Origin: a virus
Virus genome (UHGV): UHGV-0025826
Length of the DNA: 41,937 nt
Direction: 5' to 3' (one strand)
Part shown: positions 1 through 41,937 of the stretch, in pieces
Layout: every line of letters starts with the position of its first letter
How positions within the stretch are numbered: position 1 is the first letter of the stretch
The notes under the pieces: model-generated
The model's database searches: none
Told to the model about the DNA's origin: nothing
What the model saw: the letters and a program-made list of their open reading frames with translations, nothing else
Position numbers and translations under genes: made by a program

Positions 1-79
1 CTGGGCCGATGCTGACCCGTACGTAGCGGCAGGAGTCTATGAACACGTTTCAGTGAAACCATTTAAGAAAGTGTTCTAA
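1..79 (+). CDS. 3' end of a host ORF (partial); prophage integration target
   Basis: Open frame from position 2 ending ...YEHVSVKPFKKVF with stop at 77-79; the last six codons lie inside the 17-bp repeat also present at 41861-41877, where the stop is TGA instead of TAA. Confidence 0.4.
   Translation, partial: WADADPYVAAGVYEHVSVKPFKKVF
61..77. repeat. attL core: 17-bp direct repeat atttaagaaagtgttct
   Basis: Exact 17-bp match with 41861-41877; flanking bases differ on both sides. Confidence 0.6.
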
Positions 80-144
80 CTTATTAGAAATTTGCACTTA
101 AATCAAAAAGTTACGGACAATTCAACCACCAATCAATAAATTAA

Positions 145-192
145 AGGGCACATTAAAGTACACAATATTTGTGCCCTTCTCTGTTTCTTTCC
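145..192. terminator. Stem-loop (agggcaca...tgtgccct) with T-rich tract; likely terminator for the host ORF and/or the invertase gene
   Basis: 8-bp inverted repeat at 145-152 and 170-177 followed by tctctgtttcttt; A-rich on the other side. Confidence 0.4.
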
Positions 193-197
193 CGTTA

Positions 198-746
198 TCA
201 GCTAGCTGGAAACTTTTTATACAGAGTTGAGAGCCCTACTCCATACGTTTTTGATACGCTTTGTCGTGATTCACCGGTTGCCATCCGCTCCCCCATTTCC
301 CGCCATTGCTCATCCGTGAACTTAGGCCTGCGACCACCAACTCGCCCTTTTGCCCTGGCTACGGCCAGCCCTGCTAAGGTACGTTCGCTATTAAGATCAG
401 ATTCATATTGTGCTGCGGAAAGGATGTTACGAAAGTTATAGCGGCCGCTGGCTGTTTTGAGATCCACGCCATCGGTAATACTGCGGAAGTTGATACCCTT
501 TTCCTGTAACTGCTGGAACATCAACAGCGCATGCAGAACGTTGCGGCCTATCCTGTCCAGCTTCCAGACCACCAGTTCATCCCCCGGCTGCATAGTGGCG
601 ATCAGCCGTTTTAGAACCGGCCGATTCGATTTCCTCCCGCTGGCATGCTCTTCAAAAATTTTCTCACAACCCGCTGACTTGAGCGCCGTTAGTTGCAATT
701 CAGTGTCCTGGTGGTTTGTTGATACTCGGGCATAACCGTAAATCAT
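198..746 (-). CDS. Serine recombinase, DNA invertase (Hin/Gin/Cin/Pin family)
   Basis: 182 aa; MIYGYARVSTNHQD...GDELVVWKLDRIGR...GRRPK...LSTLYKK matches the invertase catalytic domain and C-terminal HTH; lies next to the invertible fibre segment. Confidence 0.9.
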   Translation of the reverse strand: MIYGYARVSTNHQDTELQLTALKSAGCEKIFEEHASGRKSNRPVLKRLIATMQPGDELVVWKLDRIGRNVLHALLMFQQLQEKGINFRSITDGVDLKTASGRYNFRNILSAAQYESDLNSERTLAGLAVARAKGRVGGRRPKFTDEQWREMGERMATGESRQSVSKTYGVGLSTLYKKFPAS

Positions 747-751
747 GAGTG

Positions 752-778
752 CTTCTCCTGTTGTAAAAACAGGAGAAG
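752..778 (-). promoter_or_regulatory. Perfect 9-bp inverted repeat covering the invertase Shine-Dalgarno
   Basis: cttctcctg (752-760) and caggagaag (770-778) with a 9-nt loop; on the minus strand AGGAG lies 8 nt upstream of the ATG at 746. Confidence 0.35.
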
Positions 779-805
779 AGGCGAAATATCACCTGATTCA
801 GAAAA

Positions 806-831
806 ATATTTGAAAGGTTGGTTTGGGAGAA
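806..831. other. hix/gix-like 26-bp crossover site, left boundary of invertible segment
   Basis: Reverse complement TTCTCCCAAACC-AA-CCTTTCAAATAT; shares a 21-bp identical arm plus the AA core with the site at 2261-2286; resembles remembered hixL TTCTTGAAAACC-AA-GGTTTTTGATAA. Confidence 0.6.
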
Positions 832-1512
832 GCCAGATTCTCTGGTCGTTTGTTAAACACGAATATTTTTAAAAGCTCTGGAAAATATATCCCAACACCA
901 GGGACAAAAAAGATAAGGGTCATTGCCTCTGGTGGCGGTGGCGGCGGCGGTGGGGTTCCTGAAACAACAGAAAATCAGCAGGCAACAGCCGGAGCTGGAT
1001 TGAGCGGCGCATTTATTGAAGCATTTTTCGAGGTTGATAATGATTTCGAAGTCAACGTTATTATCGGTGCTGCAGGTAAAGGTGGGGGAGCCGGAAGAAA
1101 TTCAGGTAGTGAAGGTGGCACAACTTATTTCGGTTCCATGATAACTGCACCTGGTGGTACAGGCGGTGGCGCGGGGGGAGCATCTGCAAACACATCATAT
1201 ATTCAGGGTATTTCATGGGGTGCCAGTCCGACATCGTCCGGTACTGTACTAAGAGCATTTCGCTGTAGTGCAAAAACACCAGGAGCAATGGTTATCTCTG
1301 TTAAAGCTGTAGCAGGTGGTACCGGGGGGGATACACCATTAGGTTCAGGCGGTATAGGTGGTGCAAGTTCTTCATCATTCAGCGGACGTGGTGGTGGTAA
1401 AGCTGAGGGCTTTGGTGCTGGCGGAGGCGGAGCCTGCGCACCTGCTGGAAGTGAGGCTCAATCGGGAGGTGACGGTGCCCCGGGAATAGTTATTGTTGAG
1501 GAGTATGCCTGA
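814..1512 (+). CDS. Alternative tail fibre C-terminal domain (Gly-rich), silent in this orientation
   Basis: Frame is open from a stop at 811-813 with no ATG or RBS; begins GLGEAR directly after the crossover core, the same six residues that follow the core in the minus-strand fibre gene. Confidence 0.55.
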   Translation, partial: KVGLGEARFSGRLLNTNIFKSSGKYIPTPGTKKIRVIASGGGGGGGGVPETTENQQATAGAGLSGAFIEAFFEVDNDFEVNVIIGAAGKGGGAGRNSGSEGGTTYFGSMITAPGGTGGGAGGASANTSYIQGISWGASPTSSGTVLRAFRCSAKTPGAMVISVKAVAGGTGGDTPLGSGGIGGASSSSFSGRGGGKAEGFGAGGGGACAPAGSEAQSGGDGAPGIVIVEEYA

Positions 1513-1778
1513 TGAGTAATTTTGCTCTGATTGAACATGGCGTGGTGAAAAATATTATTATCTGGGATGGAGAGGGTGATTTATTCTCTAATTGCGAAAT
1601 TATAAATATTGATCATATAGATGCAGGCGTCGGTTGGTTCTATTCTGACGGAGAGTTTATAGCACCACCGGAACCGGAAATGACTGAATATGATGTTGGT
1701 AATATCGACGCGGTGATGGAAGCAGATACCAGCACCGCGCCGGGGGTTATCTGGCCAGTTCCACCTGAGATGGTTTAA
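1512..1778 (+). CDS. Putative tail fibre assembly/chaperone protein of the silent orientation
   Basis: 88 aa; start overlaps the upstream stop (TGATG); 3' end overlaps the minus-strand partner convergently; call is by position. Confidence 0.35.
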   Translation: MSNFALIEHGVVKNIIIWDGEGDLFSNCEIINIDHIDAGVGWFYSDGEFIAPPEPEMTEYDVGNIDAVMEADTSTAPGVIWPVPPEMV

Positions 1779-1944
1779 TCTCAATCAGAATGGGTTCGCC
1801 CTTCTTGTTAACAGATATTTCCATTCCTTCAGGGATTTCAGATGCAGTAAAAAACCAGTTATCTTCTGGTAATTCCACAGCCCCGGTCACGTCATGAAGA
1901 CCGGGGATTACTTCAGTCAAAGTAACAGGATTAAACAGGCGCAC
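1747..1944 (-). CDS. Putative tail fibre assembly/chaperone protein of the expressed orientation
   Basis: Frame open to 2034; GTG at 1944-1942 with GGAGAG 6 nt upstream lies just after the fibre stop; an alternative ATG is at 2007. Confidence 0.3.
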   Translation of the reverse strand: MRLFNPVTLTEVIPGLHDVTGAVELPEDNWFFTASEIPEGMEISVNKKGEPILIEIKPSQVELAR

Positions 1945-2668
1945 AATAAACTCTCCAGGAAAAAGCACTTGTTGATGGTCTTCCGTCGTACATCTGGCAG
2001 CGGACATAAAAACCTGTATTACTGACCTGGTCATCCACGATCATTGAAACGTGAACGTTATTAGGTGTGGCTTCGTAATCTGTTCTTATTCTTTCCGCTA
2101 TGCTGATAAAACGTGAAAGTTTAGGTAGTGCAATTGGATAAACGACTTTAGCCAGCCCATTATCATTGGAACCACCAGTTCCAAATACTTCTATTGCACC
2201 ATCTGACCAGCGTATCCATGCACCATTGACATTAGCTCCTCGCTGAATGACATATCTGGCTTCTCCCAAACCAAGGTTTGCGAGACCGTTTTTTGACGTT
2301 AATACAGGAGTCCATTTTGCTGATGGCGGCTGGCTACCAATATTTGCATTTTGTAAGGACTGATAAGATTCACCGTTATGTGTGCAGATCGAACCGATAT
2401 GATATTCCTGTTCTGCATGCCACTCTGGAACCCCCATTTGGTGCTGATACGCAATGAACTGACTCATTGCATACATTGCCGCATTGAAGTCCTCAAGCGA
2501 GGGGTGTTCGGAAGCGCCAACAATGCCCCATCCGCGAAGGAAAGATGCCGTAATTTGCGAGGTCAGGTCATCCGCCTGATTTGTTCCACCAAACACGGTT
2601 CTTTCCATTCCCTGTGCATCAGAGGCAAAAGCCCGAACATCTCCCTGATATCGTACAATCTTAGACAT
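1931..2668 (-). CDS. Tail fibre protein (constant N-terminal part plus currently expressed variable C-terminus)
   Basis: 245 aa; the crossover site lies in-frame inside the gene (..KNGLANL|GLGEARYVIQRG..); follows the baseplate genes. Confidence 0.6.
   Translation of the reverse strand: MSKIVRYQGDVRAFASDAQGMERTVFGGTNQADDLTSQITASFLRGWGIVGASEHPSLEDFNAAMYAMSQFIAYQHQMGVPEWHAEQEYHIGSICTHNGESYQSLQNANIGSQPPSAKWTPVLTSKNGLANLGLGEARYVIQRGANVNGAWIRWSDGAIEVFGTGGSNDNGLAKVVYPIALPKLSRFISIAERIRTDYEATPNNVHVSMIVDDQVSNTGFYVRCQMYDGRPSTSAFSWRVYCAPV
2261..2286. other. hix/gix-like 26-bp crossover site, right boundary, inside the tail fibre gene
   Basis: ttctcccaaacc-aa-ggtttgcgagac; inverted copy of the site at 806-831. 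Confidence 0.6.
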
Positions 2669-3383
2669 GGATTTTCCTCGAAAAAAAACCGCCCTGGTAG
2701 GCGGTATTAAACTTGCTGGCGAATCCTCTGGCCGAAGGGTTTCGCGAGAAACCGAATGTCAGACCAGGAGTCACCTGATAAAAATAATCGTATCGAACGC
2801 CCGCAGGTTTCGGCAGCAGGCCAAGCTTCACAATCAGGCGTAACTCTTCAACTGATACCCGCGGCGAAACGTTCAAAGCAAGCGTCATGTCTTTTCTGTC
2901 GGTCACGTAAGCTTCGCCGTTGAAAGCCGTCTGTATAACATCCTGCAGGCTGACCCGATCGTCTGACGCTATCGTTGCACCTGCGGCGTTTCGCGCAATT
3001 TTGACCCGAAGGAACCTGCGATACTCATTGTCAGCCAGTTGATAGTCACCATATGCCGGCGAAAACTTGCTGTAGAAAGGTGCGCCGACATACGCCGCAT
3101 TAGATTTACTGTCGAAGCCTGCGGTATTCAGATGTCCGTCAAACCCGAAAAATACACGGGCAATAACAGCAGGCACACTACGGTGAAGGCCGACTATCCG
3201 GCCAATGACATCAAGCCGGTATCCGGTAACCCGGTCGAGATCAAAGTTATCTGGGTTACGAATAAAATCGGCGATGATTTGCCAGTGCCTGAGCATGGCT
3301 TGTATCTCTGATCTTGCTTTTTTCTTTTCCCAATATTGTTTGATGAGCATTAGCGTGTAGCGGTTAATGATGTCGTCATTCAC
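2661..3383 (-). CDS. Baseplate protein (P2 gpI / Mu gp48-like)
   Basis: 240 aa; sits between the baseplate J-like gene and the tail fibre; overlapping stop/start with neighbours. Confidence 0.5.
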   Translation of the reverse strand: MNDDIINRYTLMLIKQYWEKKKARSEIQAMLRHWQIIADFIRNPDNFDLDRVTGYRLDVIGRIVGLHRSVPAVIARVFFGFDGHLNTAGFDSKSNAAYVGAPFYSKFSPAYGDYQLADNEYRRFLRVKIARNAAGATIASDDRVSLQDVIQTAFNGEAYVTDRKDMTLALNVSPRVSVEELRLIVKLGLLPKPAGVRYDYFYQVTPGLTFGFSRNPSARGFASKFNTAYQGGFFSRKIHV

Positions 3384-4561
3384 TGGACCACCTCGTTAAC
3401 GTCTATATTTTCCACACTCAACGTGAACTTTCCCTGAAAGCCTGGCGATAACTCAGCATCGGTGTAATCTGCCCCATTACTGCTAATTTGCAGATTGGTC
3501 AGCACAAAATTTACCCGTCCTACCCCATACCCATTCTCATAAAATTCATTGGCATCCACAGACTCACCAATATGCATGGTGCGTGATGCAAGAGATTTTT
3601 TGAGAGTATCGATATCTATCGGTTCGCTTTGAATCTTCCGGCGGGCATTAAGCCTGATATGAAGCGGCTTATAGATGGGCCGATCAAACTGAAGTTCATG
3701 GGCTATCAGAAATGAAGTGCCGTCAGGCCGAATCAGGGTCTCGGTAAAACGTCCGGTTATGCTGCCTTTCGTTCCCGTTCCACCGCCTTTCTGTTTAACC
3801 ATCACCTCCACAATTTCTGAAATCGCTCCCCCCTCAACGACCAGCCATATTGAATTGGCCGGGATACCCGTCGTCGGATTATCAATTTTTGTGTCGTTCT
3901 CTCCGATATTCAGATCAATTACACCTGTCAGTTGAGCAACTTTAGCGAAAACCGCCCCAGTGCTACCTGTTGCCGGGTTCTCAAGCGACCGGTTCCGGCG
4001 TTGCCTGAATTCTTCAGGCGTTTCCTCATCCCGACCGACCACAACCGCGGAATCAGAGATAATGCTCACAATCCCTGGTTCTGGTGTGAGTTGAGTGAAG
4101 GTGTCGTTCACAAGCCCAGTAACTTTCCCAAAGTTTTGAGCAAAAAAGGTGGCTGTTGTGACGCCCGCCGGAACGGTCACGTCCTGTCGGATAGCCCAGA
4201 CCTGATTTGCCTGGTCCCGTATCTTATACCCGCTATAGAGAAGCACCGGCCTGTCTGTTGTGACTTTAAGGTCACGCTGAGACCGGGAGCCGGGGCGAAG
4301 GAAAAGCCCGTGAAGTTTGGCGATAATCTGCTGCATATCACCTGTATTAAAATCGGGGTCCATTTGGGAATAAAGCCATTGCAGCGCGGCTTCAATATCT
4401 GCCCGAGCCTGAGCTTCGATTGCCACGCGTTGACCGTCGGGAGATTCCTGGTCTAAATCGATATCCTGACCATAAATTCCCTTATATCCGTCGCTCAGTT
4501 CCTGAAATAACTCCCGGAGAGTGCTTGTCTCAAGGCCGTTGTCGCTAAACTGTAGTGCCAT
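3380..4561 (-). CDS. Baseplate J-like protein (P2 gpJ / Mu gp47-like)
   Basis: 393 aa; size and position typical of baseplate J in Mu/P2-type tail modules. Confidence 0.7.
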   Translation of the reverse strand: MALQFSDNGLETSTLRELFQELSDGYKGIYGQDIDLDQESPDGQRVAIEAQARADIEAALQWLYSQMDPDFNTGDMQQIIAKLHGLFLRPGSRSQRDLKVTTDRPVLLYSGYKIRDQANQVWAIRQDVTVPAGVTTATFFAQNFGKVTGLVNDTFTQLTPEPGIVSIISDSAVVVGRDEETPEEFRQRRNRSLENPATGSTGAVFAKVAQLTGVIDLNIGENDTKIDNPTTGIPANSIWLVVEGGAISEIVEVMVKQKGGGTGTKGSITGRFTETLIRPDGTSFLIAHELQFDRPIYKPLHIRLNARRKIQSEPIDIDTLKKSLASRTMHIGESVDANEFYENGYGVGRVNFVLTNLQISSNGADYTDAELSPGFQGKFTLSVENIDVNEVVQ

Positions 4562-4925
4562 TCTTCAACGCTCCGTTGACCGGGAAGGTGATCGTCTGCT
4601 GGTCATAGACGGTCTCAATGCTGAGTTCGATTTTTTGTGACCGGGTGGCCTTATTGACCTCCATCGCCAGAGCGGTAATGCGCATAACCCCATCCGTCGC
4701 CAGCGTCACGCGCTCTATCTCCCGCAGAATCTCCTGCTCGGTGTTTTTCTCTGATAACAGGTAAAGCCAGTCGATGTTGTCATCCATGTTGAGAGGATTA
4801 TCGTTTTTGAACGAGCGGATCCGGCATTTGGCTTTCTGCGCGATAGCAGCACCGCCAGTTATATAGTTTGCCTTCCCGCGCCCAAATCCCCAGTCGTCAT
4901 TTTTATCAAGTGCTGAAACAATCAT
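4545..4925 (-). CDS. Baseplate wedge protein (GPW/gp25-like)
   Basis: 126 aa; upstream of and overlapping the J-like gene. Confidence 0.5.
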   Translation of the reverse strand: MIVSALDKNDDWGFGRGKANYITGGAAIAQKAKCRIRSFKNDNPLNMDDNIDWLYLLSEKNTEQEILREIERVTLATDGVMRITALAMEVNKATRSQKIELSIETVYDQQTITFPVNGALKNGTTV

Positions 4926-5539
4926 GAGATCTCCGTGACAATACCGTTGGTAACTGTGATTGTTTTCCCGTCATCGCTTCGAAATGAACCAGACACCCCA
5001 GACTTACCGCCTGTCTTTACCTGGGAATATTGAAGTACATTCAGAACATCGCATTCTTCCAGAGTCGTCTTACCATCTTTCTGGGTAATATTTCCTGTGA
5101 GGTTTAAATCACCCTCGTGGTCAGAATCCCCCTTCATCATCCTGTTCTTCTTAGGGATATTGATCGCGGTAGCCTGTGGGTTAACCCCACACAGAGCGAA
5201 GCCATCTGAATAATCGTGCATACGCATTTCAAGTGGTGAAACAAAGTCGCTACCCGCATACCAAGCGTCATAACAACGCTCAGAGATAAGGACGAGGCAA
5301 TAGTCACCAGCCGCAATTGGTTCGGCGATATAACTATCACCGCCTTGCAAAATTACCGGGGGGACTTCAATGAACTCTGGGAGTTGCTTGCTGCTCCCTT
5401 TCACAACCCGATTGATAACGGGGACGCAACTGATTGTTTTGTCATTTACAGACGTTATTTTTGCGACAACAATGGTGTGAACATCGGCCAGAGCAAATTC
5501 AACACCCAGGCCGATAGTGTCGTGAAGTTCTTCGATCAT
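4922..5539 (-). CDS. Baseplate assembly/spike protein (P2 gpV / Mu gp45-like)
   Basis: 205 aa; position upstream of the gp25-like gene. Confidence 0.5.
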   Translation of the reverse strand: MIEELHDTIGLGVEFALADVHTIVVAKITSVNDKTISCVPVINRVVKGSSKQLPEFIEVPPVILQGGDSYIAEPIAAGDYCLVLISERCYDAWYAGSDFVSPLEMRMHDYSDGFALCGVNPQATAINIPKKNRMMKGDSDHEGDLNLTGNITQKDGKTTLEECDVLNVLQYSQVKTGGKSGVSGSFRSDDGKTITVTNGIVTEIS

Positions 5540-5654
5540 AAATTAAGCCCATAAAAAACCGCCAGAGTGGGTTCAATGGATGGCTAGATAAATACTCATA
5601 CTAATCGCCGTAGAGCGAACCTGCGCCAGCGTTTAATACTAAGGAGAGTCACTC

Positions 5655-6188
5655 ATGGGATTCAAATTCAGACAGCGCATCAAAATTGCACCAGGCATTC
5701 ATATAAACATAGGTAAAACAGGCATTACTAGCGCATCAATTGGTAAGGCTGGTGCTACCCTGAACGTTGGTAAAAAAGGGGTAAAGGCAACCGCAGGCAT
5801 TCCCGGTACCGGTTTGTCTTACACGAGTGGAAACTTGCTCGCGGGTCAAAAGAACTCCACCGGTAAACACGCTGAGAACGTAGAGGAACAAGCACCTGAG
5901 CGGCTTGGTTTCTTTTCGGACTCAACGTTGTTAGAGGATGGTCAGGAAGATATTCAACCACCTCGCCCATTGGTCATGGTATTAACCCATAAGCAATTTA
6001 GAAAACTATCAACCGAGGAGAAAACGGCATTTAAAAATGCAGGTGGTAAGGTGAAGTTTTCAATAGGCGAGAAAATTTTTATTCTCACAGTCATTATTTT
6101 TGCTCTTGGCTGGCTTTCAGATCGTCACCCACCAGAAAAAACCAATTCCAGCGTAACGCAAGAAGTAAAATCTTCAGTTAACAACTGA
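5655..6188 (+). CDS. DUF4236-like protein with a C-terminal transmembrane segment; opposite-strand moron in the baseplate operon
   Basis: 177 aa; N-terminus MGFKFRQRIKIAPGIHINIGKTGITSASIGKAGATLNVGKKGVKATAGIPGTGLSYT matches the remembered DUF4236 signature; hydrophobic IFILTVIIFALGWL near the C-terminus; AAGGAGAG RBS; looks AT-richer than its neighbours by eye. Confidence 0.6.
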   Translation: MGFKFRQRIKIAPGIHINIGKTGITSASIGKAGATLNVGKKGVKATAGIPGTGLSYTSGNLLAGQKNSTGKHAENVEEQAPERLGFFSDSTLLEDGQEDIQPPRPLVMVLTHKQFRKLSTEEKTAFKNAGGKVKFSIGEKIFILTVIIFALGWLSDRHPPEKTNSSVTQEVKSSVNN

Positions 6189-7121
6189 GTAATTTCCGGC
6201 AGGCTGGCATACCACCTTCTGATACCAGGCTGCCCCGTTGTTCTGCCCGCTGGTTTCAATCTGGTATATCTTATAAACCCCGTTTAACGCGGGGTTCGTC
6301 ACGCTTTCAACAGCGCAAAGCCCACCGATCACCAGCATAGGATTCAGTTTCGTATCGAATACGATCTGCCCTTTCGAGGATTTGGCTAAGGTACTCGAGT
6401 CAGTATCTTTTTTGCCTGCCGGATCCGTATCAGGCTCATTGGTTGGCATCTTGGCTTTCTTCCCCCCGTCATCCTGTGCGCTAATCTTCGTTGCCTGAGG
6501 CGTATTTAGCAGACCGCTACGCGCATTCACGACTGGAATGTTACCCGATGTAACCTCATTAGCCTTGAGGATGTGGACGCGCTCATCTTTGATGAAAAAT
6601 GACTCGTCGGACGCAAGGGTATCGGTAAGAATTTTACTGGAGCTACCTACCAGAACCTTCGGCCTGATGAGTGCTTGTTGCTTCGTCACAGAGCCTTTTT
6701 TCGTGTTTGGCATATCCTGCAAGACAGAATCGACGACCTGATCTTTCCCGCGTACCGTGCGCGATGTGAAAGCGTTGATATAGTCGTGGCCACCGTCTTC
6801 ACATTCCAGGCTGACGATGTGGATCGCCCCCTCACGCTTTACTGCTCCGCTTTTAACCGAACCCTGAAATACCTGGCGCAGCTTGCCGTCGTAACCAACC
6901 TCGAGTCGAACGGGGATATACTTCTCTTCATCTTCGGACTTGAGCAATTGCAGACGCGTGGAAGGCTTTAGCCCGTTGATGGACACACTCAGCTTGCCGA
7001 GTGACTTCTTGTCCACAGTTTCCAGCGCCTTGAATGACACGGTGATCGGTGGCTCGATAATCACTGCTTGATTGCCGATCCCCACCGTCAGCCGATAATC
7101 ACGGTAAAAAGTATCCATCAC
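6174..7121 (-). CDS. Baseplate hub protein (Mu P / P2 gpD-like)
   Basis: 315 aa; position between TMP-proximal tail genes and the spike gene. Confidence 0.45.
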   Translation of the reverse strand: MMDTFYRDYRLTVGIGNQAVIIEPPITVSFKALETVDKKSLGKLSVSINGLKPSTRLQLLKSEDEEKYIPVRLEVGYDGKLRQVFQGSVKSGAVKREGAIHIVSLECEDGGHDYINAFTSRTVRGKDQVVDSVLQDMPNTKKGSVTKQQALIRPKVLVGSSSKILTDTLASDESFFIKDERVHILKANEVTSGNIPVVNARSGLLNTPQATKISAQDDGGKKAKMPTNEPDTDPAGKKDTDSSTLAKSSKGQIVFDTKLNPMLVIGGLCAVESVTNPALNGVYKIYQIETSGQNNGAAWYQKVVCQPAGNYSVVN

Positions 7122-7453
7122 GGCACGTCTCCCCCGCGAATATCAATCATCTCTTCCGGCGTGACCAGATACATTTCGATGCGACCACTGGCGAAGTCGT
7201 CAGCCCGATATGGGTCAATGCCGGAATTGTCAGCGCAAAGTAACACAACGTCGAAAGGCCAGTTCTTGTGCCGAAAATGTAGCGTCCCGAGGGACAGCTT
7301 CACGCCGTCGATGTAATCACCGTTGTACTCCACGCGCATTTTCCACATTTCAACCGTAGGCAGATAACGAATAGTGACCACAGCCTCACCACGGTCAAAA
7401 ATCAGAACATGCCGCTGGATAGGTTCGTCAGTGATGTTGGTTATCGGATCCAT
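7118..7453 (-). CDS. Phage tail protein, unknown function
   Basis: 111 aa; translationally coupled inside the tail operon. Confidence 0.4.
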   Translation of the reverse strand: MDPITNITDEPIQRHVLIFDRGEAVVTIRYLPTVEMWKMRVEYNGDYIDGVKLSLGTLHFRHKNWPFDVVLLCADNSGIDPYRADDFASGRIEMYLVTPEEMIDIRGGDVP

Positions 7454-7465
7454 ACGTTGCTCTCA

Positions 7466-8272
7466 TTAGAATAAAGATTTCGCCGCCCCTTTTAACGAGG
7501 TCATGACTGATTTTGACTGGCTGGTCCCGTTACTTTTTTTAGAATTATCAGCGGGCGTCTGCGCCCCCTTATTAGCAACGCCCGCCGTTTTTGATTTAGC
7601 AGCTGCCGAGGGGGATTTGAAGTGCTGCTCAATCGGTGCGGTAGTCAGTTGCGTGAAGGTGATTTTTGTAAAACTGGCTTCAAACTTAGTTTCCATCGTT
7701 TGATTGTCGGTACTGATGGTCAGGCCGCTTAACGCCATATTTTCATGGGTGCGATAATCCACCTCCACGGAAATAAGCTGCTTGCCGTAGTACACCCCCT
7801 CAATGAAGTCGAGAAATTGCTCGCGTATACCTTTAGCGCCACCAGTAGACGGGTTGCCCACCAGCCCAAACAGGTCGGCTCCTTTATCAGCCAGGCGTTT
7901 TGCCTTTAAGATGGCCTGCTCTGCGCGGTCGGCAATCTCATTCATTTTTTGCAACTGCTGCTGCGTCTTTGCGGGGATGTACTCCAGCACCTCACCATAC
8001 TTCGAATAATCTGGCATCAGGCTAAAAGAAGAGTTTGGTTTCGCATCGACAAAAATATCGGCAACAACACCGCTGATTTTTATCGTCAGCGGGCCATTGA
8101 TAATGTCGTCTGACGCGTTACTGCCATCCTCCAGCACGTCTACAGGAACCTGAGACGGGTATTCAGTAGCATCGCTCACTCGGGCAAACATTGAGAACCC
8201 GCCGATCCCTACCTTTTTAACAGTATCTTTGCCAGAAGATTGCGCCTGCATGAGGCCGTCTAGAATCCCCAT
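7466..8272 (-). CDS. Phage tail protein (possibly DNA-circulation N-like)
   Basis: 268 aa; immediately downstream of the tape measure gene, the position Mu gpN occupies. Confidence 0.4.
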   Translation of the reverse strand: MGILDGLMQAQSSGKDTVKKVGIGGFSMFARVSDATEYPSQVPVDVLEDGSNASDDIINGPLTIKISGVVADIFVDAKPNSSFSLMPDYSKYGEVLEYIPAKTQQQLQKMNEIADRAEQAILKAKRLADKGADLFGLVGNPSTGGAKGIREQFLDFIEGVYYGKQLISVEVDYRTHENMALSGLTISTDNQTMETKFEASFTKITFTQLTTAPIEQHFKSPSAAAKSKTAGVANKGAQTPADNSKKSNGTSQSKSVMTSLKGAAKSLF

Positions 8273-10134
8273 TACCGACCTCCTCTGCCACTCAACCGGT
8301 TGGCATCCTTCATGTTTTGTTGCAGGCTATCTGCCGCAGTATTCCCGGCGACAACCGGATCGGATGTGTTGATGTGAATCGTGTTCTGCTGGCTGACGCT
8401 TGAATTGCTTGTCACGCCACCACCACCGAGTCCCACCGCAGCATTCATGCCGTAAGGAATACCACCAGGACTCATGCCGCCGTTACCGCCGCCGGTTACT
8501 CCCTGCTGCTGTTCATCCTCACCGACCCCGAAGAATGACTTTGTCGCATTCCAGGCATTTGAAGCAGCGTTGCTGATAATATTGCTGATGTATTCCCCCA
8601 GCCCAGCAAAGATGTTTTTCGCCCAGTCAATAAAAGCCGTGAATGGTTTTTTCATCAGTTCGACGCCGTTATCGAAGATTTTTACCACATCCCCCCATGC
8701 ACCTTCAAAATCGCCAGCGACTAACTTCCATAGTGCTGAGAACATCAGCTTCGTGTTTTCGATGGCAGTAGTGAATACATCAACGACAAACGCGCCGGCA
8801 TCGCCAAACACGTATTTAATCGCATCACCAACGACACCAAATGCACCAGTGATAAACGCTATAAGAGAATCAAAGATATTCTGCGCATCCTTCATCGCAC
8901 CCTGAAAATCACCCGTAAACGCACCTGTGATGAGATGCCACACCATCCTGAACATGGAGGCAATCGCATCAGCAAGCGGTTTAAACACGCCAATAGCGTA
9001 GTTTATGAAAGCCATGAGCGACGCTTTCGCCTCTTTCAGTGCGGGAACAATATCTATTCCCCAGTTATCTTTGAAGAAATCAGCAATAACGCTTTGGCCA
9101 CCTTCCATAGCCGTCAGCAAATCATCGATAACAAGAACGACAGCGATAATGGCGGCAGTGATCAGTACGACAGGAGAGAATATGGTTGCCAGCACCGCTC
9201 TAAGTCCTATAGCAGCAATTTTCCAGGCTACAAATCCGGTGGTAATAAGACCAATAATCGGCAGGAAGCGACGGATCATACCCATAACGGAGAAGATAAT
9301 TTCCCCAAGATGGGCCAGCCCGTTTTTGATGAGATCCTTATTAGCAATGAGAATGTCCGTAAACCCATCCACCAGGTCTTTCAGTACCGGCACAAATCCG
9401 ACGGCAACCTGAAATTTGATACCATCAAAGCCTTTCCCCAGCGTTGTCAGAGAATCGTTGTAGGCTGCAAACTGATCGGCCTGGTCTTGCGTGACAACAC
9501 CAAGCGCCTCGGCCTTGTTCTGCAACGAAGATATTTCTTCGCCCGTCATGGATAGCAACTGCACCATGGAACGGTCGATACCCATCTTATCCAGAACAGA
9601 AAACTTCTCTGCCTGGCTCATGCCGTGCAGTTTGTCGGCCAGTTCACGAAATATCACATCGGAGTTTTTTACCTGCCCGTTCATATCCTTGAACTGAAGG
9701 CCCAGCCTTTCCGCAACGTCTTTCGCCTCCCCCTCACCGGTGGAAACGAACTCCCCCACTCTTTTTGTCATCTCACCTAGCGAAGCCTGCAACGCATCAA
9801 CACTTGAGCCATTTACAGACGCCGCGTAACCCAGTGACTGAACGGTCTCGATCGCCACCCCCGTTTCCCGGGAGAACTGGACCAGCGGATCAATAGACTG
9901 ACTGACAGACGTCACCCAGCCAGCAACCCCCGCAGCCGAACCGGCGATAGCGGCTCCAAGCCCGGCAAGCAAACCAATAGATGCTTTCAGATTTGCATTG
10001 AAGGTTTCCTGCGGCGCCAGATTACCGATAAAACCGAATTTGGTAATAAGCTCGTTAACTATCGCCATTCCGCGCCTTCTCCATCTCGTAGTGTTGAATG
10101 TCTGCGCTGATATTCTCGAACTCAAGCATGTCAA
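8272..10134 (-). CDS. Tail tape measure protein
   Basis: 620 aa; Gly/Ala-rich with long central hydrophobic segments; between chaperone and baseplate genes; start may be the internal ATG at 10068. Confidence 0.8.
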   Translation of the reverse strand: MTCLSSRISAQTFNTTRWRRRGMAIVNELITKFGFIGNLAPQETFNANLKASIGLLAGLGAAIAGSAAGVAGWVTSVSQSIDPLVQFSRETGVAIETVQSLGYAASVNGSSVDALQASLGEMTKRVGEFVSTGEGEAKDVAERLGLQFKDMNGQVKNSDVIFRELADKLHGMSQAEKFSVLDKMGIDRSMVQLLSMTGEEISSLQNKAEALGVVTQDQADQFAAYNDSLTTLGKGFDGIKFQVAVGFVPVLKDLVDGFTDILIANKDLIKNGLAHLGEIIFSVMGMIRRFLPIIGLITTGFVAWKIAAIGLRAVLATIFSPVVLITAAIIAVVLVIDDLLTAMEGGQSVIADFFKDNWGIDIVPALKEAKASLMAFINYAIGVFKPLADAIASMFRMVWHLITGAFTGDFQGAMKDAQNIFDSLIAFITGAFGVVGDAIKYVFGDAGAFVVDVFTTAIENTKLMFSALWKLVAGDFEGAWGDVVKIFDNGVELMKKPFTAFIDWAKNIFAGLGEYISNIISNAASNAWNATKSFFGVGEDEQQQGVTGGGNGGMSPGGIPYGMNAAVGLGGGGVTSNSSVSQQNTIHINTSDPVVAGNTAADSLQQNMKDANRLSGRGGR

Positions 10135-10221
10135 ACAGCTCTGGTGTGTCTAATTTAACAAGTTCGTGATAGGGGCCGTATCCGGCCTTTGATAGCGCCA
10201 GATACATGCTCATGTCGTCGC

Positions 10222-10635
10222 TTATGTTCGAGGATTTAACGTAAATTTCTGAACGTCTGGAGCTTCTGAACGTGAGTTCATATTGCTCCCGCCCATAAAA
10301 GGCAGGCTGATAACCTGAAGCGCTGTTGTGATTAGCATGACGTAATCACCAGGGTAGGATTCGAAGTGTTCCGGCTGCTTAGACAGTTGCACACCGTCAA
10401 ACAGAACGTAATCGAACATCAGGCGTTCAATTTCCTCAAATCGCTCTGAGTCCAGAAACTCAAGAGACTGCCGCGATAACTCAGAGGCAATGCCTGTGAA
10501 GAAGGCAAAAACCTTGCGGCGTTTTTTGTGTGTCATCGCAGCAAAGTCGTAGCGGTTGCCGTTGATTTCAGCAAAACCGTCATCGTAGACCGCCTTGATC
10601 ATCTCGAGTGCTTTTTTCTGCTGTTCTTTAGACAT
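10222..10635 (-). CDS. Tail assembly chaperone
   Basis: 137 aa; between tail tube and tape measure. Confidence 0.45.
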   Translation of the reverse strand: MSKEQQKKALEMIKAVYDDGFAEINGNRYDFAAMTHKKRRKVFAFFTGIASELSRQSLEFLDSERFEEIERLMFDYVLFDGVQLSKQPEHFESYPGDYVMLITTALQVISLPFMGGSNMNSRSEAPDVQKFTLNPRT

Positions 10636-10643
10636 ATCTGACC

Positions 10644-11075
10644 TTATACATTACGCACGACATTGCGGTACTCAATGGTGTATTCCATCAGTGCGTTAAC
10701 GTCCTGGTTGTTTTTGGTTTGCGTCGGTTGTGTGGTGATAGAACCGGCCTGAAGATCGTAGGTTTCCTTCAGTGCCGCGCCGTCGCGCACGAACGACTCT
10801 TTAACTGAGCCGTTAAAGACAACGGGGATCGCGGCGGTACGCTGCTGGTTAAGCCAGATATCATCGTTAGAAAATTTCTGGACACGTATCACCATCACAT
10901 GCACCCCGGCATCAACACGCCCCGAGATTGTGACGCCGTTATTCGCACTATTGGCGCGGCTTGTAAGCGGATTGGATGGCGTCAGCGTGACGTAGTCCCC
11001 CGCAGCGATATCCGTGATGATTCGCCCATTCAGAACGATGGTCGCGGTATCTGCACTGATAACAATCTGAGACAT
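10644..11075 (-). CDS. Tail tube protein
   Basis: 143 aa; directly downstream of the sheath gene. Confidence 0.6.
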   Translation of the reverse strand: MSQIVISADTATIVLNGRIITDIAAGDYVTLTPSNPLTSRANSANNGVTISGRVDAGVHVMVIRVQKFSNDDIWLNQQRTAAIPVVFNGSVKESFVRDGAALKETYDLQAGSITTQPTQTKNNQDVNALMEYTIEYRNVVRNV

Positions 11076-11085
11076 TTACCGCTCC

Positions 11086-12588
11086 TTATTTATTGAAATT
11101 GATGATGATATCGGCACTGTGAACAGCACCAGCATTCTTCACTGCTACCTGAACAACCGGGGATTTGCGTTCCTGCCTGTCTGCGGTTGACTGGTCTTTC
11201 AGGTCACCGGCCAGCACGTAATACCCGTTTTGCTCGATATTTCGCAGAAACATATCCCGATCCCCGAAGAAGTCAGGCAGCGTCCAGGTACCCGGATTGA
11301 ACACCCCAGCCTTCACAAACCCATGCGTGGTTTTCTCTACACAGTCCTCTAACTGATCAACGCCATAATAGGTTTGTGGGACTTTAGTCGGCGTGGTTTT
11401 AAGGAGGTTGAAGGAATCCGTCTGCACTGCATCAACGTAGGCCATCAGGTTATAGACGTTGTCGACAAAATCATTAGCACCGCTCGACAGCACGCAGGGA
11501 ACGTCTTTAATCGTGGTGTAGATGTCGAGACCTACACGCTTCGCTTTGTCGATCTCCGTCTGCTCATAACTTTCGGCCGGCACGTTCATCGTTTTGAGGT
11601 GCAAAGTGATTGCAGTGCGTTCTCCGTTGAAATTAACGGTATGCGTGCGCGCCATATAGCTAACACCAAATTTCCGGTTGCCTGTTTTGCTGTAGAGCAT
11701 GCGGAAATTACTCTGGCTGGCGAGTGTTACCGCCCATGCCGGGTTAGTCGGATCAACTTCCAGAGCTGCCGAACCGGTAAATGTCTCATACACGATTACC
11801 GCGTTCGCTTTAGCCCATGAAGCGATCAACGGCACCTGCGCATCGAGAATTTTGTCGATGAAGGCCGCGCCTTTTACGTTGACCTGCGCTTTGAGTTTGC
11901 TGAGAGATTCCAGTTGTGTTTCCGGTGAAATCTCAGTTGATGCGCTACCGTTTACCAGCGAAGCGCCGGAACCCTCCGCAACCGCCAGCAGATCGCCAAT
12001 AAAAGAGCCACCATCCAGCACTGTCGGATAACCAACAACAGAGTTAGTCCCTGTCGATTTGTTGGTAATCGCTATACGGCTGCCATCAAAAACAACCGAT
12101 GCAACATCTGGCGTAATTTTCGCCTGGATTTGGGCGATGACATCTGCCAGTGTCGTCGCCGTCATGCCATTAATTTCAGTCACATCGTGCTTAGTGCCGT
12201 CAATCTCAATACTGAATGACCAGTCAGACTTCTCGCGTAACGCTGGCAGTACGACTGCCTGAGAAATCTCACCGCCACGCAGTACACCGCTGGTCGCAGG
12301 CAGCGTTTCCCCGGCAGCGTTCCAGTAACCGACGATCAGCGTGCCGCCCGCGGATACCGGGTTAGGACTGGTCCCGAAAAACACATTCGCAAAAGCTGCG
12401 GTGACTGAAGAAGCCCCCCAGTCCTGTTCGACAGCAGATGCGCTTTTGTATGAACGCCAGCGTTCAGCAGTGCTCAATACCCCCGTCTGGCTGGTCAGAA
12501 TTGCGCAAACGTTGATGTTATCTCGCGCCGCCGCCCGTCCCTCTTCGAGAAGCGTCACATTAATGACGTTATTAATTGATGCCGACAT
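11086..12588 (-). CDS. Contractile tail sheath protein
   Basis: 500 aa; size and position upstream of tube/chaperone/TMP. Confidence 0.8.
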   Translation of the reverse strand: MSASINNVINVTLLEEGRAAARDNINVCAILTSQTGVLSTAERWRSYKSASAVEQDWGASSVTAAFANVFFGTSPNPVSAGGTLIVGYWNAAGETLPATSGVLRGGEISQAVVLPALREKSDWSFSIEIDGTKHDVTEINGMTATTLADVIAQIQAKITPDVASVVFDGSRIAITNKSTGTNSVVGYPTVLDGGSFIGDLLAVAEGSGASLVNGSASTEISPETQLESLSKLKAQVNVKGAAFIDKILDAQVPLIASWAKANAVIVYETFTGSAALEVDPTNPAWAVTLASQSNFRMLYSKTGNRKFGVSYMARTHTVNFNGERTAITLHLKTMNVPAESYEQTEIDKAKRVGLDIYTTIKDVPCVLSSGANDFVDNVYNLMAYVDAVQTDSFNLLKTTPTKVPQTYYGVDQLEDCVEKTTHGFVKAGVFNPGTWTLPDFFGDRDMFLRNIEQNGYYVLAGDLKDQSTADRQERKSPVVQVAVKNAGAVHSADIIINFNK

Positions 12589-13077
12589 TTACTTGTCCTC
12601 TAAAAATTGAAACTGCGGCGTATCGATGCGCAGTGTCTGCACGTCCCGCGCAGGGGCATACTGAACATTGAAACTCAGGTGAACACGATTACCGTGGGAC
12701 TGCCCCAGGAGTTGCCCCACATCGATGATGTTTGAGACGGCCATGATGGTGAGTGAATGCGTGCGGCGCAGTTCGTTCGCGTGCTGGCTTTCACTCAGCA
12801 TCATGAAGCTTTCAGCGTTGACGTAAGCCTTATCCCCGTAAAACTCCAGGACAATCGCGTGGCTCACTGAGGCGCTATAAGTCATCACTTCCGCGTCACC
12901 ATTAAAGCGCTGGCCACGGGCCAGCACTGATTGCGGTAGTGAGCCGTTTACCACGATATAACTGGTGGAAAAGTCGGACGCCTGCACGTTCCGACGGTCG
13001 AACTTGATCAGCTGTTCGTCGTAGTCCAGAAGGTCACGTACGAAACGCGCGACAGCTTTCAGATGGGGTTGTGTCAT
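12589..13077 (-). CDS. Head-tail joining / tail completion protein
   Basis: 162 aa; between head genes and sheath; call by position. Confidence 0.35.
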   Translation of the reverse strand: MTQPHLKAVARFVRDLLDYDEQLIKFDRRNVQASDFSTSYIVVNGSLPQSVLARGQRFNGDAEVMTYSASVSHAIVLEFYGDKAYVNAESFMMLSESQHANELRRTHSLTIMAVSNIIDVGQLLGQSHGNRVHLSFNVQYAPARDVQTLRIDTPQFQFLEDK

Positions 13078-13430
13078 GGCGTTGGCACCAGTAGCGGGAG
13101 CCGGGTTTCCTCGGCGATGACAGCGCAGAATCCGTAATCCATAAAATCGGCCGGGGACACGACTTTGTAGTCCTTGCCTCCCTTCTCAATAAACTGACCG
13201 GTTTCAATTTTCAGCCGTGCATGAATCAGCAGATATTCTTTCGACCAGTCCAGGCTATCCAGCGTCAGATTCTCTTTGTTCGCACTTTGCACCACCGCCA
13301 GAATGTCCTGGCTGTTAACAGTCACGACCGGTTCAAAATCGATGGTGGTTTCAGTGCGGGTTTTGAGTTTTACAGGCTGTTCCCAGCCGATTAACGCGTC
13401 GCTCATATCAAGGTCTGATAAGTCGCTCAC
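13074..13430 (-). CDS. Head-tail joining protein
   Basis: 118 aa; overlapping start/stop with neighbours. Confidence 0.35.
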   Translation of the reverse strand: MSDLSDLDMSDALIGWEQPVKLKTRTETTIDFEPVVTVNSQDILAVVQSANKENLTLDSLDWSKEYLLIHARLKIETGQFIEKGGKDYKVVSPADFMDYGFCAVIAEETRLPLLVPTP

Positions 13431-14008
13431 TTACGAACCTCCCACGTTATGGCACCACGCAGGGCGCCTGTATCAATTAACGGCGCAGACGATCCTTTAG
13501 CCTTTTTAGTTGCAGCAGTGATATCTGACCACGTGCCATACCCGGCAATCTCAAAGGCCTTCACGCTGATATTTCGCGCCGTCGCGCCTATCAAATTTAA
13601 TGCGGTGTCAGCATCCATACGCCCGGAGCCTACGGCTTCACAGGCCTTTTCGATTGCCCGGTTAATTTCCGACTTTTTGAGGGTGAAAGGAGCGCGAAGA
13701 AAGGATCGTTCAGGAATCGTTATCTTGTGAGCCGCTGTAAATCCGCTAACCGGACCCATGAAGGTCTTGCGGGTAAACGTAGCTTTTCCACCGGTTGCCA
13801 TATACCCCGTCCCGCCAGGGTGATCGATTTCAGCACCGAACTCGTGAACCGCCCCGATCTCAATTATCGATGTTCCGTCATCGTGGGTTTTATTTCCCAC
13901 CTTGCCCGCTGGCAAACCTACGGCGACGTAATGGGTTTTCATCGCCTGAAGGTTCTTCAGATATTCCGTGGTTAGTCTTAAGGTTTCTTCTGGCGTCATG
14001 AGAAACAC
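13427..14008 (-). CDS. Head-tail joining / neck protein
   Basis: 193 aa; call by position. Confidence 0.35.
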   Translation of the reverse strand: MFLMTPEETLRLTTEYLKNLQAMKTHYVAVGLPAGKVGNKTHDDGTSIIEIGAVHEFGAEIDHPGGTGYMATGGKATFTRKTFMGPVSGFTAAHKITIPERSFLRAPFTLKKSEINRAIEKACEAVGSGRMDADTALNLIGATARNISVKAFEIAGYGTWSDITAATKKAKGSSAPLIDTGALRGAITWEVRK

Positions 14009-14014
14009 TCCGCC

Positions 14015-14377
14015 CTAACGAATCGCCAGCACGTGGACGCCCACCAGCTTACGTAACCTGATGTATTCCTGGCCGTAAGAACTGGAGGCATAACCATCGT
14101 GATTTGCACCAAACCCGGCATCCGGGGCGGAATACCCTAAAGACAATCCAGCCACTGAACGACTGGTTATTGACTGGGCAGTTTTGCCGCTGGAATTTCC
14201 GGAAGGGGTTAACGCACCTGAGGCATAAAGAAGATGTGCCGCTAAAGCATGAAGCCCTTGCTCATAGAGCTTGTTCCATACTTTGCGGCTCATCTGGTTT
14301 GCTGCATCCTGTAGCGCCCCTTCTATTCGAGCAGGGGCAACACTGGCGAACTCGGGGTAACGAACGGTGAATTCCAT
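14015..14377 (-). CDS. Head completion / connector protein
   Basis: Start set to the ATG at 14377 with AGGGGG 5 nt upstream, 14 nt after the capsid stop; the longer ORF would overlap the capsid gene. Confidence 0.35.
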   Translation of the reverse strand: MEFTVRYPEFASVAPARIEGALQDAANQMSRKVWNKLYEQGLHALAAHLLYASGALTPSGNSSGKTAQSITSRSVAGLSLGYSAPDAGFGANHDGYASSSYGQEYIRLRKLVGVHVLAIR

Positions 14378-14391
14378 GCTACCCCCTGTGA

Positions 14392-15360
14392 TTACTCTGC
14401 CGGAGAGGATTTGTAATCCACATACACCCCGGACTGCGGCTGTTTCCACATCGCGCCACCGAAGGCAGAGCGATAACCACACTCATAGGTCAGCAGATCA
14501 CGCTGTCGTGCTGCCAGCAGTTCTGGCATATGCACTTCCATTTCGATGTAATCGGCTTCGTAGGTGTAGATTGCCAGGCGGGTTTTACCCGATTTGATAC
14601 CTACCGCGTAATTGCTCGGGACTTTCACGAAAGTAATGTTGAAAGACTCATTACCAGAAGCCTTACGCAGCGCCGCCATAATGCGATCCATCGCCGCAAT
14701 CGGGAGCAGGTCAGTACCCACAACAATCGGATTCGGGTCGAATTTCTGCATGGCGAGCATAAAGTCGCTGGCGTCCATGGCGATATGCGTTGGCTGGATA
14801 CGATAGCCGGATTTGCGCCATGCCGCGTTATAAGCATCCAGCACCAGTTTCACGAACCCATCAGAGGTCATTTCGGCAATGGTTTTGCCTGACGTGTCGG
14901 TGATAAGCTGTACTTTCGTCCCTGTCAGCAACCCTTCCTGACCTTTAACGCCGCGATGGCCGACGTAACCGGCATACTGAATGGTAGCGAGGGCGTTGGC
15001 ATACAGATCATCCTGCTTTTTGGTCTGCAGGTTGATGTTCAGACGTGCGATCTTCTCCAGTTCCTGCTGAGTCCAGGTTGCAGCTTTAGCCCACTGGCCA
15101 ACAGGCGCTTTCAGCCATTCGATTTCACTATCAATGGTTTTCAGGCTGTTGGTTTTGTTACCAATGATGCCGTCTTTAACCGACCCGACCACTTCTGACA
15201 CGCCGAAATCCACATATTCCAGAGAAAAATCCAGGCCGTCTTTAACCGGGAGGGCTTCACCGATGTTGATCTCTGGAAGTTCTTTTTCTTGCAACTGCAT
15301 ATCACGCTCAGTTAGCGCTTCCTGCAGCACTTCTTCGAAATCTGCTGATTCCATAGGCAT
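14392..15360 (-). CDS. Major capsid protein (lambda gpE-like family)
   Basis: 322 aa; preceded by decoration-like and DUF2213-like genes, an arrangement typical of E-type capsids. Confidence 0.7.
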   Translation of the reverse strand: MPMESADFEEVLQEALTERDMQLQEKELPEINIGEALPVKDGLDFSLEYVDFGVSEVVGSVKDGIIGNKTNSLKTIDSEIEWLKAPVGQWAKAATWTQQELEKIARLNINLQTKKQDDLYANALATIQYAGYVGHRGVKGQEGLLTGTKVQLITDTSGKTIAEMTSDGFVKLVLDAYNAAWRKSGYRIQPTHIAMDASDFMLAMQKFDPNPIVVGTDLLPIAAMDRIMAALRKASGNESFNITFVKVPSNYAVGIKSGKTRLAIYTYEADYIEMEVHMPELLAARQRDLLTYECGYRSAFGGAMWKQPQSGVYVDYKSSPAE

Positions 15361-15363
15361 TGG

Positions 15364-15855
15364 TTATGCTCCTTCCGTCTGCTGAACTGCCTGTTGTACG
15401 TAGCCCAGGGTGATAGCCACGCAGTTATTACCCGCGCTCACATCTTCCACCCAGAAACCCAAATCAATATTTCCGGCTGCTTCTGTCGTCACCTTTCCGG
15501 CATCGGCACCCGTCGCCACGATGTAAGCCGCCGCGCCACGAGTAAAATCAGCGTCATCGACTGTCAGCGCGCCGACGCAGTCGCCGTGAGAGAAATGCCC
15601 TACGTTGACCTGCTTGGTGTGCGGTGCACCTTCGCCGTAAATGTCGCGCACCACAATCCCGTGAATGCGTTTGCCAGCTGCGAGAGGCATCACGCCGCCG
15701 TCCGGGTTGACAGCTACGAACGTGCCGTAGGGCAATTTCGTTTCGGTCAGGTTCTCTTCCCCCCAGACTTTATCGTTAGAGCTGGAGGCGCGTTTGATTG
15801 AACCTGGTTTAATAGTGCCGTCGGCACCATCCCAGTCAGTAAATCCGAAAGCCAT
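15364..15855 (-). CDS. Head decoration / DUF2190-like protein
   Basis: 163 aa; Gly/Ala-rich; immediately upstream of the major capsid gene. Confidence 0.45.
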   Translation of the reverse strand: MAFGFTDWDGADGTIKPGSIKRASSSNDKVWGEENLTETKLPYGTFVAVNPDGGVMPLAAGKRIHGIVVRDIYGEGAPHTKQVNVGHFSHGDCVGALTVDDADFTRGAAAYIVATGADAGKVTTEAAGNIDLGFWVEDVSAGNNCVAITLGYVQQAVQQTEGA

Positions 15856-15857
15856 AG

Positions 15858-17003
15858 TTATTTACCCCCAAGGCGTTGAGTTGCGGTTTTAGTGCTTTTG
15901 TTCGCGGAGTCGTTAAACAGATGAGCACCGATTTCACTGCGTGGCTTCGAGGTGGCTTGAATAGCCGCATATGCCGCGCGGACTTCGCTGTCAGTCATTG
16001 CTTTGACCTCAGCATCGTTAAATGCTTTAGTGCTCACCAGTACGGCGGCACGCACGTCACGCGCTGATTTGGCATCATTGAAGCTGACTTTAGGGAAGCG
16101 GGCTTTCGCGTCTGCCAGTGTGGTGCTGGTTTCGTTGCCGGATTTCAGCTGCTCCAGTTCTTCTTCCAGCGCTTTAACCTTCGCTTTCAGATCGGCGTTT
16201 TCGGTTTCCAGCGCAGTGATTTTCGCGTCCTTGTCGTCACCACCAGCGGCAGGATCTTCATCGTTCGGCGATGGTGCCCCCGTCATGCCTTCCAGTTGAG
16301 TTTTAAGGTCAGCGAGTTGCGCCAGCACTTCCTGAGCCTTTGCCGTCGCCTCGTCAGTCCCTTGCCCCTGGAGTTCTGCCAGTGCTTTTTCCAGCGCGGC
16401 GATCATGCCGACCAGTTCGTCAGGAGTTAGCGCTGCACCGTCCGCATCCTTCAGTTTTTTGCCCTTCAGGAAACTCAGGGCGTCAGTTAATGTTTTGAAC
16501 ATCGGCTTACCTTTTTTGTCGTTTAACTTACACTGAGGCCCGTAGCGCCCCTCTGCCACGCCCGCGACATGATTGCCGCGAATGTTGATGTGGTAATACT
16601 TACCGCCCCTTTCCTCGAGTTCAGCAGGCTCATATCCAACGGATACTTCACGAATCCCCGTTTCTTCCAGCGTCTTAATTGCAACGGCATCCGTCAGAAA
16701 AACGTCGCAGACCACCTCACCACCCTCGATACGGGTATTGGCGATATGACCGGATGCTTTGTCTTTGTGGTCTGCTGCGGTGACTTCCCCGTCGTCGGGG
16801 TGCGTTATGGTGAACGGGAGGCCATTGAATGAAGCGAGTGTTTCAGGTTTTGATAATTCGTCGAGGGTGCGGACAACGGTGATTTTTTTGTTGGCATCGC
16901 TGCCAGTTAATCCCAGTTCGTGACCGTAATATTCAATCGGCCCTGCGCGGGTGATCGTCGCAGTGGTAATCACATACCCCTGCGGTGTTCGTTTCCACTT
17001 CAT
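15858..17003 (-). CDS. DUF2213-like head scaffold/protease-associated protein
   Basis: 381 aa; coiled-coil central region (LEKALAELQG.., LKAKVKALEEELEQLK); between morphogenesis and decoration genes. Confidence 0.45.
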   Translation of the reverse strand: MKWKRTPQGYVITTATITRAGPIEYYGHELGLTGSDANKKITVVRTLDELSKPETLASFNGLPFTITHPDDGEVTAADHKDKASGHIANTRIEGGEVVCDVFLTDAVAIKTLEETGIREVSVGYEPAELEERGGKYYHINIRGNHVAGVAEGRYGPQCKLNDKKGKPMFKTLTDALSFLKGKKLKDADGAALTPDELVGMIAALEKALAELQGQGTDEATAKAQEVLAQLADLKTQLEGMTGAPSPNDEDPAAGGDDKDAKITALETENADLKAKVKALEEELEQLKSGNETSTTLADAKARFPKVSFNDAKSARDVRAAVLVSTKAFNDAEVKAMTDSEVRAAYAAIQATSKPRSEIGAHLFNDSANKSTKTATQRLGGK

Positions 17004-17006
17004 TGA

Positions 17007-17858
17007 TTAATCCCATGAGACGTAAGGGAGGGCCAGGCATCGGCATTGGTAATCCTCGCCGGGTTTACCGATGAATGCCCCGATGGTTGAGCGTTTCTTC
17101 CACGTTTTGCCGCCGTCGTCTGAGTAGACCGTCGGATCGGAGTATTTACAGAGCATGCCGTTTAACGCGGAATGACTGTCACGCTCCCGTTCGTCGCCAG
17201 TACCTCCCCACTCATACAGGTCAAGACCAAGAGCAACATTTCGCGCTTCAGTCAGGTCTGCGTTCAGTTTTGAGGTCTGGTCACGTGCGATTAGCCTGGC
17301 GCGGTTGCGGGTGACATTCCCGCGCTCCTTGATTATGTCGATCAGGTTTTCATGTCGGCCGCCGTCTTTCATGTTCTCGAAAACCTCCGCGCCGATATCG
17401 TGGATAAAGTCGGTATGGATGGAGGTGATCAGGTCGACATTGTCATTAACCGCCTTTTCCATTTCTGGCTTTATCGCGCCATCGCCGAGCATCCCGGTCA
17501 GATCAATCCCAAAAGCCTGAGAGAAAGTGCGCTGAGTCTGCTCTTTGTTCTGCAGGTTTGCCCGCGTAACGAATCCGGCAGAGAGTCGGGCGGCGACCTC
17601 CTGAATTGAAATGCTCGCTAATCGCTGCATGACTGCCGCAAGGCGCGCTGTAATCGACAAAGGAGTGGTATCGGGCGCATCGGTGAGTGTGGGCTTGTCC
17701 AGCTCGTCCAGGAGTGTCTGAAGCATGCTATCGACAAACTCAATCAGCCTGTCTCGATACCAGACCTCTGCACGCTTGCTGGCGGTTGGTGGCCGCATCC
17801 GTCGGCGTCGTGGTTTAAGGCGCCCCTGTTTGCGCTCCAGCAGCTGTTTCAGGTCCAT
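17007..17858 (-). CDS. Head morphogenesis protein (Mu gpF-like)
   Basis: 283 aa; directly downstream of the portal gene. Confidence 0.55.
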   Translation of the reverse strand: MDLKQLLERKQGRLKPRRRRMRPPTASKRAEVWYRDRLIEFVDSMLQTLLDELDKPTLTDAPDTTPLSITARLAAVMQRLASISIQEVAARLSAGFVTRANLQNKEQTQRTFSQAFGIDLTGMLGDGAIKPEMEKAVNDNVDLITSIHTDFIHDIGAEVFENMKDGGRHENLIDIIKERGNVTRNRARLIARDQTSKLNADLTEARNVALGLDLYEWGGTGDERERDSHSALNGMLCKYSDPTVYSDDGGKTWKKRSTIGAFIGKPGEDYQCRCLALPYVSWD

Positions 17859-19138
17859 GTGCCACCCCCTGCGACAATCGCCTTAATTTCTGCTTCGGTG
17901 ACCGTCTTCAGTACGCCCCGGTTTATCATTTCCCTGATAGCAACTTCTTCCGTCAGGATTGAACCCGTTACCAGCGTATTAAATCCGGTGGCGTACTGGC
18001 TAAACCGGTTAGCTTCGTCAGCCTCATTAATACTGTCGATTGTCGGGTATTCGTAGGTAAGGCTTTCCGTTATGGCGAGTTTATCCAGCGTGAACTGGTC
18101 GGCGAAATCCTGCATTGGACGAAGCCGGGACTCCTGAAGTCCGTTAATCGTCTCGTAATAGGATTTATTGTCTTCCTCTCCGCTGCTGAACCCGCTGGCA
18201 GACTCACCAAACAGAACCGTTATGGGCCTGTCCAGAGCACCGGCCAGTACAATCGCCATTTTGCTGATCACATCCGACAGTCCGGTAAATTGCGCGTTTT
18301 TCTGCTCATAGCGCCCTTGAGATGTTGTATCACCAGCGTCAATTAGCAGCAGCCCGGTTGAGGATTTAGTTTCCTTCATCACCCTGGCGTATTCGCGCAC
18401 CTGCCCTTCCTGACCCGCTGCGATCTGGTTATTCATGCCGGGGATAAACAGCACATCGACGTTTGCCTCCTGTATGGTGTCTCCGGTGCTGAGGATTGCT
18501 GTGTCGAAGGTTTTGATATGCTCATAGGGCGCCTGAAGGTCTGACGTGCCAAACTTTGCGCGATCCTTAATGCTGTGATTGCCCAGCTTTGTCCGGCAGC
18601 AGCGGGAATGATGAAACCTGAGTTGCTTCGTCCCGACATCAAGTTGATACGTCAGCGGCTCACCAAAACAGTCCGAACGTATGTCGGTGATGACATTACT
18701 GTCCGGCGTGTACTCCCCTTTACGGAACACCAGGAATTTAACGATATCTTCGCTCTGCAAATTGAGCGGCAAGGCTATCTGGTCATCAGCACAATCCGTG
18801 ATAGCCACGATTAGCGAGTCACCCAACAGAGAGGCCCATCCCAGCGCGCTGTGAAAGACTGCGTTTAATTTCAGTTCTTTTTCAGCGTCAGCGATGCGTT
18901 TGGTTATGGAGCTATCGACGTCGCCCGAAAATTTACGGGGCAACTTCAGCATGTCGTCGGCGGTTTTGTTGATGTACTTTTTCACCACCCACGATTTTTT
19001 ATACATCGCGAGCAGCTCTTTATCAGGTACGTCAGGCTTACTGCTGCTATACCGCACTGCGCCAATCTTCTCGCCGAGCGAAGTCATTAAGCTAACCAGG
19101 CCATCATTCAGACGACCAACGATATTTTTTCTCGTCAT
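17849..19138 (-). CDS. Portal protein
   Basis: 429 aa; start overlaps the terminase large subunit stop (ATGA). Confidence 0.7.
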   Translation of the reverse strand: MTRKNIVGRLNDGLVSLMTSLGEKIGAVRYSSSKPDVPDKELLAMYKKSWVVKKYINKTADDMLKLPRKFSGDVDSSITKRIADAEKELKLNAVFHSALGWASLLGDSLIVAITDCADDQIALPLNLQSEDIVKFLVFRKGEYTPDSNVITDIRSDCFGEPLTYQLDVGTKQLRFHHSRCCRTKLGNHSIKDRAKFGTSDLQAPYEHIKTFDTAILSTGDTIQEANVDVLFIPGMNNQIAAGQEGQVREYARVMKETKSSTGLLLIDAGDTTSQGRYEQKNAQFTGLSDVISKMAIVLAGALDRPITVLFGESASGFSSGEEDNKSYYETINGLQESRLRPMQDFADQFTLDKLAITESLTYEYPTIDSINEADEANRFSQYATGFNTLVTGSILTEEVAIREMINRGVLKTVTEAEIKAIVAGGGTWT

Positions 19139-20556
19139 TACATGATGTCCAGTGGGCTGAGTGTTTTTCTCTGATACAAATCGCGTAGTCCCTGTGTCAT
19201 TGCATCGACAACGTCATCGTTCGCGCCGACAGGGAACGTGGTAATTTCCTCGACCGTCTCAGTGATCCACGGTGCGATGTCTTTATGGGGAAGGAAAACG
19301 TTACCTGCTTCCCATACAGCGGTGATCGCATGCGCCCGGGCGACTTTGCTGCCGTCCGGTTCAACGGGAACGAGTCCTGCTACGGTGCTTTTCAGTGAAT
19401 CAATAACCGCCGGGCCGTTGGCTTTATCCTCCACCAGCTTGCGCAGGCCTTTGGGGTATTCGTCGGCCATGCGTTTAACGGCTTTGAGTGTTGCGGTAAA
19501 GCTCATGCGCGCGCGCACCTGGTGAAGCAGATAAGCATTGGCGCCTTTTTTCCCCCATACCTGCCCGACAACGTAGTCGGTGCCCTCGCTGTCTTTGAAG
19601 GTCATATCCCAGCTATGGACGACAATATCGAAGTTGGTCGGCAAGTCTTTCGGGAGGTAATACTTGATCCACTCGTCTTTGAAGATTGAGCCGCCGGCCT
19701 GTTTTGGTGACTGCTGATACATCGCAGACCAGAAGTAATCCCCGAGAATGGTTTTGGTTTCGAGCAGCTTTTCTTTCGGGTGCAGTTCAGGCACCAGCGC
19801 TTCACCCTGCTCGTTGATTGCAGGGAACGCCAGCACCTTAGCGCGCGGCGTGATTTCCACCACACGCCCGGATAAATCATCTGTCGCCCAGCGGGTCGCC
19901 ATGATGATTTCGCCGCTGTTTTTCGACAGACGCGTTTTAAACGTGGAAACGTACCAGTTCCAGATAGATTTTTTGGTCGTCGGGCTGAGTGCTTCTTTGG
20001 CGTTTTTTATCGGGTCATCGATGATACCGAGATCGATTTTCTTACCTGTTAACGGGCCGCCTACGCCCGCACAGACATACGTTCCCTTATGGTTGGCTAT
20101 ACCGAATTCGTCAGTGTTACGCTTTACGGCCACACCATCAGCCGGCTTATTTCCCAACCAGGCACCCGGAAATATGTTGCGGTATTCCGGCGTGGACATA
20201 ATGCGCTGAACATCGGCGTTCATGTCCCCGGCAAGGTCAGCGGAGTACGACAAAGCGCCCACGCGCATTTCAGGATATTTTCCGAAGAAATACGCTGGCA
20301 GGTAACGCGAAACGATATCCGATTTACCATGCTGCGGCGGCGCACCGAGAATCAGTATCGGGCGCAGCCCGTTCATCATATCCAGCAGGAACTGATCCAG
20401 AGCGTCGCAGACCGTCTGAGAGAACTTGCTGGTGATGTATTCGGGATTAATGTACTGAATGAAGTCGTGGAGGCTTGCCCGCGCATTGCGTCGTTTGAGT
20501 AACTCGGCCGCTGCTTCCTGCTTACTTACCAGCGATAATTGCGGCGAGCTGCTCAT
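19138..20556 (-). CDS. Terminase large subunit
   Basis: 472 aa; Walker A-like GAPPQHGKS near the N-terminus; between terminase small subunit and portal. Confidence 0.8.
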   Translation of the reverse strand: MSSSPQLSLVSKQEAAAELLKRRNARASLHDFIQYINPEYITSKFSQTVCDALDQFLLDMMNGLRPILILGAPPQHGKSDIVSRYLPAYFFGKYPEMRVGALSYSADLAGDMNADVQRIMSTPEYRNIFPGAWLGNKPADGVAVKRNTDEFGIANHKGTYVCAGVGGPLTGKKIDLGIIDDPIKNAKEALSPTTKKSIWNWYVSTFKTRLSKNSGEIIMATRWATDDLSGRVVEITPRAKVLAFPAINEQGEALVPELHPKEKLLETKTILGDYFWSAMYQQSPKQAGGSIFKDEWIKYYLPKDLPTNFDIVVHSWDMTFKDSEGTDYVVGQVWGKKGANAYLLHQVRARMSFTATLKAVKRMADEYPKGLRKLVEDKANGPAVIDSLKSTVAGLVPVEPDGSKVARAHAITAVWEAGNVFLPHKDIAPWITETVEEITTFPVGANDDVVDAMTQGLRDLYQRKTLSPLDIM

Positions 20557-21520
20557 CAGTCAGATCCTCCGCGCTTACTGTGTGATTATGCTGTATGGGC
20601 TCACCATTCGGGCCGCTTAACTCAGTTTTGGTTTTCAGCATGCCGAGGTGTTGTGCGACCATCTTCATAGCCTCATCCTGATTGCGGGTGATCATTTCAA
20701 GGCCAAATTTGCCCTCTTTAATCCCGGCAAAAAGGCGGCGTTCTGCGCCCTTCAAATCTCGTGTATCGTGGAAAACAGGACGGCTCAGACCAACGCCATT
20801 GCAGCGGGGGCAATCCGGGTTCGGGTCCAGTGTGCCGTCGTAGCCGTAGCCGCCCGTATCCTTAGGCTGCATGGCACCTTCCTTCCCCTTAACCTTTTCT
20901 TCCGCTTCCTCAAACTCAACTGCATCGCGCCACTGGTAGTTAAAACCGAGTCCCCAGCAGTAACGGCAACAGCCGCGGTGATGTTCAGTAAGTTGCGTAG
21001 CGTCTGCCGTCGCAATGTCCCACCACCATTTCAACACTTCGTCCTGCGTTATCTTCACTCTTCGCGAGCGTTCGTCCAGCGCGTCGCGGATTGCCTGGCT
21101 GACCTTAGCATTTCTTAGCAGGCGCGAGGCGTTAACGTAAGCCGTATTTCCTTCACCTTTATAGCCAGCTCGCTTGTATGCAGCGGTCCTGTTCAGATCG
21201 AGAAGATACTCTTCGACAAACCTGATCTGCATATCGTTAAGGCCGTAATTGCGCAGGTTGAAGGGTTGCGCACTTTCCTGTATATCGGTCTGCGCATCAG
21301 TTGAGGATTGCTCATACTGCGCAGTGGTAGGGGCTTGTTCAGTCTGCGCATTGCGCACTTTCTTCTGCGCATTTTTTTGCGCAGTTGGCTTTTTGATATA
21401 GCGCCGCGCAGATGTGTAATTCAGCCCCCGCGCTTCACACCAGTCTTTGGGGGAAATACCGGATTTAGCATGCTCGGCGAGGAACTGGTGTTGCAGTGAT
21501 CCCCAGTCCGGTTTTGCCAT
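20522..21520 (-). CDS. Terminase small subunit
   Basis: 332 aa; basic N-terminal region; Cys cluster (CCRYCWG...CPRCNG); first gene of the packaging operon. Confidence 0.55.
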   Translation of the reverse strand: MAKPDWGSLQHQFLAEHAKSGISPKDWCEARGLNYTSARRYIKKPTAQKNAQKKVRNAQTEQAPTTAQYEQSSTDAQTDIQESAQPFNLRNYGLNDMQIRFVEEYLLDLNRTAAYKRAGYKGEGNTAYVNASRLLRNAKVSQAIRDALDERSRRVKITQDEVLKWWWDIATADATQLTEHHRGCCRYCWGLGFNYQWRDAVEFEEAEEKVKGKEGAMQPKDTGGYGYDGTLDPNPDCPRCNGVGLSRPVFHDTRDLKGAERRLFAGIKEGKFGLEMITRNQDEAMKMVAQHLGMLKTKTELSGPNGEPIQHNHTVSAEDLTDEQLAAIIAGK

Positions 21521-21607
21521 TTTAACCCTCAGTTTCTTGAAAACTATTTAATCAGATGTATCTTTGATAACGCAGTATCAACGCTCTATTAATTCAAGGA
21601 ATTTAGA

Positions 21608-22168
21608 ATGAAATACTCACAGCAAGAAAAACTACAGATCATGATGCTCAGTGATATTCACCGAGCATTAGAAATTGAAAACTCATTTGATCCTGACCTC
21701 ATTGACGAAGCAGTGAGCACGGATAACTACTGGGCTTTATCCTGGGAATACCCAGGCCTTCAAGATGAAGAAGAGGAGACCCCCTGGGAAGTCCAGCTTT
21801 TCGTTGATACCTATGATATGTATGACATTCTCCAATACACATACGAACGATTCAGTGCGGAAGACAAAGCAGAGGTTGCCAAATCTATTCGTAATTTCGA
21901 TGAGAAATTATCACTCACATTCCCCGGATTTGACGGTAACAACGAATCAAAGTTTCTTTTGATTGGTAGTTTATTGAAACGAATGGGACGGTTTAGCGGC
22001 AAAGACGATCTCACCCGGAACTCTCACATGCCCTCTGTTGCAATTTACCAACGTATGCTTGAAGTTTTCCTTCCTGCCAGAGCTAAGAATTGGGTTCACA
22101 ATGTGGGCATTACTAAACATGATTTTATCGATACACTCAACGCGAGAGTGCATCCAGAAAATCGTTAA
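21608..22168 (+). CDS. YfbU-family (UPF0304) protein; opposite-strand moron between lysis and packaging genes
   Basis: 186 aa; recalled E. coli YfbU shares DxYxMY..L, FLGFD-like and a C-terminal YQRML.V segment (here VDTYDMYDIL, TFPGFDG, YQRMLEVF). Confidence 0.5.
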   Translation: MKYSQQEKLQIMMLSDIHRALEIENSFDPDLIDEAVSTDNYWALSWEYPGLQDEEEETPWEVQLFVDTYDMYDILQYTYERFSAEDKAEVAKSIRNFDEKLSLTFPGFDGNNESKFLLIGSLLKRMGRFSGKDDLTRNSHMPSVAIYQRMLEVFLPARAKNWVHNVGITKHDFIDTLNARVHPENR

Positions 22169-22173
22169 ACGTT

Positions 22174-22195
22174 AATGCCCGCAAATGCGGGCATT
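22174..22195. terminator. Bidirectional terminator hairpin between convergent YfbU-like and Rz genes
   Basis: Palindrome aatgcccgcaaatgcgggcatt with AT-rich flanks on both sides. Confidence 0.5.
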
Positions 22196-22721
22196 ATTCA
22201 TCATGGCGCCTTATTACTTTGTCGTAGGTGCGCTCACAGGTATTTCCGGCGACATAACGCTCATCAGCCTCTTTTGCGAATTTTCCCGCCAGATCGTCAG
22301 CTTCGCTGAGCAACTGGGCGAGCAATATTCCGGCCTCGGCTTTTGCCTGGCTTGTTGCTGCAATTGCGGAAATTCTGCCTGTTTCACTTGTTGCGAGCTG
22401 CCGTTGTATTTCGGCGAGCTGCTGTTGCAACCCACTGCGAGCACGCTTAGCAGCGTTAGCATCAGCCTGTACTTTTGCCAGTTCTTCATCGGCTTTCTCT
22501 CGTTCTTCATCTACGGCCCGCTGGCGGCGCTGCTCTTCTGCTCTTTCGGTTACTTCACGCTGCAATGTAGTGGTCGCATCAGTAAGGTCACGTTGTGCCC
22601 ACTGCAATTTCCAGGATGAGTCCGCCTCCTGATACCCGCGTGAATAACACCAGTACGCGACCGCGCATAACAAAAAAGCCACCAGCAGTATTTCTGCCAG
22701 CGGCTTCCAGTAAGCCCTCAC
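22194..22721 (-). CDS. i-spanin (Rz-like)
   Basis: Start set to GTG at 22721 overlapping the endolysin stop (GTGA); N-terminal TM (LAEILLVAFLLCAVAYW) then long coiled coil. Confidence 0.6.
   Translation of the reverse strand: MRAYWKPLAEILLVAFLLCAVAYWCYSRGYQEADSSWKLQWAQRDLTDATTTLQREVTERAEEQRRQRAVDEEREKADEELAKVQADANAAKRARSGLQQQLAEIQRQLATSETGRISAIAATSQAKAEAGILLAQLLSEADDLAGKFAKEADERYVAGNTCERTYDKVIRRHDE
22214..22489 (-). CDS. o-spanin (Rz1-like lipoprotein) embedded in the +1 frame of Rz
   Basis: MKNWQKYRLMLTLLSVLAVGC: basic n-region, hydrophobic core and lipobox-like AVGC; fully nested in the Rz gene; exact start uncertain. Confidence 0.45.
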   Translation of the reverse strand: MKNWQKYRLMLTLLSVLAVGCNSSSPKYNGSSQQVKQAEFPQLQQQARQKPRPEYCSPSCSAKLTIWRENSQKRLMSVMSPEIPVSAPTTK

Positions 22722-23257
22722 TGGTCTATCCCCCAGCACGTTAACGCGCTTTCCTGGTCTCGTCGCTCTACCTGACCATAGCACCCATTTTTCTGGCCTT
22801 TGGTCAGACGACAGTCGCGGCCACCATCTTTAATCCACCAGCGAATAGCTTCACATGCGCCTTTACGGTCGCCAGCATTAATTCGCTTATAGAACGTAGA
22901 CGGGAAACATTTCCCGGGGCCGATGTTATAGGGGCAGAAAGATGCGATCCCGGCTTTCTGTGGTTCGGTCAGTGGTACTTTGATATTTCGGTCAACCCAC
23001 GCCAGCGCCTTGTCGCGTTCAATGGCATTCACCTGGGCACATTTCTCAGCTGACAACTTCATACCCTGAACTACCGGCTTGCCGTCAACCGTGGTAGCTC
23101 CCCGGCAAATCGTCCAGATACCGCTGCCATCTTTGTACGCTGTAAGGCTGTTTCCCTCTTTCTCATTCAGAAACTGATCGAGAATGACGGATGCTGGCGC
23201 ACCAGCAAGTACCAACCCCAGAACAGCAGCACTTAATTTTGCTCTGGATCCCATCAC
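22718..23257 (-). CDS. SAR endolysin (GH24 lysozyme, phage 21 R-like)
   Basis: 179 aa; Gly/Ala-rich N-terminal signal-anchor LSAAVLGLVLAGAPASVIL; catalytic E-x8-D-x5-T (EGNSLTAYKDGSGIWT). Confidence 0.85.
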   Translation of the reverse strand: MMGSRAKLSAAVLGLVLAGAPASVILDQFLNEKEGNSLTAYKDGSGIWTICRGATTVDGKPVVQGMKLSAEKCAQVNAIERDKALAWVDRNIKVPLTEPQKAGIASFCPYNIGPGKCFPSTFYKRINAGDRKGACEAIRWWIKDGGRDCRLTKGQKNGCYGQVERRDQESALTCWGIDQ

Positions 23258-23556
23258 TCACCTTCCTTTTGTAATGCCTCAACGACCACGCTTGCAGCCG
23301 CAGGACGTTCGTGAAGGGGTTTATCACCAACGCCTTTCAGGTAGTCATTAACCATTTTTGTTCGCTTCTCGTCCTCTCTACGCCTGCGGTGGGCATCCAC
23401 GCGACCATTGACATAGGAGGCAAACGAGATAAGCAGACCAGCGGCGCCAAAGAACATGAACACCATATCCTGAGTGGTAAAACCAATGGCTGACGCCAGA
23501 GCTGCTACCCACGCGAAGAACTGCGTGAAAATGTTCCCTGAATCATTCATTTTCAT
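23254..23556 (-). CDS. Holin (class II, pinholin-type) with dual-start MKM motif
   Basis: 100 aa; two hydrophobic segments and charged C-terminus; begins MKM as in lambda S; stop overlaps endolysin start. Confidence 0.7.
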   Translation of the reverse strand: MKMNDSGNIFTQFFAWVAALASAIGFTTQDMVFMFFGAAGLLISFASYVNGRVDAHRRRREDEKRTKMVNDYLKGVGDKPLHERPAAASVVVEALQKEGE

Positions 23557-23593
23557 GGTCTCTCACCTCGCTGTGTGCGGGTGTTATTGAGGT

Positions 23594-23618
23594 AATAAAA
23601 AAGGCCGCTTGAGCGACC
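23594..23618 (-). terminator. Rho-independent terminator between methyltransferase and holin genes
   Basis: Minus-strand RNA GGUCGCUCAAGCGGCC followed by UUUUUUAUU. Confidence 0.45.
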
Positions 23619-23624
23619 TCACGT

Positions 23625-24677
23625 TTATTCCCCTGTTAACGCCCTTATTTCCTCCACCGTCTGGCTAAACCTGTCCTCCTCGAGTTCAACGCCGATAGCC
23701 TGGCGGCCAAGTTCCAGCGCGATTTTCACGGTCGAACCGGACCCCATAAAGAAATCAGCCACCACATCACCAGGCTTACTGCTGGCGTTGATGATCTGCC
23801 GCAACATGTCAGCGGGTTTTTCGCATGGGTGTTTACCTGGGTAAAACTGAACGGGTTTATGTGTCCAGACGTCGGTATAAGGAACGGATACGGAAACAGA
23901 GAAATGCCGCCGAAGCGATTTGTACTCTTCGAGCAGCTCTGAATACTTGCGATTTAACGAATGCCACATAGCCACCAGCTGGTGGTGTGGTGTTGCCAGT
24001 TCGCCGTTCTGGTGCTTTTCGATGGCTACCTGCGTGAAAAGGGACTGAAGATTCCGGTAGTCTAATTCATTCGGTAATTGCCACTGGCTACCGCTGAACC
24101 AGTGAGACACCATGTTCTTCTTTCCAGTCGCATCGGCTATTTGTTTTGAGGTTATGCCAAGCGCTTCACGTGCATCCCGGAAATAAGAAATTAGGGGAGT
24201 CATTACATGCTGCTTCAGCTCGCTTCCCTTCTCCGCGTAACCGTCGCTCTTTGGTTTATACGGCCCCTGGTAATGCTCAGCGAAGAGGATGCGCTCTGTT
24301 GCAGGGAAGTAAGAGCGCAGACTCTCTTTATTACAGCCATTCCAGCGGCCCGACGGTTTAGCCCAGATGATGTGGTTCAGGACGTTGAACCGCTCACGCA
24401 TCATGATCTCAATGTCTGCCGCCAGGCGGTGACCGGAGAAAAGATAAAGACTGCCAGCAGGTTTAAGCACTCGCCAGAATTGTGCGAGGCACATATCAAG
24501 CCAGCGAAGATAATCCTCATCCCCTTTCCACTGATTGTCCCAGCCGTTGGGTTTCACTTTGAAGTACGGCGGATCCGTGACTATCAGGTCAATGGAGTTA
24601 TCAGGGAGAGTGGCGATGTATTGCAGGCTATCAGCGTTGACTAACTCAACACTGTTTATATTTACAGTATTTTTCAT
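23625..24677 (-). CDS. DNA methyltransferase, beta-class (N6-adenine or N4-cytosine), no adjacent endonuclease recognised
   Basis: 350 aa; DPPY motif near the N-terminus (LIVTDPPYF) and FxGxG near the C-terminus (DFFMGSGST). Confidence 0.85.
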   Translation of the reverse strand: MKNTVNINSVELVNADSLQYIATLPDNSIDLIVTDPPYFKVKPNGWDNQWKGDEDYLRWLDMCLAQFWRVLKPAGSLYLFSGHRLAADIEIMMRERFNVLNHIIWAKPSGRWNGCNKESLRSYFPATERILFAEHYQGPYKPKSDGYAEKGSELKQHVMTPLISYFRDAREALGITSKQIADATGKKNMVSHWFSGSQWQLPNELDYRNLQSLFTQVAIEKHQNGELATPHHQLVAMWHSLNRKYSELLEEYKSLRRHFSVSVSVPYTDVWTHKPVQFYPGKHPCEKPADMLRQIINASSKPGDVVADFFMGSGSTVKIALELGRQAIGVELEEDRFSQTVEEIRALTGE

Positions 24678-24819
24678 AGATCAATAAGCGTAACTCTGAT
24701 AGGCTCTCTTTGCTTTTGCGCTAAAGCAATGGGCCTTGGTTAGCTTGTGACCTGAAAGCATGAGCTGATGGCTGGTGGGTGCTCCAACATCCACCAGCCG
24801 CCCATTTTCACAGCAAAAT

Positions 24820-24869
24820 ACCTCCGAAATGGAGGTGCGAAGGCATAAAAAAACCCCGCTTAAGCGAGG
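24820..24869 (-). terminator. Two tandem rho-independent terminators downstream of the Q-proximal two-gene cassette
   Basis: Minus-strand CCUCGCUUAAGCGGGG then U7 (24847-24869), followed by ACCUCCAUUUCGGAGGU then AUUUUG (24820-24836). Confidence 0.5.
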
Positions 24870-24886
24870 TTATTTCGAATAGATAA

Positions 24887-25291
24887 TCAAGCAGCAGGTT
24901 CGGATGGATAAACCTGCTCATACATCTGCTGAAGGGTGTCAATAGCTTTGTTAGCCATTATCAATATAGCTTCCGCATCAGCCTTACTTAAAGTTCTATC
25001 AAGCTCGTAATCTGCCCATTTACGTCGGGTATGCAAATGTCTCAGCATTGTTCCCATAGAAATGAGTTTCATTTTTTCAAACGGCTCATTTCCTTTTAAC
25101 CATGCATCATTTGTAAGATAGTCGCGAACAGCTTGGTGTGACGACTTGTTTGGGCATTTCTCAAGCTTATCAAGCGTTTCATGATAAACTCCATAATACG
25201 CTCGACCAATGGCGTTTCTGTAACCGATTTCATCGTTGTGAGAAATGCATTTACCAGCAAAAACAATAAAATCTTTCCCCGATACGCTCAT
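24887..25291 (-). CDS. Hypothetical protein, cassette A gene 2 (134 aa); possible HEPN-like R-x6-H motif
   Basis: Start overlaps the upstream stop (ATGA at 25289-25293); contains RAYYGVYH; looks AT-rich by eye; no family recognised. Confidence 0.5.
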   Translation of the reverse strand: MSVSGKDFIVFAGKCISHNDEIGYRNAIGRAYYGVYHETLDKLEKCPNKSSHQAVRDYLTNDAWLKGNEPFEKMKLISMGTMLRHLHTRRKWADYELDRTLSKADAEAILIMANKAIDTLQQMYEQVYPSEPAA

Positions 25292-26046
25292 CAGTAAATC
25301 CCTCTTTTTTCATCGCTTTGGAACCAGGATGTAAAAGGGCTGTTCCGATAACTATCATCTGAGAGCAAAACCAACAGTTCCATGTTCATTTCAGCTAAAA
25401 CCTGCGGATCAGCAGTTTGGGCTCTAACGATGAATGCATTGTCATCATCTCCACCAAGATAATAGCTAACACTTGAACAGTTAATACCGCGCTTGTTCGC
25501 AATCTCTTCAGCTTGATCGCAAAGGGCTTCTAGTTCTCGAGAAGAAAGACGGGTAGCGTTTTTGAAATCAACAATCTGTTCAGCCATATAATTTCCCTGA
25601 TTGATTATATCCTCTCGCTCTTGGCCATCATAAAGAGCAGCCATTTTGAGGGAGAACTTTTTAACCAACTTGTCGTTGCCGATACAAAATGCAGCGTTTC
25701 TTGCTACAAGCCTCAGTTCATGTGAAGGGAAAAGCTCAACTATTCTAAACAACTCAACGCGATGCTCATAGTTATGAGCCGAACGAGAAAGATACGCCAA
25801 GTAGTTTTGTGCGATCGTTGGACTCCCAGAGCTCATCGCGTCTTTGAATAAACGTACTGCATCAGAGTGACGCCCGAGAGTTCCATTAAGCCATGCATAC
25901 GCATGTGCGCGCTCACTTATTGGAAGTTTAGCAATGTCGTGCTCAATTTCCGCAATAGTGTCTGTATCCGGGACTTCTCCCTTCTGGAAGTAATCGAGGA
26001 TTGTTGCAAGCAGTTCTTGTTCTTTTGACTCAGGCTGTCCTGACAT
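25291..26046 (-). CDS. Hypothetical protein, cassette A gene 1 (251 aa); predicted helical, TPR-like repeats
   Basis: Segments such as AHAYAWLNGTLGRHSDAVRLFKDA and IAQNYLAYLSRSAHNYEH look like TPR-type helical hairpins; no catalytic motif recognised. Confidence 0.5.
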   Translation of the reverse strand: MSGQPESKEQELLATILDYFQKGEVPDTDTIAEIEHDIAKLPISERAHAYAWLNGTLGRHSDAVRLFKDAMSSGSPTIAQNYLAYLSRSAHNYEHRVELFRIVELFPSHELRLVARNAAFCIGNDKLVKKFSLKMAALYDGQEREDIINQGNYMAEQIVDFKNATRLSSRELEALCDQAEEIANKRGINCSSVSYYLGGDDDNAFIVRAQTADPQVLAEMNMELLVLLSDDSYRNSPFTSWFQSDEKRGIY

Positions 26047-26390
26047 AATTTTCCCGAAGAAAACTAAATTCTGTATGTTTTCAATAGCTTCACTGGATAG
26101 GTTTTTATATTGCTGTCATCAGTATTGAAGCTTTTACGGGATTGTACAGGACCATCAGCGTTCTACTTGTGCATAAGAATTTAATAAACCTACAGACTTA
26201 TCCACAGAAAAAAGAGTTATCAACAAAAAAAGTTATTCACAACTTAACTAATAGCAAAATATTGTTGATAAGCTGTGCGTAATTATCATATCCATCAAAC
26301 TTACGCACATTAGAGCCTTGTGTTGCCTATCCATCGTTTTTTCCTATCAAAACGAAACGACATGCTTTTCTGCGATTAAAAAAGTATTCC

Positions 26391-26423
26391 GCAAAATTAA
26401 AAAACCCGCTCACTGGCGGGTTT
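26391..26423 (-). terminator. Rho-independent terminator about 45 nt downstream of the Q-position gene
   Basis: Minus-strand AAACCCGCCAGUGAGCGGGUUU followed by UUUUUUAAUUUU. Confidence 0.55.
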
Positions 26424-26468
26424 ATATACTGTTGGCACAATATCAAATTTACACGAAATATATGCTAA

Positions 26469-27158
26469 TTAGTTCATTTTTGCAATACCTTGCTGATAGT
26501 TTGCTGCCTTTTGTTGTGAACGTGATCGCGAAACATGAAGTAGCGCCTTGGAGTCGAGTCCCTTATACAGGCTGATAATTACATTGTAATGTTCCACGTA
26601 ATTTTGAGACCAGTTTGTTTTGTTAACTCCCACCAGCGCAGCCAGATCACCATATTGATAGACATCACGCCCAGCCAATTCAGCCTTCACATCCTGTGCC
26701 GCCAGCCAGATAAGCTGTCGCAACCGTTCGACGGTCTTCTTCGCCACCTTCCTCCCGGCCAGATGCTCGCAAAATTTCGACCACGCCCACTGAGTAATCA
26801 GCACCTGATTATCCCAACTCACATTCTCGCTATAGTTCCATAGCAACCAGGCCTTCTGGTGTTCTTCGAGCGTCATCAGTGCGCGGCGCCACGATGCCGT
26901 TGAATACTCAACCGGTTGCACCAAGGGAATATGCGAACCCTTGGTATGCGACTGTTTGCCGGGAATCGGTGGGTTATCAAGCGTAATCATTTTCCCGGTC
27001 ACTTCATCCAATATTCGAGGCTTCTTACGTTTAAACGTTCCCGTATCAAACTGCGCGTTCTCAAGCCACGCCATCAACTGCCCTTTCGTCGCACCACTTA
27101 AATCGGCGGTAGCCACCATCAGCTGCTGGCGCACGTATTCGAGGAATTGAGTGTTCAT
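26469..27158 (-). CDS. Putative late-gene antiterminator (Q position; not lambda Q family)
   Basis: 229 aa; last gene of the nin-like operon, immediately upstream of the late leader; no similarity to recalled lambda Q. Confidence 0.4.
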   Translation of the reverse strand: MNTQFLEYVRQQLMVATADLSGATKGQLMAWLENAQFDTGTFKRKKPRILDEVTGKMITLDNPPIPGKQSHTKGSHIPLVQPVEYSTASWRRALMTLEEHQKAWLLWNYSENVSWDNQVLITQWAWSKFCEHLAGRKVAKKTVERLRQLIWLAAQDVKAELAGRDVYQYGDLAALVGVNKTNWSQNYVEHYNVIISLYKGLDSKALLHVSRSRSQQKAANYQQGIAKMN

Positions 27159-27292
27159 ACAGCACCGCCTATGGTTTTGATGTAATTTTTCAGTATTCGG
27201 TAGTCCGTCAGCACAGAGCCGGGAAAGTGGTATAAGCGCAATCGTTGCCAGCGAACGCGGAGGTGATCGGCAAAGTAGGTTTCGAATATCAT
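27155..27292 (-). CDS. Small ORF (45 aa) translationally coupled between NinG and the Q-position gene
   Basis: ATG overlaps the NinG stop (ATGA) and its stop overlaps the downstream ATG; below the ORF-track size cut-off. Confidence 0.25.
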   Translation of the reverse strand: MIFETYFADHLRVRWQRLRLYHFPGSVLTDYRILKNYIKTIGGAV

Positions 27293-27888
27293 GCGGCCTC
27301 CTGCTTTTTCAGTTCTTTGAGTTTTGCGCGGTACTCATCGCGGATCCGGATGTAATCGTCGCGTTTCCATTTTGGTAATTCATGTGGCCCCATTAGTGCA
27401 TCAAAGCGAACCTGGCCGATTTTGGCGATCAGCGCGGGACGATAGGATATAAGGTTGCCTGACAGGTGGTTATTACAGGGGGCGCACTGGCGGTGACAAT
27501 TATCTTCATCAAAGCGCAGTTCTGGATTGGCACCAGTCGTGCGGAAGTGTCCTGCGTGATATTGTCCGTCGTGGTGGCGACCGCAGCTGATGCATGGCAA
27601 ATGGCGATCCCGGTACCGGATAAACTCATTGAATGCCTGCTGTGCCTGTCGGATAAAATAACTAAGGGGCTTAACCGCCTGCCGACGCTCAGCCTGACGC
27701 TTACGCTCAACCTTCTCTACCCGCTTCTTTTCCCGCTGGGCTTCGGCCTTCGCGGTATCATTCGCTACTTTTCCGTAACGGCAGGCACAGTCAAACGAAC
27801 ATACGAACTGACCATCGCGAGTTGGATGGAACCATTTTTTACATACTGAACACTTGCGGCGAGGTAACTTTTTCAGAATGGCAGGCAT
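27289..27888 (-). CDS. ninG: NinG/Rap recombination protein
   Basis: 199 aa; collinear with recalled lambda NinG (CxxC...WFHP, LPCISCG, GH(F/Y)RTT, FDE(R/D)N, KQC..CN.H.SGNL). Confidence 0.85.
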   Translation of the reverse strand: MPAILKKLPRRKCSVCKKWFHPTRDGQFVCSFDCACRYGKVANDTAKAEAQREKKRVEKVERKRQAERRQAVKPLSYFIRQAQQAFNEFIRYRDRHLPCISCGRHHDGQYHAGHFRTTGANPELRFDEDNCHRQCAPCNNHLSGNLISYRPALIAKIGQVRFDALMGPHELPKWKRDDYIRIRDEYRAKLKELKKQEAA

Positions 27889-28292
27889 TGTTGTCCACCT
27901 CCCTGAATGGCATTTAACTCTCTGCGATGCGCGTTTAGATAGCTATTCCAGTGGGCTTGCCGGATGATGGCGGCTTGCTCTTTCTGAAGGGCTGGCTCAC
28001 GAATGGCTTTGCCTTTTCGGTTGTGATCCTCCCGGATAACCTCCCCTTTAACGTGAAGATCCTCGCATAAAGGGCAATAATCACGGGTCTCCATACCACC
28101 CGAACGGCCTGAGAAAAAGATATTGCCGTGCCATGTTCCGCACTCAGCACACATCGGTGCGTCGCACATGAAAATTCCCCGCGCATTGCTGAGGTGGTGG
28201 TTTTCATCCTCATCAGCATCCCAGCCAATGATTCCATCGCATAGCAGGGTTGCAGGGTTGCCGCAGAACAGGCATTTCGCTGATTTAGCCAT
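27873..28292 (-). CDS. Cys-rich nin-region protein, unknown function
   Basis: Start set to ATG at 28292 (MAKSAKCLFCG...) just after the upstream stop; several CxxC pairs. Confidence 0.4.
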   Translation of the reverse strand: MAKSAKCLFCGNPATLLCDGIIGWDADEDENHHLSNARGIFMCDAPMCAECGTWHGNIFFSGRSGGMETRDYCPLCEDLHVKGEVIREDHNRKGKAIREPALQKEQAAIIRQAHWNSYLNAHRRELNAIQGGGQQCLPF

Positions 28293-28294
28293 AA

Positions 28295-28504
28295 TCACCC
28301 CCAGACCTTTTGCCGAAAGGTTCTTGGCGTACGCGCCGGATGTTCGCATTCAGGTAATTTTGCACTGACAGTCCAGGTGATGTTGTCGCGGTTCAGGCTG
28401 CGTTCTACCGTGGCGCCACGACGGCGATAACTCGCCACCAACTCGTCTGCCTGTTCGGTTGTGCATTCGTGATGGTGGAACCAGGAATATTTCATGGTCA
28501 TCAC
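28295..28504 (-). CDS. Hypothetical nin-region protein
   Basis: 69 aa; ATGA-coupled to the upstream gene. Confidence 0.35.
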   Translation of the reverse strand: MMTMKYSWFHHHECTTEQADELVASYRRRGATVERSLNRDNITWTVSAKLPECEHPARTPRTFRQKVWG

Positions 28505-29100
28505 CCCGCAAAGCTCATGAGCTGCGATGCAGCGTTTTCCGCTTCACGCTGGTCCTTGAATGCCCGGGACAATACCCAGCGCCACAGAACATCAAGCGCA
28601 GCTTTGTACAGCTGCTGGAACTCGGTTTCGTCCATGTTGGCGAAAGCTATGCTGCGGGGATGTTTGCGGAGGGTGCCGTCAGGCAGCTGAATGGCGTCGT
28701 AATGGCCGGACTCAATAGTGACCCATGCACGATATGCATCGAATGACTTACAGGCGCAGATGCTACCAGTACGCTTATCGGCGATGCGGTCCAGATATTG
28801 CTCAGCAGCATCCAGGAGTGCTGCTTCACTTCCCGCGAATGAGGCAAGGAACTTGGCATAGCCGGTTACCAGCTTGCGTTCGTTGGAGGAGATTGCCCCG
28901 CCGGTGGGTTCCCAGTATTCGAAACCGAGATTGAGTAACGCGAAGAAACGACGGTGAAAGGCCGGGTTGCGTACCTGCCGGAACTCAGCCACCAGTACGG
29001 AGCCGAGTTTGATTTTTGATTGCAGTAAATCACTGGTCTCCGGCGTAGCGGGGATCAGGATTCCTGAGGAATGCTTGATGAGTTGTAGTTCGTGCGCCAT
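28501..29100 (-). CDS. Hypothetical nin-region protein (possibly DUF1367-like)
   Basis: 199 aa; family name is a weak recollection. Confidence 0.35.
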   Translation of the reverse strand: MAHELQLIKHSSGILIPATPETSDLLQSKIKLGSVLVAEFRQVRNPAFHRRFFALLNLGFEYWEPTGGAISSNERKLVTGYAKFLASFAGSEAALLDAAEQYLDRIADKRTGSICACKSFDAYRAWVTIESGHYDAIQLPDGTLRKHPRSIAFANMDETEFQQLYKAALDVLWRWVLSRAFKDQREAENAASQLMSFAG

Positions 29101-29134
29101 GGTTTCTCTCCGTGGCGCAGTAGGTTACGGTTGT

Positions 29135-29383
29135 TCAGACCGTTGATTTCATATTATCAGAAGGTGGGGTTACCCGGTAGCCGAGACGGTGAATAAACTG
29201 CATAAAACCATTAGGAGTAAAGACCTCTTCATCATCCAGCAAAGGCCGCATAGAAACCATGCCATTGACGCGATAAATTAGATGCCTGCCCGATGAAGGA
29301 AAGCTAAACACCACGCAGCCGTCAGACCTTCTTACAATGTCATACCAGTTGTCTTCTGACGTTTGCAAAGCTGAATCACTCAC
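29135..29383 (-). CDS. Hypothetical 82-aa protein downstream of the DinI-like gene; candidate antirepressor
   Basis: GTG start with GGGAGAA 7 nt upstream; first gene after the LexA-box-controlled DinI-like gene. Confidence 0.4.
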   Translation of the reverse strand: MSDSALQTSEDNWYDIVRRSDGCVVFSFPSSGRHLIYRVNGMVSMRPLLDDEEVFTPNGFMQFIHRLGYRVTPPSDNMKSTV

Positions 29384-29500
29384 ATTTATGTTCTCCCTTC
29401 GAGCGACTAACAGACGCGATTAAAGATTGTCGGCAGCTGCATCAGAGGGTTACGCAAATTGCGGTATTCTGAAAAATGCGCGCCAGCCTTAAGCGCAATT

Positions 29501-29734
29501 CTAATAAAACCAGTCGTCAGCGCTTTCCCAGGTATCCTGGAGGATTGATTCAATTTTCTTTTTATCGTCCTTGTCACCACCAAAAACACTTAACCCATCG
29601 GCCCCGGCACGGCGGATTGTGAGCCTGCAATTGTCATAGTGATCATTCAGGCGCTTAAGCAGTTCTTTCTCCAGTGCTGGTACTGCGCCTTTAGGAAGTT
29701 CTTTCATGCGATCAATGGTTAATTCAACTTTCAT
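29501..29734 (-). CDS. dinI: DinI-like protein (DNA-damage-inducible protein I family)
   Basis: MKVELTIDR...LSVFGGDKDDKKKIESILQDTWESADDWFY aligns along its length with recalled E. coli DinI (...LSVIGATKEDKQRISEILQETWESADDWF); start set to ATG at 29734 with GGGGG upstream. Confidence 0.8.
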   Translation of the reverse strand: MKVELTIDRMKELPKGAVPALEKELLKRLNDHYDNCRLTIRRAGADGLSVFGGDKDDKKKIESILQDTWESADDWFY

Positions 29735-29752
29735 AATGGCCCCCATTGCATT

Positions 29753-29772
29753 TACTGTTTTTTTATACAGTA
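29753..29772. promoter_or_regulatory. LexA (SOS) box overlapping the DinI-like promoter
   Basis: TACTGTTTTTTTATACAGTA is a perfect CTGT-N8-ACAG palindrome 19 nt upstream of the ATG; candidate minus-strand -10 TATACT (29769-29774) and -35 TTGATC overlap it. Confidence 0.6.
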
Positions 29773-29832
29773 TACCTATGCGCGGAAATGATCAACGCTT
29801 TAAGAGCACAAATTGTTAATTTTCTGTCAGTA

Positions 29833-29862
29833 GTAAAAAAAGAAAACCCGCCGTAGCGGGTT
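29833..29862 (-). terminator. Rho-independent terminator upstream of the DinI-like promoter
   Basis: Minus-strand AACCCGCUACGGCGGGUU followed by UUCUUUUUUU. Confidence 0.45.
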
Positions 29863-29879
29863 GAATTAGCGATGTTTTA

Positions 29880-30020
29880 TTACGCCGCTATTTGTTTCTG
29901 CTGACAAAGCTCCTGTAGGTTAGCCCTAACCAGCGCCTCAGCGAGCTGATGATTGGACAGCATTAACGCAATGGGTAATAGAAACCACAGAATGCACGAA
30001 ATGGCGGTGGTATTCGCCAT
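29880..30020 (-). pseudogene. 46-codon ORF whose last 17 codons duplicate the C5-methyltransferase-like 3' end at 30468-30532
   Basis: C-terminus ..AEALVRANLQELCQQKQIAA versus ..AEALVRANLPELCQQKEIAA in the second copy. Confidence 0.25.
29894..29943. repeat. Imperfect direct repeat, copy 1 (about 50 bp, roughly 6 mismatches)
   Basis: tttctgctgacaaagctcctgtaggttagccctaaccagcgcctcagcga versus copy 2 at 30483-30532. Confidence 0.6.
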
Positions 30021-30131
30021 CTGTGACAGGTTGAATATTGCTCGAATTGTATTGTTTGCACTTTAACGTTTCTGTTGTAGTGCCGGATGCATGCCACCGT
30101 ATGTTCAGGACGATGGCATGCATATTATGGA

Positions 30132-30368
30132 TTACGATTTATCCATTCCCAGGGGATTAGGGTGAATTCCACTTACATGCCAGAACGCATGCTCTCTATT
30201 CAACTGATTTCCCTTTGGTATCAGGAAGCCATACGTCCCAGATTTAAAAGTGGCATGAGCGCAGATTAGACTTTCTCCTTCAAAGCTATACTCAGTCCCT
30301 TCAGGGATTAGAGAGTCAGTCTTGATCAGGTGAACAGTTCCGTTGATAGGGATCATGTAATGGTGCAT
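30132..30368 (-). CDS. Hypothetical 78-aa protein between the two repeat copies
   Basis: GAGGAG 5 nt upstream of the ATG; no family recognised. Confidence 0.45.
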   Translation of the reverse strand: MHHYMIPINGTVHLIKTDSLIPEGTEYSFEGESLICAHATFKSGTYGFLIPKGNQLNREHAFWHVSGIHPNPLGMDKS

Positions 30369-30467
30369 TTTAGGCTCCTCGTGTTGTGAAGAGCCTAATT
30401 ATATCAGGTTTGAATCTACGTCATTGAAGTAGCAGGATTTGTTACACCATGTTCTGAAACTCGGACA

Positions 30468-30708
30468 TTAAGCTGCGATCTCTTTCTGCTGACAAAGCTC
30501 CGGTAAATTAGCCCTCACCAGTGCCTCGGCGAATGGCGGCGGAACTGCGTTGCCACAACGCGCAACCTGCTTGTCCTTCGCGTACTTCTGCCCCCGATAG
30601 TCCTGATCGATGATGTACCACTCCGGGAAGCCCTGCCAGTTTGGCGTTGTTCAACCCTGGGTTGTTGCGCAGGGCTGCCAGCACCTGCTCACGGATTGTT
30701 ATGTTCAT
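30468..30708 (-). pseudogene. Frameshifted 3' remnant of a C5-cytosine DNA methyltransferase (motif IX/X-like)
   Basis: One frame (30468-30650) encodes ..WQGFPEWYIIDQDYRGQKYAKDKQVARCGNAVPPPFAEAL.., resembling GFPD..Y and GNAV of C5-MTases; an ATG 1 nt after the P stop opens a different frame (MNITIREQ..) with no possible N-terminal catalytic domain. Confidence 0.4.
30483..30532. repeat. Imperfect direct repeat, copy 2
   Basis: tttctgctgacaaagctccggtaaattagccctcaccagtgcctcggcga. Confidence 0.6.
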
Positions 30709-30709
30709 G

Positions 30710-31399
30710 TCACACCATCCCGTTCGACTTGTTGCGGTTGTACTTGGCCAGCAGCAGCTGGATCGGCGTCGGCCCTTGCTCGGCAGCTGGTGCGGCAATA
30801 GCCCGGCGTACCGGCGGCACTGGCTTACCCTCGGTGACGCGCCTTTCCCACATGTCCAGCAGATCGCCTGCCTCGCGTGCCAGTTCACCATGCGTTAACT
30901 GGCGCTCGGTGCTGCGGTGGCGCAATTCTACGCAAATGTGGTACATGACCGGCTGCGACCATGGAAATTGCTCGCTGGAGATGAATTCGAACGAGCGGTT
31001 ACGCCAGTCCCAGTATTCGGCGATCACCTGGTCAACGTTGACGCCCAGCGCGCCGCCGCTCTGCTTGCACCAGGCGACGAACTGGCCCGGCGACGGCAGG
31101 AATGGGCGCTCCTGGCGGCGGGCAATGCGCATGCCGGCATCGACCTGAGCCATGGTGTGGATCCCGTTCTCCTGAAACGCCAGCAGCCACTGACGGCGGA
31201 ATTCGTTCAGGTCTTCCTGGGTGCGGAAGTTCGCCATGCTGGCCGGGAACGCGGCGCGCAGCTCGTTGAACAGCTTGTTGAATACCTGCGCCACCTGCTC
31301 GACCGGCGCGCACTCCTGGTACTGCTCTGGCAGGTTATGGGCCATGCGGCTCATCTGCTCGCGGTCGTGGTTACGCATCTGCTCTGCAAGAGATTTCAT
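30710..31399 (-). CDS. P: Replication protein P (helicase loader, lambda P family)
   Basis: 229 aa; near-collinear with recalled lambda P (MKxxAxQMxNxDREQMxRxAxNxPEQY...VAQ..N..F..L.A.FPAS.AN...Q...NE.RRQW.LAF.ENGI.TM.QV.AGMR.ARRQ.RPFLPSPGQFVAWC). Confidence 0.85.
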   Translation of the reverse strand: MKSLAEQMRNHDREQMSRMAHNLPEQYQECAPVEQVAQVFNKLFNELRAAFPASMANFRTQEDLNEFRRQWLLAFQENGIHTMAQVDAGMRIARRQERPFLPSPGQFVAWCKQSGGALGVNVDQVIAEYWDWRNRSFEFISSEQFPWSQPVMYHICVELRHRSTERQLTHGELAREAGDLLDMWERRVTEGKPVPPVRRAIAAPAAEQGPTPIQLLLAKYNRNKSNGMV

Positions 31400-32304
31400 C
31401 GGATCACCCCATAGGCCCAGTCAGTGTTGTTGAAGTCCAGATCTGGCTTGACAGCGCGCTGCTCACCTCCGGCGTTACGCTGCATTGTCAGCTTGTCCCA
31501 CTGCTTACGCAGGCTTTCGGGACTCAGGATGTTGGTCTGCCAGAAGTGGTGTTTGCTAGCCCAGTCATACAGCGCGCAGATGTCCTGGTGCGACCGGTCG
31601 TCTATCTGGCGCATCAGGCGAACAGTGTTAGACCAGGAGGTCATGTCCGGGGCTTTGCAGGTTGGGTTAATCAGCTTCACCCTGGAGGAAATCCACTTAG
31701 CTGTCTCGAGGTCTTCAGCAGAGCCCCACTTCGCACCGGATGGTGTGTAGACCGCAGCTTCAGGATGAGTTGATAAAAATTTCTTCAGACGTGCGTCAGA
31801 GGATTCGTCAGAATTCTCGGACGAAGATCTTTTAATACTGTTCTTGTTCTTGTATTGGGTGTCTACCGTTTTCGGGAAGGTTATTCCTGATTTCGGGAAG
31901 GATTTTCCCGTTTTCGGGAATTTTCTTCCCGTTTCCGGTTTGTCTAAAATCCATGCTGAAAGGTCAGTGTTTACACCGACGATTTTCATCATGCCCTGCT
32001 TCTGTGAAAAGATGATTTTGCGTTCTGCGAGAGACTTAAGCGCGTCCGATACATGCGTATCGCTCAGGCCCGTAAGCTCGGCAATAACCGTATTTGTCAC
32101 GCGGTCCTGTTTCTTGTTCCAGCCGTAGGTAAGCCAGATCACCGCCTCAAAACATTGCCATTCCCGGCCTGACAGTCTCAGGCGAGGCTTAAGCTGTTGG
32201 ATCTCGTTAGCGACCTTGGTATACCCGTTCGACAGGTCGGCCATACGACCTCCCGGTTGTTCGGTTTTATTTGGGAATTTGAATATTTCAGCGGTATTTG
32301 ACAT
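31396..32304 (-). CDS. O: Replication initiator O (lambda O family)
   Basis: Start set to ATG at 32304 with GGAGAA upstream; N-terminal LTYGWNKKQDRVTNTVIAELTGL resembles lambda O KTYGWNKPMDRITDSQLSEITKL; iterons inside the gene; stop overlaps P start. Confidence 0.75.
   Translation of the reverse strand: MSNTAEIFKFPNKTEQPGGRMADLSNGYTKVANEIQQLKPRLRLSGREWQCFEAVIWLTYGWNKKQDRVTNTVIAELTGLSDTHVSDALKSLAERKIIFSQKQGMMKIVGVNTDLSAWILDKPETGRKFPKTGKSFPKSGITFPKTVDTQYKNKNSIKRSSSENSDESSDARLKKFLSTHPEAAVYTPSGAKWGSAEDLETAKWISSRVKLINPTCKAPDMTSWSNTVRLMRQIDDRSHQDICALYDWASKHHFWQTNILSPESLRKQWDKLTMQRNAGGEQRAVKPDLDFNNTDWAYGVIR
31867..31944. repeat. Origin-like iterons inside the O gene
   Basis: Four direct repeats spaced about 20-21 bp (three with core tttcgggaa, a fourth degenerate tttccgg) with an AT-richer stretch on the low-coordinate side. 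Confidence 0.5.
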
Positions 32305-32388
32305 ACTGTTCTCCGCAATTACGCACAGTTTTTGCACCTGAAAGCCGTTGGTGTTCGAGCACCGCGGCTTTCGCCATTTCTGAGCCCG

Positions 32389-32946
32389 TCATAGCGCACC
32401 ACCCAGCATCGTTGTAACCATCGCCATAATGGGCGCCACAGAATCAGGTCCGTCCAGGTAGAGCTTGGCTACGATGCTCTCGCTGATTTCCTTCATCCGT
32501 TCGTGTCTGGGGGCTTTGAGGACGACAGCCTGTATCGCCTCAGCGTCTTCTTTCACCGACCTGGCGACACGAACCGCAAAGCAGTCGTGCTTAATCACGC
32601 GATCCCGGTACGCCAGCGGCAGAACCGAAATTATTACCGGCGCCAGCTGCTCGACGTTCGCCCGGTAGGCCGGTGATTTCTCGTGGTTGTCCAGCCAGCG
32701 AAACAGCTTCACGTTCCACACATCGGCGCTGCCGGTCATGTCAATGCTGTCAAGCTCGGCCTGTTCGGCAGCCTCTTTAATCGCCAGAGCGACCGCCACG
32801 CGACCCTCTGCCGCCGCCCAGGCGCGGACGGCAGAACAGATAGCCCGGTGATCGATCGGCTGGCCTTCAGCCTCACTGTGTTGATACTGGAATTTCAGGT
32901 GCTCTGATGGCGCTCTGTTATTCTGTTGAAAAGAAAGTGTTTGCAT
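32389..32946 (-). CDS. YdaT/CII-like regulatory protein
   Basis: 185 aa; first gene after the cro-like gene; NVKLFRWLDNHEKSPAYRANVEQLAPVIISVLPLAYRDRV resembles recalled Rac YdaT. Confidence 0.45.
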   Translation of the reverse strand: MQTLSFQQNNRAPSEHLKFQYQHSEAEGQPIDHRAICSAVRAWAAAEGRVAVALAIKEAAEQAELDSIDMTGSADVWNVKLFRWLDNHEKSPAYRANVEQLAPVIISVLPLAYRDRVIKHDCFAVRVARSVKEDAEAIQAVVLKAPRHERMKEISESIVAKLYLDGPDSVAPIMAMVTTMLGGAL

Positions 32947-32957
32947 TGTCAGTGCTC

Positions 32958-33176
32958 CTACTTTGGTAATCCGTCAGTGGGATTTGGATAGAGATCAGGG
33001 CGCAGCTCGTGGGGGGTTACGCCTGTCATTTTGAAAATCGGGAAGATATAGCTTGGCGGGACGATCCCTTGGTCACGATTCTTCCAATGACTTACAGACA
33101 TACTCGTCACACCAAGCGCGATGCTGAGCTTTCTGGCAGAGCCAGCGGCTTTAATTGCTTTATCGAGTGCGGACAT
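32958..33176 (-). CDS. Cro-like HTH regulator (YdaS/Cro family)
   Basis: 72 aa; HTH ARKLSIALGVTSMSVSHW and ELRPDLY motif; divergent from the repressor; AGGAGAA RBS. Confidence 0.65.
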   Translation of the reverse strand: MSALDKAIKAAGSARKLSIALGVTSMSVSHWKNRDQGIVPPSYIFPIFKMTGVTPHELRPDLYPNPTDGLPK

Positions 33177-33278
33177 GTGCTTCTCCTGCTTATTGATAGC
33201 AGAAGTAAACCACAGATTTATACTTCATGCAAACTTTGGATTTATTGCGTGCATAAACCAAATATTTACAATGACCAT
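33177..33278. promoter_or_regulatory. Divergent immunity promoter/operator region
   Basis: Inverted repeat CTGCT-N7-AGCAG at 33186-33202; recurring gcaWaaac-like half-sites; plus-strand -35 TTGCGT (33245-33250) and -10 TACAAT (33267-33272) ending 6 nt before the repressor ATG. Confidence 0.45.
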
Positions 33279-33668
33279 ATGAGAAAAGAAGAACCCAACC
33301 TCGTTCTGGTGGAGCGCCTTACTGAGATCACTGATCGCGGCGTTACCAAAGCAGACATGGCAAGAATAGCTGGAGTCACCCCTCAGGCCGTAAACGGCTG
33401 GTTCAAAAAAGGCGTGATTAGTAAGAAATCGGCACTGGCCATAGCCGACGCTGTTGGTATTTCTGTCGCCTGGCTACTCGGTGAAGACGTTGGGGAGAAA
33501 GACGGTCTCAAACCGGACGAACAGCGTTTGCTCGAGCTCTACCGCCAGTTACCGGAAGAAGAGCAGCAGAACATGCTCCGCATTTTTGCGCTTCGCCTGA
33601 AAGAGTTAGATGAGCTGTACGAGAAGTACATGAAGGGTCGGATTCGATCGCAAGGTGAGCAAACCTAA
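33279..33668 (+). CDS. Prophage repressor (XRE-family HTH, no LexA-like peptidase domain)
   Basis: 129 aa from ATG at 33279; HTH ITDRGVTKADMARIAGVTPQAVNGWFKKG; C-terminal coiled-coil-like segment; divergent from cro-like gene. Confidence 0.65.
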   Translation: MRKEEPNLVLVERLTEITDRGVTKADMARIAGVTPQAVNGWFKKGVISKKSALAIADAVGISVAWLLGEDVGEKDGLKPDEQRLLELYRQLPEEEQQNMLRIFALRLKELDELYEKYMKGRIRSQGEQT

Positions 33669-33732
33669 ACCAGTAGTATCTAATTCCATGTAATAAAAAT
33701 ATTTCAAGATTTAATATCTTCTGGAGGATTCG

Positions 33733-34014
33733 GTGTCTAAAGAAACAACCGTCGAACTTATGCATCTTAATGATGTAATCGAAGCGAAAAATTTCATCGA
33801 GACCAATGCTGACGGTGTCGTAACAATCGGCACACAAAATGCCGGTTACGAAGTTTACAATTTTGTGTTCCTGAATAGCAGCCCGATCATCGGTACGGAT
33901 AATGCGGATATAGTCGTCAAGGGCATGCAGCGAACCAAAGTTGTGTCTGTGACTTTAAGCAAACAAAAGGCTTATGATTTTTATCAATCCTTAAAAAGTA
34001 TGTTTGAGGAATAA
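33733..34014 (+). CDS. Hypothetical 93-aa protein, cassette B gene 1 (rexA/sieB position)
   Basis: GTG start with GGAGGA upstream; directly downstream of and co-oriented with the repressor; looks AT-rich by eye. Confidence 0.5.
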   Translation: MSKETTVELMHLNDVIEAKNFIETNADGVVTIGTQNAGYEVYNFVFLNSSPIIGTDNADIVVKGMQRTKVVSVTLSKQKAYDFYQSLKSMFEE

Positions 34015-34020
34015 TAATTG

Positions 34021-34542
34021 ATGGATGCGGCTCAATCATCTCTTGGTGAAGGGAAGTTATTGATTGCATATTCAGACCATAGCGGAGCTACAGTAGGCTT
34101 AGAGTTTTCATCAGTAGCTTCGAGCCAAGCAACCTTCCTTATGGGTGCTTGTAGTTTTGCCGCTTCGGATAAACAAAAACGGATTGTCACATCAGTTGCT
34201 ATGGATGATACTGAAATCATTCATACGTCAACTGAAGATGGAGGTGACGACATGGAAAAGAGATTGGCTATTCTTGAGGTTGAAGTTGCCCACATCAAGA
34301 AAGATGTTGCCGAGATAAAAAACACAGTTTCAAAAGTTGATACGACAGTGAATTCACTGGACAAAAATATGGCTGTAGTTTTGGAGAGGCTGTCTAGTAT
34401 CAAAGAGTCTGTAGACAAAAAGCCCTCATCAGACACAGTGGACAAGAAAATCTCTGATGCTAAATTGGCGATTCTCTTAGGTGTCCCTGCGATTATCGCC
34501 ATTGGTACAGGGCTGTACAAAGCTTTTATGCACTTCTTTTAG
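34021..34542 (+). CDS. Hypothetical tail-anchored membrane protein with coiled coil, cassette B gene 2
   Basis: ATG 7 nt after gene 1 stop; heptad-like region (LAILEVEVAHIKKDVAEIKNTVSKVDTTVNSL...) then C-terminal hydrophobic AILLGVPAIIAIGTGLY. Confidence 0.5.
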   Translation: MDAAQSSLGEGKLLIAYSDHSGATVGLEFSSVASSQATFLMGACSFAASDKQKRIVTSVAMDDTEIIHTSTEDGGDDMEKRLAILEVEVAHIKKDVAEIKNTVSKVDTTVNSLDKNMAVVLERLSSIKESVDKKPSSDTVDKKISDAKLAILLGVPAIIAIGTGLYKAFMHFF

Positions 34543-34616
34543 TCAGATTTGGTCAATACGCCTGAGTTATAAGGCTCTCAGCTACTAACTCTGTCGCCTT
34601 CCCCGAACCTTCTCAT

Positions 34617-34642
34617 CCCGACCACGCGTCGGGATTTTTTTT
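34617..34642 (+). terminator. Rho-independent terminator closing the repressor/cassette B transcript
   Basis: cccgac-cacgc-gtcggg stem-loop followed by T8. Confidence 0.65.
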
Positions 34643-34716
34643 GCCTGCGATTCTGCAGACGTGTCACAAAACCCAGCCACATAAACCTCAGATTTACAAT
34701 TAATACCAACCCTAAG

Positions 34717-34745
34717 TTGACATATATATAAACCAGTGATTTAAT
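34717..34745 (+). promoter_or_regulatory. Candidate early-left (PL-like) promoter
   Basis: TTGACA (34717-34722), 17-nt spacer, TTTAAT (34740-34745), just downstream of the terminator. Confidence 0.4.
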
Positions 34746-34997
34746 CTAACTCACCAAGACGCACCACGAACCACCCAAGCATGGAGCCCACGAAGTAGCC
34801 GTCCGGGGCATACGAAAACCGGAATGAGGTGGTGATATTAACGCGCAGTAGGTTTGAAACGTTCCGCCAGCCTGGCGACAAGGGCAAACACAGAAGTGAG
34901 CTTCGCGGTGGTGAATTGCAGAGTTAAAACGCTCAACTGTGAAGATCAGCGTCACGGCACCACCAGCGAAGTTCACTCAGCAATAGTGGAGAACATC

Positions 34998-35204
34998 ATG
35001 GTTCATCAGCACTACGGTACACAGACAGTAAACCGCGGCGCAGTTCAGCCGGGGATGCTTGTAAAACACAAAGACTCAACCTGGACGGCATCAGCTAACG
35101 CTCGCGGACGTTTGTATCTGCATCGCGGCGTAGAAATGACTTACACCAAGGATTTGCTGGTTGAAGTTTATCTGAACGGTCTGGGGCATGGACTCAGCCA
35201 CTAG
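34998..35204 (+). CDS. Hypothetical early protein (68 aa)
   Basis: ATG at 34998 with GGAGAA upstream; the longer frame from 34854 begins with TTG and has no RBS. Confidence 0.3.
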   Translation: MVHQHYGTQTVNRGAVQPGMLVKHKDSTWTASANARGRLYLHRGVEMTYTKDLLVEVYLNGLGHGLSH

Positions 35205-35215
35205 CGGAGGATGTC

Positions 35216-35377
35216 ATGTTAGACAAGAAATGCGGATATTGCGGCAAGCCGGTTAAAACGGAGGAAGTAATCAAGAGCACCCTTCTCTATCGCAACGGCT
35301 CACAGCTGGCGCGCAAAGAAAAAGAGTATTGCTCCAAACGTTGCGCTTCGCACGACCAGATGGCTCACGAAGGCTAA
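35216..35377 (+). CDS. Small Cys4 zinc-ribbon-like protein (53 aa)
   Basis: MLDKKCGYCGK...EYCSKRCASHDQ; GGAGGA 7 nt upstream of ATG; below the ORF-track size cut-off. Confidence 0.35.
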   Translation: MLDKKCGYCGKPVKTEEVIKSTLLYRNGSQLARKEKEYCSKRCASHDQMAHEG

Positions 35378-35516
35378 CGTAAAACCCGCGCAAGGCGGGA
35401 TCTACGTCCGGTGGTACCGACCAAAGTTACACCGGAAACAACATTAAAACCAAAGTTAACCCAATGGGCGCTATCAATGGTCCGGGGATTCTAACACCCA
35501 AAAATGAGGATCTCAC

Positions 35517-38500
35517 ATGGAATTCTTTAATGTGGTTAAAGCCACTCAGAAATCCGGAAAGCAAGATGCAGTGGTCTGGTTCACTGCTAAAACCGAGGCT
35601 CGCGCCAATCTGATGCTGGATGTTGCGCTGGAAGATGCAGGTATCGAAACAGGTCGGGGTAAGGACTACGCCAAACCGATTCGCACTGATTTCCCAGTTG
35701 TCGACGGTCTGCCGAAAGAAGGTGAAGTTGATTTTACCTGGTGTGATCGCTACGAGCTTCAGGACGATGGGCGCACCTGGCTGCCAAAAGCCGCTGGTGT
35801 GTCTACTGGTTCCGTTGACGCCCCCTACACACCTACTCCGACCGTAATCGTTGAAGATGCGACTGCGTCCGAAATTGTCCCGGTTGAAAACCGTACTCCA
35901 GCGGTCCGCTTTGCCGTCCATCTGATGAACGATAAATACCAAACCCACGTCACTAAAGAGCAGCAGTTGGCTGCCAGCGAAATGTCACTGGATGAAGGCA
36001 ATACATATCTCCATAGCCTGCTTGTGGCAAGGAACGATGTGCCCGCGACCGCCAAACTCAGCCTGAATGCTGAGTGGAAAATGATTCGGGCGGTTAAGGA
36101 CATTTTCACACCAGACGAAGAGCACGAACCAAGATTGATCGCTGCATTCATGTCTGACTGGGTGAACACCGATGCCGGTGACCGCAATCAACTGGTAGAA
36201 GACTGGCGCAGTGGTAAGTTGCAGTTGCTCAAAACTGAAACCAGCAACGCTGCTGACGTTACAACTGGTCAAGATCTCACTGTTGAGGACGGTATCCAGA
36301 CCGACGAGAACGGCCGGGCAGAAGGTGGCGTCGTTGATGGTGAAGTCGATACCGAAGAGCAATCCCAGCAGACACAGCAACCGAACCTGATCGTTGTTGC
36401 CACCCTGCCATTCCGCCAGCGCGTACTGGCTCAGTTCATCGGTGATGGTGAATATCTCTATCACATCGACGCAGGGCAGAAAAATGAGATTGTCCGCCTT
36501 GAGATGGACACCGATGACGCGTACGTCCAGAACCTGCTGCTGGCAGCTGAGAATGTGGAAGCATTCAAAAAAGCCATTGAGCACGATATTCATAAAGTCG
36601 TGAATGCCGTTAAGAAAGTCTTCCCTGTCGATGGTAAAAAACCGGAGCTGGCAACAGTTATCCAGTTCCTGACTGTGTGGTTCAACACTGATTACATCGA
36701 CCGTGGCCTGCTGGTCAAGGAATGGCAGAAAGGTAACCGCGTTGCGCAGATTCAACGTACTGACGTCAAAACCAATGCTGGCGGTGGAAATAAGACCGAT
36801 CGTAATACCGACTATGTCCACACACTGGACACTTTGGATGTTGAAATTGCGCTGGCCACCTTGCCAATGGATTTCAATATCTACGACATACCTGGTGGGG
36901 TCTACCGTCGCGCTAAAGAGATTGTCAGCAAGAAAGAAAGTCCGTTCAGCGAATGGTCTGAGGCGCTGCGCAAAACCGCTGGCATCCTGGACTATTCACG
37001 CGCCGCCATCTTTGCACTCATCCGCGGCACATCATCAGAATTGGTTAACTTTCCTGGGCGGTTGCGGGCATATATCAATGCCAATCTAACCGAAAATGAC
37101 CACTCAAACCTCTCAGAAGAAACGCTGGCTGATGCTGGTCATGCGCCGGACGTCAGCTGGGAAAATGAGGTTAATGAGCAGGTCGCTGCAGAGCAGAAAA
37201 CAGCTGCTAAACAGCCACAAATCGCCAACATGGGCAACGGCGTATTCTCCATTGATGGCCTGATGGGCGATCAACAAACACAAACAGATAACCGTTCACC
37301 ACTTAATGAGGAAACCACCAGCAATGTGCAGATGGAAGAAACTGTCAGTGATGAAGAACAGGCTGGTGATGAAGTGCAGTCAGGCGAAAGCAGTCTGGAA
37401 ACTGGTGAAGAGTCACATACCGGCCAGCAAGCCGATGTGAGCCAGAATGCGGATTCTGTTAGCCAAAACAGCGATTCTGTAAACCAAACCGAACCGGTTG
37501 CGGCCCAAACCGAGCCAGAAGCTCAATCTGACGAACCGGGTGTTGTGTACCCTGCTTACTTCGAACCTGGCCGCTATGAAGGTCTGCCGAACGAGGTTTA
37601 CCACGCTGCCAACGGCATCAGTTCCACCCAGGTAAAAGATGCGCGCGTTTCGCTGATGTACTTCAATGCGCGCCACGTTGAGAAAACCATCGTCAAAGAG
37701 CGCTCCTCAGTGCTGGACATGGGAAACCTGGTACATGCGCTGGCGTTGCAGCCAGAACAGCTCGATGAAGAATTTAGCGTTGAACCCGTAATTCCGGAAG
37801 GTGCATTTACCACCACGGCAACGATCCGCGCGTTTATTGATGAGTACAACGCCAGCCTGCCAGCGCAACTGAGCGCAGACGATATCAAAGCTTTGCTGGA
37901 TGAATACAACGCCACCCTGCCAGCGCTGGTGCCGCTGGGCGCTAGCCTGGATGAAACGGCGCAGAACTATATGGCGCTGCCAGCTGAATTCCAACGTATC
38001 GATGCAGATCAGAAGAAGACAGCAACAGCAATGAAGGCGTGCATCAAAGAGTACAACGCCACCCTGCCAGCGCAGATTAAAACCAGCGGCAGCCGCGACG
38101 CACTACTCGAACAACTTGCGATTATCAATCCTGACCTGGTCGCGCAGGAAGCTCAGAAGCTGCAACCGCTGAAAGTCTCTGGCACGAAGGCCGATCTGAT
38201 TCAGGCCGTGAAGGCAGTCAAACCAGATGCAGTGTTCGCCGACGAGCTGCTCGATGCGTGGCGCAACAACCCGGAAGGGAAAGTGCTGGTTACCCACCAG
38301 CAACTTGCCACCGCGCAGGCAATTCAGTCAGCACTGCTCTCGCACCCGACCGCAGGCATGCTGCTAACCCACCCGAGCCGCGCCGTTGAGGTGAGCTACT
38401 TTGGCTTTGACGAGGAGACGGGACTGGAAGTTCGTGTGCGCCCTGACCTTGAGATCGACCTAGACGGCGTGCGTATCGGTGCTGACCTGAAAACCATCAG

Positions 38501-38840
38501 CATGTGGAATGTTAAGCAGGAAAGCCTGCGCGCCAGGCTACACCGGGAAATTATTGAACGTGATTATCACCTGAGCGCGGCTATGTACTGCGAAACCGCA
38601 GCGCTGGATCAGTTCTTCTGGATTTTCGTCAACAAAGACGAGAACTACCACTGGATCGCCATCATCGAGGCATCCGCTGAACTACTGGAGCTGGGTATGC
38701 TCGAGTACCGCAAAGCGATGCGCAATATCGCAACCGGATTCGACACAGGTGAATGGCCAGCGCCAATCACTGCTGACTACACCGACGAACTGAACGACTT
38801 CGACCTGCGCCGCCTTGAAGCGCTGCGTACTCAGGCATAA
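35517..38840 (+). CDS. RecE-like exonuclease (exonuclease VIII-type, long N-terminal extension)
   Basis: 1107 aa; acidic low-complexity middle; directly upstream of a RecT/Redbeta-like annealase; GAGGA RBS; nuclease-domain assignment is positional. Confidence 0.55.
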   Translation: MEFFNVVKATQKSGKQDAVVWFTAKTEARANLMLDVALEDAGIETGRGKDYAKPIRTDFPVVDGLPKEGEVDFTWCDRYELQDDGRTWLPKAAGVSTGSVDAPYTPTPTVIVEDATASEIVPVENRTPAVRFAVHLMNDKYQTHVTKEQQLAASEMSLDEGNTYLHSLLVARNDVPATAKLSLNAEWKMIRAVKDIFTPDEEHEPRLIAAFMSDWVNTDAGDRNQLVEDWRSGKLQLLKTETSNAADVTTGQDLTVEDGIQTDENGRAEGGVVDGEVDTEEQSQQTQQPNLIVVATLPFRQRVLAQFIGDGEYLYHIDAGQKNEIVRLEMDTDDAYVQNLLLAAENVEAFKKAIEHDIHKVVNAVKKVFPVDGKKPELATVIQFLTVWFNTDYIDRGLLVKEWQKGNRVAQIQRTDVKTNAGGGNKTDRNTDYVHTLDTLDVEIALATLPMDFNIYDIPGGVYRRAKEIVSKKESPFSEWSEALRKTAGILDYSRAAIFALIRGTSSELVNFPGRLRAYINANLTENDHSNLSEETLADAGHAPDVSWENEVNEQVAAEQKTAAKQPQIANMGNGVFSIDGLMGDQQTQTDNRSPLNEETTSNVQMEETVSDEEQAGDEVQSGESSLETGEESHTGQQADVSQNADSVSQNSDSVNQTEPVAAQTEPEAQSDEPGVVYPAYFEPGRYEGLPNEVYHAANGISSTQVKDARVSLMYFNARHVEKTIVKERSSVLDMGNLVHALALQPEQLDEEFSVEPVIPEGAFTTTATIRAFIDEYNASLPAQLSADDIKALLDEYNATLPALVPLGASLDETAQNYMALPAEFQRIDADQKKTATAMKACIKEYNATLPAQIKTSGSRDALLEQLAIINPDLVAQEAQKLQPLKVSGTKADLIQAVKAVKPDAVFADELLDAWRNNPEGKVLVTHQQLATAQAIQSALLSHPTAGMLLTHPSRAVEVSYFGFDEETGLEVRVRPDLEIDLDGVRIGADLKTISMWNVKQESLRARLHREIIERDYHLSAAMYCETAALDQFFWIFVNKDENYHWIAIIEASAELLELGMLEYRKAMRNIATGFDTGEWPAPITADYTDELNDFDLRRLEALRTQA

Positions 38841-38845
38841 GGGGA

Positions 38846-39964
38846 ATGATGATGGAAAACACGAATATCGTAACCGCTGAACAGCAGACTCCAAACACGA
38901 TCTCAGCCAGCAATGCCATTTTCAACGTGCAGGCTTTAACCCAGCTTCAGTCTGTCGCCGGGTTGATGGCACAGGCAGCCGTAACGGTGCCTGAGCACCT
39001 CCGCGGCAATCCGGCAGACTGCATGGCCATCATCATGCAGGCGATGCAGTGGGGTATGAACCCTTACGCCGTGGCGCAAAAGACGCACCTGGTTAATGGT
39101 GTCCTGGGATACGAAGCGCAACTGGTTAATGCGGTGATCTCCAGCTCAAACGCCATCGTTGGCCGCTTTCACTATGAGTACGAGGGCGACTGGTCGAAAT
39201 GTGCCAGCAGCCGCGAGATAACCGTTAAAAAGCCTGCGAAAGGTGGCGGGACGTACGACAAGAAAGAAATGGTACGCGGTTGGGAAAGTGCTGATGAACA
39301 AGGACTGTCGGTACGGGTAGGTGCCGTTATTCGCGGTGAAAGTGATATCACCTGGGGAGAGCCTGTTTTCCTCTCCAGCGTAATCACACGTAATTCTCCA
39401 CTTTGGGTATCAAACCCGAAACAGCAGATCGCTTATCTGGCACTCAAATACTGGGCGCGCCTGTATTGCCCTGCAGTTGTTCTTGGTGTGTACACCCCTG
39501 ATGAGATTGAACAGCGCACAGAAAAAGAGATCAACCCAACGCCGCAACGCGTTAGCCTGGCTGATATCTCAGGTGACACCGTCACAACCACGCAAAGCGC
39601 ACAGGAATCGTCGGTAAATGTCGACTCTCTTGCCGATGATTTCCGCGAACGCATCGAATCTGCTCAGAACGTGGATAGCGCCAAATCGCTGCGTGCCGAC
39701 ATTGAAACGGCGAAAGCTACGCTGGGATCCGCACTATTCACCGAGCTGAAAAACAAAGCCGTAAAGCGTTATTACCTAGTGGATGCACGCAACAAGGTTG
39801 AGGAGGCTATTAAATCCCTGCCCCAGCCCGACGAGCCGCATGCATCCGAACGGTTCGCTGAAGCCGAGCGCATGCTTGCATCTTCAAAGCGTCACTTAGG
39901 CGATGAACTGCACGATCAATTCAGCATCACCCTGGCGGATATGAAACCGGAATACGTGGCCTGA
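38846..39964 (+). CDS. Single-strand annealing protein (RecT/Redbeta family)
   Basis: 372 aa; AMQWGMNPYAV resembles lambda Bet ANQYGLNPWTK and RecT; immediately downstream of the exonuclease. Confidence 0.6.
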   Translation: MMMENTNIVTAEQQTPNTISASNAIFNVQALTQLQSVAGLMAQAAVTVPEHLRGNPADCMAIIMQAMQWGMNPYAVAQKTHLVNGVLGYEAQLVNAVISSSNAIVGRFHYEYEGDWSKCASSREITVKKPAKGGGTYDKKEMVRGWESADEQGLSVRVGAVIRGESDITWGEPVFLSSVITRNSPLWVSNPKQQIAYLALKYWARLYCPAVVLGVYTPDEIEQRTEKEINPTPQRVSLADISGDTVTTTQSAQESSVNVDSLADDFRERIESAQNVDSAKSLRADIETAKATLGSALFTELKNKAVKRYYLVDARNKVEEAIKSLPQPDEPHASERFAEAERMLASSKRHLGDELHDQFSITLADMKPEYVA

Positions 39965-39971
39965 CGAGACC

Positions 39972-39989
39972 GGGAGGGGTAACCCTCCC
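39972..39989 (+). other. GC-rich stem-loop after the annealase gene, no U-tract
   Basis: gggaggg-gtaa-ccctccc, followed directly by the AAGGAG RBS of the next ORF. Confidence 0.25.
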
Positions 39990-40002
39990 TCAAGGAGATT
40001 AT

Positions 40003-40245
40003 ATGCGACTGATCAATCGAGGAAGTAAGCAATCACCTTTAGCTCGCCAAGCATGCGACATCGCGCTGGCAGCTCACTTGCAAACATATGGCGACTATGG
40101 GCGAAGCAAGATGAAAGAGACTTATACGGTGAAGGTTGAAGGCGTGAAAGTCTGGGTGGAGGTGGTGAACCGAAAGGCGAGCTACGTGGCCACAGCGATG
40201 ACCGGCATGCGCCGTCTCCGCTCCCTGCCCGGGCAGGTTGGTTGA
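40003..40245 (+). CDS. Hypothetical protein (80 aa)
   Basis: ATG with AAGGAG RBS; between the annealase and excisionase genes. Confidence 0.3.
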   Translation: MRLINRGSKQSPLARQACDIALAAHLQTYGDYGRSKMKETYTVKVEGVKVWVEVVNRKASYVATAMTGMRRLRSLPGQVG

Positions 40246-40286
40246 AAAAGATTTTGAATGGCCCGAACGGGCAACTGGAGAGAGCT

Positions 40287-40484
40287 ATGGATGATATTTT
40301 GGTAACGTCAGACCTGACCAGTCGCTACAAAATTTCACGCAAAACCCTTTGGTCATGGCAAAGTGCAGACACAATGCCTCGGGGCTTCGTATGCCCGTTC
40401 CCACCCCCTGACTGGCCCGGCAACCCTAACCGCTGGCGCTCTGAGTCAATCAAAGAGTGGGAGGATAAAAAGAAGATAAATTAA
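40287..40484 (+). CDS. Excisionase / AlpA-family DNA-binding protein
   Basis: Start at ATG 40287 with GGAGAG upstream; SRKTLWSW...FP.P...G...W..SEIKEW pattern typical of AlpA/Xis; adjacent to and convergent with integrase. Confidence 0.55.
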
Positions 40485-41674
40485 CTGAAGGGCTCTCCGA
40501 TGATCTCTTCAAGATGGCTCTGCCAAACGCGGAGCCAGTGTTTCTGATCATCGATATAGTCATGAAGGTTGTAATGCGCCATAACCCCCACCATCTGATG
40601 CCCGAGCAGCTTTTCAATTACGTGCGGCGGGCAACCTAACTCAGAGAGATTTGTGGCTATCGTCCGCCTCATATCATGAAGCGACCACTCTGCCATACCT
40701 GTTCCATTCCAAATAGAACGGGCGTAATTGGATGCCACAGGTGAATGAACGGGCGAATCTTTGATCCCGCCATCAATTTTACGTTGTGAAGTCACCAGGT
40801 GATTGGTGTTTATTTTCTTGAGGTGATTTCTGACCAGGTTAACGGCGGCGTCTGAGAGTCCCCTTCTAATATGTACCCGAGTTTTATAACTGCCCGCAGG
40901 CACGACCCACTCATTATCATCCAATCGAAACCATGATCTCTCACTAAGTCGAATCTCAGCCGTACGGCATCCGGTAAGCATAATAAATTTCACCAGGAAA
41001 ACGGACTCTATCGACATATGGCTTTTCAACCACTGATAGATTTTGCGCAGATCGTCATCGTCCATCCTGCGAGTTCTCTTTTTAGGCTTTTGCCCGACAT
41101 CAGATGGCAGTAATCCCTCGAGTGGGTTTGAGGCGATCACACTTCTGTTAACGCAGAACCTAAACGCCCGTTTGCACAGCGAAAGCATGTAATGAGCCAT
41201 CACCCTGCTTTCTATAGAATCGAAGACGTTGATCCAGTGCATTTTCGCTGTGTTATCGACTTTGACATTCTTCATCGGTTCGGCGATATGTTTCTCAAAC
41301 ACCTGGCGATAGTAATCGACTTTAACTAGCCCGTTAGCGATACAGTGCCTTTCAATCCAGTAATTGAACGCTTCGGCAACGGACATCGCTTCCTGTCGGG
41401 TCTGCTTATCCAGCTTCACCTGCTCTCGCGGATCCAGTCCCTCAGTTAACCAGTTTCTGAATTGTTGGCGACGCTCTCTTGCCTGGGTGATACTCATTGC
41501 AGGATAATCACCAACATTGAGTTTTACCGCTTTACCGGCCCAGCGATACCGATAGAAAAATGATATTTTTCCGGCCTGGCTGATTCTGGCGTTGAGCCCG
41601 TGCGAATCAGAAATAATCTCGATATCATCTCTTTTCTTGCCGAGCGCCTTCCTGAGCTTTGTGTCGGTGATCAT
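40481..41674 (-). CDS. int: Tyrosine integrase (P4-like)
   Basis: Start set to ATG at 41674 ([10 protein letters not shown]...); N-terminal FFYRYRW arm-binding-like domain; catalytic HDMRRT and LLGH...HY motifs; adjacent to attR. Confidence 0.9.
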
Positions 41675-41860
41675 TGAATGGGTACACATTTTTGTTTTTG
41701 GGTACACAAAAGTGTACACAAAGTTGCCCACTCAAAGCTACACGCAATGTAACACTAGTTCGCAGAGTGTTATGGTTTACATCCTTGAAAGCCTGCTGGA
41801 TAAGGGTTTAGCGTAACAGAACGTTTTTACGCGGAATTGTTCGTAATATGCCAAATGACA

Positions 41861-41877
41861 ATTTAAGAAAGTGTTCT
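41861..41877. repeat. attR core: 17-bp direct repeat
   Basis: Exact match to 61-77. Confidence 0.6.
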
Positions 41878-41901
41878 GAATAGAGATTCAATATTTAAGG
41901 G

Positions 41902-41929
41902 CACGGTTTTTGCAACCGTGTTCTTGTTT
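41902..41929 (+). terminator. Probable native terminator of the host ORF displaced to the right prophage flank
   Basis: cacggtt-tttgc-aaccgtg stem-loop followed by ttcttgttt, 25 nt after the attR copy of the ORF 3' end. Confidence 0.45.
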
Positions 41930-41937
41930 GGCCTTTC

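What the first reader, a model, noticed from the sequence alone, without database searches (positions are those of the whole stretch)
29135..29795. LexA-box-controlled DinI-like gene followed by a small ORF: candidate SOS-dependent induction module
A perfect CTGT-N8-ACAG palindrome (29753..29772) overlaps the predicted promoter of a clear DinI homologue. The prophage repressor is only 129 aa with an HTH and no peptidase S24 domain, so it is unlikely to self-cleave on RecA activation. Phages with such repressors (186, Gifsy-type) use a LexA-controlled antirepressor, and in Gifsy prophages that antirepressor is co-transcribed with a dinI homologue. The 82-aa ORF at 29135..29383 is therefore a candidate antirepressor.
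Basis: partly seen in the sequence, partly recalled or inferred. Interest (0 to 1): 0.65.

Follow-up and report, generated by a model that had tools for sequence, protein, structure and literature searches.

The report
Known SOS-triggered prophage antirepressor switch

Summary
On the minus strand lie, in order:
- a rho-independent terminator (29862..29845);
- a near-consensus LexA box, TACTGTATAAAAAAACAGTA (29772..29753), overlapping the -10 region;
- a dinI homologue (29734..29501);
- a GTG-initiated 82-aa ORF (29383..29135);
- a DUF1367/irsA homologue (29100..28501).

This is the terminator, LexA box, dinI, antirepressor, irsA operon that Lemire et al. (2011) showed drives induction of Gifsy prophages.

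I used that paper's cloning primers to find gfoA and gfoR on a Salmonella prophage contig. The 82-aa ORF is 93% identical to GfoA. The 129-aa HTH-only repressor is 62% identical to GfoR. No S24 peptidase is found anywhere in the window.

The LexA box sits at the same position in 62 of 65 related loci. It differs by one base from the E. coli umuDC SOS box. The ORF is under purifying selection (dN/dS about 0.1).

Untested here: LexA binding, SOS induction, and whether this antirepressor inactivates this particular repressor.

Novelty is nil apart from an annotation gap, since every database calls the protein "hypothetical". A second LexA-like box inside a phage methylase gene (24650..24669) was noticed in passing.

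The parts
29845..29862 (-). Rho-independent terminator (AACCCGCTACGGCGGGTT followed by a T-run) that insulates the SOS operon from upstream O-P/early-right transcription
   Evidence: Terminator scan, 7-bp stem with 5 GC pairs and TTCTTTTTTT tail. Lemire et al. report terminator-like palindromes just upstream of the LexA box in all Gifsy prophages.
29767..29795 (-). Putative sigma-70 promoter of the dinI operon: -35 TTGATC (29795..29790), then either N15 and TATACT (29774..29769) or N17 and TACTGT (29772..29767)
   Evidence: Read from the sequence. TTGATC-N17-TACTGT is the same pair of hexamers and the same spacing as upstream of E. coli umuD. The phage 186 p95 record annotates TACTGT as the -10. 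The generic promoter scan reports nothing here, so this is inferred.
29753..29772 (-). LexA (SOS) box TACTGTATAAAAAAACAGTA, overlapping the -10 region and 18 nt upstream of the dinI ATG
29501..29734 (-). dinI homologue (77 aa), first gene of the operon
   Evidence: PF06183 E = 4.3e-26; phrog_189; annotated as DinI family in E. coli VE-F5 and mEp237.
29384..29500 (-). 117-nt dinI-antirepressor spacer with a hairpin and T-run (29497..29479), possibly a partial terminator, and the AAGGGAG ribosome-binding site (29399..29393)
   Evidence: Terminator-like hit. The spacer is almost identical in mEp237, SEN34, Gifsy-1 (14028 type) and LT2 Gifsy-1/2, right up to the ribosome-binding site. The RNA fold is not better than shuffles, z = 0.38.
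29135..29383 (-). 82-aa GTG-initiated ORF: orthologue of the Gifsy-1/Gifsy-3 antirepressor GfoA/GfhA
   Evidence: 93% identity to primer-defined GfoA; dN/dS 0.08 to 0.14; phrog_340, 'unknown function'; named 'hypothetical protein' in all sources.
28501..29100 (-). DUF1367 protein (199 aa), homologue of irsA, third gene of the Gifsy SOS operon
   Evidence: PF07105 E = 3e-92. mEp237 gp50 is annotated 'similar to STM1020 [Gifsy-2]'. Operon order follows Lemire et al..
33279..33668 (+). Prophage repressor, 129 aa, with an N-terminal HTH and a conserved C-terminal helical half; GfoR/GtgR/DicA family, no peptidase domain. This is the presumed target of the antirepressor.
   Evidence: Pfam HTH_3 only; 62% identity to GfoR; 26% to the LT2 Gifsy repressor, E = 3e-7; 28% to DicA, E = 5e-12.
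32958..33176 (-). Cro-like (YdaS-type) regulator, divergent from the repressor
   Evidence: PF15943 E = 1.4e-13; phrog_35.
32389..32946 (-). cII-like (YdaT-type) regulator
   Evidence: PF06254 E = 1.5e-17; phrog_163, CII-like.
33206..33268 (.). Candidate right operators: TAAACCACAGATTTA (33206..33220) and TAAACCAAATATTTA (33254..33268) in the repressor-cro intergenic region
   Evidence: Direct-repeat family. The pattern search finds 4 good copies, only at these two control regions. Inferred; not tested for binding.
34682..34743 (.). Candidate left operators: TAAACCTCAGATTTA (34682..34696) and TAAACCAGTGATTTA (34729..34743), upstream of the kil/recE/recT early-left operon
   Evidence: kil, RecE and RecT assignments.

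Best explanation
This is a Gifsy-type, LexA-controlled antirepressor module in an E. coli lambdoid prophage.

In the lysogen, host LexA sits on the box that overlaps the -10 region of the dinI promoter and keeps the dinI, ORF82, irsA operon silent. The terminator just upstream blocks read-through into it.

DNA damage activates RecA and LexA cleaves itself. The operon is then transcribed and the 82-aa protein, a GfoA orthologue, accumulates. It binds the 129-aa HTH repressor dimer, which has no peptidase domain and cannot self-cleave, and strips it from its operators (candidates at 33206..33268 and 34682..34743). This derepresses the early-left and early-right operons and starts lytic growth. 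Because the repressor is sequestered and not destroyed, induction should be reversible.

Shown here: sequence identity, gene order, box position and conservation, absence of an S24 domain, and purifying selection. Shown elsewhere, for the Gifsy orthologues: LexA dependence, sufficiency of the antirepressor, and physical binding. Inferred: that all of this transfers to this prophage, and that ORF82 is cognate to this repressor.
For: - Gene order matches the Gifsy operon: terminator, LexA box, dinI, non-ATG small ORF, DUF1367/irsA (against 14, 19, 20).
- ORF82 is 93% identical to GfoA, identified through the published primers on contig L012. That contig also carries the gfoR primer sites.
- The repressor is 62% identical to GfoR over 117 aa, E = 2e-54, and has HTH_3 only. 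No S24 peptidase is found in the window.
- The LexA box is highly significant, one base from the umuDC box, and positionally conserved in 62 of 65 loci.
- In a distant homologue that lacks dinI, a LexA box still precedes the antirepressor gene (L077).
- In 21 other loci, antirepressors at least 90% identical to ORF82 lie 4 to 7 kb from divergently oriented GfoR-family repressors of several immunity types. Across six of these types, the C-terminal half is better conserved than the HTH half in five and equal in the sixth (78-92% against 53-92%). This agrees with the published finding that GfoA inactivates both GfoR and the heteroimmune GfhR.
- A single -10 SNP in PdinI-gfoA abolishes Gifsy-1 induction (Owen et al. 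2017).
- dN/dS is 0.08 to 0.14.
Against: - No experiment was done on this prophage.
- The resident repressor is only 62% identical to GfoR (53% in the HTH half). Antirepressor specificity is known to be selective: GtgR is insensitive to GfoA.
- One related locus (L043) pairs a GfoA-type antirepressor with a repressor only 32% identical to the window's, so co-residence does not prove cognate pairing.
- The generic promoter scan finds no promoter.
- A hairpin with a T-run between dinI and ORF82 could attenuate read-through.
- The AlphaFold model is only of moderate confidence and matches no solved fold, so the binding mode is unknown.
Confidence: 0.85

Rival explanations
1. The module is a working SOS operon, but ORF82 is not cognate to the resident 129-aa repressor. 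It acts only in trans on other GfoR/GfhR-type prophages, or on none, and this prophage is induced by another route or is not SOS-inducible.
For: Antirepressor and repressor pairing is selective in Salmonella: GtgR ignores GfoA, and Gifsy-2 responds to FsoA from Fels-1. The repressor is only 62% identical to GfoR. Locus L043 shows a GfoA-type gene next to a very different repressor.
Against: GfoA is documented to inactivate two heteroimmune repressors. The C-terminal half of the window's repressor is 78% identical to that of GfoR. No other antirepressor-like gene and no cleavable repressor was found in the window. Close relatives of this phage, mEp237 and SEN34, are viable temperate phages with the same module.
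Confidence: 0.1
2. The LexA box controls only dinI, a modulator of RecA filaments. ORF82 is transcriptionally separated by the hairpin with a T-run at 29497..29479 and has an unrelated function.
For: There is a terminator-like hairpin between dinI and ORF82. ORF82 has no Pfam family, and its PHROG is labelled 'unknown function'.
Against: The same spacer, almost base for base, separates dinI from gftA and from gfoA in the Gifsy prophages, where co-transcription and LexA dependence were shown. ORF82 is 93% identical to GfoA. The hairpin fold is not better than shuffles. L077 has a LexA box directly upstream of the homologue, with no dinI between them.
Confidence: 0.03
3. The repressor is inactivated directly, by RecA-stimulated cleavage or by a host protease as in lambda, and the dinI/ORF82 operon is accessory.
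For: The repressor contains an Ala-Gly dipeptide (residues 31-32, inside the HTH), seen directly in the sequence.
Against: There is no Peptidase_S24 domain in the repressor or anywhere in the window. Homologous Gifsy repressors are not cleaved on induction.
Confidence: 0.02

Closest known systems
Gifsy-1 / Gifsy-3 GfoA/GfhA with GfoR/GfhR, the LexA-controlled dinI-gfoA-irsA operon of Salmonella Typhimurium ATCC14028 (Lemire et al. 2011, PMC3121763; Owen et al. 2017, PMC5322425)
   Same: Same gene order, same upstream terminator, and the LexA box at the same distance from dinI. Both antirepressor genes have a non-ATG start, and the antirepressor is 93% identical. The repressor is of the same family and length (62% identical). 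The dinI-antirepressor spacer is nearly identical.
   Different: The host is E. coli. The start codon is GTG, not TTG. Six of 82 residues differ. The repressor belongs to a different immunity type, with its HTH half 53% identical. The spacer of the LexA box differs (ATAAAAAAA against GTTTATATA). Nothing has been tested experimentally in this phage.
Gifsy-2 GftA with GtgR (also the LT2 Gifsy-1 copy)
   Same: Same operon architecture, LexA box and intergenic spacer. It has a small antirepressor starting with GUG and a short HTH repressor that shares the LLxLFxQLPExE motif.
   Different: The antirepressor shows no BLASTP similarity and only a weak collinear profile match (hhalign E = 3e-4, probability 39%). 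It falls in a different PHROG, 4847 against 340. The repressor is only 26% identical.
Phage 186 Tum (p95 SOS operon)
   Same: A LexA box overlaps the -10 of a promoter outside the immunity region. The product is an antirepressor that blocks DNA binding by a non-cleaved repressor, and it is linked to a DinI-like sequence.
   Different: Tum is a single 146-aa protein whose second half is DinI-like. There is no detectable similarity to ORF82 (hhalign E = 0.26). The phage is P2-like and has an unrelated CI.
Qin prophage Rem with DicA (E. coli K-12; Ragunathan and Vanderpool 2023, PMC10448788)
   Same: A short, non-cleavable HTH repressor of the same broad family (DicA is 28% identical to the window's repressor, E = 5e-12) is relieved by a small protein of about 83 aa encoded between the replication genes and Q.
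   Different: Rem shows no significant similarity to the ORF82 family (hhalign E = 0.22). The paper states that the condition that induces Rem production is not known.

Membership tests
Gifsy-type LexA-controlled antirepressor module (GfoA/GfhA family) | Small protein (about 70 to 85 aa) homologous to GfoA | tested here: met
   76/82 identical, E = 1e-58, to the GfoA ORF defined by published primers pp866/pp867 on contig L012.
Gifsy-type LexA-controlled antirepressor module (GfoA/GfhA family) | Gene lies outside the immunity region, between a dinI homologue and an irsA (DUF1367) homologue, downstream of the replication genes | tested here: met
   Order is O, P..., dinI (29734..29501), ORF82 (29383..29135), DUF1367 (29100..28501), NinG, Q. 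ORF82 lies 3.9 kb from the repressor.
Gifsy-type LexA-controlled antirepressor module (GfoA/GfhA family) | Non-canonical (GUG/UUG) start codon of the antirepressor gene | tested here: met
   GTG at 29383..29381, with a ribosome-binding site 9 nt upstream. Orthologues start with TTG or GTG. The paper describes non-canonical starts.
Gifsy-type LexA-controlled antirepressor module (GfoA/GfhA family) | LexA box at the promoter upstream of dinI, preceded by a rho-independent terminator | tested here: met
   Box at 29772..29753, terminator at 29862..29845. The position is conserved in 62 of 65 loci, including Gifsy-1 and Gifsy-2.
Gifsy-type LexA-controlled antirepressor module (GfoA/GfhA family) | Short HTH repressor homologous to GfoR/GtgR, with no self-cleavage (S24) domain | tested here: met
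   129 aa, HTH_3 only. 62% identical to GfoR and 26% to the LT2 Gifsy repressor. No S24 peptidase in the window.
Gifsy-type LexA-controlled antirepressor module (GfoA/GfhA family) | LexA binds the box, and the operon is induced by DNA damage in a LexA-cleavage-dependent way | not testable with these tools
   Needs EMSA or ChIP, a reporter fusion, and a lexA3(Ind-) host. Shown only for the Gifsy orthologues.
Gifsy-type LexA-controlled antirepressor module (GfoA/GfhA family) | The antirepressor binds the resident repressor, releases it from DNA, and is sufficient for induction | not testable with these tools
   Needs ectopic expression, pull-down and EMSA. Only indirect support here: co-occurrence with GfoR-family repressors in 21 other loci, and a conserved C-terminal half.
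DinI family (PF06183) | Score above the Pfam gathering threshold over the whole domain | tested here: met
   91.5 bits against a 24.2 cut-off; profile positions 1-63 of 63 matched.
Phage 186 Tum-type antirepressor | Sequence homology to the antirepressor (N-terminal) part of Tum, or an antirepressor-DinI fusion | tested here: not met
   hhalign probability 0.2%, E = 0.26. dinI and ORF82 are separate genes, in the opposite order.
Lambda CI / LexA-type self-cleaving repressors | C-terminal Peptidase_S24 domain | tested here: not met
   No S24 hit in Pfam for the repressor. tblastn with LexA, lambda CI and UmuD gives nothing better than E = 0.41 in the window.

The most novel reading that the evidence does not exclude
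The GfoA-type antirepressor may recognise the conserved C-terminal half (DGLKxDExRLLELYRQLPEEEQ...LRLKELDELY) shared by GfoR-family repressors, and not their variable HTH half. If so, one nearly invariant LexA-controlled antirepressor allele (at least 90% identical across Salmonella, E. coli and Citrobacter prophages) would act as a master key that co-induces several heteroimmune prophages in E. coli polylysogens. That would extend the Salmonella 'crosstalk' to E. coli and give a testable structural basis for it.
Probability: 0.3. Interest if true: 0.4.

Novelty: already known. Interest (0 to 1): 0.15.

Why it matters
It matters little as a discovery. The mechanism was published in 2011 for proteins 93% and 62% identical to these, and that paper already noted that the dinI-irsA region is conserved in Escherichia prophages.

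It has practical value for annotation. The antirepressor is called 'hypothetical protein' in RefSeq/PGAP, UniRef, phage GenBank records and PHROGs (phrog_340, 'unknown function'), although it occurs on more than 1000 contigs. About 1% of complete E. coli genomes carry this exact module (51 of 5426). Recognising it tells which prophages are SOS-inducible through LexA and not through repressor cleavage. It also suggests their induction may be reversible and open to cross-induction by co-resident prophages.

Tried and rejected
- BLASTP of ORF82 against the LT2 Gifsy-1/2 antirepressor GftA gave no similarity. This first looked like evidence against the hypothesis, until the paper showed that the LT2 Gifsy-1 copy is gftA and that GfoA (ATCC14028) is a different, distantly related protein.
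- A profile comparison with GftA gives only a weak collinear match. Comparisons with Tum and Rem give nothing.
- Pfam has no family for ORF82.
- There is no PDB sequence match.
- The AlphaFold model (pLDDT 68.9, four strands plus a C-terminal helix) has no Foldseek PDB match with E below 1.
- The exact 22-nt pp867 primer sequence is absent from all loci. Its first three bases are a non-annealing filler, and the 19-nt annealing part matches 47 loci.
- The generic promoter scan finds no promoter at the dinI gene or at the methylase gene.
- The RNA fold of the dinI-ORF82 spacer is no better than shuffles.
- A full profile search of 1.84 billion representative proteins found only 39 clusters. The family is therefore narrow, and the search did not link it to any other family.
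- A literature search for a LexA box at a phage methylase found nothing relevant.

Full report
**What is in the sequence**

The region is read on the minus strand. It holds a strong rho-independent terminator at 29862..29845. Next comes a -35-like TTGATC at 29795..29790. The 20-mer TACTGTATAAAAAAACAGTA follows at 29772..29753. A GGGGG ribosome-binding site and the dinI ATG at 29734 come next.

dinI ends at 29501. A 117-nt spacer follows, and then a GTG-initiated 82-codon ORF (29383..29135) preceded by AAGGGAG. After 34 nt comes a 199-aa ORF (29100..28501).

Pfam assigns the first gene to DinI (E = 4.3e-26) and the third to DUF1367 (E = 3e-92). It has nothing for the 82-aa ORF. PHROGs places that ORF in phrog_340, 'unknown function'.

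The surroundings are a complete lambdoid prophage:
- O and P replication genes, NinG and Q on one side;
- a YdaS-like cro, a YdaT-like cII, a 129-aa HTH protein, kil, recE, recT and an integrase on the other.

The 6.2-kb stretch searched (28400..34600) is 100% identical to a prophage in E. coli VE-F5. A 2.1-kb stretch around the module (28400..30500) is 95% identical to coliphage mEp237.

**Is the LexA box more than chance?**

The CTGT-N8-ACAG core occurs 3 times in the window against 0.54 expected. Matches to the 20-nt SOS consensus with at most 3 mismatches occur twice against 0.00 expected.

The box differs by a single base from the umuDC box of E. coli K-12, which I read from NC_000913. 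The flanking hexamers reproduce the umuDC arrangement, TTGATC-N17-TACTGT. The phage 186 record likewise annotates TACTGT as the -10 of its LexA-controlled p95 promoter.

I located dinI by tblastn in 65 loci fetched from viral contigs and phage genomes. In 62 of them a CTGT-N8-ACAG box lies 18 or 19 nt (35 nt in one locus) upstream of the dinI ATG. The box spacer varies while the half-sites are kept. [quoted passage not shown]

**Identifying the 82-aa ORF**

Lemire et al. 2011 (PMC3121763) showed that Gifsy prophages are induced through a LexA-controlled operon and not by repressor cleavage. The operon is dinI, antirepressor, irsA, and it lies outside the immunity region and is preceded by a terminator. 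The antirepressor genes start with non-canonical codons.

The LT2 Gifsy-1/2 antirepressor GftA shows no BLASTP similarity to ORF82. The paper explains why: LT2 Gifsy-1 carries a copy of gftA, whereas the ATCC14028 Gifsy-1 and Gifsy-3 antirepressors, GfoA and GfhA, are only distantly related to GftA.

I had no ATCC14028 sequence, so I used the paper's cloning primers. The gfoA forward primer anneals with GTAATTCAGCTTTGCAA. The window reads GTGATTCAGCTTTGCAA at the same place.

An exact-pattern scan of viral contigs returned 58 loci. Most encode a TTG-initiated 82-aa protein, MSNSALQKSEDSWYD.... Two contigs, L012 and L042, also carry exact matches to both gfoR primers about 4.4 kb away. They therefore hold the Gifsy-1 (14028-type) gfoR/gfoA pair.

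Against these, ORF82 is 76/82 identical (E = 1e-58). The window's 129-aa repressor is 62% identical to GfoR over 117 residues (E = 2e-54).

**Supporting evidence**

- ORF82 evolves under purifying selection, with dN/dS of 0.08 to 0.14 against four orthologues.
- The repressor has only an HTH_3 domain.
- The repressor aligns end to end with the LT2 Gifsy repressor (26%, E = 3e-7) and with DicA (28%, E = 5e-12). They share the LLELYRQLPEEE motif.
- In 21 other fetched loci, an antirepressor at least 90% identical to ORF82 lies 4 to 7 kb from a divergently oriented GfoR-family repressor. These repressors belong to several immunity types.
- For six of these repressor types, the C-terminal half is 78 to 92% identical to the window's, against 53 to 92% for the HTH half. 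It is the better conserved half in five types and equal in the sixth. This fits the published observation that GfoA inactivates both GfoR and the heteroimmune GfhR.
- In a distant homologue (L077, 53% identity) there is no dinI, yet a LexA box still lies about 140 nt upstream of the gene.
- Owen et al. 2017 (PMC5322425) showed that one -10 SNP in PdinI-gfoA abolishes Gifsy-1 induction.

**Likely mechanism**

LexA occupies the box over the -10 region and silences the operon. DNA damage leads to LexA self-cleavage, and dinI, ORF82 and irsA are transcribed. The ORF82 protein binds the repressor dimer and removes it from its operators, and the early operons fire.

Candidate operators are four copies of TAAACC-N4-ATTTA. 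Two lie between the repressor and cro (33206..33220, 33254..33268). Two lie upstream of the kil/recE operon (34682..34696, 34729..34743).

The non-ATG start, and possibly the hairpin with a T-run in the conserved dinI-ORF82 spacer, may keep basal antirepressor levels low. This is inference only, because the fold is not significant. LexA binding, induction and the ORF82-repressor interaction were not and could not be tested here.

**Comparison with known systems**

All sequence-level defining features of the Gifsy GfoA/GfhA module are met.

- The link to GftA is weak: hhalign E = 3e-4 with a collinear alignment.
- There is no detectable link to Tum of phage 186 or to Rem of Qin, although they work in the same way.
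- The protein family is narrow. Only 39 clusters at 50% identity, out of 1.84 billion representatives, match at E of 0.001 or better.
- The AlphaFold model (pLDDT 68.9) predicts four strands and a C-terminal helix, and it has no significant PDB match.

**Verdict**

The finding is a correct recognition of a published mechanism and not a discovery. What remains is an annotation gap: every source calls the protein 'hypothetical'. The module is present in 51 of 5426 complete E. coli genomes.

Noticed in passing
window 24650..24669 (minus strand: TACTGTAAATATAAACAGTG): This is a second near-consensus LexA box, the only other one in the window (chance expectation 0.00). It lies inside codons 3 to 9 of a 350-aa N6/N4 DNA methylase gene (23625..24677, minus strand; PF01555 E = 1.3e-42), downstream of Q and of a terminator at 24871..24852. 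It is kept in mEp460, Stx2c phages and phiNP, but the whole region is 91% identical, so conservation says little. The right half-site is lost in a Klebsiella phage. The promoter scan finds no promoter, and I found no literature on it. It could mean SOS control of a phage Dam-like methylase, or it could be a coding accident.
   Followed up: partly
window 33206..33220, 33254..33268, 34682..34696, 34729..34743: Four copies of TAAACC-N4-ATTTA occur as two pairs spaced 47 to 48 bp apart. They sit exactly at the repressor/cro intergenic region and upstream of the early-left (kil, recE, recT) operon. They are likely OR and OL operators of the 129-aa repressor.
   Followed up: partly
window 29384..29500, compared with L001, L002, L012 and L070: The 117-nt spacer between dinI and the antirepressor is almost identical in phages whose antirepressor genes are unrelated at the BLAST level (gfoA type against gftA type). 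Similarity ends at the ribosome-binding site. This suggests cassette-like exchange of antirepressor genes behind a fixed leader. The leader contains a hairpin with a T-run (29497..29479), but its fold is not significant.
   Followed up: partly
L077 1281..1296 and 1455..1694: A metagenomic homologue of the antirepressor (53% identical) has a LexA box about 140 nt upstream and no dinI gene in between. LexA control therefore follows the antirepressor, not dinI.
   Followed up: partly
L043 (IMG/VR contig): A GfoA-type antirepressor 90% identical to ORF82 sits in a prophage whose repressor is only 32% identical to the window's. By my own comparison of the two sequences, that repressor looks more like GtgR. 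The pair may be mismatched, or the antirepressor's specificity may be broader than published.
   Followed up: no
window 28501..29100: Phage annotations and phrog_319 label the DUF1367/irsA homologue 'NinB/Orf homologous recombination mediator', while Pfam and PGAP assign it to DUF1367. The NinB label may be a propagated misnomer.
   Followed up: no
window 33249..33668: PGAP calls the repressor at 139 aa from an upstream GTG, but the alignment with GfoR favours the ATG at 33279 (129 aa). Lemire et al. report two functional in-frame starts for GfhR, so two isoforms are possible here as well.
   Followed up: no
window 21608..22168 and 22185..22619 (plus strand): Two genes are oriented against the flow of the late operon, between the lysis and packaging genes. 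One has a YfbU domain (PF03887 E = 5.5e-12) and the other matches no family. They are possibly a moron or defence cargo.
   Followed up: no

Follow-up and report, generated by a model that had tools for sequence, protein, structure and literature searches.

A proposed mosaic joint in a lambdoid nin region, probably built and then eroded by recombination at the 3' end of a phage C5-cytosine methyltransferase gene

The window analyzed here, the whole 41,937-nucleotide stretch of virus genome UHGV-0025826, is an mEp237/phi80-like lambdoid prophage of E. coli that reads on the minus strand, and the interval under study (29,880 to 30,708) lies in its nin region. Comparison with related phages and prophages indicates, with a probability of roughly 0.85, that this interval is a mosaic joint that was built and then eroded by recombination.

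On the minus strand, the gene order runs from O (31396-32337) and P (30710-31399) through the studied interval to dinI (29501-29734), an 82-aa ORF and ninB/DUF1367 (28501-29100). The upstream neighbor, replication protein P, is 100% identical to gp43 of mEp237 by tblastn, and dinI, the downstream module, matches PF06183 (E = 4e-26). A perfect LexA box, TACTGT-N8-ACAGTA (TACTGTTTTTTTATACAGTA, 29753-29772), lies immediately upstream of dinI, which is therefore presumably SOS-regulated; a second LexA box with one mismatch is found at 24650-24669. Since a YdaT_toxin-domain protein (32389-32946, minus strand) occupies the CII position, beside an HTH_3 repressor-like gene (33009-33668, plus strand), the immunity region is of the Rac/YdaS-YdaT type, not the lambda cI/cro/cII type. 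The early-left operon carries recE (35517-38840) and recT (38846-39964) on the plus strand (PF06630, PF12684, PF03837), which encode a RecE of 1,107 aa (Exonuclease VIII N-terminus and PDDEXK DUF3799) and a RecT of 372 aa; this pair, for which PADLOC returned no match, is a candidate catalyst of the rearrangements.

The interval contains a direct repeat, which a preliminary description made from the sequence alone had put at about 50 bp. The repeat is real (E = 1.5e-14 for the two copies in pairwise blastn), but its actual size is 66 nt, with a distal copy (A type, 29879-29944) and a proximal copy (B type, 30467-30532) on the minus strand, spaced by 588 nt and identical at 55 of 66 positions (83%); 11 positions tell A from B. 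A 19-nt identical block within them (29895-29913 in A, 30483-30501 in B) occurs exactly twice in the 42-kb window, against an expectation of zero. As proposed, minus-strand translation of both copies gives the same C-terminal peptide, ..AEALVRANL(Q/P)ELCQQK(Q/E)IAA*, which is the last 20 codons and stop of a phage C5-cytosine methyltransferase (29880-29942 in the distal stub). The similarity between A and B ends no more than 1-4 nt from the stop codon, and likewise among alleles with different downstream modules. The repeats are not the common intergenic element that would have spoken against this reading: intact genes in E. coli H6, the IMG/VR loci L031 and L042, and Klebsiella phage 5 LV-2017 truly end in this sequence.

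The proximal copy extends upstream as ..QGFPEWYIIDQDYRGQKYAKDKQVARCGNAVPPPF, this longer copy reading GFPEWYIIDQDYRGQKYAKDKQVARCGNAVPPPF.. in minus-strand translation, and it belongs to a methyltransferase remnant of the last 55 codons plus stop (30468-30636, minus strand, frame 1) that retains motifs IX-X (QGFP ... GNAVPP). In tblastn the remnant is 93% identical to residues 608-662 of the E. coli H6 methylase, and through its 134-aa version in mEp237 it matches positions 270-320 of the 324-position Pfam profile PF00145 (E = 4e-7). The resemblance to motifs IX and X noted earlier, for which a similarity search had been proposed as the test, is thus upheld by both PF00145 and full-length phage methylases. 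When the 662-aa H6 enzyme was used as a tblastn query against the window, only residues 608-662 and 643-662 were matched, and no motif I (FxGxG AdoMet site), motif IV (PC catalytic cysteine), motif VI (ENV) or target-recognition region was found there. This agrees with the earlier remark that the longer copy has no room for a catalytic N-terminus and is a remnant. Motifs I, IV and VI are present in H6 and L031 and were lost here through two deletions, of 2,865 and 718 bp. Moreover, the window has no uninterrupted methylase frame with a start, the sole upstream start being the ren ATG at 30708, out of frame. With neither a catalytic N-terminus nor a frame, the methylase of the window is dead: the remnant is unambiguously C5-methyltransferase-derived and encodes no functional enzyme.

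The ren start belongs to a truncated gene, ren' (30628-30708, minus strand), which comprises the first 27 codons of a Ren-like winged-helix gene of 114 aa in mEp237. The complete gene, which matches PHROG 142 and HTH_24, is present in mEp237, CUWW10 and ECCWS199, and its full-length product (~114 aa) is absent here. Codons 1-27 end in the single leftover copy of a 9-nt microhomology, GCAGGGCTT (30628-30636), which marks the deletion of 718 bp relative to mEp237. As 718 is not a multiple of 3, these codons are out of frame with the last 55 methylase codons, and they continue instead into 39 out-of-frame codons over the remnant to form a hybrid junk ORF of 66 aa (30508-30708). The "hypothetical protein" between P and the 78-aa gene downstream is this ren'-methylase junk fusion, and its annotation should be corrected. 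The preliminary description called the remnant frameshifted; it is indeed out of frame, but by the deletion junction that joins the ren start to methylase sequence and not by a frameshift internal to the methylase, and the N-terminal part of that ORF is ren, not methylase.

The closest described relative is phage mEp237 (NC_019704 / JQ182730, gp43-gp48), which is 99.6-99.9% identical to the interval at the DNA level and 718 bp longer. Its gene order is P, the Ren-like gene, gp45 (65 aa), gp46 (134 aa), an annotated promoter, the 78-aa gene, the distal copy and dinI, so that it shares the truncated methylase end, promoter, 78-aa gene, distal stub and dinI with the window but keeps ren, gp45 and 134 methylase codons, from which the window lacks 718 bp. 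The gp46 product is annotated as "DNA methyltransferase, similar to C-terminus of..." and matches only the last 50 positions of PF00145. The 9-nt sequence lies at both ends of the 718-bp segment in mEp237, in ren codons 25-27 and in gp46 (2765-2773 and 3483-3491 of locus L001). A literature search for mEp237 by name gave no true match, only false positives from DOI strings.

To place these states in a broader context, we surveyed 41 related loci for the methylase by tblastn with the 662-aa H6 protein. The exact configuration of the window was found in 13 IMG/VR loci. Among 5,426 complete E. coli genomes, 32 carry the whole interval, one of which (CUWW10) is in the undeleted mEp237 state. L031 and L042 have an uninterrupted 627-aa PF00145 methylase, and downstream of it lie a 78-aa gene 100% identical to that of the window, the same distal stub, and then dinI and ninB. 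Relative to L031, mEp237 has a 2,865-bp deletion with junction homology GGTGGGCTG (12 of 13 nt, including 9 nt of identity). Two successive microhomology deletions, L031 to mEp237 and mEp237 to window, would thus turn an L031-type phage into the state of the window. Of the checks proposed with the preliminary description, the methylase search yielded an intact ancestor (L031/L042, 627 aa), and comparison of related prophages yielded the deletion states as well as the chimeras described below.

Intact enzymes are also encoded by E. coli H6 (662 aa, with motifs FAGGGG, PDCRHFS, ENV, QGFP and GNAVPP) and by Klebsiella phage 5 LV-2017 (715 aa), in which 28 nt separate the stop codon from the annotated start of a downstream dinI homologue, with an intrinsic terminator just 3' of the stop. 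The remnant shares QGFP and GNAVPP and 82-93% protein identity with the last 55-122 residues of these two enzymes, while the window lacks their motifs I, IV and VI and target-recognition region. The intact methylases span 627-715 aa (L010 1105-3093, L031 1518-3398, L004 722-2869, L018 1950-3923), with about 450 residues between the N-terminal catalytic motifs and motifs IX-X. This is unusually long among PF00145 enzymes, and recalls multispecific phage C5 methylases, which have several target-recognition domains.

Between the two repeat copies lies, as originally described, a 78-aa ORF with a strong RBS (30132-30368, minus strand; GAGGAG at 30375-30380), which belongs to phrog_30079 (function not assigned). 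It is preceded by a promoter-like site, ATGACG-N15-TGATATAAT (extended -10; 30398-30424, minus strand), that is annotated in mEp237 and conserved in window-type, H6-type and L048 alleles; both the RBS and the predicted promoter are kept across alleles of the gene. A simple sigma-70 scan requiring a 16-18 nt spacer did not call this promoter because its spacer is 15 nt. Directly 3' of the stop codon is a hairpin with 14-bp arms (ATGCATGCCATCGT / ACGGTGGCATGCAT; 30087-30123, minus strand), partly conserved in L014 (an 88%-identical allele), which lacks a T-run and could be an RNA-stability or processing element; the first canonical terminator downstream of the gene lies after the distal stub.

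The 78-aa family has an invariant Cys36, His38, Tyr46-Gly47 and a PNPL motif, and the protein is beta-rich. It has no match to a family, fold or defense model, and a scan of species-representative genomes for the family returned none. Near-identical alleles give dN/dS values of 0.26-0.81 from very few substitutions, which is suggestive of coding constraint and not significant. In the dcm-vsr paradigm, a C5 methylase is accompanied by a Vsr-like repair partner; the 78-aa protein resembles Vsr endonuclease neither in sequence nor in fold. In a separate database protein, P0003 (142 aa), residues 19-78 of the 78-aa protein are preceded by a YdaT/CII-like N-terminal sequence; this may be another deletion fusion in some relative, or an artifact of its assembly or annotation.

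The preliminary description treated this ORF as cargo, a view that its genomic neighborhood contradicts. In H6, the same intergenic region follows the methylase and is 83% identical down to window position 30391, after which come a 78-aa ORF (42% identical), a terminator, holE (theta) and ninB. Similarly, the metagenomic locus L018 encodes a 657-aa PF00145 protein followed after 77 nt by a 75-aa family member. The family members beside the intact methylases of H6 and L018 share 40-56% amino acid identity with that of the window. In total, a family member directly follows a full-length methylase in ten loci, and in nearly all others a methylase stub takes that place; the exception is L048, where no methylase precedes the gene and the homology starts exactly at the -35 element. 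The conserved promoter and this adjacency, seen in H6, L018, L031 and others, indicate that the 78-aa gene is probably the native downstream neighbor of the methylase, in three lineages diverged to about 40% identity, and not inserted cargo. Each gene also occurs without an intact partner, the 78-aa gene where the methylase has been destroyed and the methylase without the 78-aa gene in Klebsiella phage 5 LV-2017, so the association is historical, not obligate. It is improbable, in our assessment, that the 78-aa protein is a novel functional partner or successor of the large methyltransferase (for example an anti-restriction or anti-defense factor, or a methylation modulator), with selection keeping its expression from its own promoter and the tandem ends acting as a switch to shed or regain the gene.

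The distal copy has a different origin. It is followed by an intrinsic terminator (29835-29862, minus strand) homologous to the one that follows the intact methylase of Klebsiella phage 5 LV-2017, and then by dinI. Given the methylase-terminator-dinI order of the Klebsiella phage, the distal copy appears to be the final 20 codons of another methylase allele, one that formerly lay directly next to dinI. Across the 41 loci surveyed by tblastn, the distal stub lies downstream of every window-type 78-aa allele and of no H6-type allele, which implies that the duplication arose once, by a join between methylase-78aa and methylase'-terminator-dinI segments. In L014, the 36 nt upstream of the AEALV codons are 53% identical to the true methylase (null maximum 44%), which weakly suggests that the stub originally measured about 96-99 nt; L008, L011 and L012 have comparable stubs of 99 nt. 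Beyond about 36 nt, methylase homology in the non-coding spacer of 187 nt (29945-30131, minus strand) does not rise above shuffles. This spacer has no homologue outside the 78-aa module, and no "before" partner of the original join carrying it survives among the genomes compared. It holds an accidental 46-aa ORF (29880-30020) that runs into the distal stub; we rejected this ORF as a real gene, as it has no RBS or Pfam/PHROG match, its ATG is missing in L014, and alleles in L014, L033, L034, L037 and L040 have 1-nt indels. The preliminary reading of the interval as the scar of cargo exchange by recombination at a conserved gene end therefore needs division: a recombination scar at a conserved gene end is present, but of the two copies only the distal stub marks the join to terminator-dinI, and the 78-aa ORF did not arrive as cargo.

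In addition to marking this join, the repeats themselves appear to have served as recombination substrates, which the preliminary description had not considered; the evidence is the loss of the module from one prophage and a set of chimeric stubs. Three genomes have a single-copy pattern, of which E. coli AR_0119 (L006) was examined in detail. Its one copy reads BBBBBBAAAAA at the 11 diagnostic sites, with the switch inside the 19-nt block (30483-30501 in the B copy), and it carries the same 718-bp ren::methylase deletion as the window. A pop-out product built from the window matches AR_0119 with 0 mismatches from -546 to +184. The B/A chimera and this exact match indicate that AR_0119 most likely lost the 588-bp module by recombination between the two repeats. 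The alternative that AR_0119 is an ancestral empty site with a pure B end, which a blastn extension at 99.4% had seemed to offer, was discarded after per-position typing and the pop-out reconstruction.

Other chimeras occur in the same sequence. In MSB1_9D (L011), A-type sequence gives way to H6-type after GAAACAAATAGCGGC and runs on into a 78aa-theta module. 2022CK-00450 (L008) and ES8 (L012) have an H6-type left part and an A-type right part that leads into terminator-dinI; L008 and L011 share the same upstream HTH gene and have different DNA after the stop codon. Overall, the 60-100-nt methylase end is found upstream of promoter-78aa, terminator-dinI or 60aa-theta, and downstream of P/ren, an HTH gene, YdcA, P63C or an intact methylase. 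This patch thus appears to be recombinationally active. In E. coli ECCWS199 (L009; 2858-2949 and 7149-7213), the ren-to-dinI interval is occupied by another cargo block, with a tRNA-Ile annotated on the opposite strand, and a tRNA (Thr) lies downstream of Q.

The module might instead be foreign cargo, a moron placed in or next to the methylase 3' end whose insertion itself created the flanking duplication. Its base composition is compatible with this, as the 78-aa module, at 43.5% GC, is richer in AT than either the remnant (56% GC) or P (63%), with the window at 50% and dinI at 45%; it also has its own predicted promoter, it is present or absent between near-identical prophages (the window and AR_0119), and the homology of L048 starts precisely at that promoter. 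We nonetheless consider an insertion of this kind unlikely. The methylase-78-aa adjacency, with the same intergenic promoter, is found without the distal stub in H6, L018 and L044-L047, at 40-56% amino acid identity, and is thus older than the duplication. The "empty" site of AR_0119, being a B/A chimera, is deletion-derived and not a pre-insertion state, the 17% divergence of copies A and B is not that of a fresh target-site duplication, and no vacant site whose end is of A type alone or B type alone was found in a genome basal to the occupied ones.

Morons are autonomous promoter-gene-terminator units in lambdoid phages, and the 78-aa gene resembles them in a GC content below that of its upstream flank and in its presence/absence variation, and perhaps in its conserved predicted promoter and a terminator downstream. 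It differs from them as an old syntenic neighbor of the methylase, not a recent insertion: AR_0119, the sole near-identical "empty" site, is a secondary loss, and the terminator that the gene uses was inherited from the methylase-dinI arrangement, in which the two genes are adjacent in Klebsiella phage 5 LV-2017.

The last ~60-66 nt of the methylase could also have been retained for a function of their own, as an RNA element, part of a terminator or processing signal, or a selected recombination linker. Stubs of about 20-33 codons do persist before terminator-dinI or theta in otherwise different prophages (SEN34, L008, L009, L012, L014, L037-L040), and in the distal stub the last 60-66 nt match real methylase ends at 83-100%, against about 53% in the decayed 36 nt that precede them. 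Repeated conversion or crossover with intact alleles would account equally well for this unevenness, and the chimeras are direct evidence of such exchange. Moreover, the stubs ahead of dinI or theta range in length from about 22 to 405 nt and follow at least six different upstream neighbors (including that in Salmonella phage SEN34), and in E. coli ES7 only about 22 nt are left before the same terminator-dinI. No Rfam family matched at the gathering threshold, the sole match (E = 0.33) falling on the terminator hairpin. On this evidence, selective retention is very unlikely.

We thus favor a mosaic joint that was built and then eroded, and infer the order of events from the extant states. The ancestral unit would have been a large phage C5-methyltransferase gene followed by the promoter-bearing 78-aa gene. 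An illegitimate join would then have set this unit before the last ~96-99 nt of a second methylase allele with its terminator and SOS-regulated dinI, duplicating the methylase 3' end directly, a state that appears to remain intact in L031 and L042. A 2,865-bp microhomology deletion would next have removed five small ORFs and about 500 methylase codons, giving the mEp237 state, and a 718-bp deletion between the two 9-nt repeats would have taken out gp45, all of ren beyond codon 27 and a further part of the methylase, producing the state of the window. The 78-aa gene and dinI would be left intact as predicted separate transcription units, and the conserved methylase 3' end would now be only a short homology patch, in which recombinases of the phage (RecE/RecT in the window) or of the host may cross over, with a swap of the downstream module or a 588-bp deletion as the outcome.

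The two deletions have junction homologies of 9-13 nt, and several crossovers fall in a patch that is 83% identical overall. Phage single-strand-annealing recombination is the inferred catalyst of these events; host RecA or replication slippage may have been the agent instead. Red recombination is efficient on 22%-diverged DNA, RecET acts on homologies of 5-13 bp, and homeologous "shoulders" occur at lambdoid mosaic borders (PMC2327257), while Rad52-like recombinases carry out relaxed recombination (PMC3945230). The boundary-sequence and illegitimate-recombination models of mosaicism have been summarized previously (PMC3233612).

Similarly to the lambdoid mosaic joints described in these studies (PMC3233612, PMC2327257, PMC3945230), the interval has a short gene-boundary sequence common to phages that differ on one side, crossovers inside this patch in chimeras, other joints with 9-13 nt of microhomology, and RecET in the same prophage. 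Unlike those joints, the patch here is the coding 3' end of a mostly deleted gene and not an intergenic linker, and it occurs twice in direct orientation in one genome, so that it mediates intramolecular deletion as well as exchange. The arrangement appears to fit all the sequence-testable features of a lambdoid module-boundary homology patch. The preliminary description was thus right in outline, and wrong on the scar element, the nature of the frameshift and the "cargo".

Taken together, these observations represent known lambdoid mosaicism, the ordinary and well-documented scars of module shuffling, in a near-identical sequence that was already public and partly annotated in mEp237, and they leave the current understanding of phage evolution unchanged. 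They also flag a small orphan family, phrog_30079, as tightly associated with large phage C5-methyltransferases. The interval is a compact natural case in which both textbook routes of mosaicism are legible from sequence, the illegitimate route as microhomology deletions and joins and the homeologous route as crossovers in a 66-nt, 83%-identical patch, with the intact ancestor, two intermediates and the pop-out product all extant in public genomes and a RecET pair in the same prophage.

Follow-up and report, generated by a model that had tools for sequence, protein, structure and literature searches.

A probable lambda-like right operator with a predicted leaderless repressor mRNA in a Gifsy-like prophage

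The repressor gene discussed here appears to have no ribosome binding site, and what looks like a promoter ends almost directly on its start codon. How, then, would this gene be transcribed and translated, and what else lies in the short stretch between it and its divergent neighbour? The locus sits in a viral genome of 41,937 nucleotides, here called the window. We put the probability at about 85% that positions 33177-33278 form the right operator of a lambdoid, Gifsy-like E. coli prophage, in which a PRM-type promoter gives a leaderless repressor mRNA.

The repressor gene encodes 129 amino acids and occupies 33279..33668 on the forward strand, with its ATG at 33279..33281. On the same strand, TACAAT (33267..33272, five of six positions matching the -10 consensus) is preceded by TTGCGT (33245..33250, three of six for the -35), with a spacer of 16 nucleotides. 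The -10 ends six nucleotides before the ATG, the gap being GACCAT. This makes the A of the ATG the seventh nucleotide after the -10, and it is preceded by a pyrimidine, T; it is the predicted transcription start. An earlier sequence-only reading had proposed exactly this arrangement, TTGCGT-16 nt-TACAAT-6 nt-ATG, and every element is where that reading placed it.

A generic promoter scan of 32800-33800 reported no promoter. The scan is silent on this pair because it scores 8/12 and the threshold is 9/12. The promoter on the cro side likewise stays under this threshold, and comparative analysis was therefore used instead. Counting the pattern TTGnnn, 16 to 18 nucleotides, and a -10 with five of six matches gives one occurrence in the region and, with both strands counted, only nine across the 42-kb window. 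The pattern arises in 9% of shuffles of the region, so by itself it is only suggestive.

It is conservation that makes the predicted promoter convincing. A -10 hexamer with five of six matches ends exactly six nucleotides upstream of the start codon in the window, at the PaaR2 locus and in 25 of 28 homologous loci, which span more than 15 genera. Such hexamers account for just 0.6% of positions in these intergenic regions. The sequence of the gap itself is unconstrained and varies freely among homologues, while its exact length is kept across immunity groups with different operator words. Of the -35 only the TTG is conserved, without exception across 14 related intergenic regions. The architecture does not hold everywhere, since one homologue (L028) has its best -10 some 30 nucleotides upstream, together with a Shine-Dalgarno-like AGAAGAG.

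The absence of a Shine-Dalgarno sequence, also part of the earlier reading, was borne out. The anti-Shine-Dalgarno duplex energy, computed for the 20 nucleotides preceding the ATG, is +0.7 kcal/mol, whereas the divergent cro-like gene reaches -7.4 and six of the seven neighbouring genes checked reach -6.0 to -9.3. The seventh value, for the replication O open reading frame at its upstream GTG, is -1.7. Among the repressor homologues the value is never below -3.7. Efficient leaderless initiation requires an AUG start codon, and every one of the 28 homologous loci, like the window, has ATG at the repressor start.

That start is not the only one that annotation gives. PGAP, in genomes identical here, calls an in-frame GTG at 33249..33251 (forward strand), which yields a protein of 139 amino acids, and many database entries of this repressor family are 137-139 amino acids long. 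Some relatives (L003, L009) have an ATG at the equivalent position. If this were the real start, the mRNA would carry a leader from farther upstream and TACAAT would be mere coding sequence. The ten codons from 33249 to 33278 speak against this, as they show neither codon periodicity nor a conserved peptide. By codon position, variable columns number 27/9/98 in the repressor coding sequence versus 4/4/3 in the 30 nucleotides upstream of the ATG, which means that these 30 nucleotides evolve as non-coding. There is an in-frame stop in this stretch in L010 and in the GfoR group; in eight homologues (L010 and L016-L022) it is the -10 itself, TAGAAT, that supplies a stop upstream of the ATG. Five further loci (L023-L027) lack a start codon there. 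The Shine-Dalgarno match at the GTG is weak (-3.1), and ATG 33279 is the start given in the PHB10 record and, by PGAP itself, in AR_0118.

The GTG corresponds to the upstream AUG of the long form of gfhR in prophage Gifsy-3, where two in-frame AUGs flank the primary promoter (PMC3121763). There the short form is the normal product, and the long form, GfhR*, is made from an upstream promoter after mitomycin C (PMC3121763). On these sequence tests, with the short form of gfhR as experimental support, ATG 33279 comes out as the true translation start. GTG 33249 is probably not the main start, and a repressor made chiefly as the 139-residue protein is quite improbable.

The region as a whole was also read as containing divergent immunity promoters, and the elements found support this. 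On the reverse strand, a PR-type promoter can be read from the sequence, with TTGCAT (33227..33232, its CAA invariant) as the -35 and TTTACT (33204..33209) as the likely -10, separated by 17 nucleotides. Other immunity groups have TTGACA or TTGACT at this -35 position. Two alternative -10 candidates, TATAAA (33222..33217) and TATCAA, were discarded, as both lack a -35 and conservation. Transcription is predicted to start near 33197, ahead of the Shine-Dalgarno sequence AGGAG (33181..33185, reverse strand) that underlies the strong duplex of the cro-like gene; its complement CTCCT is invariant. Downstream on this strand are a Cro analogue, a 72-residue YdaS-family HTH protein (32958..33176; Pfam YdaS_toxin, E 1.4e-13; phrog_35), and a CII analogue, a 185-residue YdaT-family protein (32389..32946; Pfam YdaT_toxin, E 1.5e-17). 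The latter also matches phrog_163, a CII-like activator, at E 5.7e-41; a sequence search with it against the PDB gave no match.

Which sequence in this region would the repressor bind? The inverted repeat CTGCT-N7-AGCAG (33186..33202, with CTGCT at 33186-33190 and AGCAG at 33198-33202) had been put forward as a candidate operator, lying over the cro-side promoter and ribosome binding site. The repeat exists, and it does lie between the cro-side promoter and the ribosome binding site. It is off the promoter hexamers, however: it is downstream of the predicted -10, between the predicted start and the Shine-Dalgarno sequence, which places it around the start and in the 5' UTR predicted for the cro-like mRNA. 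Two perfect inverted repeats with 5-bp arms and loops of 3-10 nucleotides are observed here versus 1.1 expected, which is chance level (P=0.30), and a repeat search with 6-nucleotide seeds found no inverted repeat at 33186-33202. Five of eight close relatives (PHB10, 210205630, Atlantibacter, Enterobacter and MGYG110) have it broken, with the flanking elements invariant, and more distant relatives that keep the same repressor recognition helix lack it. The stretch is the least conserved part of the intergenic region, and no second copy was found at OL. There is next to no chance that the repressor or the Cro analogue uses this repeat as an operator.

Far better candidates are three 15-bp dyads of the form TAAACC-N3-GATTTA, which are likely the operators OR1, OR2 and OR3. 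Their centres, at 33213, 33237 and 33261, are 24 bp apart, and the sites are conserved in 14 sequences. Putative OR1 (TAAACCACAGATTTA, 33206..33220, 21.3 bits) is centred at -66 from the repressor ATG and covers the PR spacer plus the first four nucleotides of the PR -10. Putative OR3 (TAAACCAAATATTTA, 33254..33268, 17.8 bits) is centred at -18 and covers the PRM spacer plus the first two nucleotides of the PRM -10. Exactly midway lies putative OR2 (CAAACTTTGGATTTA, 33230..33244), a weak site centred at -42 that overlaps the PR -35 and directly adjoins the PRM -35. It scores 8.8 bits with the position weight matrix, which ranks it 14th among about 42,000 positions. Its pattern CAAA..N..ATTTA is kept in 14 sequences, and its counterpart scores 12-13 bits in three loci (L003, L010, L027).

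A search of the window with the 15-mer finds four sites with at most one mismatch, at two intergenic loci; at up to two mismatches there are 10 matches versus 2.9 expected. The second locus, OL, lies beyond the repressor operon, and relatives are arranged likewise. It has a putative distal site (TAAACCTCAGATTTA, 34682..34696, 21.2 bits) and a putative proximal one (TAAACCAGTGATTTA, 34729..34743, 21.3 bits). The cluster, 34682-34745, overlaps a candidate PL-type promoter on the forward strand, read from the sequence as TTGACA-17 nt-TTTAAT (34717..34745), and the proximal site falls within its spacer and -10. The scan missed this candidate because its -10 has no A at position 2. Its geometry matches that of PR, and the operator has the same position relative to it as at PR. 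Only two clear OL sites are present in the window, with no clear middle one. Equivalent site clusters are found in PHB10, L007, L023, L024 and L025, and OL clusters with a spacing of 23-24 or 47-48 bp recur in relatives. TACAAT also follows the distal OL site, with no -35 and no ATG there. Immunity groups that differ in the operator word also differ in the HTH sequences of their repressors and Cro analogues.

There is another reading of the repressor transcript. ATG 33279 could be the start codon of an mRNA that is mostly leadered, made from a YdaT-activated PRE-type promoter or from promoters of the PracR1/2 type and initiated without a Shine-Dalgarno sequence on an A-rich, unstructured region, with TACAAT mainly serving as part of OR3. 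The occurrence of TACAAT at distal OL fits this, and the predicted fold leaves the first 11 coding nucleotides unpaired. Three start sites are reported for RacR, two of them at additional upstream promoters that give leadered transcripts (PMC9638921), and prophage CP-933P possesses a YdaT-activated PRE. Yet the leaderless PracR3 is the strongest of the RacR promoters and essential for racR promoter strength (PMC9638921), and the primary gfhR promoter lies within the 30 nucleotides before its AUG (PMC3121763). The exact six-nucleotide spacing, moreover, is retained in immunity groups whose operators differ. The window shows no enrichment of the CP-933P YdaT box, TTGATT-N6-AATCAA, and has no copy of it near ydaS and ydaT, so no PRE-type promoter can be assigned; around 32900-33000 there is neither box enrichment nor a PRE candidate. 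A mostly leadered mRNA is thus unlikely.

Leaderless transcripts have been shown experimentally in related prophages. The start site of paaR2 was mapped onto its AUG by 5' RACE, and N-terminal sequencing gave MQKKE (PMC8630535). The dicA and racR mRNAs are leaderless by dRNA-seq (PMC4681348) and primer extension (PMC9638921), and K-12 has only five leaderless mRNAs, among them those of dicA, racR and ymfK (PMC4681348). The proposal of a leaderless repressor mRNA thus has geometry, the missing Shine-Dalgarno sequence, conservation and relatives on its side, and the start site itself, at 33279 or within a nucleotide of it, is a prediction. On the sequence, the repressor transcript very probably begins on its own start codon. 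Given the upstream RacR promoters and GfhR* of Gifsy-3, leadered transcripts, or the use of GTG 33249, may occur as a minor or conditional route.

Such a route could be taken further. The start at 33249, a GTG here and an AUG in some relatives and in Gifsy-3, may act as a second start under certain conditions, used on leadered transcripts only, and these may come from an induction-activated or an establishment (PRE-type) promoter. The leaderless short form may then serve maintenance, and a GfhR*-like form with ten more residues induction or establishment. If true, the long form would have a distinct regulatory role. More broadly, the fixed distance from -10 to AUG and the -18/-42/-66 frame, shared with lambda although proteins and sites are unrelated, could mean that leaderless initiation is obligatorily coupled to the occupancy of OR3. 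Taken jointly, two isoforms set by the promoter fired and this broader coupling are a speculative idea, and an unlikely one.

The preferred reading, a leaderless maintenance mRNA, suggests the following switch. Three 15-bp dyads 24 bp apart would be interleaved with two back-to-back sigma-70 promoters. PR (TTGCAT-17-TTTACT, reverse strand) would drive the cro-like ydaS, the CII-like ydaT and the replication genes, from an mRNA with a predicted leader of about 21 nucleotides and a strong Shine-Dalgarno sequence. PRM (TTGCGT-16-TACAAT, forward strand) would start at the A of ATG 33279 or within a nucleotide of it, which would leave the maintenance mRNA without a leader and without a Shine-Dalgarno sequence, to be translated as a leaderless mRNA like that of lambda cI. 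By analogy with lambda and CP-933P, repressor at OR1 and OR2 would shut PR, repressor at OR2, centred at -42 and adjoining the weak -35, would probably stimulate PRM, and OR3, once filled by excess repressor or by the Cro analogue, would shut PRM. From the lambda positions and the CP-933P data we infer that the repressor and the Cro analogue use the same sites with opposite preference. A second putative operator pair, at 34682-34745, would overlap a PL-type promoter.

The repressor consists of an HTH_3 domain and a C-terminal helical region. Pfam finds HTH families only, with no peptidase S24 or autocleavage domain. By sequence it belongs to the Gifsy (GfoR/GfhR)/DicA family: it is 91% identical to a Salmonella protein (P0082), 72-76% identical to loci whose N-terminus matches the gfoR primer, and 28% identical to DicA (E 5e-12). 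In a protein homologue search the best 120 matches listed are all at least 85% identical, and PaaR2, DicA and RacR are not among them; their sequences were taken from E. coli genomes for comparison. A PDB sequence search gave weak matches to the 434 repressor HTH and no PaaR2-like structure. Matches to polyubiquitin were discarded as spurious; they arise from GLKPDEQRLL summed over repeats. The repressor operon comprises the repressor and open reading frames of 93 and 174 amino acids, and it ends at an intrinsic terminator with an 8-bp stem and a T-run (34615..34644, forward strand). Rfam finds no known RNA family anywhere in the window.

The repressor carries no autocleavage domain. Induction would be expected to work through a LexA-controlled antirepressor, by analogy with the Gifsy prophages. 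A LexA box is present at 29753-29772 on the reverse strand, with three mismatches to the 20-mer consensus where none would be expected by chance. Directly downstream is a DinI homologue (29746..29501, reverse strand, E 4e-26), followed by an 82-residue open reading frame (29383..29135, reverse strand). This frame is called antirepressor-like on its position and its N-terminus alone, where MSDSALQ resembles the MSNSALQ encoded by the gfoA primer. The operon at 29135-29772 is likely the induction module acting on the repressor.

Relatives already show leaderless repressor mRNAs, so the finding is correct but ordinary, and nothing here will surprise a phage specialist. It adds one more well-resolved example of a lambdoid maintenance repressor read leaderless from a PRM-type promoter inside a tripartite operator, a pattern that includes the small non-cleavable Gifsy/DicA/RacR/PaaR2 class. 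There is some practical use. Automated annotation mis-calls the start, and the same gene is given as 127, 137, 139 or 161 amino acids; a rule of [quoted passage not shown] would correct start calls in this family. The putative operator word TAAACC-N3-GATTTA would define the immunity specificity of this prophage group, and with it one could predict which prophages of E. coli, Salmonella, Klebsiella and Enterobacter are homoimmune.

The likeness to lambda is close in layout. Lambda OR has divergent PRM and PR promoters in 100 bp, versus 102 bp (33177-33278) here; cI has TAGATT-6 nt-ATG with no Shine-Dalgarno sequence, the same distance from -10 to ATG; operator centres are at -19, -42 and -66 versus -18, -42 and -66; and both have a second operator cluster at PL, although just two clear OL sites are found here. 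The parts differ. The lambda sites are 17 bp long and unrelated in sequence to the 15-bp word, the repressor here has 129 residues and no S24 domain, and YdaS- and YdaT-family proteins replace Cro and CII. A lambda-identical operator frame built from unrelated parts makes this a clean case of conserved regulatory architecture.

CP-933P of E. coli O157:H7 (Jurenas et al. 2021, PMC8630535) has the same module of small HTH repressor, YdaS and YdaT. Its intergenic region is 97 bp, its GATAAT-6 nt-ATG geometry is like that of the window, and its OR and OL operators overlap promoters, as the putative sites do here. Protein identities are low (repressor 19%, YdaS 27%, YdaT 25%), the operator words are different (GTTTAGTAA-type repeats), and its repressor operon carries the paaA2-parE2 toxin-antitoxin where the window has two other open reading frames.

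The E. coli K-12 repressors DicA (Qin) and RacR (Rac) are homologues, each with a Cro analogue of the YdaS/DicC type as its partner, though RacR matches in the HTH only. The RacR operators have the same 6-N3-6 layout (PMC9638921), but the operator words of both differ from those in the window, RacR has its two extra upstream promoters, and the dicA and racR -10 elements at this six-nucleotide distance are poorer matches.

The closest family is Gifsy-3 GfhR and Gifsy-1 GfoR of Salmonella (Lemire et al. 2011, PMC3121763). The locus of the 91%-identical Salmonella homologue fits the gfhR description, with in-frame AUGs 30 nucleotides apart and parA adjoining; it reads exactly ATG-30 nt-ATG, and both OR3 and TACAAT fall between the two codons. 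Where Gifsy-3 has an upstream AUG the window has a GTG, and the accessory genes after the repressor differ, parA being absent from the window. Lemire et al. (PMC3121763) did not call the mRNA leaderless and did not define operators. The Gifsy prophages have a LexA-boxed dinI-antirepressor operon, and the window may have a similar one.

The intergenic region ahead of the repressor gene is the OR of a lambdoid, Gifsy-like prophage. What the analysis shows there are the elements, their spacing, the missing Shine-Dalgarno (SD) sequence, conservation and homology. Read from ATG 33279, the repressor ORF is 129 aa long (33279-33668) and carries an HTH_3 domain. On the minus strand lie a Cro-like gene of the YdaS family (72 aa, 33176..32958) and a CII-like gene of the YdaT family (185 aa, 32946..32389), after which come replication O- and P-like genes. 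A strong intrinsic terminator (34615-44) closes the repressor operon. The sequence matches prophage DNA in 13 complete E. coli chromosomes at 100% identity, in a 14th at 99.6%, and phage PHB10 at 87%.

The repressor-side promoter, PRM, reads TTGCGT (33245-33250), a 16-nt spacer, TACAAT (33267-33272), the 6-nt gap GACCAT and then ATG (33279-33281). Reading 32700-33800 confirmed every coordinate in the sequence-only reading, for these elements and for the arms of an inverted repeat discussed below. A generic promoter scan (cut-off 9/12) reported no promoter in this region, because each promoter scores under that threshold. Across the whole window there are only 9 instances of the pattern TTGnnn, 16 to 18 nt, then a 5/6 -10, and 9% of shuffled versions of the region contain it. 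The earlier observation that no SD precedes the ATG is borne out: the anti-SD duplex energy there is +0.7 kcal/mol. The cro-like gene has -7.4 kcal/mol, and six of seven neighbouring genes checked range from -6.0 to -9.3 kcal/mol. The seventh, the replication O ORF, comes to -1.7 kcal/mol, taken at its upstream GTG.

A homologue scan with one genome per species gave 25 good loci, 62-99% identical, in Atlantibacter, Citrobacter, Enterobacter, Klebsiella, Kluyvera, Leclercia, Pluralibacter, Phytobacter, Siccibacter and other genera. The window, 25 of 28 homologous loci and paaR2, the repressor gene of CP-933P, all have a hexamer that agrees with TATAAT at 5/6 positions (A2 and T6 included) and leaves exactly 6 nt to the ATG. 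Hexamers of this kind are found at only 0.6% of the positions in these intergenic regions. In locus L012 the hexamer 6 nt from the ATG is TATTCT (4/6); in L011 the same one stands 7 nt away. The only deviant is L028 (Phytobacter sp. V91; 1150-1210), where the best -10, TATGAT, is about 30 nt upstream, an SD-like AGAAGAG stands between it and the ATG, and the N-terminus is shortened; this suggests a secondarily leadered variant.

The homologous loci sort into four or more immunity groups. Operator words and HTH sequences differ between the groups, yet the -10-to-ATG spacing is fixed. The six bases in the gap vary freely (GACCAT, GTCGAT, GGTGAA, CCGTGC, CCTGTT, GGGTGT and so on). Of 14 aligned sequences, 13 have a pyrimidine just before the ATG, so that -1/+1 is the usual pyrimidine-purine pair. 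Lambda cI is laid out likewise, as TAGATT-TAACGT-ATG. Upstream promoters may also supply leadered repressor transcripts, as they do in Rac and Gifsy-3, but these would leave the fixed 6-nt geometry unexplained. Given that geometry, the absent SD and the data from relatives, the proposal of a leaderless repressor mRNA appears correct, and the resemblance to lambda PRM goes further than the sequence alone could reveal.

Within 33271-33282, the G after the -10 is invariant in 14/14 TAAACC-type relatives, while the next 5 nt vary freely. The invariant G creates a conserved mini-ORF of three codons, ATG-NNN-NNA-TGA, with a stop that overlaps the repressor ATG; this mini-ORF is absent from other immunity groups. 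The G may serve as a discriminator contact or an operator flank, or it may provide coupling on leadered transcripts.

Gene callers disagree on the length of the repressor because no SD anchors its start. Database entries (P0001-P0120) list the same gene as 127, 137, 139 or 161 aa, a disagreement typical of genes without an SD. In genomes identical to the window, PGAP starts at an in-frame upstream GTG (33249), giving 139 aa, and the anti-SD duplex energy before this GTG is -3.1 kcal/mol. ATG 33279 is the PGAP start in strain AR_0118 and the start in the PHB10 record. Among nine close relatives, variable columns at codon positions 1/2/3 number 27/9/98 in the CDS versus 4/4/3 in the 30 nt upstream. 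Locus L010 and the GfoR-type loci L016-L022 (GfoR being the Gifsy-1 repressor) have an in-frame stop upstream, the TAG of their -10 TAGAAT, and L023-L027 are without an upstream start codon. The published gfoR expression primer starts at the equivalent ATG and encodes MKEKTHQIN. Codon-position pattern, upstream stops, anti-SD energies and this primer together favour ATG 33279, and the 139-aa form is unlikely to be the main product.

A repeat search finds the dyad TAAACC-N3-GATTTA at the predicted operator sites OR1 (TAAACCACAGATTTA, 33206-20) and OR3 (TAAACCAAATATTTA, 33254-68), 48 bp apart. It recurs in the next intergenic region at 34682-96 and 34729-43, 47 bp apart, forming the second cluster, OL. 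With up to 2 mismatches there are 10 matches versus 2.9 expected, and none of the shuffles gave as many as 10. A PWM built from these four sites, which themselves score 17.8-21.3 bits, gives a weaker site, OR2 (CAAACTTTGGATTTA, 33230-44), at the exact midpoint between OR1 and OR3; its 8.8 bits place it 14th among about 42,000 positions. Measured from the A of the repressor ATG, the operator centres fall at -18, -42 and -66; in lambda the annotated OR3, OR2 and OR1 are at -19, -42 and -66 relative to the cI ATG.

Invariant throughout an alignment of 14 sequences are the three sites, the SD of the cro gene, the TTG of both -35 elements, TAnAATG and the ATG. Loci sharing the recognition helix GVTPQAVNGWFKKG keep TAAA(C/G)C-type sites. 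Other helices go with other words at the same positions: TAAAGC..ATTTAC, TAAACA-N3-TGTTTA and TAAGCC..GGCTTA. Relatives also have a second cluster downstream of the repressor operon, with a spacing of 23-24 bp (PHB10, L023) or 47-48 bp (L007, L024, L025).

The sequence-only reading had put forward a different candidate operator, the inverted repeat CTGCT-N7-AGCAG (arms 33186-33190 and 33198-33202). This is rejected: 5-bp inverted repeats are at chance level (2 observed versus 1.1 expected, P=0.30), and the stretch is among the least conserved in the alignment. The repeat search of the region did not pick it up.

Around the distal OL site, the stretch 34680-34699 copies OR3 plus flanks, including a -10-like TACAAT (CATAAACC..ATTTACAAT); this copy lacks both a -35 and a downstream ATG. 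A middle site cannot be made out in the OL of the window; PHB10 and L023 have tripartite OL clusters. An operator-like word of 10.1 bits, TAAACGGCTGGTTCA, lies inside the repressor gene (33391-33405) on the recognition-helix codons (AVNGWF), and is stronger, at 13-14 bits, in two relatives (L024 1310-1324, L025 1304-1318). RacR, the Rac repressor, is also reported to have sites within its own coding sequence. The word may be a coincidence of coding conservation.

The candidate cro-side promoter, PR, reads TTGCAT (33232..33227), 17 nt and TTTACT (33209..33204) on the minus strand. OR1 fills its spacer and provides the TTTA of its -10. Other immunity groups have TTGACA or TTGACT, 17 nt and TTTAAT or TTTACT in the same place. 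The predicted start near 33197 gives a leader of about 21 nt with AGGAG. At OL, the PL candidate (TTGACA 34717-22, 17 nt, TTTAAT 34740-45) faces the RecE-side genes, and relates to the proximal OL site as PR does to OR1. Between this candidate and the YdaE-like and RecE genes lie roughly 470 bp (34746-35215) in which no ORF with an SD is convincing and Rfam recognises no known RNA.

By analogy with lambda and CP-933P, repressor dimers at OR1 and OR2 would block PR, and OR2, at -42 and abutting the weak -35, would probably activate PRM. Occupation of OR3 by repressor or by the YdaS-type Cro analogue would block PRM. PRM transcription would start on the AUG, and the mRNA would be translated without a leader. 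In L020, an Enterobacter MAG, the YdaS-type gene loses its similarity beyond residue 44 and continues as an unrelated 93-aa tail, apparently through a frameshift; that copy of the prophage may be decaying.

The repressor lacks an S24 domain. Elsewhere in the window, a DinI homologue (29746..29501, minus strand, Pfam E 4e-26) has a LexA box (TACTGTTTTTTTATACAGTA, 29753-72) immediately ahead of it and is followed by an 82-aa ORF (29383..29135, minus strand, phrog_340). The N-terminus of this ORF, MSDSALQ, resembles the MSNSALQ of the Gifsy-1 antirepressor GfoA, read from a primer, and the gene order matches the dinI-antirepressor order described for Gifsy prophages. The stretch 29135-29772 is probably an SOS-controlled antirepressor operon that induces the prophage. 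Given these elements and the missing S24 domain, induction is expected by antirepression, not repressor cleavage.

A second strong LexA-box match (CACTGTTTATATTTACAGTA, 24650-24669) overlaps the start of a 350-aa ORF (24677..23625, minus strand) containing a DPPY methyltransferase motif; an SOS-regulated phage methylase, if true, would be unusual. The window's two best matches to the CP-933P YdaT box, TTGATTGCAGTAAATCAC (1 mismatch) and TTGATTTCATATTATCAG (2 mismatches), lie in 29016-29160, with an operator-like word of 12.9 bits at 29026-40. All of these are at the 5' end of a DUF1367 gene and just upstream of it, on the downstream side of the antirepressor-like ORF.

With DicA of Qin the repressor shares 28% identity (E 5e-12); it matches RacR only in the HTH, and has distant similarity to PaaR2 in the C-terminal LLxL(Y/F)xxLPExEQ region. 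For paaR2, 5' RACE places the start site on the AUG, and Edman sequencing gives MQKKE (PMC8630535). The leaderless promoter PracR3 is the strongest of three for racR (PMC9638921). A dRNA-seq survey of E. coli K-12 found only five leaderless mRNAs, three of them dicA, racR and ymfK (PMC4681348).

The closest experimental case is Gifsy-3. Its repressor gene gfhR has two functional in-frame AUGs with the primary promoter between them, and the longer GfhR* is made only after mitomycin C, from another, upstream promoter (Lemire et al., PMC3121763). That paper does not use the word "leaderless". The Salmonella protein P0082, found on >1000 contigs, is 91% identical to the window repressor. It adjoins parA, as gfhR does, and its DNA has ATG-30 nt-ATG with the OR3-type site TAAATCAAATATTTA and TACAAT between the two ATGs; from this we infer that P0082 is GfhR. 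GTG 33249 is the counterpart of the upstream AUG at the P0082 locus, and the 139-aa form could be a conditional, GfhR*-like isoform.

What is new here is local in scope: this immunity group's operator word and frame, plus the correction of the annotated start. Leaderless repressor mRNAs are already published for the same module class (PaaR2, RacR, DicA), and for the near-orthologue gfhR the promoter is already mapped to the 30 nt before the AUG.

Follow-up and report, generated by a model that had tools for sequence, protein, structure and literature searches.

The window (the whole stretch of 41,937 nt that was analysed, UHGV virus genome UHGV-0025826) contained two small genes, here called A and B, directly behind a prophage repressor gene, and the locus is best read as an accessory operon of two genes within the immunity region of an E. 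coli prophage that is lambdoid and Rac-like. Judged from position and architecture only, the pair may represent a new family of two-component anti-phage cassettes that are expressed in the lysogen and work like Rex, a reading to which we assign a probability of about 0.45. The immunity region was composed of the following features:

32958..33176, minus strand: cro-like gene of the YdaS HTH family (Pfam YdaS_toxin 1.4e-13; phrog_35; PGAP 'transcriptional regulator'), divergent from the repressor gene
33206..33268, no strand assigned: OR-like region with two operator-like motifs TAAACC-N5-TTTA (33206-33220 and 33254-33268)
33279..33668, plus strand: prophage repressor gene, 129 aa, HTH only, without S24 peptidase domain
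33733..34014, plus strand: gene A (ORF1), 93 aa, supported by the ORF, homologues and dN/dS
34021..34542, plus strand: gene B (ORF2), 173 aa, supported by the ORF, homologues and dN/dS
34615..34645, plus strand: intrinsic terminator closing the repressor-A-B unit, equivalent to Timm (the homologous position in phage HK544 is annotated Timm by the depositors)
34682..34745, plus strand: OL/PL-like region, with operator-like motifs at 34682-34696 and 34729-34743 around the promoter-like sequence TTGACA-17-TTTAAT (34717-34745)

This layout agreed with an earlier note on the same DNA, which had described a GTG-started ORF of 93 aa with a strong Shine-Dalgarno sequence and an ORF of 173 aa beginning 7 nt later, both downstream of and co-oriented with the repressor gene and closed by a strong terminator ahead of a PL-like promoter. 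The GTG of gene A has GGAGG 5 nt upstream, and the nine N-terminal residues of its product were kept in 13 of 13 aligned homologues, 11 of which are also 93 aa long; the shorter start given by PGAP (ATG at 33760) is without a Shine-Dalgarno sequence. The ATG of gene B lies 7 nt past the last base of the ORF1 stop codon, leaving an intergenic gap of 6 nt, and both ORFs share one reading frame, with TAA TAA TTG between them. Compared with a homologue of 81-83% identity, dN/dS was 0.10 for gene A and 0.06 for gene B; this purifying selection indicates that both are real genes and not chance ORFs.

The repressor matched Pfam HTH_3 (1.5e-6, above cutoff), Phage_CI_repr (8.6e-4) and the NCBIfam DicA-like model (1.9e-8). 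The hexamer TACAAT (33267-33272) stops 7 nt short of the repressor ATG, which suggests a leaderless transcript of PRM type. On the plus strand, no terminator-like site was found between the repressor stop codon and 34615, and all other such sites were located upstream of or within the repressor gene. The terminator itself has an 8-bp stem with five GC pairs (34615-34635) and then a T run, its position differing by a few bases from the 34617..34642 given before, and the PL-like promoter starts 72 nt past it. The operator-like motif occurs in four copies in the window against 0.03 expected, two between the cro-like and repressor genes and two at the PL-like promoter. Most likely, A and B would be transcribed together with the repressor gene from the PRM-type promoter and transcription would be halted at the Timm-type terminator, so that the cassette would be made in the lysogen, like lambda rexAB.

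On the 3' side of the OL/PL-like region, we found kilR (34998-35204) followed by ydaE and recE, and the prophage's own lysis block sits elsewhere, apart from the A-B cassette. An Rfam scan of 31000-37000 revealed no RNA family. The AT-rich look of the locus was borne out by counting: GC content was 0.40-0.41 across 33600-34500 (40% in the cassette) versus 0.50-0.55 in the flanks. This low GC is a moron signature and was counted in favour of the reading as an accessory operon.

The product of gene A is acidic (pI 4.9) and contains no hydrophobic segment, in line with the small soluble protein proposed earlier. It belongs to phrog_12039, a PHROG of unknown function, and was predicted to have six strands and a C-terminal helix; its AF2 model is of low confidence (pLDDT 43).

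The product of gene B belongs to the function-unknown families phrog_12602 / phrog_3556. Its parts were as follows:

34021..34194, plus strand: head, residues 1-58, predicted beta-hairpin, helix and strand (AF2, pLDDT about 60); a variable module, recognised by mosaic boundaries and co-variation with gene A
34195..34251, plus strand: linker, residues 59-77, Gly-rich and predicted to be flexible and disordered (pLDDT below 50), ending in DGGDD
34252..34419, plus strand: coiled-coil stalk, residues 78-133, with heptad register, beginning at the conserved Met78
34417..34428, plus strand: KKPS hinge between the stalk and a juxtamembrane helix (helix break at 133-136 in the AF2 model)
34459..34518, plus strand: single C-terminal transmembrane helix, residues about 147-166, with seven residues between it and the C-terminus

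No break interrupts the heptad register over residues 78-133, and 15 of the 17 a/d positions are occupied by L, I, V or M. The stalk carries the motif R81-L-A-I-L-E86 (34261-34278), with L82 and L85 occupying positions a and d, respectively. The pattern R(g)-h(a)-x-x-h(d)-E(e) is a trimerisation motif, found also in some dimers (PMC3653964). It was present in 60 of 66 B relatives, being their most conserved feature, and R81, L85, E86, V89 and I92 were each at least 90% conserved among these relatives. The stalk, about 55 residues long and predicted to be rigid, probably forms a parallel trimer. In the AF2 model, which is of low to moderate confidence (overall pLDDT 59), one helix covers residues 78-132, is broken at KKPS and continues as a second helix over residues 137-172; K134, P135 and S136 are invariant in the close family of B.

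Hydrophobicity analysis gave one peak, at residues 147-165 (KD19 1.96). Together with the heptad register, this matches the long coiled coil ending in one C-terminal hydrophobic helix that the earlier note had described. The sole transmembrane helix lies no more than 20 aa from the C-terminus in 57 of 66 relatives, and in 51 of those 57 the K+R content is higher before the helix than after it, which fits an N-in topology. Thus B shows the characters of a tail-anchored protein, namely a lone transmembrane helix right at the C-terminal end, a positive-inside charge bias and the lack of a signal peptide, and the predicted topology is that of an inner-membrane protein anchored by its C-terminal helix with the remainder in the cytoplasm. 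The helix itself falls into several mutually unrelated sequence types among the relatives, and therefore a plain anchor fits better than a conserved pore-forming effector.

The slot behind the repressor had been equated with the lambda rexA/rexB position, and the relatives upheld this. Phage HK544 has lambda immunity, with lambda-like cI, operators, PRM, PL and Timm, and its homologous pair HK544c104/c103 is located exactly between cI and Timm, in the place of rexA-rexB. In the Stx1 phage VT1-Sakai, the homologous pair directly follows cI. Relatives in E. coli, Klebsiella, Erwiniaceae and a P2/P4-like element have the pair after a repressor each time, and one distant pair stands alone in a chromosome outside any prophage; in every other relative examined within a temperate-phage element, a repressor-type gene precedes the pair. 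Across 82 related loci, there were 54 distinct next-upstream ORFs (40 with HTH_3, 32 with Peptidase_S24 and two Arc-like), at least 42 of which are phage repressors, although 80 of the loci were drawn from IMG/VR, a viral collection, and the contexts seen are biased accordingly. The further likening of the slot to that of Rac sieB was found to be loose, because VT1-Sakai carries the A-B pair and, besides it, a separate annotated sieB beyond N.

Strain ET881 contains the same cro, YdaT and repressor genes but a different single gene in the slot, for which no PADLOC or PDB match was found; this alternative gene points to the slot as a cargo hotspot. In strain KL53, an IS3 element is inserted in B and not in A. 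The KL53 knockout and the ET881 replacement show that the pair is dispensable for the prophage.

The stalk-anchor module of B is retained in all of the 82 related loci. Gene A is exchanged along with the B head, in about 9-12 unrelated types (the number varies with the clustering settings), and each A type pairs with its own B head on the stalk-anchor module common to all. The exchange is visible against one related locus (L015): DNA similarity is lost 10 nt short of the repressor stop codon and returns at 34240, within the sequence encoding the Gly-rich linker and 12 nt before Met78. The two genes are tightly coupled, with a gap of -29 to +14 nt in 80 of 81 loci. BLASTP revealed no distant homology among the A types, the B head was rejected as a paralogue of A (hhalign probability 1%), and a homologue search for an A type alongside other effectors returned the query alone. 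The exchange of A and head on a shared stalk-anchor module would suit a variable-sensor, conserved-effector pattern and was counted in favour of the anti-phage reading. Since A and the head are neighbours on the DNA, simple linkage, with recombination in the conserved stalk-coding DNA, could equally explain why they vary together, and protein contact need not be involved.

The family is broad, with 1402 representative clusters (defined at 50% identity) at E<=1e-3 and 102 at E<=1e-10. Three types together were found in about 6% of complete E. coli genomes (about 311 of 5426, from summed counts), and the Stx1 prophage of O157:H7 Sakai is among the carriers.

B also has a candidate internal start. 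We found a Shine-Dalgarno-like sequence, GGAGGTGA, in the linker DNA of B (34240-34247), about 4-5 nt before the ATG at 34252, with a predicted anti-SD duplex of -10.6 kcal/mol. GGAGG was located 5-9 nt ahead of the conserved Met in five lineages, and a similar sequence in five of six. A synonymous-recoding test of this sequence gave 0.03-0.29 per lineage, which is suggestive at most, and the Gly-Gly-Asp codons partly force the sequence. The conserved Met78 and the Shine-Dalgarno-like sequence may thus yield a head-less isoform of B of 96 aa. This isoform could act as a modulator of full-length B, in the manner of Esc towards SieB or S107 towards S105.

Neither protein had been recognised from the sequence by eye, and database searches gave the same outcome: no match above threshold to either was found in Pfam, PADLOC, NCBIfam or PDB, and these searches together with PHROGs revealed no homologue among SieB, KilR and other characterised proteins. 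In PADLOC-DB 2.0.0, A had no match and B only weak coiled-coil matches to LmuB, DruC and JetA (E about 1e-3 to 2e-2). Below-cutoff coiled-coil matches to SlyX (24.5 bits, cutoff 30), IcmG, LmuB, Lpp and FlaC were treated as compositional. With the ORF2 model (pLDDT 59) as query, Foldseek returned nothing from BFVD or PDB at E<=1e-3. The literature searched on HK544, ECs2991/2992, rexAB-slot cargo and tail-anchored defence proteins held no description of the pair; Brenes and Laub 2025, possibly relevant, lies outside the coverage of that search. Six RefSeq accessions of three E. coli types appeared in no paper searched, nor in the DefensePredictor supplements searched.

Among known systems, the closest in arrangement is lambda RexA/RexB, which excludes T4 rII and other phages through membrane depolarisation. 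Both systems have two co-oriented genes between the repressor and Timm/OL-PL, with one soluble and one inner-membrane product. However, RexB is polytopic with four membrane helices, unlike B with its coiled coil and one C-terminal helix, A (93 aa) is one third of the size of RexA, and membership was rejected, as no RexA or RexB match was found for either protein at E<=1 in Pfam, PHROGs, NCBIfam or PADLOC. SieB/Esc of P22, lambda and Rac is a prophage membrane protein made in the lysogen, as B would be, and has an in-frame internal start, of which B has a candidate; but sieB lies beyond N in the PL operon and A-B behind the repressor, and membership was rejected, as no SieB match was found at E<=1 in Pfam or PHROGs.

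The resemblance to XhlA that had been pointed out held for architecture and, in sequence, below threshold only. XhlA of the PBSX lysis cluster is likewise short and joins an N-terminal coiled coil to a membrane helix at the C-terminus, but members of the B family differ by their Gly-rich linker, their variable head and an upstream partner that is obligatory, and in the loci read they do not stand beside a holin or endolysin gene. In sequence, ORF2 had no match to XhlA (PF10779) at E<=1, and its relatives scored 22-25 bits (best 25.4; E<=1e-3 in 3 of 66), below the cutoff of 34.7 bits, and membership of XhlA was therefore rejected. ElaB, YqjD and YgaM (DUF883) are C-tail-anchored E. coli proteins whose helical part is cytoplasmic and which are held by one anchor at the C-terminus. 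They share the predicted topology of B but differ in being chromosomal stationary-phase genes without a partner gene or a modular head, and no DUF883 match was found with Pfam at E<=1. Other cargo is known from the slot behind a prophage repressor. Stk of 933W, a kinase encoded beside the prophage repressor and expressed in the lysogen, protects against other phages. BstA of BTP1 (described in PMC8585504) is a DNA-binding abortive-infection protein that is encoded beside the repressor, expressed in the lysogen and protective against other phages. Both are single genes whose products are unrelated to A and B, and neither is a membrane coiled coil.

For the Rex-like cassette, the mechanism that we propose is that the small soluble A binds the B head, and that this exchangeable part recognises a component of the incoming phage. 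The conserved stalk-anchor module would then act at the membrane, either through lost integrity or potential (abortive infection) or by capture of the target. A wider form of this idea, which we hold as rather unlikely, is that the stalk-anchor protein represents a new and widespread modular class of anti-phage effector. Such an effector would work as a trimeric, tail-anchored 'fishing rod' on the inner membrane face, whose head and dedicated partner recognise a specific phage protein and trigger membrane failure or sequestration, with the head-less isoform as regulator and the modules shuffled between prophages by recombination in the conserved DNA at the start of the stalk.

An unlikely alternative is a toxin-antitoxin or addiction module, in which B would be a membrane toxin, its stalk-anchor damaging the membrane, A the antitoxin holding the B head, and the pair would stabilise the prophage or the slot with any anti-phage effect secondary. 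Two small, tightly linked genes, of which the acidic A is coupled to a downstream basic membrane protein (B, pI 8.9), would suit such a module; the many mutually unrelated A/head pairs resemble insulated cognate pairs, two-gene copies stand alone outside prophages, and the IS3 element of KL53 struck the putative toxin and spared A. However, neither protein matched a known toxin or antitoxin family (Pfam, PADLOC, NCBIfam), Pfam revealed in A no DNA-binding motif of the kind usual in type II antitoxins, a predicted trimeric stalk of 55 residues with a KPS hinge is elaborate for a simple membrane toxin, and an addiction module needs no consistent placement under a repressor. That placement follows the same positional logic in the Rex-like reading and in a non-abortive superinfection exclusion, where a complex at the cytoplasmic face of the inner membrane would block genome entry without cell death, like SieA, T4 Imm or HK97 gp15. 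A variable anchor, a long stalk and an exchangeable head would suit a tether for ejected phage proteins or DNA over a pore. Nevertheless, known entry blockers have their functional part in the membrane or periplasm, where B would expose only about seven residues, and no homology of SieA, Imm, Cor or gp15 type was found in Pfam, PHROGs or PADLOC; we regard such exclusion as improbable to the same degree as the addiction module.

A role in the host or in the phage's own life cycle seems very unlikely. B would then assist in lysis after the manner of XhlA, sequester a regulator or ribosomes as a membrane tether (like ElaB/YqjD), or act as a lysogenic-conversion factor. Its coiled coil and C-terminal anchor, the sub-threshold XhlA scores of its relatives and a phrog_937 'hemolysin' score of 1.4e-5 could speak for such a role. 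The XhlA cutoff was never reached, though, and the loci read had the pair in immunity regions or standing alone, with no holin or endolysin neighbour in any of them; on this gene context, and with the prophage's lysis block elsewhere, the lysis-gene reading was rejected. In addition, rapid exchange of A and head is typical of conflict systems and not of housekeeping tethers, and a pair disrupted in KL53 and replaced in ET881 does not look like one that the prophage needs.

If the pair protects lysogens, it would be a new and mechanistically distinct two-component addition to the short list of cargo known from the rexAB slot. The exchangeable recognition part against the conserved membrane part would then offer a tractable model for how prophages diversify the specificity of their defences, and also for how a simple tail-anchored coiled coil signals to or damages the membrane. 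Even without a role in defence, a large unannotated family, with more than 1400 clusters at 50% identity and no Pfam entry, is hereby named and delimited.

The window is an E. coli lambdoid, Rac-like prophage. Two genes, A and B, were found downstream of the repressor and ahead of a strong terminator and a PL-like promoter, in agreement with the earlier note. The features of this region are as follows.

32958-33176, minus strand: cro-like YdaS gene
33279-33668, plus strand: HTH_3 repressor gene
33733-34014: gene A (ORF1, 93 aa)
34021-34542: gene B (ORF2, 173 aa)
34615-34635: stem of an intrinsic terminator, followed by a T run
34717-34745: promoter-like site TTGACA-17-TTTAAT
34998-35204 (PGAP call, 68 aa): kilR, beyond the promoter-like site

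Four copies of the operator-like motif TAAACC-N5-TTTA are present in the 42-kb window (0.03 expected), two between cro and repressor and two flanking the downstream promoter. The cassette is therefore part of the immunity region and lies between OR and OL, like rexAB in lambda. The suspected AT-richness was confirmed, the GC content being 0.40-0.41 across the cassette and 0.50-0.55 in the flanks. A search of 5426 complete E. coli genomes revealed copies of 33200-34750 with >99% identity in 13 of them. The copy of strain VE-F5 belongs to a prophage integrated beside kch; to one side of it are O/P-like replication genes, Q and the genes for lysis, terminase and capsid, and to the other kilR, ydaE, recE, recT and integrase.

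Upstream of the repressor ATG (33279), in the region 33249-33281, a TACAAT hexamer (33267-33272, ending 7 nt short of the ATG) is overlapped by an operator-like motif, so the repressor mRNA may be leaderless, as lambda cI from PRM; the start given by PGAP (GTG, 33249) lies within the operator. A 116-aa TTG ORF called mechanically over kilR (34854-35204) is over-extended, the PHROG Kil match spanning residues 43-115 only. Between ydaE and recE, Rfam gave a match below its threshold to the Hfq-binding sRNA isrB (35379-35475, minus strand; 28.6 bits, cutoff 35, E 0.04).

Gene A starts with GTG, with the strong Shine-Dalgarno sequence GGAGG 5 nt upstream. Its nine N-terminal residues are kept in 13 of 13 aligned homologues, eleven of which are 93 aa long; the alternative ATG start of PGAP (84 aa) has no Shine-Dalgarno sequence. 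Gene B follows immediately in the same reading frame, after the spacer TAA TAA TTG (B ATG included, 34012-34023); overlaps of 1-29 nt between the two occur in other cassette types. Comparison with a homologue 81-83% identical in protein gave dN/dS values of 0.10 (A) and 0.06 (B), and synonymous sites were close to saturated.

The pair is also present in phage HK544, Stx1 phage VT1-Sakai (ECs2991/ECs2992) and phiSTEC801, with identities of 74-75% and 55%. The cI, operators, PRM, PL and Timm of HK544 are all lambda-type, and its pair sits exactly between cI and Timm, the slot occupied in lambda by rexA-rexB. In VT1-Sakai the pair follows cI, and a separate sieB gene lies beyond N. Four further types, whose B homologues have other N-termini, are placed directly behind a repressor, ahead of PL/N or kilR, which bears out the proposed rexAB-like position.

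E. coli: B homologue of 147 aa, partner of 87 aa
Klebsiella: B homologue of 126 aa, partner of 144 aa
Erwiniaceae: B homologue of 175 aa, partner an A homologue of 95 aa
Sister Rac-like prophage: B homologue of 142 aa, partner of 88 aa

Of the same 5426 genomes, 205 carry the 147-aa type and 93 the HK544 type. Scanning IMG/VR added 80 loci, giving 82 in total; an upstream gene stands next to B in 81 of them, at a distance of -29 to +14 nt except at a single locus. The distinct ORFs next upstream (n=54) included HTH_3 (40), Peptidase_S24 (32) and Arc (2), proportions that are indicative only because the sample is viral and redundant. In an exhaustive profile search, the representative clusters numbered 1402 at E<=1e-3 and 102 at the stricter E<=1e-10. 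Most of these proteins have 90-185 aa and a common plan: a variable N-terminus, a Gly-rich run, the conserved motif M-E-x-R-V-A-x-L-E-x-D-V-x-x-I-K and a C-terminal membrane helix. Of three distant members followed to their loci, one lies behind the repressor of a P2/P4-like element, another belongs to a stand-alone chromosomal pair and the third to a pair of 74 + 96 aa.

The stand-alone pair, of 144 + 91 aa with a 17-nt overlap (GCA_051336815.1; locus L097, 4583-5276), is flanked in its chromosome by an acetyltransferase gene and cutC/yecM/argS, and its surroundings hold no phage genes. Three IMG/VR loci (L041, L077, L078) have a 119-aa partner with two CxxC pairs and a zinc-ribbon-like look, and this cassette type follows a DUF6246 (phrog_791) gene, not a repressor. 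The weakest relatives (L082/L083, 1441-4459; 184 aa, E about 4e-6) follow a 629-aa tail/tape-measure-associated-like protein and may be a different family with the coiled coil alone in common.

Protein A is acidic (pI 4.9), small and free of hydrophobic segments; a low-confidence model predicted six strands and a C-terminal helix. The head of B (residues 1-58) was modelled as hairpin, helix and strand (pLDDT about 60), followed by a disordered linker ending in DGGDD. The coiled coil and single C-terminal hydrophobic helix described earlier were both recovered, as was every other descriptive statement of the earlier note. Helix 78-132 is unbroken, with a perfect heptad pattern (L/I/V/M at 15 of 17 core positions). 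It breaks at K133-K-P-S136, where 32 homologues all keep K134, P135 and S136, and the second helix (137-172) holds the sole hydrophobic segment (147-165). At the coiled-coil start, R81-L-A-I-L-E86 matches in correct register the motif Arg(g)-h(a)-x-x-h(d)-Glu(e), which favours parallel three-stranded coiled coils (PMC3653964). This motif was found in 60 of 66 relatives, and R81, L85, E86, V89 and I92 are the most conserved residues across the wider family; B is a putative trimer. The sole membrane helix is within 20 residues of the C-terminus in 57 of 66 relatives, and Lys+Arg are commoner before than after it in 51 of these 57. Position and charge distribution fit a tail-anchored protein that is mostly cytoplasmic.

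Neither A nor B reached any cutoff of Pfam or NCBIfam, PADLOC gave only weak coiled-coil matches, and PDB sequence and Foldseek searches gave nothing meaningful; the earlier note likewise recognised neither protein. As to the XhlA-like topology noted earlier for B, the XhlA model is approached by relatives only, at 25 bits, below the cutoff of 34.7. PHROGs placed the proteins in families 12039, 12602, 3556, 6136 and 6324, all of unknown function, and family members bear the name "hypothetical" or automatic labels such as SlyX and Lpp. No description of the pair was found in the literature searched, which does not include the likeliest source, Brenes and Laub 2025.

By sequence, the partner genes form 9-12 clusters that are unrelated to one another, the number varying with the clustering settings. 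Apart from a singleton A cluster (one locus), every A cluster has a B N-terminus type of its own, and the membrane-helix type varies independently of this pairing. In a DNA comparison of the window with a sister prophage (L015), the 3' half of the repressor gene was 87% identical, similarity was absent at 33659-34239, and it restarted within the Gly-rich linker at 34240, a position 12 nt short of Met78. What HK544 has in common with the window is limited to gene A, the B head and 16 codons at the start of the stalk. From these breakpoints, gene A travels together with the B head as a unit, and the conserved stalk start is a recombination junction. Linkage alone could account for the co-variation of gene A and the B head, as they lie next to each other, and a physical interaction between the two is an inference.

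The conserved Met at the stalk start is preceded by GGAGGTGA in the window, by GGAGG at 5-9 nt in the HK544, Klebsiella, Erwiniaceae and L015 types, and by a weaker GGGAG in the 147-aa type. Synonymous recoding produced a Shine-Dalgarno sequence of at least equal strength in 3-29% of trials, depending on the lineage. A 96-aa form of B is already annotated by some gene callers, and an internal start giving a second product is plausible.

In E. coli KL53 (NZ_CP030919.1, L104, 1122-2706), an IS3 is inserted in gene B at the equivalent of about 34380, cutting B to 119 aa without the membrane helix. The prophage is otherwise identical, and this natural knockout shows that B is dispensable. E. coli ET881 (NZ_CP100890.1, L105, 3006-4409) has the same cro and YdaT and a repressor 5' part 99% identical, and its slot holds a single gene of 434-467 aa instead of the pair. 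The N-terminus of this protein, MTAEIVVINNTGIALAADSA, resembles an Ntn-hydrolase start; no match was found in PADLOC or PDB.

The best fit for the pair is an accessory system expressed in the lysogen and involved in conflict with other phages, since position, moron-like composition and tight operon all agree, one part is exchanged fast against a conserved membrane part, the ET881 slot carries alternative cargo in an otherwise identical immunity region, and the KL53 insertion shows dispensability. As to the mechanism, we adopt, at a confidence of 0.45, the model of a Rex-like two-component system, an anti-phage cassette of the prophage resembling lambda RexA/RexB. That A and B form a toxin-antitoxin module seems unlikely to us, and we rate a non-abortive block of phage entry the same. 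A housekeeping role for host or phage is less likely still. Because the anchor-helix sequence is variable, a conserved pore is disfavoured, and we favour models in which the putative trimeric stalk would tether or transmit rather than form a channel by itself.

What the first reader, a model, noticed from the sequence alone, without database searches (positions are those of the whole stretch)
35517..39964. Unusually long RecE-like exonuclease with three intragenic repeats, paired with a RecT/Redbeta-like annealase
The exonuclease ORF is 1107 aa, with a long acidic low-complexity N-terminal and middle region and a near-identical roughly 25-bp element (gagtacaacgccaSCctgccagcgc) repeated three times at about 37842, 37902 and 38049, encoding EYNA(S/T)LPA. 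With the downstream annealase this forms a RecET-type recombineering module; the extension and repeats are unexplained.
Basis: partly seen in the sequence, partly recalled or inferred. Interest (0 to 1): 0.45.

Follow-up and report, generated by a model that had tools for sequence, protein, structure and literature searches.

The report
Prophage RecE/RecT with SAP-like rim array
This is an ordinary, already annotated prophage RecE exonuclease and RecT annealase pair. The three repeats belong to a helical array, derived from a SAP DNA-binding motif, that replaces the DNA-capturing loop at the mouth of the nuclease ring.

Summary
ORF 35517-38840 encodes 1107 aa. A 25-nt element occurs at exactly 37842, 37902 and 38049, with none expected by chance. 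A RecT gene follows at 38846-39964.

The interpretation as a RecET module holds:
- Pfam matches Exonuc_VIII and DUF3799/PD-(D/E)XK.
- The catalytic residues H740, D977, D990 and K992 are conserved.
- The DNA is 100% identical to an E. coli VE-F5 prophage and 98% to phage HK225, both annotated RecE/RecT.

The protein is long only compared with K-12 RecE (866 aa). The median among 68 species representatives is 992 aa, and 9 reach 1107 aa or more. The extra length has two sources:
- a second copy of a ~115-aa N-terminal unit;
- a 163-aa helical array (aa 758-920) that replaces the 23-aa core of K-12's rim loop (residues 665-698), which is presumed to capture dsDNA.

The three repeats are copies of helix 1 of a SAP-like helix-loop-helix. 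Homologues carry 8 to 207 aa at this site, and in some of them it is a bona fide single SAP domain. The array grows and shrinks by in-frame unit duplication and deletion.

The likely function is dsDNA-end capture or processivity, which is inferred and untested. Interest is low to moderate.

The parts
35517..38840 (+). recE: RecE-family 5'-3' dsDNA exonuclease, 1107 aa
   Evidence: ORF. Pfam, PHROG and NCBIfam matches. RefSeq names it 'RecE family exodeoxyribonuclease' WP_001767220.1. 98% DNA identity to HK225 RecE.
35526..35819 (+). N-terminal Exonuc_VIII (PF06630) segment, aa 4-101
   Evidence: E 1.7e-33. It aligns to K-12 RecE N-terminus (window aa 3-251 to K-12 aa 6-248).
35910..36239 (+). 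N-terminal ~115-aa unit, copy 1 (aa 132-241), function unknown
   Evidence: Smith-Waterman score against copy 2 is 127, versus 26.7 +/- 4.0 for shuffles. The jackhmmer domain covers aa 132-241. K-12 RecE has one such unit.
36240..36410 (+). acidic polar linker 1 (aa 242-298)
   Evidence: D+E 0.21, K+R 0.02, S+T+Q+N+G 0.46.
36411..36776 (+). N-terminal ~115-aa unit, copy 2 (aa 299-420)
   Evidence: Its first 42 residues match the end of PF06630 (profile 152-203, E 1e-8).
36777..37181 (+). conserved middle region (aa 421-555), function unknown
   Evidence: It lies within the stretch (window aa 357-537) that is 39% identical to K-12 RecE aa 182-363. No Pfam match.
37182..37553 (+). acidic polar linker 2 (aa 556-679)
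   Evidence: D+E 0.20, K+R 0.02.
37554..37787 (+). PD-(D/E)XK nuclease core, N-terminal part (aa 680-757), including H740
   Evidence: Aligns to K-12 RecE aa 596-669; H740 corresponds to K-12 H652.
37788..38276 (+). 163-aa helical array (aa 758-920) inserted in the nuclease domain. It takes the place of K-12 RecE aa 670-692, inside the rim loop 665-698.
   Evidence: Mapping. The rim loop is described in PMC11611040 section 2.3. AF2 predicts 8 helices at pLDDT 87. Homologues carry 8-207 aa at this site.
37842..37866 (+). 25-nt repeat copy 1; encodes EYNASLPA (aa 776-783), the C-terminal end of helix 767-780 and the following loop
37902..37926 (+). 25-nt repeat copy 2; encodes EYNATLPA (aa 796-803), the end of helix 787-800
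38049..38073 (+). 25-nt repeat copy 3; encodes EYNATLPA (aa 845-852), the end of helix 836-849, which is helix 1 of the complete SAP-like unit
38022..38126 (+). complete SAP-like unit C (aa 836-870): helix, LPAQIKTSGS loop, helix
   Evidence: hhalign against bona fide SAP inserts of homologues gives probability 93%, E 3.3e-7. Against the 56-aa single-unit inserts it gives 96.8%, E 2.9e-10. This is the most conserved part of the array.
38154..38219 (+). SAP-like loop and helix 2 of unit D (aa 880-901, ..PLKVSGTKADLIQAVKAV)
   Evidence: Sub-threshold Pfam SAP match, 16.8 bits, E 0.0055, to profile positions 19-32. 5 of 10 homologous units also give weak SAP hits.
38277..38837 (+). PD-(D/E)XK nuclease core, C-terminal part (aa 921-1107), with D977, D990 and K992
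38846..39964 (+). recT: RecT-family single-strand annealing protein, 372 aa. The RecT domain is aa 39-228; aa 229-372 form a C-terminal extension.
   Evidence: Pfam PF03837 E 2.5e-36 and phrog_561 E 7.7e-165. RefSeq names it 'RecT family recombinase' and starts it 6 nt downstream. 48% identical to the RecT next to the UMNF18 RecE; no BLAST hit to K-12 RecT.

Best explanation
This is the RecE/RecT recombination module of the early-left operon of an HK225/Gifsy-1-type lambdoid prophage.

By homology with Rac RecE, RecE is a 5'-3' dsDNA exonuclease that acts as a ring, and RecT anneals the 3' ssDNA tail that it exposes.

The three near-identical 25-nt elements are not a separate feature. Each encodes the C-terminal end of a 14-residue helix and its cap, (I/L)xxxIxEYNA(S/T)LP. 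The three helices lie inside a 163-aa, eight-helix array (aa 758-920) that is inserted in the PD-(D/E)XK nuclease domain.

The array sits where K-12 RecE has its disordered loop (residues 665-698). [quoted passage not shown]

The array descends from a single SAP (helix-extended loop-helix) DNA-binding motif that more distant homologues still carry at this site. It was built up by in-frame duplication of 20-aa 'helix 1' units and 31-aa 'loop-helix 2' units. It still varies among relatives (55-56, 103-105, 153-155 and 203-207 aa).

Inferred mechanism: the SAP-like loops KTSGSR and KVSGTK, with their invariant lysines, sit at the channel mouth. There they grip the duplex and help each subunit of the ring capture and hold a dsDNA end. 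The acidic helices 1 and 2 act as a scaffold.

Shown here: gene identity, nuclease fold, position of the insert, repeat anatomy, SAP ancestry and copy-number variation. Inferred: DNA binding by the array, and its effect on end capture or processivity.
For: Identity
- Pfam, PHROG and PDB matches.
- Catalytic residues H740, D977, D990 and K992 are conserved.
- 100% and 98% DNA identity to annotated RecE/RecT records.
- A RecT homologue lies immediately downstream in nearly all of 70 species-representative loci.

Position of the insert
- Window aa 752-757 aligns with K-12 aa 664-669, and aa 921-926 with K-12 aa 693-698. Therefore aa 758-920 replace K-12 aa 670-692.
- That stretch lies inside the loop that the Bell/Tolun review describes as projecting from the channel rim to capture dsDNA (PMC11611040 section 2.3).

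Fold
- AF2 predicts eight helices with pLDDT of about 87-90 for the array.

SAP ancestry
- Single-unit inserts at the same site in distant homologues pass Pfam SAP (PF02037: 33.6-38.5 bits against a cut-off of 23.9).
- hhalign links canonical SAP inserts to the 56-aa inserts (97.7%, E 2e-12).
- It links the 56-aa inserts to window unit C (96.8%, E 2.9e-10).
- It links unit C to canonical SAP inserts (93%, E 3.3e-7).

Constraint
- Unit C is about as conserved as the nuclease core (0.70 against 0.71-0.73).
- K833, K844, K855, K881, K891 and both S-G turns are invariant in 25 sequences at 50-93% identity.

Modular growth
- P0267 lacks exactly the 49 aa (147 nt) between copies 2 and 3.
- P0238 and L049 have one extra 20-aa unit and one extra 31-aa unit.
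Against: - No experiment or structure with DNA exists for this subfamily.
- The window's own array does not reach the Pfam SAP threshold: 16.8 bits against 23.9, and only the second half of the profile matches.
- The array is net acidic: about 23 D+E against 15 K+R overall (fractions 0.14 and 0.09 of 163 aa). Units A, B and the adjoining linker (aa 765-834) together have 11 D+E against 5 K+R. That is unfavourable for DNA binding.
- Only units C and D are roughly neutral (9 K+R against 7 D+E).
- The position of the array relative to the channel rests on an alignment to K-12 RecE and on a review's description. It does not come from a multimer model.
- The oligomeric state of this subfamily is unknown.
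Confidence: 0.72

Rival explanations
1. The array is a protein-protein docking platform. It would bind the C-terminal domain of the cognate RecT, or host SSB or another factor, and so set partner specificity. It would not be a DNA-binding element.
For: - RecE/RecT pairs are partner-specific (established knowledge).
- The UMNF18 Rac-like RecE has a K-12-like N-terminus but a window-like nuclease domain with the array. It is followed by a long RecT that is 48% identical to the window's, not by a K-12-type RecT. The nuclease domain and RecT therefore travel together.
- Units A and B are acidic, which suits protein contacts better than DNA contacts.
- The C-terminal half of RecT (aa ~148-371) is the part conserved across all partners.
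Against: - RecT type does not co-vary with array size. L062 has only the 56-aa single unit, yet its RecT matches the window RecT at 576 bits over its full length. L064 and L073 (56 and 55 aa) also keep the same RecT C-terminal half.
- The most conserved elements are the SAP-like G-x-K/R loops and lysines.
Confidence: 0.15
2. The repeats are selectively neutral decoration. A surface loop tolerated repeated in-frame duplications, and the near-identity of the DNA reflects only codon bias and occasional gene conversion, with no functional role for the array.
For: - The site tolerates anything from 8 to 207 aa, and in another clade it holds an unrelated 'KYDAWVKAGKPE' repeat of 42 to 179 aa.
- The K-12 nuclease domain works with a short loop.
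- Baseline codon identity between paralogous cores from different genomes is already 0.61.
Against: - The 153-155-aa form is kept in 62 of the 70 species-representative loci analysed across Enterobacterales. It persists down to about 50% identity, with invariant residues in every unit.
- AF2 predicts a well-ordered fold.
- Independent expansion of different repeats at the same rim site suggests selection for a larger rim structure.
Confidence: 0.1
3. The 25-nt elements act at the DNA level, for example as a recombination signal or a regulatory or binding site, and not through the protein.
For: - The three cores are nearly identical at synonymous sites in this lineage.
- Codon identity among the cores is higher within a genome than between genomes (0.687 against 0.608; 0 of 2000 permutations reached the observed value).
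Against: - The DNA of the cores diverges freely at synonymous sites in UMNF18 and PHB10, while the peptide motif is kept.
- The excess identity is explained by short-patch gene conversion. Copies 2 and 3 are identical in mEp237 (shared Pro-Pro), in L014 (shared His in place of Tyr) and in L019.
- The permutation test is also confounded by genome-specific codon usage.
Confidence: 0.03

Closest known systems
RecE/RecT of phage HK225 and the Gifsy-1/Gifsy-2 prophages (the 'Gifsy-1' class of lambdoid Rec modules, which has no anti-RecBCD gene)
   Same: - Same subfamily and same architecture.
- 98.4% DNA identity to HK225 RecE/RecT; about 76% DNA identity to Gifsy-1 over the nuclease half and recT.
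- Same 154-aa array with the same three helix-1 repeats.
- Same gene order, ydaE-recE-recT-(DUF4060)-int.
- Abundant Chi sites, as reported for this class.
   Different: Essentially nothing. HK225 RecE is 22 aa longer and 85.5% identical at the protein level. Gifsy-1 differs in its N-terminal region.
E. coli K-12 Rac prophage RecE (exonuclease VIII, PDB 3H4R) with RecT
   Same: - Same catalytic residues.
- Homologous N-terminal Exonuc_VIII region.
- Same position in the early-left operon next to an annealase.
   Different: - K-12 RecE is 866 aa and has one N-terminal ~115-aa unit instead of two.
- It has a 23-aa segment, inside the disordered rim loop 665-698, where the window has the 163-aa array.
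- Its linker carries a Cys-rich CxxC...CxxC stretch.
- The nuclease cores are only 22-29% identical.
- The NCBIfam equivalog model for K-12 RecE is not met (556 bits against 1269).
- K-12 RecT (269 aa) gives no BLAST hit to the window RecT.
Lambda Exo / Red-beta
   Different: Lambda Exo is a 226-aa single-domain trimer. It has no N-terminal region and no rim array.
SAP domains attached to DNA-end or structure-specific DNA enzymes (Ku70 C-terminal SAP; FAN1 SAP, where FAN1 is itself a PD-(D/E)XK nuclease)
   Same: - A helix-extended loop-helix motif with a G-x-K loop, placed beside a DNA-end-processing machine.
- The Ku SAP domain facilitates loading onto DNA ends (PMC10681742, title and abstract).
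- One homologous unit D gives a weak FANC_SAP hit (E 0.02).
   Different: - Here the motif is inserted inside the nuclease fold, not appended to it.
- It is multiplied into partial units (three helix-1 copies and two loop-helix-2 copies).
- The helix 1-to-Gly segment is 6-8 residues longer than in canonical SAP; hhalign places 6 of them, ATLPAQ, as an insertion.
- It does not reach the Pfam SAP threshold in this protein.

Membership tests
RecE family exonuclease (Pfam PF12684 DUF3799 / PD-(D/E)XK, with PF06630 Exonuc_VIII) | PD-(D/E)XK nuclease fold like RecE 3H4R | tested here: met
   [not shown]
RecE family exonuclease (Pfam PF12684 DUF3799 / PD-(D/E)XK, with PF06630 Exonuc_VIII) | Catalytic residues His...Asp...Asp-x-Lys (K-12 H652, D748, D759, K761) | tested here: met
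   H740 is aligned directly to K-12 H652. The R-P-D (D977) and D-x-K (D990, K992) motifs are invariant in A1 and A5.
RecE family exonuclease (Pfam PF12684 DUF3799 / PD-(D/E)XK, with PF06630 Exonuc_VIII) | N-terminal Exonuc_VIII region | tested here: met
   PF06630 scores 116.7 bits against a cut-off of 25, at aa 4-101 with a second stretch.
RecE family exonuclease (Pfam PF12684 DUF3799 / PD-(D/E)XK, with PF06630 Exonuc_VIII) | Encoded next to a cognate single-strand annealing protein in a phage early operon | tested here: met
   recT starts 5 nt after the recE stop codon. The same pairing occurs in HK225, Gifsy-1, mEp237, PHB10 and nearly all of 70 species loci.
RecE family exonuclease (Pfam PF12684 DUF3799 / PD-(D/E)XK, with PF06630 Exonuc_VIII) | Processive 5'-3' dsDNA exonuclease activity and a toroidal oligomer | not testable with these tools
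   This needs biochemistry or a multimer structure. It is inferred from homology only.
Exodeoxyribonuclease VIII equivalog (NCBIfam NF007259 / PRK09709, the K-12 RecE type) | Full-length score above the curated cut-off | tested here: not met
   556 bits against a cut-off of 1269, and only aa 261-569 match well. The protein is therefore a RecE-family member but not an equivalog of K-12 RecE, in line with the RefSeq name 'RecE family exodeoxyribonuclease'.
RecT family annealase (Pfam PF03837) | RecT domain above the gathering score | tested here: met
   125.5 bits against a cut-off of 24, at aa 39-228. phrog_561 'RecT-like ssDNA annealing protein' gives E 7.7e-165.
SAP domain (Pfam PF02037), for the array aa 758-920 | Sequence match above the Pfam gathering score | tested here: not met
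   The window array scores 16.8 bits against 23.9, and only profile positions 19-32 match. Unit C: 1 of 14 homologues reaches E 0.15. Unit D: 5 of 10 reach E 0.02-0.14.
SAP domain (Pfam PF02037), for the array aa 758-920 | Homology to bona fide SAP domains through intermediates at the same insertion site | tested here: met
   The single-unit inserts of P0358, P0362 and P0368 pass PF02037 (33.6-38.5 bits). hhalign probabilities are 97.7%, 96.8% and 93% along the chain from canonical SAP inserts to 56-aa inserts to window unit C.
SAP domain (Pfam PF02037), for the array aa 758-920 | Helix-extended loop-helix fold similar to solved SAP domains | tested here: inconclusive
   [not shown]
SAP domain (Pfam PF02037), for the array aa 758-920 | dsDNA binding | not testable with these tools
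   This needs EMSA or a structure of the isolated array, or of RecE with and without the array.

The most novel reading that the evidence does not exclude
The rim of the RecE ring is an evolvable dsDNA-capture organ. In most Enterobacterales RecE proteins a single SAP motif has been multiplied into an array whose unit number (55-56, 103-105, 153-155 or 203-207 aa) changes by short-homology unequal recombination between its own 25-nt repeats. This would tune end capture, processivity or substrate preference, for example linear-linear recombination. Natural or engineered array variants could then give better recombineering exonucleases than the K-12 enzyme.
Probability: 0.35. Interest if true: 0.45.

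Novelty: already known. Interest (0 to 1): 0.25.

Why it matters
The gene pair is a routine, correctly annotated prophage RecET module, so the finding does not reveal a new system.

What is worth keeping is an anatomical point that I did not find in the literature I could search. Most enterobacterial RecE homologues differ from K-12 RecE, the enzyme used for recombineering, exactly at the loop thought to capture dsDNA. There they carry a folded, conserved, SAP-derived array of variable unit number.

If the array does bind DNA, three things follow:
- It would explain how this larger subfamily engages DNA ends.
- It gives a natural series (56, 103, 154 and 205 aa) for testing what the rim loop does.
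- It may help in choosing or engineering RecET systems with higher processivity or different substrate preferences.

Tried and rejected
- Tandem Repeats Finder found nothing, because the repeats are dispersed.
- Self-BLASTP of RecE listed no internal repeat pair. Smith-Waterman with shuffles and jackhmmer were needed.
- RecT has no sequence match in the PDB.
- Pfam found nothing on N-terminal unit 1 or on the middle region aa 421-555. On unit 2 it found only the end of PF06630 (E 1e-8). On the RecT C-terminal extension it found only sub-threshold noise.
- The primary RecE structure paper (PMC2688778) is not held, so the review was used instead.
- Literature searches for SAP or DUF3799 together with RecE found no description of the array. 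'SAP' in PMC12315714 means strand-annealing protein.
- I tested whether RecT type co-varies with array size, as a docking-platform model would predict. It does not.
- I considered a DNA-level role for the 25-mers and rejected it, because synonymous sites diverge in UMNF18 and PHB10.
- An assembly artefact is rejected, because the repeats recur in independent genomes and phages.

Full report
**1. Observation**

The window holds an ORF at 35517-38840 (+) of 1107 aa, followed 5 nt later by an ORF at 38846-39964 (+) of 372 aa. None of 100 shuffles gave a match.

The repeat finder extends the copies to 38 nt at 82-84% identity. The spacings are 60 and 147 nt, both multiples of three. The copies are dispersed, so Tandem Repeats Finder reports nothing. 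They encode EYNASLPA (aa 776-783), EYNATLPA (aa 796-803) and EYNATLPA (aa 845-852).

The 'acidic low-complexity' description fits two linkers, aa 242-298 and aa 556-679 (D+E about 0.20, K+R 0.02). It does not fit the N-terminus, which has the composition of a folded domain.

**2. Identity**

- The long protein matches Pfam Exonuc_VIII (aa 4-101, E 1.7e-33) and DUF3799/PDDEXK (aa 922-1082, E 4e-11). The second protein matches Pfam RecT (aa 39-228, E 2.5e-36).
- PHROGs gives 'exonuclease' (1300 bits) and 'RecT-like ssDNA annealing protein' (E 7.7e-165).
- The catalytic residues are conserved: H740, D977, D990 and K992 correspond to K-12 H652, D748, D759 and K761.
- The DNA is 100% identical to a prophage of E. 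coli VE-F5, where RefSeq annotates 'RecE family exodeoxyribonuclease' and 'RecT family recombinase'. It is 98.4% identical to phage HK225, annotated RecE and RecT in 2012.
- The window is that whole prophage, inserted between yciI and kch. The genes sit in the early-left operon in the order ydaE-recE-recT-DUF4060-int.

The RecET interpretation stands.

The NCBIfam equivalog model for K-12 RecE is not met (556 bits against 1269). The protein is therefore a family member, not an ortholog-grade copy of Rac RecE.

**3. Why it is long**

Compared with K-12 RecE (866 aa), three things differ.

- A ~115-aa N-terminal unit of unknown function is present twice, at aa 132-241 and aa 299-420. The Smith-Waterman score between the copies is 127, against 26.7 +/- 4.0 for shuffles. 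An acidic linker separates them. K-12 has one copy.
- The nuclease domain carries a large insert, described in section 4.
- The inter-domain linker is shorter and lacks K-12's Cys-rich stretch.

Within its own subfamily the length is unremarkable. In 68 homologues from species-representative genomes the median is 992 aa, the interquartile range is 940-1077, the maximum is 1243, and 9 are 1107 aa or longer. The N-terminal unit occurs 0, 1, 2 or 3 times in 18, 33, 20 and 2 of the 73 loci scanned.

**4. Where the repeats sit**

phmmer against 3H4R splits the nuclease domain into two stretches. Window aa 693-815 aligns to chain residues 5-124, and aa 920-1085 aligns to chain residues 91-252.

Direct alignment fixes the boundaries:
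- Window EFSVEP (aa 752-757) matches K-12 RFIVAP (aa 664-669).
- Window GKVLVT (aa 921-926) matches K-12 GKTVIT (aa 693-698).

Hence window aa 758-920 (163 aa, holding all three repeats) take the place of K-12 aa 670-692 (23 aa).

[quoted passage not shown] They are disordered in the crystal and become partly ordered when DNA is present (PMC11611040 section 2.3). The repeats therefore belong to an elaborated version of that rim loop.

**5. What the insert is**

AF2 predicts eight helices with high confidence: pLDDT 87 for the insert alone and about 90 in the context of the domain. The helices are 767-780, 787-800, 811-819, 836-849, 860-870, 872-879, 891-901 and 908-917. Each 25-nt repeat encodes the end of one 14-residue helix (the first, second and fourth) and its cap, Y-N-A-S/T-L-P.

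A scan of 1.84 billion representative proteins found 2843 relatives of the nuclease domain. At this site they carry anything from 8 to 207 aa:
- 8-15 aa, compact like K-12.
- 46-57 aa, a single unit.
- 103-105 aa.
- 153-157 aa, the window's form.
- 203-207 aa.
- In one other clade, an unrelated 'KYDAWVKAGKPE' repeat of 42, 85, 132 or 179 aa.

The single-unit inserts of the distant homologues P0358, P0362 and P0368 are bona fide SAP domains (PF02037: 33.6-38.5 bits against a cut-off of 23.9).

Profile-profile comparisons then link the forms:
- canonical SAP inserts to the 56-aa inserts: 97.7%, E 2e-12;
- the 56-aa inserts to the window's unit C, aa 836-880: 96.8%, E 2.9e-10;
- unit C to canonical SAP inserts: 93%, E 3.3e-7, with 'ATLPAQ' as a 6-residue loop insertion.

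Its composition is three copies of SAP helix 1 (the repeats), one linker helix, two copies of the SAP loop plus helix 2 (KTSGSR..., KVSGTK...) and a return helix.

**6. How the array evolves**

- P0267 (105 aa) lacks exactly the 49 aa (147 nt) between repeat copies 2 and 3.
- P0238 and L049 (205 aa) have one extra 20-aa helix-1 unit and one extra 31-aa loop-helix-2 unit. In L049 these are nearly identical to their neighbours.
- L065 and L067 (103 aa) lack unit B and one loop-helix-2 unit.

Among the 70 species-representative Enterobacterales loci analysed, 62 have 153-155 aa, three have 55-56 aa, two have 103 aa and one has 205 aa. In two further loci the insert could not be measured.

At the DNA level the three cores are nearly identical in the window and in HK225, but they diverge at synonymous sites in UMNF18 and PHB10. 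Some lineages show identical copies 2 and 3 that share lineage-specific residues: Pro-Pro in mEp237 and His in L014. Codon identity within a genome (0.687) exceeds identity between genomes (0.608), and 0 of 2000 permutations reached the observed value.

This points to occasional short-patch gene conversion on top of strong amino-acid constraint and codon bias. The permutation test is confounded by genome-specific codon usage, so I treat it as supportive only.

**7. Mechanism**

Shown here: the enzyme family, the fold, the insert position, the repeat anatomy, the SAP ancestry and the modular copy-number variation.

Inferred: the array rings the channel entrance and helps capture or hold the duplex.

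In favour:
- The position coincides with the presumed DNA-capturing loop.
- The array derives from a DNA-binding motif.
- Unit C is about as conserved as the nuclease core (0.70 against 0.71-0.73).
- Lysines K833, K844, K855, K881 and K891 and both S-G turns are invariant across 25 sequences at 50-93% identity.
- There is an analogy with SAP domains on Ku. From my own knowledge, the PD-(D/E)XK nuclease FAN1 also carries one.

Against:
- The array is net acidic, especially units A and B.
- No DNA-bound structure or multimer model exists.

The main rival is a docking platform for RecT. It is weakened because loci with the 56-aa unit have essentially the same RecT: the L062 RecT matches the window RecT at 576 bits over its full length. 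The nuclease domain as a whole does co-segregate with RecT type, as the UMNF18 chimera shows.

**8. Comparison and novelty**

The module is a known, annotated RecET system of the Gifsy-1/HK225 type. That class was recently catalogued as a lambdoid Rec module without an anti-RecBCD gene (PMC12315714).

It works like Rac RecE/RecT and like lambda Exo/Beta. It differs from the characterised K-12 enzyme in the extra N-terminal unit and in the rim array.

I found no description of the array in the searchable literature. It is nevertheless a feature of hundreds of database sequences, not of this window in particular.

Verdict: already known as a system. The anatomy of the repeats is a modest, useful clarification with a testable functional hypothesis.

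Noticed in passing
window 1-41937; the two sites inside recE are 37315-37322 and 38294-38301, minus strand: There are 14 Chi sites (GCTGGTGG) in the 42-kb prophage against 1.1 expected, and 12 of them are on the minus strand. No Gam/Abc2-type anti-RecBCD gene is annotated. This fits the 'Gifsy-1 class' of Chi-rich lambdoid phages without anti-RecBCD described in PMC12315714.
   Followed up: partly
window 1-41937 (NZ_AP027953.1 2632825-2674761): The window is essentially one complete prophage inserted between yciI and kch, the phi80/HK225/mEp237 attachment site. A DNA invertase and tail-fibre genes lie at one end and the integrase at the other.
   Followed up: partly
L002 1174-5360 (E. coli UMNF18 Rac-like prophage): This recE is a chimera. 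Its N-terminal ~600 aa are K-12 Rac-like, while its nuclease domain (51% identical to the window's, with the same 154-aa array) and the following 350-aa RecT are of the window type. The recombination boundary lies in the acidic linker inside recE, so the nuclease domain and recT move as one unit.
   Followed up: partly
proteins P0290-P0320, same insertion site as window aa 758-920: A different clade of RecE-like nucleases carries an unrelated repeat, 'KYDAWVKAGKPENQ(S/N)LKP...', at the same rim site, in 42-, 85-, 132- and 179-aa versions. This is an independent expansion of the rim loop.
   Followed up: no
L004 5787-8387 (K-12 recE), protein aa ~520-540: The inter-domain linker of K-12 RecE contains CNACGQTGGDNCPDCG, which looks like a zinc ribbon. 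The window's protein has no such stretch, only an acidic, polar linker.
   Followed up: no
window 38846-39964 (recT) and loci L010-L089: RecT homologues next to these exonucleases fall into two groups. Some match the window RecT over its full length. Others match strongly only over aa ~147-371. This suggests that the N-terminal ~145 aa are exchanged while the C-terminal half is kept.
   Followed up: no
window 35910-36239 and 36411-36776: The N-terminal region of RecE, whose function is unknown in the literature, contains a ~115-aa unit that occurs 0 to 3 times among homologues. No Pfam family covers the unit, apart from the tail of PF06630.
   Followed up: partly
window 35216-35377: A small Cys-rich ORF of 53 aa, annotated as a YdaE family protein, lies just upstream of recE, as ydaE does in Rac. 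The ydaE-recE-recT order is conserved even though the recE and recT sequences have diverged greatly.
   Followed up: no
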